Source of the DNA: Methanocellales archaeon
GTDB lineage: Archaea; Halobacteriota; JAWCLZ01
DNA: 11,022 bases
Direction: 5' to 3'
Assembly (NCBI GenBank): GCA_038850285.1
Contig: JAWCMA010000008.1
Span: forward strand, 33,383 to 44,404
Numbering within the stretch: position 1 is the first letter of the stretch; every line of letters begins with the position of its first letter. Positions 1 through 11,022 of the stretch are shown here, one piece after another. The notes beneath the pieces were generated by a model that was not told the origin of the DNA, made no database searches, and saw nothing but the letters and a program-made list of their open reading frames with translations. Both the position numbers and the translations under genes were made by a program.

Positions 1-758
1 AAAGTACCAATTGGAATCCCGCCTCTTACGAAGTTCTGCTTTTGTCCAGAGTACCTCGAGCTAGCAGTTGGATGACTTGAGAGGATATGCTCGAGATAGC
101 GCGCTGCATTTTTAAATGTTGCAACTCCAATTCTAGCGCTGCAGCTGTTAATAGGCACAGCCCAAGCGAAGAAACCAGGTGCGAAATCTCTACCTAGATA
201 GATCTCTACAAAGCTACTATCCCAAGGCTTAAAGCCTGCTTCAATTTGCGCTGCTGAGAGAATTTTTTTCACTCTTCCAAGTTCAGCATCTCTAGCTATT
301 TTACTCTTCAAACCATCAGCTGCTATTGCTACTTTGCATTTGATTTCAAATCGCTTCCCCTGTGAAATTGCCTGTATTTTACCCTGTGAAAAATTCAAAG
401 CTTTAGTATTCAGCAGAATTTCTACTCCTTCAGATATAGCTCTATTTGCAAGCTCTCTATCAAATTCTTCTCTATCAACCACATAGGCTTTAGCTTCCCT
501 CCCATCGATTGCAAGCATTTTACCACGCGGGGAATAGATATATGCACCTCTCACTTTATTCAAAATGAACTTCCCTTCATCAAGCTCGCATTCTTTTAAA
601 ACCTCTTTACTGAGCAAACCAGTGCAGCGAGCTGGAAACCCGACTCTCTCATGTTCCTCAATCAGCAGCGTTTTTGCTCCATATTTCGAGGCATATTTAG
701 CTGCCACGCTACCTGCAGGGCCTGCGCCAATAACTGCTACGTCGCAGTTCAACTTCAT
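1..758 (-). CDS. FAD-dependent oxidoreductase, geranylgeranyl reductase family (5' part only; the 3' end runs off the window)
   Basis: This ORF is not in the supplied track because it has no stop in the window. The reverse complement from the ATG at 758..756 reads MKLNCDVAVIGAGPAGSVAAKYASKYGAKTLLIEEHERVGFPARCTGLLSKEV... and stays open to position 3 (...NFVRGGIPIGT). It has a classic N-terminal Rossmann GxGxxG dinucleotide fold (VIGAGPAG) followed by an acidic residue at the end of beta-2 (LLIEE). The layout is typical of archaeal GGR/FixC-like flavoproteins. Confidence 0.65.
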   Translation of the reverse strand, partial: MKLNCDVAVIGAGPAGSVAAKYASKYGAKTLLIEEHERVGFPARCTGLLSKEVLKECELDEGKFILNKVRGAYIYSPRGKMLAIDGREAKAYVVDREEFDRELANRAISEGVEILLNTKALNFSQGKIQAISQGKRFEIKCKVAIAADGLKSKIARDAELGRVKKILSAAQIEAGFKPWDSSFVEIYLGRDFAPGFFAWAVPINSCSARIGVATFKNAARYLEHILSSHPTASSRYSGQKQNFVRGGIPIGT

Positions 759-772
759 TTTCAACAGCAATT

Positions 773-780
773 CTTTTAAA
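773..780. promoter_or_regulatory. Single TATA-like element (CTTTTAAA) in the 33-bp divergent intergenic region
   Basis: It is the only AT-rich box between the divergent start codons at 758 (-) and 792 (+). It is near-symmetric, so it could serve either direction. It lies closer to both ATGs than the usual spacing of about 26 nt. Confidence 0.25.
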
Positions 781-791
781 CACCGAAAGAT

Positions 792-1091
792 ATGAGATTT
801 GCTATTACCATGTTTATCATAATAAAAACTGCTCTAGCACTTGCAGCTGGATATATAGTTAGCTATTTCTTCCCCTCCAAATTGCAAGCCATTGAAAGAG
901 CTGTAATTGCACTTGGAACTGGAATTGCAATTTTAATTCTCGTCAATTTTTTCCTTCTCGGTTTTAAAGGCGTTATTGAAATAAGAGAGAATTTAATATG
1001 GATTATGGTAATTATAATAATAGCCTTTGGCCTGCAGATATATCTCTATCACCATCTCCATGTCCATTCCCATCTCCATCGCTATCGGTGA
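792..1091 (+). CDS. Small integral membrane protein (about 3 TM helices) with a His-rich C-terminal tail; function unknown
   Basis: The 99-aa ORF has three long hydrophobic stretches (FAITMFIIIKTALALAAGYIVSYFF, AVIALGTGIAILILVNFFLLGF, LIWIMVIIIIAFGLQIYLY). The tail is HHLHVHSHLHRYR. The stop at 1089-1091 lies 5 nt before the pth2 start. The start is uncertain, and Met7 at 810 is an alternative. Confidence 0.5.
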   Translation: MRFAITMFIIIKTALALAAGYIVSYFFPSKLQAIERAVIALGTGIAILILVNFFLLGFKGVIEIRENLIWIMVIIIIAFGLQIYLYHHLHVHSHLHRYR

Positions 1092-1096
1092 ATCCA

Positions 1097-1450
1097 ATGA
1101 GCAATTTTCAATATAAGCAAGTGATCGTTGTAAGAGAGGATTTAAAGCTCTCGAAGGGTAAGTTAGCTGTTCAAGTTGCCCACGCTGCTATAGAGGCCTA
1201 TGAAAAAGCAGAGGAAAAAATAAAGGAAGCTTGGAGAGGTGAAGGCCAGAAAAAAGTGGTGCTTAAAGTAAGCTCTTTAAGCCAATTGCTTGATCTCAAA
1301 GCGAGAGCTGAGAGTTTGGGTTTTGCTTGTGCATTGATCGCAGACGCAGGCTTGACTGAAGTACCCCCTGGGACTATAACTGCACTTGGAATAGGTCCTG
1401 AGAAGGCTGAGAAGCTCGATTCTTTAACTGGTAATTTAAAGCTGCTTTGA
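1097..1450 (+). CDS. pth2: Peptidyl-tRNA hydrolase, archaeal/eukaryotic Pth2 type (117 aa)
   Basis: MSNFQYKQVIVVREDLKLSKGKLAVQVAHAAI...GQKKVVLKV...DAGLTEVPPGTITALGIGP...TGNLKLL matches the conserved Pth2 blocks and the typical length of about 115-120 aa. A GGTGA Shine-Dalgarno sits 5 nt upstream of the ATG at 1097. The longer track ORF starting at 998 overlaps the preceding gene and adds a low-complexity S/P stretch, so I trimmed it. Confidence 0.88.
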   Translation: MSNFQYKQVIVVREDLKLSKGKLAVQVAHAAIEAYEKAEEKIKEAWRGEGQKKVVLKVSSLSQLLDLKARAESLGFACALIADAGLTEVPPGTITALGIGPEKAEKLDSLTGNLKLL

Positions 1451-1490
1451 AGGGTTATTCTTATCTATCTAATTTGTGAAGTGATCTCAT

Positions 1491-2498
1491 ATGCATCTCA
1501 AGGCATATTTAATTAGGCGAATGCTTTCTCTTCTCCCAGTTCTACTTGGTGTGAGTTTCATTACCTTTGCGGTTTCCCATTTAATACCTGCAGATCCAGC
1601 TAGGATCTGGGCAGGGGCGCGTGCAACCTCTGAGCAGATTAAAATAATTACCGTGCAATATCACCTTAATGAGCCTCTTCACCTGCAGTATTTTTATTAT
1701 CTCAATGACTTGCTGCATTTAAACTTGGGAATCTCGCCTACCACAAATAGACTCGTTGTTCAAGACCTAGCTGAATATTTCCCAGCAACTCTAGAACTTG
1801 CGATTTACAGCATGCTTATTGTAATCATATTTGGAGTTTTCCTAGGCGTGCTTGCAGCATTTCAAAAAAATAAAGCCCTCGATAGCATAATAAAGGGCGT
1901 AGCCACTCTCGGGATTTCAATGCCCATATTTTGGCTTGGCCTTGTACTTCAGCTTATCTTCTATTACCAGCTTGGCCTCTTTCCATATGGGGGGCGAATT
2001 TCAGGAGTGACTCCTCCTGTGCATATAACTGGGCTTTATACTCTGGATAGCTTGCTTAGCTTTAATTTCGAGGCACTGCTCAATAGCTTGTGGTGCCTTG
2101 CACTGCCATCGTTTACCCTGGGCTTTGGTTTAATGGGGATAATTCTGAGACATACAAGGGCAAGCATGTTGGAAGTGCTGAGTCAAGATTATATAACTGC
2201 AGCTAGAGCCAGAGGGCTGCCTGAGCGCAGAGTGCTATTTAAACATGCTCTTAAAAATGCTTTAATACCAACCGCTACCATAGGGGGGTTTCTCTTCGGC
2301 TTGCTCCTTGGAGGGGCAGTTGTCACTGAAACTGTATTTGCTTGGCCAGGTATAGGTCGATATGCAGTTGGCTCAATGTTAAGCCTTGACTTCCCAGCGA
2401 TGATGGGCGTTACCCTGCTTGCGGCTGTTATTTATGTTGTGGTGAATTTTACCGTGGACTTGATCTATGTATTGCTTGATCCTAGAATAGGATATTGA
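1491..2498 (+). CDS. ABC transporter permease, DppB/OppB/NikB type (peptide/nickel, PepT family)
   Basis: The 335-aa protein has the typical N-terminus (YLIRRMLSLLPVLLGVSFITFAVSHLIPADPA). It also has about 6 TM segments and the EAA-like loop (YITAARARGLPERRVLFKHALKNALIP). Confidence 0.9.
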   Translation: MHLKAYLIRRMLSLLPVLLGVSFITFAVSHLIPADPARIWAGARATSEQIKIITVQYHLNEPLHLQYFYYLNDLLHLNLGISPTTNRLVVQDLAEYFPATLELAIYSMLIVIIFGVFLGVLAAFQKNKALDSIIKGVATLGISMPIFWLGLVLQLIFYYQLGLFPYGGRISGVTPPVHITGLYTLDSLLSFNFEALLNSLWCLALPSFTLGFGLMGIILRHTRASMLEVLSQDYITAARARGLPERRVLFKHALKNALIPTATIGGFLFGLLLGGAVVTETVFAWPGIGRYAVGSMLSLDFPAMMGVTLLAAVIYVVVNFTVDLIYVLLDPRIGY

Positions 2499-2502
2499 GA
2501 CC

Positions 2503-3336
2503 ATGCCATTGAATCTGAAGCAAGTGAAGTGGAAAAGCTCAGCAGCGATAGGGGGCGGGATTCTTCTAAGCTTGATTTTGATCGCCATATTTGGACCGAT
2601 TCTCGCACCTAGCGATCCCTATGAGCTGAATTTTGAGGAGAAGCTTCAGCCACCCAGTTTTAAGCATGTCTTTGGAACAGATGAATTTGGCAGAGATATA
2701 TTTATTAGAGTAATACATGGCGCGAGACTTTCACTTGGAATCGCCGCGATAACACTGCTAATTTCAGCTTTACTTGGCACCTTCATTGGAATGATCGCTG
2801 GATATCTAGGTGGCTGGGTCGATGAAATATTGATGAGAATAGCTGACATTTTTCTCTCCATCCCAAGTTTAATTTTAGCCCTTGCAATTACAGCTTCGCT
2901 TGGGCCTAGTTTGAGCAATGTAATGATAGCCATTGGAATTGCTTGGTGGCCATTATATGCGAGATTGATGCGCGCGCAAGTGCTCGGGGTTAAGCAAAAT
3001 CAATATGTACTTGCTTCTCAAGCCATGGGAGGCAGCGCTGGATATATATTGCTTCGCCATATTCTTCCAAATTCAATCTCCCCCATTATGATAAACGCTG
3101 CCATGGATATAGGCAATATCCTCCTTGCAGTAACTGCCCTTGGATTCATTGGATTTGGAGCACAGCCCCCATTTCCTGAATGGGGAAGGCTGGTGGTTGA
3201 TGGAAGGGCTTATTTGCTCTCAGCGTGGTGGTATTCAACGCTACCTGGCTTTGCCATTTTCATTGCAGTGCTAAGCGCAAATCTATTAAGCGATGGCCTC
3301 AGGGATATTCTAGACCCAAGGTGGAAATATGAATGA
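2503..3336 (+). CDS. ABC transporter permease, DppC/OppC/NikC type
   Basis: The 277-aa protein has FGTDEFGRDIFIRVIHGAR, the hallmark of the OppC/DppC N-terminal region. It also has an EAA-like loop (YVLASQAMGGSAGYILLRHILPNSISP). It starts 4 nt after the previous stop. Confidence 0.9.
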   Translation: MPLNLKQVKWKSSAAIGGGILLSLILIAIFGPILAPSDPYELNFEEKLQPPSFKHVFGTDEFGRDIFIRVIHGARLSLGIAAITLLISALLGTFIGMIAGYLGGWVDEILMRIADIFLSIPSLILALAITASLGPSLSNVMIAIGIAWWPLYARLMRAQVLGVKQNQYVLASQAMGGSAGYILLRHILPNSISPIMINAAMDIGNILLAVTALGFIGFGAQPPFPEWGRLVVDGRAYLLSAWWYSTLPGFAIFIAVLSANLLSDGLRDILDPRWKYE

Positions 3337-4228
3337 AGTTTTACTTAGTGTTAAAAACCTTAGAGTGAGCTATTTCACCAGAAGTGGTATAATTAAGGCT
3401 GTCGATGGCGTTAGCTTCGAGGTAAAGAAAGGTGAAACTCTAGGGCTTACTGGGGAAAGTGGATGTGGCAAGACAACAACTGCACTTGCCATTCTCAAAC
3501 TGCTTGCAAATGCGGTAATCGAGGGCGAGGTGCTATTCAATGGCGAGGATCTGTTGAGGAAAACTGAGAAGGAACTTCGATTAATTCGCGGGCGGGAGAT
3601 CTCCATGATATTTCAAGAATCAACTGGTTTAAATCCAGTTTTGAAAATTGGCGATCAAATCCGCGAGGTAATAAAAACACCCGAAAGCTCGCTTGATCCA
3701 ATAAAACTTCTCCGCTTAGTGGAGCTTCCGGAGCCAAAAATTCTGCTGAACTGCTATCCCCATCAATTAAGCAGCGGGATGAGGCAGAGGGTAATGATTG
3801 CACTTGCAATTGCAAGCAAGCCAGAACTAGTGATAGCTGATGAGCCAACTTCAATGCTCGATGCTACCATTCAGCTGCAGATTTTAAATTTGCTGAAGCG
3901 GCTTAAGAGAGAACTCAAACTTGCAATGCTATTAATATCCCACGATTTGAATATATTAAAGCAAATATGCGATAACATAGCATTTATGCACGCCGGCAAA
4001 CTTATAGAGCTATATCCAACATTTGAAAAGCCGCTTCATCCCCATATTCGCGCTCTCCCAGGCATATCTTCAAGTAGTTTGGAGATAGAAGATATTTCTC
4101 CACCTAGAGGCTGCTTTTACCAAAAGCGATGTAAATATGCAGAGCTAACTTGCTATGTTAATGAACCTGAATTCCGCGAAGTAAAACCCGGTCATTTTCT
4201 AAGCTGCCACGTAAGGGGTGGTATATGA
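3329..4228 (+). CDS. ABC transporter ATP-binding protein, DppD/OppD type
   Basis: Motifs seen are Walker A GESGCGKTT, Q-loop MIFQES, signature LSSGMRQR, Walker B LVIADEPTSMLD and H-loop ISHD. The C-terminal Opp/Dpp-type extension carries C262/C268/C275/C293. The gene overlaps the upstream gene by 8 nt. An AGGTGG Shine-Dalgarno lies upstream. Confidence 0.92.
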   Translation: MNEVLLSVKNLRVSYFTRSGIIKAVDGVSFEVKKGETLGLTGESGCGKTTTALAILKLLANAVIEGEVLFNGEDLLRKTEKELRLIRGREISMIFQESTGLNPVLKIGDQIREVIKTPESSLDPIKLLRLVELPEPKILLNCYPHQLSSGMRQRVMIALAIASKPELVIADEPTSMLDATIQLQILNLLKRLKRELKLAMLLISHDLNILKQICDNIAFMHAGKLIELYPTFEKPLHPHIRALPGISSSSLEIEDISPPRGCFYQKRCKYAELTCYVNEPEFREVKPGHFLSCHVRGGI

Positions 4229-5163
4229 AAATCGTGGAAGCTAAAGAATTGCGCAAATACTTCAAGATCAAAAAAGGGCTCATTAGAGGGGAAGAGGTCA
4301 TACGAGCGGTGGATGGAATAAACCTAGAAATCGAAAAAAGCGAGACATTAGGCTTGGTGGGAGAAAGTGGATGTGGCAAGACTACTACTTGCAAGCTGCT
4401 TTTACGCTTATTAGAGCCTGATAGCGGGAGTATAGTTTTTAATGGTATTGAGATTACAAAGCTAGAGAGAACTGAGCTGCAGCAGCTTCGACCGCAGATG
4501 CAAATGATCTTTCAAGATGTATCAACTGCCTTTGACCCGAGGATGAAAATAGAAGAAATAATATGCGAGCCCCTTGTGATTTGTGGAGTAAGCGAGAAAG
4601 AGAAGAAGGAGCGATTGAGGGAAATAATAATAGATACCAAAATAAGCCCCAGTTTATTGGATAAATATCCACATCAACTGAGCACTGGTCAAAAACAACG
4701 CGTGGGAATCGCTAGGGCTTTGATTTTAAAACCCAAGTTATTAATAGCCGATGAACCAATTTCCCACCTCGATGTAGCAATACAGATGCGGATTTTAAAT
4801 CTACTTAAGGATTTAAAGGAGAAGCATAAGCTAAGCTATCTCTTTGTGGCGCATGATTTAAAAGCAGTGAGATACATAGCTAACCGCGTTGCAGTTATGT
4901 ATCTAGGCAAAATCCTAGAAACTGCAAGCTGTGAATCGATCTTCACCAAGCCAGTGCATCCATATACAATTGCATTGCTCGCTTCCTCGAGCTTGCAAGA
5001 GGAATGGCTACTGCTTCAGGGAGAGCCTCCGAGTACACTAAATCCACCTTCTGGCTGCAGATTTCACCCTCGCTGCCCAGTGCGTGAGCAAATCTGCTTT
5101 GAGGAAGAACCGAAGATGGTAAAAGCAGGCAGAGAGCACTTCGCCGCTTGCCATTTTGTTTAA
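4225..5163 (+). CDS. ABC transporter ATP-binding protein, DppF/OppF type
   Basis: Motifs seen are Walker A GESGCGKTT, Q-loop MIFQD, signature LSTGQKQR, Walker B LLIADEPISHLD and H-loop VAHD. The C-terminal extension carries C278/C284/C291/C309. There is an ATGA start/stop overlap with the previous gene and a GGGGTGG Shine-Dalgarno. Confidence 0.92.
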   Translation: MKIVEAKELRKYFKIKKGLIRGEEVIRAVDGINLEIEKSETLGLVGESGCGKTTTCKLLLRLLEPDSGSIVFNGIEITKLERTELQQLRPQMQMIFQDVSTAFDPRMKIEEIICEPLVICGVSEKEKKERLREIIIDTKISPSLLDKYPHQLSTGQKQRVGIARALILKPKLLIADEPISHLDVAIQMRILNLLKDLKEKHKLSYLFVAHDLKAVRYIANRVAVMYLGKILETASCESIFTKPVHPYTIALLASSSLQEEWLLLQGEPPSTLNPPSGCRFHPRCPVREQICFEEEPKMVKAGREHFAACHFV

Positions 5164-5170
5164 TTTTTTT
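5164..5170 (+). terminator. Oligo-T tract (T7) immediately after the ABC operon stop codon
   Basis: The sequence is TAA TTTTTTT at 5161-5170. Runs of 5 or more T are the usual intrinsic termination signal for archaeal RNA polymerase. The tract overlaps the stop codon (5169-5171, minus strand) of the convergent RNA ligase gene. Confidence 0.4.
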
Positions 5171-6293
5171 ACCAAGGCTGTCCTTTTAATACTGCCTTGG
5201 TTTTATCAGTAGTGCTTTGCATTAGCTTGCGGATGTTAACAGCATAACTGCCATCGCTGTCTCTCTTGGGTTCGTCAAATATAGCTTCAACCCCTAAGCG
5301 GCGAAGGTGTGCTTCGAATTCCTCGATGGTTTTTAAACTTCGCACTCTGATGTGAGCATTTTCAAAGATCTGTTTTCCTTCTTTGCATTTCTTTATGCTC
5401 TCAACCATGGGAAGTAAAATGCTCTCGCCCAAGCGATGGGCTCGCTCTATTATTTTCCTCCTAGACTCGTTGAAATCCACCGCTTGAAAGCCCTCTCTTA
5501 TTATACGGGAAAAGAAGAAGTCTTGGCCATATTCATTGAAAAATTGAAAGGCATATCTTAGATCTGCGCAGGTGCTCTCCGAGGAAGTATATTTAATGGG
5601 TGGAACAAGCATATTTGGGTCTTTAACCACTATTCCCTCTCTACCTGCTCTCCCAAGTTTTCTAATAATTTCCTTCACTTTTCTCTCAAGCTCCATAACT
5701 TCATATTCTCCAAAGACCTTCACACTTCGAATTTTATATTTATTTAAAAGCTCTATCCTTTGCTTTACCGGCATCGATTTACCTGTTTCCTTCTCCTTAA
5801 TATCGAATATAAAGAAATCAACCGATTTAACGCCATAAACAGTTTTAGGGACATAGGGATTATCTGGGCCAACCATTTCACCGCAGAGCATTAACTCAGG
5901 GTTGTCTTCGAAGAAATCCACGTCTATTAATTCAATTGCTTTTTCAGTGGTATAGGGACAGATCAAACCACCTCTAGTGAAAGCATAGACTTTTCCCCCG
6001 GCTTTGGCAAGTCTCACATTGTATCCATTCATCTTCTCTTCAATAACAACCCTCTCCAGCCCTGAGAAATTCCTCGCTATTGCTGCAATTGTCATAGCAC
6101 GGCGAATCTTTGGAAATCCCCGAATCACTTCTCCACTAGCAAAAATGACGGTACCAGTTTCAATCTGTCTTATTCCTCTGTCAAATCGAAAATAAGGAAA
6201 AGGATCGAACACCCTCACAATCTTTTTATTCTCAAGCAATCCCTCAAGGCGGTAAACTGGTAAATCTAGTTTCTCAGCAGCTTTCTCAATCAT
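5169..6293 (-). CDS. ATP-dependent RNA ligase, archaeal Rnl3 family (Pab1020/MthRnl-like), 374 aa
   Basis: Covalent nucleotidyltransferase motif I is EEK(87)MNGYNVR, with the Lys codon at 6033-6035. Further ligase-like blocks are CGEMVGPDNPY, DFFIFDI, GREGIVVKD and PPIKYTS. The size, and the position of the lysine after an N-terminal domain of about 85 aa, fit the homodimeric archaeal RNA ligases. The start overlaps the upstream CBS gene stop (ATGA). Confidence 0.8.
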   Translation of the reverse strand: MIEKAAEKLDLPVYRLEGLLENKKIVRVFDPFPYFRFDRGIRQIETGTVIFASGEVIRGFPKIRRAMTIAAIARNFSGLERVVIEEKMNGYNVRLAKAGGKVYAFTRGGLICPYTTEKAIELIDVDFFEDNPELMLCGEMVGPDNPYVPKTVYGVKSVDFFIFDIKEKETGKSMPVKQRIELLNKYKIRSVKVFGEYEVMELERKVKEIIRKLGRAGREGIVVKDPNMLVPPIKYTSSESTCADLRYAFQFFNEYGQDFFFSRIIREGFQAVDFNESRRKIIERAHRLGESILLPMVESIKKCKEGKQIFENAHIRVRSLKTIEEFEAHLRRLGVEAIFDEPKRDSDGSYAVNIRKLMQSTTDKTKAVLKGQPW

Positions 6294-7060
6294 GCGTGCT
6301 TCAAGGCATTGATGATATCTCTTCTCGTAACTATACCCACAATTTCATCTTTAAAGTTGAGCACGGGCAAGCCGCCTATATCCTCTTGAAGCATGAGCGT
6401 CTTTGCATCTTCAATTAAAGTGTTTGTTCTCACATATTTTACATCCATGGTCATGATATCCTCAACTAGAAGCCTCTTCACTCTACTTTCTTGATGCATC
6501 CCTGGAACTAAGTCGCGAAATGATTTGAAGGCTCTTGCGATATCGGTTTCAGTGATTATACCTATAAGTTTGCCCTCTTCAATCACTGGCAGTCTGCCTA
6601 CATCTCGATCGAGCATAAGCCTCCTCACGTGAACCACTCTATCACTCCTAGCAGCGTTTATAGGCTCGCTCATTATCTCAGAAACATAGCCCTCGAGATG
6701 AATTACTTTGAGCACCTCCTTTGGGGTGATCCAGCCTGCAAGTTTGCCTTCATAAACAGCGAGGGCTTCCGCATTTTTCAAAAGAGCTAGGACATCGCTT
6801 AAGGTTGCATCAGGTAATATCTTGCTGTAGTTATTGCTCAAAGCAGTTGAAACGTGAAGCTGAGTGGCTGGAATGCTTCCCTTCCTTCGCGAGCCCAGTA
6901 CTTTAACGATTTCTCTAAGAGTAATAACACCAGCTAGCTCGCCATCGCTAAGTACAAGCATGGATCTCCTCTTCTTTTTCTCCATTAAATCAAGTGCATT
7001 TGAAAGCGCTTCATTTTTATCTATAGTAACAGGTTCCTCCATTATATCACGCGCGAGCAT
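6290..7060 (-). CDS. CBS-domain-only protein, four CBS motifs (two Bateman modules), 256 aa
   Basis: There are four G-h-h-T-x-x-[DE]-h motifs (GVITLREI, GWITPKEV, GIITETDI, GIVTRRDI). Each is preceded by the usual 'DIM..pV.tv' start and an 'hPVh' strand. There is no catalytic domain. The start overlaps the upstream stop by 1 nt (TAATG). Confidence 0.88.
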   Translation of the reverse strand: MLARDIMEEPVTIDKNEALSNALDLMEKKKRRSMLVLSDGELAGVITLREIVKVLGSRRKGSIPATQLHVSTALSNNYSKILPDATLSDVLALLKNAEALAVYEGKLAGWITPKEVLKVIHLEGYVSEIMSEPINAARSDRVVHVRRLMLDRDVGRLPVIEEGKLIGIITETDIARAFKSFRDLVPGMHQESRVKRLLVEDIMTMDVKYVRTNTLIEDAKTLMLQEDIGGLPVLNFKDEIVGIVTRRDIINALKHA

Positions 7061-7905
7061 TAAACTATCCCCTTTGCAATTGCGGCTACAATATCAGTCT
7101 TGGAGATCATCCCCAGCAGTTCTTCATTTTTCACTGTTATGGCATCAACATCTTCTTCAACGATCATTTTCGCAGCATTTATAGCAAGTGCTCGGGATTC
7201 AATTGTGAAGAGAGGGGAAGACATAATATCCTCAGCAATTACCATTACCTTTTTAACATAGCGATATTCTTTAATACCGGCTGGTGAAGATTTGCGAGTG
7301 AGTTTCAATTCTTTATCGATGCCTCGCTCTAGATTTAAATCTACAAATGCAAGGTCTGAGAGGGTAATTATACCTATAGGAGCTCCTTTCCCATTTACCA
7401 CTATTACTCGGTCCGCTCCATTTTCATTCATTTGATCAATTACGTGATTAACCGAGTGATATCTATGCACAGTTACAATGGTTGAGGACATGAGGTCTCT
7501 CACTTTAACTTCAGATTTAGAATTAGAAAACCACTTAACCAAATCTAATGCTGTGAGCATGCCAATTAGCCTTTCATTTTCCATAACTGGCAACCCTCTA
7601 ATGTTATTCTCAATCATTAGTTCAGCAGCTTGCTTAGGCGTGGCAGAGGGATAAATAGTTATTGGCTTTTCAGTCATAACAAGTTTCACGGGAATGCGAT
7701 CAATAGGTCTCCTCCTCCAATTAGGCTCAGCTTGAAGTAACCGCTGGGTTAAATCTGCCTTTGTTACCATTCCAACTAGCTTCTCGCCCTCGGTAACCGC
7801 TAGTCTAGAGATCTTTCGCTTCAACATGAGGTTTCTTGCCCTAGCTATTGTATCCCTAGTAGAGATGGTGTAAACTGGAGTGGACATTATTTCATCTACC
7901 CTCAT
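7060..7905 (-). CDS. CBS-domain-only protein, four CBS motifs, 281 aa
   Basis: The motifs are GMVTKADL, GMLTALDL, GIITLSDL and GMISKTDI. The N-terminus MRVDEIMSTPVYTI is a typical CBS start. A strong GGAGG Shine-Dalgarno lies 6 nt upstream of the ATG at 7905, inside the end of the preceding gene (14-nt overlap). Confidence 0.88.
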   Translation of the reverse strand: MRVDEIMSTPVYTISTRDTIARARNLMLKRKISRLAVTEGEKLVGMVTKADLTQRLLQAEPNWRRRPIDRIPVKLVMTEKPITIYPSATPKQAAELMIENNIRGLPVMENERLIGMLTALDLVKWFSNSKSEVKVRDLMSSTIVTVHRYHSVNHVIDQMNENGADRVIVVNGKGAPIGIITLSDLAFVDLNLERGIDKELKLTRKSSPAGIKEYRYVKKVMVIAEDIMSSPLFTIESRALAINAAKMIVEEDVDAITVKNEELLGMISKTDIVAAIAKGIV

Positions 7906-8860
7906 GCCCTTCCTCCATGGCGCGCAGGAAATCTCTCTCCGTAATTATACCTAGGAGCACTCCATCCTTAATAACTGGCAGTGCTCCAAGATCTTTCTGC
8001 TTCATAACTTCAGCAGCAGTGGCGAGGGTTTCATCGGGGGTAATCGTGGTTAAATCTGCAGACATCAATATCTTCACAGGCATCTCAAGTGCTTCTTGAA
8101 TATGTCCAGTTACAAGCTTGCTGAATACCTCCCCACCTGCGAAGTATTTTAAGATATCGCTCGCGGTTACCATTCCAAGCAATACGCCGCTGCTAACTAT
8201 CGGCAGCCTTCTGAAACCCTCCCCTACCATTAGCTTTATTGCTCTCTCGATCGTGAGGGAAGGTGGAGCTGTGACCACGTTTTTGCTCATATAGTCTTTC
8301 ACAAGCTTATTGCTCATTCTATGTGAAACGATGAATAGCACATCTCTTTCTGAGATTATCCCAGCGATTCTATTTTCCTCATCCAAAACTGGCAGGCCTC
8401 CTTTTTTATGAGTCATCATAAGTGCAAGTGCTTCCTTGAGTGAGCCGCTTCGCTTGATGGTTACTACATTTTTCTCCATTATTTCCCGGACTTCTTCATT
8501 TATAGCTGCAAGCAAATTGCCTGAATATCGATTTTGCACAATTCTATGCCGGTCTCCGCCTCCTAAGAAGTCCATTATATCCAATGCAGTAACTATTCCA
8601 ACAAGTCTATTTGTACCTGCATCTGCAACTGGAATTCTTCGATATCCATATTGAGTCATGGTTTTTATAACGCCCATTACTGTCATTGTGGGAGGTACAG
8701 TTATAACTTCTTTATTTGCAATCTCCATAACTTCGCCATCGCGTTCAGGAATCCTTGATTTAAAATCTACCGGACCAAAGTCCTTGGTGCCTCTTCCAAA
8801 CATCTCCGCGCCTTTCTTAGGGGGAGTTGAGTTTCCGGTTTTTTTAACTTTCCTCATCAT
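7892..8860 (-). CDS. CBS-domain-only protein, four CBS motifs, with a basic N-terminal extension of about 44 aa, 322 aa (gamma-AMPK/MJ1225-like architecture)
   Basis: The motifs are GIVTALDI, GIISERDV, GMVTASDI and GIITERDF. GGG/AGG loops follow motifs 1 and 3. The ATGA overlap with the upstream stop supports the long start at 8860. Met20 and Met45 are alternative starts. Confidence 0.85.
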   Translation of the reverse strand: MMRKVKKTGNSTPPKKGAEMFGRGTKDFGPVDFKSRIPERDGEVMEIANKEVITVPPTMTVMGVIKTMTQYGYRRIPVADAGTNRLVGIVTALDIMDFLGGGDRHRIVQNRYSGNLLAAINEEVREIMEKNVVTIKRSGSLKEALALMMTHKKGGLPVLDEENRIAGIISERDVLFIVSHRMSNKLVKDYMSKNVVTAPPSLTIERAIKLMVGEGFRRLPIVSSGVLLGMVTASDILKYFAGGEVFSKLVTGHIQEALEMPVKILMSADLTTITPDETLATAAEVMKQKDLGALPVIKDGVLLGIITERDFLRAMEEGHEGR

Positions 8861-9639
8861 TCAACCACACTCATATATGCCCTTATGATATCATAGCGAT
8901 CGACGATTCCAACTAGCTTGCTATTTCTAACCACTGGAATCCTTCCTATGTCATATTTAAACATCAATTCAGCAGCTGCTTTTACAGTGCTCTCAGGTGC
9001 CACGGTGTGAACTGGGGTTTTCATGATCTTCTCAACCTTTGGAGTGATGTTCAATTTCTTCCGCTCATCCTCTTTCCCAATTCTAACATAGCCTAATTTC
9101 ACAATATCAGATCTAGTTATGATGCCTATCAATTTGTTTTTCCTTACAACTGGAAATCCCGAAATGCCGAATTCGATCATATTCATCCAGATTTTGCTAA
9201 TTGGATCGTCTGGACTGCAAACTTTAACATTCGCTGTCATTATATCTTTCACCTGCAAATTTGAAAGTTTATCGAGGTCTATTGCTTTAAAAATGTCCAC
9301 GATGCTCAGCATTCCCACGAGCACTGAGGTGTGAGGCGATTCGACCACTGGCACGCGGGTAATTTCACCCTCCATCATTGCCTTGGCAGCTGCTTCTAAG
9401 TCCATTTCAGGGGTTATTACCGGCGTGGGCCTAATGAAGCCCTTGACCGTTATATTTGACTTGGTGCTTGTGATTTTGAGCACATCTTGAATGGTTATAA
9501 CTCCCTTAACTCGATTTTTCTCATCCACAACTGGTAGAGTTCGAAAGCGGTGGTCTCGCATGAGCTGCCTAGCTTTGGTTAGAAATTCGTCTTCTCTGAT
9601 AAATACGGGTCTCTGAGACATCACCTCTTTTATCTTCAT
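8857..9639 (-). CDS. CBS-domain-only protein, four CBS motifs, 260 aa
   Basis: The motifs are GVITIQDV, GMLSIVDI, GIITRSDI and GIVDRYDI. The N-terminus is MKIKEVMSQRPVFI. A GGGGAG Shine-Dalgarno lies 6 nt upstream of the ATG at 9639. Confidence 0.88.
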   Translation of the reverse strand: MKIKEVMSQRPVFIREDEFLTKARQLMRDHRFRTLPVVDEKNRVKGVITIQDVLKITSTKSNITVKGFIRPTPVITPEMDLEAAAKAMMEGEITRVPVVESPHTSVLVGMLSIVDIFKAIDLDKLSNLQVKDIMTANVKVCSPDDPISKIWMNMIEFGISGFPVVRKNKLIGIITRSDIVKLGYVRIGKEDERKKLNITPKVEKIMKTPVHTVAPESTVKAAAELMFKYDIGRIPVVRNSKLVGIVDRYDIIRAYMSVVE

Positions 9640-9664
9640 TGAGAACTCCCCTTTTTTATATAGT

Positions 9665-10246
9665 TCATTCTTTTAGTTCGTCCTTGCAGCTCTCGCAAAC
9701 AAGAGTTCCATTTATTGATTCCAGTGATTCTGAAATTGCACCGCATCTCTCGCAAATACCCTGATCAAAACTTCTAGGGGTTTTGCTTTCTGAAAGAGGT
9801 TCTCGATTTATCTCCATCAATTCCAATAGAGTTTCATTCAGCTCTGCAGATGCCGCAATTACATCTGTGTCTGTGACAATTCCTTGGAGTTCGCCTCTCT
9901 CAACGACAGGCAATCTTCGAATATTCATTTTAACCATCTTCTTCGCCACTTCGATTAAGCTAGAATCAGGCGAGATAGTAATTAAAGGCGATTTCATGAG
10001 ATTGGCTATTTTCATCTCGCTTGGCTTTATATTCGAAGCGATGACTTCCCTGACCATATCACGCTCTGTTACGATGCCAACAGGTTCGCCTTTTTTCATT
10101 ACAATTACGCTACCGACATCGTGTTTTATCATCTCCTTCGCGGCATCCGAGGCATTTCCATTTATATCGATGGTTATGACTTTCTTCGTCATAATCTGAC
10201 TCACTGGGATGTGGCGACTTCGCCTGAGCGATGTTTTTTCAACCAT
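9665..10246 (-). CDS. CBS pair fused to a C-terminal Cys4 Zn-ribbon-like domain (TA0289/TV1335-type architecture), 193 aa
   Basis: There are two CBS motifs (GIVTERDM, GIVTDTDV). They are followed by a linker and C165-E-R-C168...C184-E-S-C187 (CxxC-x15-CxxC; codons 9686-9754). A GAGG(T) Shine-Dalgarno lies about 6 nt upstream of the ATG at 10246. Confidence 0.85.
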   Translation of the reverse strand: MVEKTSLRRSRHIPVSQIMTKKVITIDINGNASDAAKEMIKHDVGSVIVMKKGEPVGIVTERDMVREVIASNIKPSEMKIANLMKSPLITISPDSSLIEVAKKMVKMNIRRLPVVERGELQGIVTDTDVIAASAELNETLLELMEINREPLSESKTPRSFDQGICERCGAISESLESINGTLVCESCKDELKE

Positions 10247-10290
10247 TTTAAACCTCTGAGTATATTCAATAGTTAATACAATTCAATGCC

Positions 10291-10306
10291 TTATCAATTT
10301 TTTGTG
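10291..10306 (-). promoter_or_regulatory. Putative BRE/TATA-like promoter element of the CBS/RNA-ligase unit (minus-strand reading CACAAAAAATTGATAA)
   Basis: It lies 45 nt upstream of the ATG at 10246. A TSS about 25 nt downstream would leave a leader of about 20 nt containing the GAGG Shine-Dalgarno. A near-identical copy occurs at 10819-10832 upstream of the neighbouring gene. It follows the T-tract cluster that probably ends the upstream transcript. Confidence 0.35.
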
Positions 10307-10326
10307 AAAAGCGAAAAGCAAAAGAG
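10306..10326 (-). terminator. Cluster of three T4 tracts on the minus strand (CTCTTTTGCTTTTCGCTTTTC), a possible archaeal terminator for the 151-aa gene
   Basis: The plus strand reads GAAAAGC GAAAAGC AAAAGAG, a perfect 7-mer tandem plus a degenerate third copy. It lies 13-33 nt downstream of the stop at 10339-10341. Confidence 0.3.
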
Positions 10327-10346
10327 CTATTTAGAGAGCTATTTAG
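10323..10346. repeat. Perfect 12-bp tandem duplication (AGAGCTATTTAG x2) spanning the stop codon of the 151-aa ORF
   Basis: Direct reading shows 10323-10334 identical to 10335-10346. On the coding strand this duplicates ...TCT AAA TAG CTC (Ser-Lys-stop). Confidence 0.9.
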
Positions 10347-10794
10347 AAATCCAGAAGGGCGGAATTTCCTGGGTATTCCAATATTGCTTAACAGTGCTAT
10401 GAGGCACTTCTATTCTTAAATTCACAGGCTGCTCAATCGAGCCCCCGTAGAAAAGATAGTAGCTGCCTGCCTCTTTTACAGAATTCCTTGAAATCAACAC
10501 TGCTCCATCGCTTTTGATCTCCAGAGCAGATAAGTCGTTGAAACCATGTAGAGAATTTACAAGCTCTGGCTCAATCGCCTTACTTCCAAGCAGCCATAAA
10601 TAGAATTTAGCAAATATACTTAGTTCATATTCCAAGTAAATATATAGATCGGATCCACTGCTCTTAATGGTAGCTTTCTTAAGCCTTAAAAATTTCTCGC
10701 CATTTGAAGCCAGAGCTAAGCTGCTTGATAAGCTAATTAACAATATTAATAATGTTAATATTAATATTAATGCTATTGCTTTCTTCTTGAGCAT
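10339..10794 (-). CDS. Hypothetical secreted or N-terminally membrane-anchored protein, 151 aa
   Basis: The N-terminus MLKKK-AIALILILTLLILLISLSSSLALA-SNG has a positively charged n-region, a long hydrophobic core and an AxA-like site. I recognise no family in the remainder. There is no Shine-Dalgarno. The promoter-like motif 25 nt upstream suggests a leaderless mRNA. Confidence 0.6.
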   Translation of the reverse strand: MLKKKAIALILILTLLILLISLSSSLALASNGEKFLRLKKATIKSSGSDLYIYLEYELSIFAKFYLWLLGSKAIEPELVNSLHGFNDLSALEIKSDGAVLISRNSVKEAGSYYLFYGGSIEQPVNLRIEVPHSTVKQYWNTQEIPPFWISK

Positions 10795-10818
10795 TTAATT
10801 TACTTCTAATTGAGCTTT

Positions 10819-10832
10819 TTATCAATTTTGTG
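10819..10832 (-). promoter_or_regulatory. Putative BRE/TATA-like promoter element (minus-strand reading CACAAAATTGATAA) for the 151-aa gene
   Basis: Its 3' edge is 25 nt upstream of the ATG at 10794, the spacing expected for a leaderless archaeal transcript. It is the same motif as at 10291-10306, minus two A residues. Confidence 0.35.
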
Positions 10833-10833
10833 G

Positions 10834-11022
10834 TTACTTCGCCGTCACCAAAGACCAGATCATGAGCAGTGCTAGGAGCAGCAAAAAACCTATGAAAAAC
10901 ATTTTCTGTCTCCTCTGTGATTTGCTAAATTCTCTCTCACATTCCTCGCTGCAGTAAAGCAGCTCAACTTCAACTGCCTTGCCGCATACAAGACAGTGCT
11001 TGTGAGGAATTACTTTGACCAT
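10834..11022 (-). CDS. Small Cys4 zinc-ribbon protein with a C-terminal TM helix (DUF2116-like), 62 aa
   Basis: The sequence is HKH-C10-LV-C13-GKAV...Y-C24-SEE-C28-EREF, followed by a basic stretch (KSQRRQK) and a hydrophobic tail (MFFIGFLLLLALLMIWSLV). The start codon is the last triplet of the window, so an upstream in-frame start cannot be excluded. Confidence 0.6.
   Translation of the reverse strand: MVKVIPHKHCLVCGKAVEVELLYCSEECEREFSKSQRRQKMFFIGFLLLLALLMIWSLVTAK

Follow-up and report, generated by a model that had tools for sequence, protein, structure and literature searches.

A conserved archaeal gene block joins the sri ribosome-hibernation genes to an Rnl3-type RNA ligase gene

Introduction

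The sriABCD operon of Methanosarcina acetivorans, which encodes single ribosomal subunit inhibitors, has been described by Nissley et al. (Nat Commun 2026; PMC13454478), who report how the operon is organised, its inhibition of translation, the phenotype of a knockout, cryo-EM structures and the protection of rRNA. In the 70S-SriA-SriB complex (PDB 9ZNF) and the 70S-SriC-SriD complex (PDB 9ZNI), (i) SriA fills the large-subunit A/P tRNA sites, (ii) SriB threads its N-terminal extension into the peptidyl-transferase centre and the exit tunnel, (iii) SriC is bound at the P/E sites and the 16S 3' end of the small subunit, and (iv) SriD lies in the A site and the mRNA channel of the small subunit (PMC13454478). 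SriA-SriB and SriC-SriD bind pairwise (PMC13454478; bioRxiv 10.64898/2026.01.19.700304). ARC (ARC-P/ARC-A) of Methanolobus sp. ZRKC1 consists of SriC and SriD orthologues; it is stabilised by AMP, which is held via T/D pairs in the CBS pockets, and ATP releases the complex (bioRxiv 10.64898/2026.01.19.700304). Four tandem CBS motifs that bind adenine nucleotides are also found in MJ1225 (PDB 3KH5/3LFZ) and in AMPK gamma.

The Rnl3 RNA ligases include MthRnl (MTH1221), Pab1020 and TkoRnl (TK1545). Recombinant MthRnl is active without partners, and its circularisation of RNA in vitro gives way to dead-end AppRNA above ~50 uM ATP (PMC2577357). The same enzyme is a 3'-deadenylase that takes off a single 3'-terminal adenosine, leaves a cyclic phosphate and is inhibited by ATP, and tRNA was suggested as a substrate (PMC5599603). 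Upon knockout of Rnl in Thermococcus kodakarensis, circular C/D-box sRNAs are lost and aberrant rRNA fragments accumulate (PMC9014305). HARP, which acts on translation-apparatus RNA, has been reported as a conserved genomic partner of Rnl3 (mBio 2025, PMC12153264).

Here, we analyze a locus in an 11,022-nucleotide stretch of DNA from a Methanocellales archaeon (the window) in which sri genes and an Rnl3 gene form one unit. We found no paper reporting linkage of sri to an Rnl3 gene and cbs1, the first gene of this unit: the ligase is unmentioned in the hibernation papers, including the sriABCD paper (PMC13454478), and CBS proteins are unmentioned in the HARP-Rnl3 paper (PMC12153264).

Results

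The first-pass annotation described a packed unit of six genes, with 2+4+4+4+4 CBS motifs in the first five products and an Rnl3 gene last, and the ORFs, junctions, Pfam and HMM results agree with this description (minus strand, 5169-10246; Table 1). CBS is the sole Pfam domain in genes 1-5 (2, 4, 4, 4 and 4 stretches), and a CBS HMM built from the window recovered 18 motifs in it. As read directly from the sequence, the junctions are +25 nt with GGGGAG before the ATG (cbs1/sriA), an ATGA overlap of -4 nt (sriA/sriB), a 14-nt overlap (-14) with GGAGGAAGGG ahead of it (sriB/sriC), TAATG of -1 nt (sriC/sriD) and an ATGA overlap of -4 nt in which the rnl3 start overlaps the sriD stop (sriD/rnl3). 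In the window, rnl3 is translationally coupled to sriD. The view that the CBS genes are divergent paralogues in an old unit is borne out by pairwise identities of 28-33% and by the lack of any DNA-level repeat across the five genes beyond short, weak matches of 20-31 nt.

Table 1. Features of the six-gene unit and its leader in the window
Feature	Position	Strand	Description
cbs1	9665-10246	-	193 aa; one CBS pair and C-terminal four-cysteine Zn ribbon
sriA orthologue	8857-9639	-	260 aa; 4 CBS
sriB orthologue	7892-8860	-	322 aa; 4 CBS and basic N-terminal extension
sriC orthologue	7060-7905	-	281 aa; 4 CBS and basic insert
sriD orthologue	6290-7060	-	256 aa; 4 CBS
rnl3	5169-6293	-	374 aa; Rnl3-type (MthRnl/Pab1020) ATP-dependent RNA ligase
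Intergenic leader 5' of cbs1	10247-10338	-	sequence read and motif scan

The leader contains putative promoter elements of A/T-rich, TATA-like sequence, and AGAGGT stands 7 nt ahead of the cbs1 ATG; sigma-70 promoter scans are inapplicable to archaea. Its T-rich stretch CTCTTTTGCTTTTCGCTTTTC is likely the terminator of the upstream gene. The motif scan placed three T4 runs, which form a T-rich stretch, along with TATA-like octamers at 10290-10350, in line with the proposal of a promoter and a terminator upstream of the first gene. The proposal that such elements occur only there did not hold: TATA-like octamers also lie inside the unit, among them two perfect copies of TTTAAATA, at 8961 and 5748, and because of these octamers the unit may hold internal promoters.

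By alignment, genes 2-5 are full-length, collinear orthologues of M. acetivorans SriA, SriB, SriC and SriD. Each has a different full-length best match in the PDB among the SriA-D chains of 9ZNF, 9ZNG and 9ZNI (248-297 bits), whereas the other paralogue chains score at most 76 bits. Specifically, gene 2 matches SriA (9znf_4) over its full length with 248 bits (1-256 versus 1-259; next paralogue chain, 76 bits only), gene 3 matches SriB (9znf_5) with 297 bits, gene 4 matches SriC (9zni_6) over its full length with 255 bits, and gene 5 matches SriD (9zng_7 and 9zni_7) with 266 bits. As in M. acetivorans, the four 4xCBS genes are consecutive and in the same order, a dual-CBS gene lies immediately upstream, and SriB carries a basic N-terminal extension (residues 1-45; 11 K/R; conserved GPxxF motif). 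Gene 3 also matches MJ1225 (3kh5) with 230 bits; MJ1225 lacks the extension, because the alignment begins at residue 44 of the window SriB. AMPK gamma gives a match of ~38 bits only and, unlike the window proteins, regulates a kinase. The insert of gene 4 (~187-226, between CBS3 and CBS4) contains 9 K/R. The ribose-binding signature G-h-h-[S/T]-x-x-D is kept in 15 of the 18 CBS motifs, and the T..D pair of ARC is found in all four motifs of SriC and in CBS3 and CBS4 of SriD, with T..E in its CBS1 and CBS2.

The locus also differs from its described relatives. In Methanosarcina, spacers of 170-480 nt separate genes that overlap or nearly abut in the window. The dual-CBS gene of the window is only 25 nt upstream of sriA, with its own SD. 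In the window the start of the Rnl3 gene overlaps the stop of sriD, while in Methanosarcina an opposite-strand AIM24 gene lies between the two; in M. acetivorans this gene sits in a gap of 1.2-1.5 kb, and therefore co-transcription is not universal. Methanolobus loci, unlike the window, lack sriA (pattern 10111 or 10011). In strain ZRKC2, related to the ARC strain, the ligase start lies 15 nt after sriD, a point undiscussed in the ARC preprint.

The rnl3 product is an intact Rnl3 ligase. It has Pfam RNA_ligase and Lig_C (the Pab1020 C-terminal region), scores 412 bits against TIGR01209 (cut-off 137) and, like MthRnl, Pab1020 and TkoRnl, combines a nucleotidyltransferase region with the Pab1020-type C-terminal region and identical catalytic residues. 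It matches MthRnl (5d1o) with 316 bits and 49% identity and Pab1020 (2vug) with 206 bits; E85-E86-K87-M88-N89-G90 is invariant among 18 relatives, and Lys87, Asn89, Thr106, Arg107 and Glu139 align with K97, N99, T117, R118 and E151 of MthRnl.

The cbs1 product ends in CxxC-x16-CxxC and has a T..D pair in both CBS motifs; across 64 orthologues, the conservation of GxCExC-x13-GxxxCExC is 90% or higher. The gene corresponds to MA4647, the dual-CBS gene just upstream of M. acetivorans sriA. No specific PDB orthologue was found, the best match being MJ1225 (82 bits), and the solved Sri-ribosome complexes contain no cbs1 protein.

Two lines of the first-pass annotation concerned the neighborhoods of Rnl3 genes. 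The suggestion that CBS-only genes lie at the MthRnl locus of M. thermautotrophicus is correct: five of them (187, 272, 313, 281 and 275 aa), the same five as in the window, are directly upstream of MTH1221. For the proposed census, Rnl3 loci of Methanosarcinales-type lineages, Methanocellales and Methanobacteriales were used if they had 4.6 kb or more of upstream sequence (64 loci). CBS-only genes are strongly enriched in them: 63 of the 64, the MthRnl locus included, carry sriC-sriD directly upstream, and 53 carry the complete set of five CBS genes in unchanged order. The gap between sriD and the ligase gene has a median of 29 nt, and the two overlap in 21 of 78 loci. The same six-gene layout occurs at MTH1221, in Methanobacterium and in the separately sampled Ca. 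Methanohalarchaeum. Conversely, when SriD was the starting point, the ligase gene lay downstream in 55 of the 59 metagenome loci that were informative. Any other gene family recurs in at most 17 of 83 loci, and the flanks of the block are wholly different between orders. In total, the tight, widely conserved linkage of the sri genes to the Rnl3 gene and cbs1 is real, and rnl3 is the conserved last gene of the block in Methanobacteriales, Methanosarcinales-type lineages, Methanocellales and Methanonatronarchaeia, i.e. across two GTDB phyla (Methanobacteriota and Halobacteriota).

The first gene, cbs1, is found at the head of 59 of the 64 ligase loci (53+5+1) and is kept in three of four sri clusters without a ligase gene, the fourth locus beginning within sriA. 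Overall, cbs1 is a more constant companion of the sri genes than rnl3 is.

The linkage is absent from the eight other lineages sampled: Thermococcus, Pyrolobus, Methanopyri, a Methanococcales-like contig, Halobellus and three unclassified archaea have no CBS neighbours of Rnl3. In four of these eight, a PIN_5/HARP gene is beside or near Rnl3 (adjacent in three and 4 kb off in the fourth), whereas the ligase gene has no such gene within ~10 kb in the window, nor at any locus where it is linked to sri. The HARP and sri neighborhoods of Rnl3 look like alternatives.

Discussion

We suggest, as a reading that we hold to be somewhat probable, that the unit is the sri ribosome-hibernation operon extended at both ends (cbs1-sriA-sriB-sriC-sriD-rnl3), with the ligase co-produced and acting in parallel on translation RNAs. 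Going by the characterised orthologues, under energy limitation or long stasis (i) SriA/SriB plug the tRNA sites, peptidyl-transferase centre and exit tunnel of the large subunit, (ii) SriC/SriD plug the mRNA channel and P/E sites of the small subunit and hold the 16S 3' end, (iii) the CBS pockets of SriA-D read AMP against ATP, and (iv) rRNA is thereby protected from decay. The cbs1 product most likely serves this hibernation module in an accessory or regulatory capacity. The reading is supported by the orthology of genes 2-5, the two censuses, the depth of conservation and the specificity of the block. Several observations count against it: an opposite-strand gene separates sriD from the ligase gene in M. 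acetivorans, Rnl3 has no CBS neighbours in the eight lineages named above, in Thermococcales the hibernation factor HibA (TK1186) is encoded far from Rnl (TK1545), no ligase gene was found within 6.6 kb or more downstream of the sri genes in four clusters, and one Methanoperedens ligase locus has no sri genes. A precedent in its favour comes from bacteria, where Balon hibernation-factor genes are sometimes found together with the rRNA-repair ligase RtcB in Balon/RaiA stress operons (Nature 2024, PMC10901736). However, Balon is aeRF1-like and RtcB is a GTP-dependent 3'-P ligase; the proteins are unrelated, the domain of life is another and the linkage is looser.

Alternatively, rnl3 may have no functional connection to the sri cluster and only share its promoter or an inherited position, the adjacency being due to vertical descent. 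The linkage is limited to some methanogen lineages, is broken by the inserted gene in Methanosarcina and is lost in a few sri clusters, and the ligase groups track organismal groups in a rough NJ tree. We nevertheless regard this explanation as unlikely: the six-gene block is conserved though the flanking genes differ even between orders, ATGA-type overlaps recur (21/78 loci), and the block spans two phyla, while in archaea gene order that is not under selection normally erodes far more quickly.

Less likely again is that cbs1 alone is the regulator, sensing adenine nucleotides and possibly redox state or metal via its four-cysteine ribbon and controlling either how Sri proteins load onto ribosomes or how active Rnl3 is. 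Its first position, its retention in sri clusters without a ligase gene, the conserved cysteines and both T..D pairs would fit, as does the statement by Nissley et al. that additional proteins or small molecules must regulate Sri binding (PMC13454478). However, no exponential-phase reads of M. acetivorans span MA4647 and sriA (PMC13454478), the protein is absent from the solved complexes, and the retention without ligase speaks against a ligase-specific role. There may still be regulatory contact between the cbs1 product and the ligase.

Rnl3 could also shut down translation, its ATP-inhibited deadenylase stripping A76 from tRNA CCA ends and leaving a 2',3'-cyclic phosphate, so that tRNAs would be unchargeable during hibernation. 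The in vitro properties of MthRnl and the adjacency of Rnl3 to the tRNA 5'-processing enzyme HARP in other lineages (PMC12153264) point in this direction, but we consider it very improbable, as the deadenylase activity is known from in vitro work only and the T. kodakarensis knockout phenotype lies in circular C/D-box sRNAs and rRNA fragments rather than in tRNA (PMC9014305).

Finally, the first-pass idea that a hetero-oligomeric CBS sensor, bound to the Rnl3 dimer, turns RNA ligation on or off with energy charge drew on the coupling and conserved adjacency, the signature kept in 15/18 motifs and the Sri hetero-pairs responding to AMP/ATP, but is hardly credible, because genes 2-5 are SriA-D orthologues and thus not regulators of the ligase, four of the five CBS proteins have a demonstrated other target in high-resolution structures, no Rnl3 chain is present in Sri-ribosome entries (the ligase query matched only 5d1o, 8uce-type entries, 2vug and 3qwu), MthRnl functions alone in vitro (PMC2577357), many Rnl3 genes have no CBS neighbour, a gene separates sriD from the ligase gene in Methanosarcina, and no CBS-ligase fusion occurs among the 240 homologues listed. 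What survives of this idea is that hetero-oligomers respond to adenine nucleotides, as published for the Sri pairs; their target is the ribosome and not the ligase.

Returning to the extended hibernation operon, the ligase would be outside the control of the CBS proteins and act alongside them on translation-apparatus RNAs in dormancy or recovery. It could seal 5'-P/3'-OH breaks in rRNA, circularise small guide RNAs (C/D-box sRNAs) and so keep them safe from exonucleases, or modify RNA 3' ends. The loss of circular C/D-box sRNAs and the aberrant rRNA fragments in the T. kodakarensis Rnl knockout (PMC9014305) speak for such a role. The chemistry of MthRnl, with RNA circularisation and 3'-deadenylation both inhibited by ATP in vitro, fits a low-energy state. 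We infer that the role of Rnl3 in dormancy would be to maintain the RNAs of the translation apparatus, alongside ribosome occlusion.

Results

Each CBS protein of the unit was searched against PDB sequences, and genes 2-5 returned distinct, full-length best matches (see table) with the remaining Sri chains at no more than 76 bits. The structures that were hit, 9ZNF, 9ZNG and 9ZNI (2026), are Methanosarcina acetivorans 70S ribosomes with SriA-SriB, SriD and SriC-SriD, respectively (PMC13454478). The matches pair genes 2-5 one-to-one with the M. acetivorans hibernation factors SriA, SriB, SriC and SriD, and by best-hit assignment of paralogues the window and all 83 comparison loci share the collinear order sriA-sriB-sriC-sriD. 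Because the matches to the Sri chains are distinct and full-length, genes 2-5 are very probably sriA-D. In M. acetivorans, sriABCD is a single operon for four proteins of four CBS motifs each (Nissley et al., Nat Commun 2026, PMC13454478). In vitro, each of the four inhibits translation, and a quadruple deletion shows a longer lag after 28 days of stasis and depletion of 30S subunits and of the 16S 3' end (PMC13454478). SriA and SriB occupy the large-subunit A and P sites, the peptidyl-transferase centre and the exit tunnel, and SriC and SriD occupy the small-subunit mRNA channel and the P and E sites and also hold the 16S 3' end (PMC13454478).

[quoted passage not shown] Gene 4 has an insert of about 40 residues with 9 K/R between CBS3 and CBS4, placed from the sequence and not by structural alignment to 9ZNI, and the known SriC has a basic beta-hairpin loop by which it touches uS11 and the 16S 3' end (PMC13454478). 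MJ1225 of M. jannaschii (PDB 3KH5/3LFZ), studied as an 'archaeal AMPK-gamma homologue', scores 230 bits against the window SriB from residue 44 onward and is probably an SriB-type protein that lacks the N-terminal extension. A second assembly of the same organism (L084; GCA_038848365.1, JAWCNR010000170.1) is 99.5% identical to window 4674-8510, from which it differs by 8 mismatches and a single length change of 11 nt. Its sriC is called in two pieces of 169 and 112 aa, which points to misassembly or, alternatively, to a strain whose sriC is disrupted.

The observation of a six-gene unit is confirmed by direct reading. The six ORFs encode 193, 260, 322, 281, 256 and 374 aa, and the junctions agree exactly with their earlier description: cbs1 and sriA are separated by 25 nt with a GGGGAG Shine-Dalgarno sequence, the second junction is an ATGA overlap, the third is a 14-nt overlap with GGAGGAAGGG ahead, and the last two are TAATG and ATGA. 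Pfam finds CBS alone in genes 1-5, in 2+4+4+4+4 stretches, and a CBS profile HMM built from the window recovers 18 motifs, four in each of genes 2-5, as had been claimed. The paralogues are divergent, with pairwise identities of 28-33% among the five proteins against roughly 25-30% estimated by eye, and the window DNA has only short, weak matches to itself, in line with the reported lack of nucleotide-level repetition. The sole weak element is the uniqueness of the promoter-like signals: such signals do lie upstream of gene 1, but TATA-like octamers occur inside the unit as well. Rfam and tRNA scans of the window gave no match, and thus the unit contains no C/D-box sRNA or tRNA.

Gene 1, cbs1, encodes one CBS pair followed by a four-cysteine ribbon, CxxC-x16-CxxC, the cysteines of which are at least 90% conserved in 64 orthologues. 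It has the architecture of the class of CBS pair plus Zn ribbon (Ta0289/PF1953 type, MA4647-like) and corresponds to the dual-CBS gene MA4647 of M. acetivorans. Against the solved members of this class its scores are at the generic CBS level only (1pvm, 46 bits; 3ghd, 31 bits), the PDB sequence search gave no specific solved orthologue, and a weak Pfam match to DUF7573 (20.9 bits) falls under the cut-off of 30.2. MA4647 lies immediately upstream of sriA and is not co-transcribed with it in exponential phase (PMC13454478), whereas in the window only the short gap of the first junction separates the two genes.

Gene 6 is an Rnl3 ligase, with 411.8 bits against TIGR01209 (cut-off 136.9), 316 bits against the characterised Methanothermobacter enzyme MthRnl (5D1O) and 206 bits against Pab1020 (2VUG). 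Pfam assigns RNA_ligase and the Pab1020-type C-terminal dimerisation region (PF18330 Lig_C, 154 bits, residues 247-372, model positions 1-125 of 125). The motif-I lysine noted earlier is present in EEK87MNG (KxNG) and invariant in 18 relatives. K87, N89, T106, R107 and E139 align with MthRnl K97, N99, T117, R118 and E151, residues needed for adenylylation or sealing (PMC5599603), and the catalytic apparatus is intact by this alignment. The sequence is identical to a record from a MAG labelled 'Halobacteria archaeon', and the closest other ligases come from Methanocellales MAGs (72-79% identity). The Rnl3 family, homodimeric enzymes that turn single-stranded RNA into circles, comprises 213 clusters at 50% identity among 1.84 billion representatives. 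Among the listed homologues, some from Methanobacteriaceae carry an N-terminal PF14205 Cys-rich domain (P0168, P0170 and P0181; 444 aa) and one carries PF26783 (P0235).

Linkage was scored from both sides. For the ligase side, one genome per species was scanned with the ligase alignment, giving 80 loci from Methanoperedens, ANME-2, Methanosarcinaceae, Methanothrix and Methanocellales, to which M. thermautotrophicus Delta H and Methanobacterium were added, and every ORF was assigned to the best-matching window protein. The array cbs1-sriA-sriB-sriC-sriD lies in this order on the ligase strand at 53 of the 64 loci with at least 4.6 kb of upstream sequence, and at least sriC-sriD lie upstream at 63 of 64, the exception being L036. 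The junction of sriD and rnl3 is conserved and often overlapping (median gap 29 nt, n=78, 21 overlaps). The enrichment of CBS-only neighbours that the first-pass annotation had proposed as a check is thus strong, and its suggestion about the MthRnl locus proved correct, since five CBS-only genes (187, 272, 313, 281 and 275 aa) lie upstream of MTH1221, the MthRnl gene. In a further class, represented by Ca. Methanohalarchaeum thermophilum, all six genes are collinear with the window unit. For the sri side, the SriD alignment was run against metagenomes, giving 80 loci, 59 of them informative, with apparent negatives rechecked by tblastn. The ligase lies downstream of sriD on the same strand in 55 of the 59; nine clusters had seemed to lack it, but in three of them runs of N or the end of the contig concealed the ligase, two were too short and four were true negatives. 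Three of these four still carry cbs1 upstream and the fourth (L140) starts inside sriA; cbs1 is therefore tied more closely to the sri genes than is the ligase.

Beyond these genes, clustering of all ORFs gave no other family in more than 17 of the 83 loci, and the other large clusters were antisense shadow ORFs inside CBS genes. Different orders have unrelated flanks, with genes for an Opp-type ABC transporter and a secreted protein in the window but QueD/QueE-like and prephenate dehydratase genes in Methanobacteriales. The transporter genes converge on the ligase gene with 5 nt between the stop codons (5163, 5169), so that any terminators would lie inside the opposing gene. Neither the 151-aa gene nor the DUF2116 gene is conserved beside sri clusters elsewhere. 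Although Pth2 is translation-related and its gene lies at a distance of 3.7 kb, this proximity is not kept at other loci; as its family matches start at residue 38-40, the true start is probably the ATG near 1097 (MSNFQYK...). At the Methanobacteriales loci L081 and L082, cbs1 is directly preceded by QueD-like (PTPS) and radical-SAM genes, and genes for the C/D-box sRNP core lie downstream of MthRnl; as Rnl3 circularises C/D-box sRNAs the latter placement is suggestive, though perhaps a coincidence. In 17 Methanosarcinaceae loci the next gene after the ligase, on its strand, encodes a 345-aa product that resembles the EF-Tu GTP-binding domain and domain 2 weakly, at scores below threshold. It may be a translation-factor-like protein by which the cluster is extended in this family.

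Features of the window and of comparison loci
Locus	Feature	Position	Strand	Remark
Window	Pth2 peptidyl-tRNA hydrolase	998-1450	+	Pfam and NCBIfam matches from residue 38-40 of longest ORF
Window	Opp/Dpp-type ABC transporter, four genes	1491-5163	+	two permeases, two ATPases, overlapping junctions
Window	Six-gene unit	5169-10246	-	cbs1 to rnl3
Window	Gene 5	6290-7060	-	best PDB chain 9zng_7 / 9zni_7, 266 bits
Window	Gene 4	7060-7905	-	best PDB chain 9zni_6, 255 bits
Window	Gene 3	7892-8860	-	best PDB chain 9znf_5, 297 bits
Window	Gene 2	8857-9639	-	best PDB chain 9znf_4, 248 bits
Window	151-aa protein	10339-10794	-	upstream of unit; N-terminal hydrophobic segment, no family match
Window	62-aa DUF2116 treble-clef zinc-finger protein	10834-11022	-	upstream of unit; C-terminal hydrophobic tail
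L036, Methanoperedens MAG	Ligase	8066-9232		no sri genes
L043, Methanosarcinaceae	345-aa gene	3541-4578	+	~64 nt downstream of ligase, same strand
L080, Methanolobus sp. ZRKC2	sriD	9185-9961		ligase from ~9977, gap ~15 nt
L081, Methanobacteriales	Fibrillarin and Nop5	15425-17222	-	4-6 kb downstream of MthRnl, opposite strand
L082, Methanobacteriales	Fibrillarin and Nop5	17272-19524	-	4-6 kb downstream of MthRnl, opposite strand
L088, unclassified archaeon	PIN_5 (PF08745, HARP-type)	3609-4196	+	4 kb from Rnl3
L090, Thermococcus sp.	uL16	7388-7936	+	65 nt upstream of Rnl3, same strand
L092	PIN_5 (PF08745, HARP-type)	7301-7936	-	adjoins Rnl3
L095, Halobellus rarus	PIN_5 (PF08745, HARP-type)	7156-7845	-	adjoins Rnl3
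L096	PIN_5 (PF08745, HARP-type)	7274-7933	-	adjoins Rnl3

The linkage has limits. In Methanosarcina spp. (L072, L075, L076 and L077) an opposite-strand AIM24-family gene (PF01987, 262 aa) lies in a gap of 1.2-1.5 kb and breaks the coupling of sriD and rnl3 seen elsewhere, and this is the probable reason for the ligase having been left aside in the M. acetivorans study; sriA is absent from Methanolobus and some ANME-2 loci. Among ligase loci with sequence extending far enough upstream, only L036 is devoid of sri genes. Its ligase is preceded by a HIT-like small ORF and a CoaBC-like gene and followed by the convergent Trp/Tyr-tRNA synthetase gene that other Methanoperedens loci have there; the sri block has apparently been deleted or moved. 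Rnl3 has no CBS neighbour in L088, L089 (Methanopyri), L090, L091 (a Methanococcales-like contig), L092, L093 (Pyrolobus fumarii), L095 and L096. In four of these sri-unlinked lineages a PIN_5 gene is next to or near Rnl3, in agreement with the association of Rnl3 with HARP, a PIN_5-type protein-only RNase P, proposed earlier (mBio 2025, PMC12153264); no HARP/PIN_5 gene is near the ligase in the window or at any sri-linked locus. L096 has ribosomal L11/L1/L10 genes and AlaRS just upstream, and the protein encoded next to Rnl3 in L090, uL16, is contacted on the ribosome by SriA and AHA. In Thermococcales the genes for the hibernation factor HibA and for the ligase are far apart, as their numbers TK1186 and TK1545 imply. 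In a rough NJ tree without support values the sri-linked ligases form two groups that follow organismal groups, a pattern that fits long vertical maintenance of the linkage with losses.

Discussion

Rnl3 has been known since 2008 and MthRnl is a widely used reagent, archaeal ribosome hibernation was described only in 2025-2026, and Sri was described in January-June 2026. To our knowledge, Rnl3 genetics is confined to Thermococcus, and there the gene has no linkage to hibernation factors. The components of the unit are thus known, and the striking part of the original finding, the many CBS-only genes, is now explained. In the searchable literature we found no report that the sri cluster has Rnl3 as a conserved last gene (Methanobacteriales, Methanosarcinales-type, Methanocellales, Methanonatronarchaeia) or that it starts with a conserved Zn-ribbon CBS gene, and nothing that ties an RNA ligase to CBS proteins or ribosome hibernation. 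The Sri, ARC, HibA and AHA papers have 0 occurrences of 'ligase', and the HARP-Rnl3 paper has 0 of 'CBS' (PMC12153264); searches for the locus tags MTH1222-1226 found none, and the only tag match was MA4647, in the Sri paper (PMC13454478).

Combining the linkage with published biochemistry, we lean slightly towards the view that the unit is a sri operon with a ligase that serves dormancy or RNA maintenance; a genuine role of this kind for Rnl3, taken by itself, is plausible but falls somewhat short of probable. In this model the hibernation factors and Rnl3 would be co-produced, and Rnl3 would act in parallel on RNAs of the translation apparatus. Loss of Rnl in T. kodakarensis abolishes circular C/D-box sRNAs and leads to accumulation of aberrant rRNA fragments (PMC9014305), and in long stasis rRNA is nicked and trimmed, more so without Sri (PMC13454478). 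Above about 50 uM ATP, MthRnl builds up AppRNA in place of circularisation (PMC2577357), and its 3'-deadenylase activity is inhibited by ATP and leaves 2',3'-cyclic phosphate ends, with tRNA CCA ends suggested as substrates (PMC5599603). Bacterial genes for Balon have in some cases been placed with RtcB (PMC10901736). A stronger reading, in which the archaeal Sri hibernation system has two more members that have gone unrecognised, Rnl3 as the fifth component and the CBS/Zn-ribbon protein as the sixth, is tentative and on balance rather doubtful. On this reading Rnl3, the sealing step of which works best at low ATP, would preserve rRNA, guide sRNAs or tRNA ends during long stasis while Sri proteins plug the ribosome, leaving these RNAs intact or else capped or circularised on purpose, and the Zn-ribbon CBS protein would set the time at which the system engages.

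The main sceptical alternative is that rnl3 and sri share a location for purely historical reasons. Vertical inheritance, the AIM24 insertion and the eight unlinked lineages are compatible with it, the tight junction and the recurrence of the pair amid unrelated flanks speak for a functional tie, and we consider it unlikely. Alternatively, cbs1 alone may be a regulator, either of Sri loading or of the ligase. Its retention in clusters without a ligase would suit the former, its place at the head of complete units would suit either, and we regard the proposal as distinctly improbable. A sub-hypothesis restricted to tRNA ends draws on the suggested CCA substrates, the knockout phenotype concerns sRNAs and rRNA, and we give it little credence. 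Finally, the sensor battery of the first-pass annotation, a CBS hetero-oligomer that gates Rnl3, is the least credible reading: nucleotide sensing as such is reasonable, given that the ARC preprint on the Methanolobus SriC/SriD orthologues reports AMP held via T/D pairs and release triggered by ATP (bioRxiv 10.64898/2026.01.19.700304) and that the signature G-h-h-[S/T]-x-x-D is kept in 15 of the 18 motifs, but Sri orthology makes the ribosome the target, Rnl3 occurs unlinked to CBS genes in eight sampled lineages, precomputed Pfam domains show no CBS-ligase fusion among 240 listed Rnl3 homologues and hence no sign of an AMPK gamma-like dependence, and the effects of ATP on MthRnl chemistry give the ligase an energy gate of its own, independent of a CBS partner.

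In annotation, the genes labelled 'IMP-dehydrogenase-related' or 'CBS domain-containing' upstream of MTH1221 and of its orthologues can be named sriA-D. If the ligase does belong to the hibernation system, published phenotypes of sri/arc deletions might partly reflect effects on the downstream gene: L080 is from a sister strain of the ARC-study organism, and since the ligase begins about 15 nt after sriD (arcA) in Methanolobus-type loci, replacement of arcA/arcP by a cassette could alter its expression. With the residual linkage of sri and rnl3, what Rnl3 does in the cell becomes directly testable, the hypothesis being that RNA sealing, circularisation or end-modification is part of ribosome preservation. 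If this is true, MthRnl, a commercial enzyme long without an assigned physiological role, would serve in dormancy.
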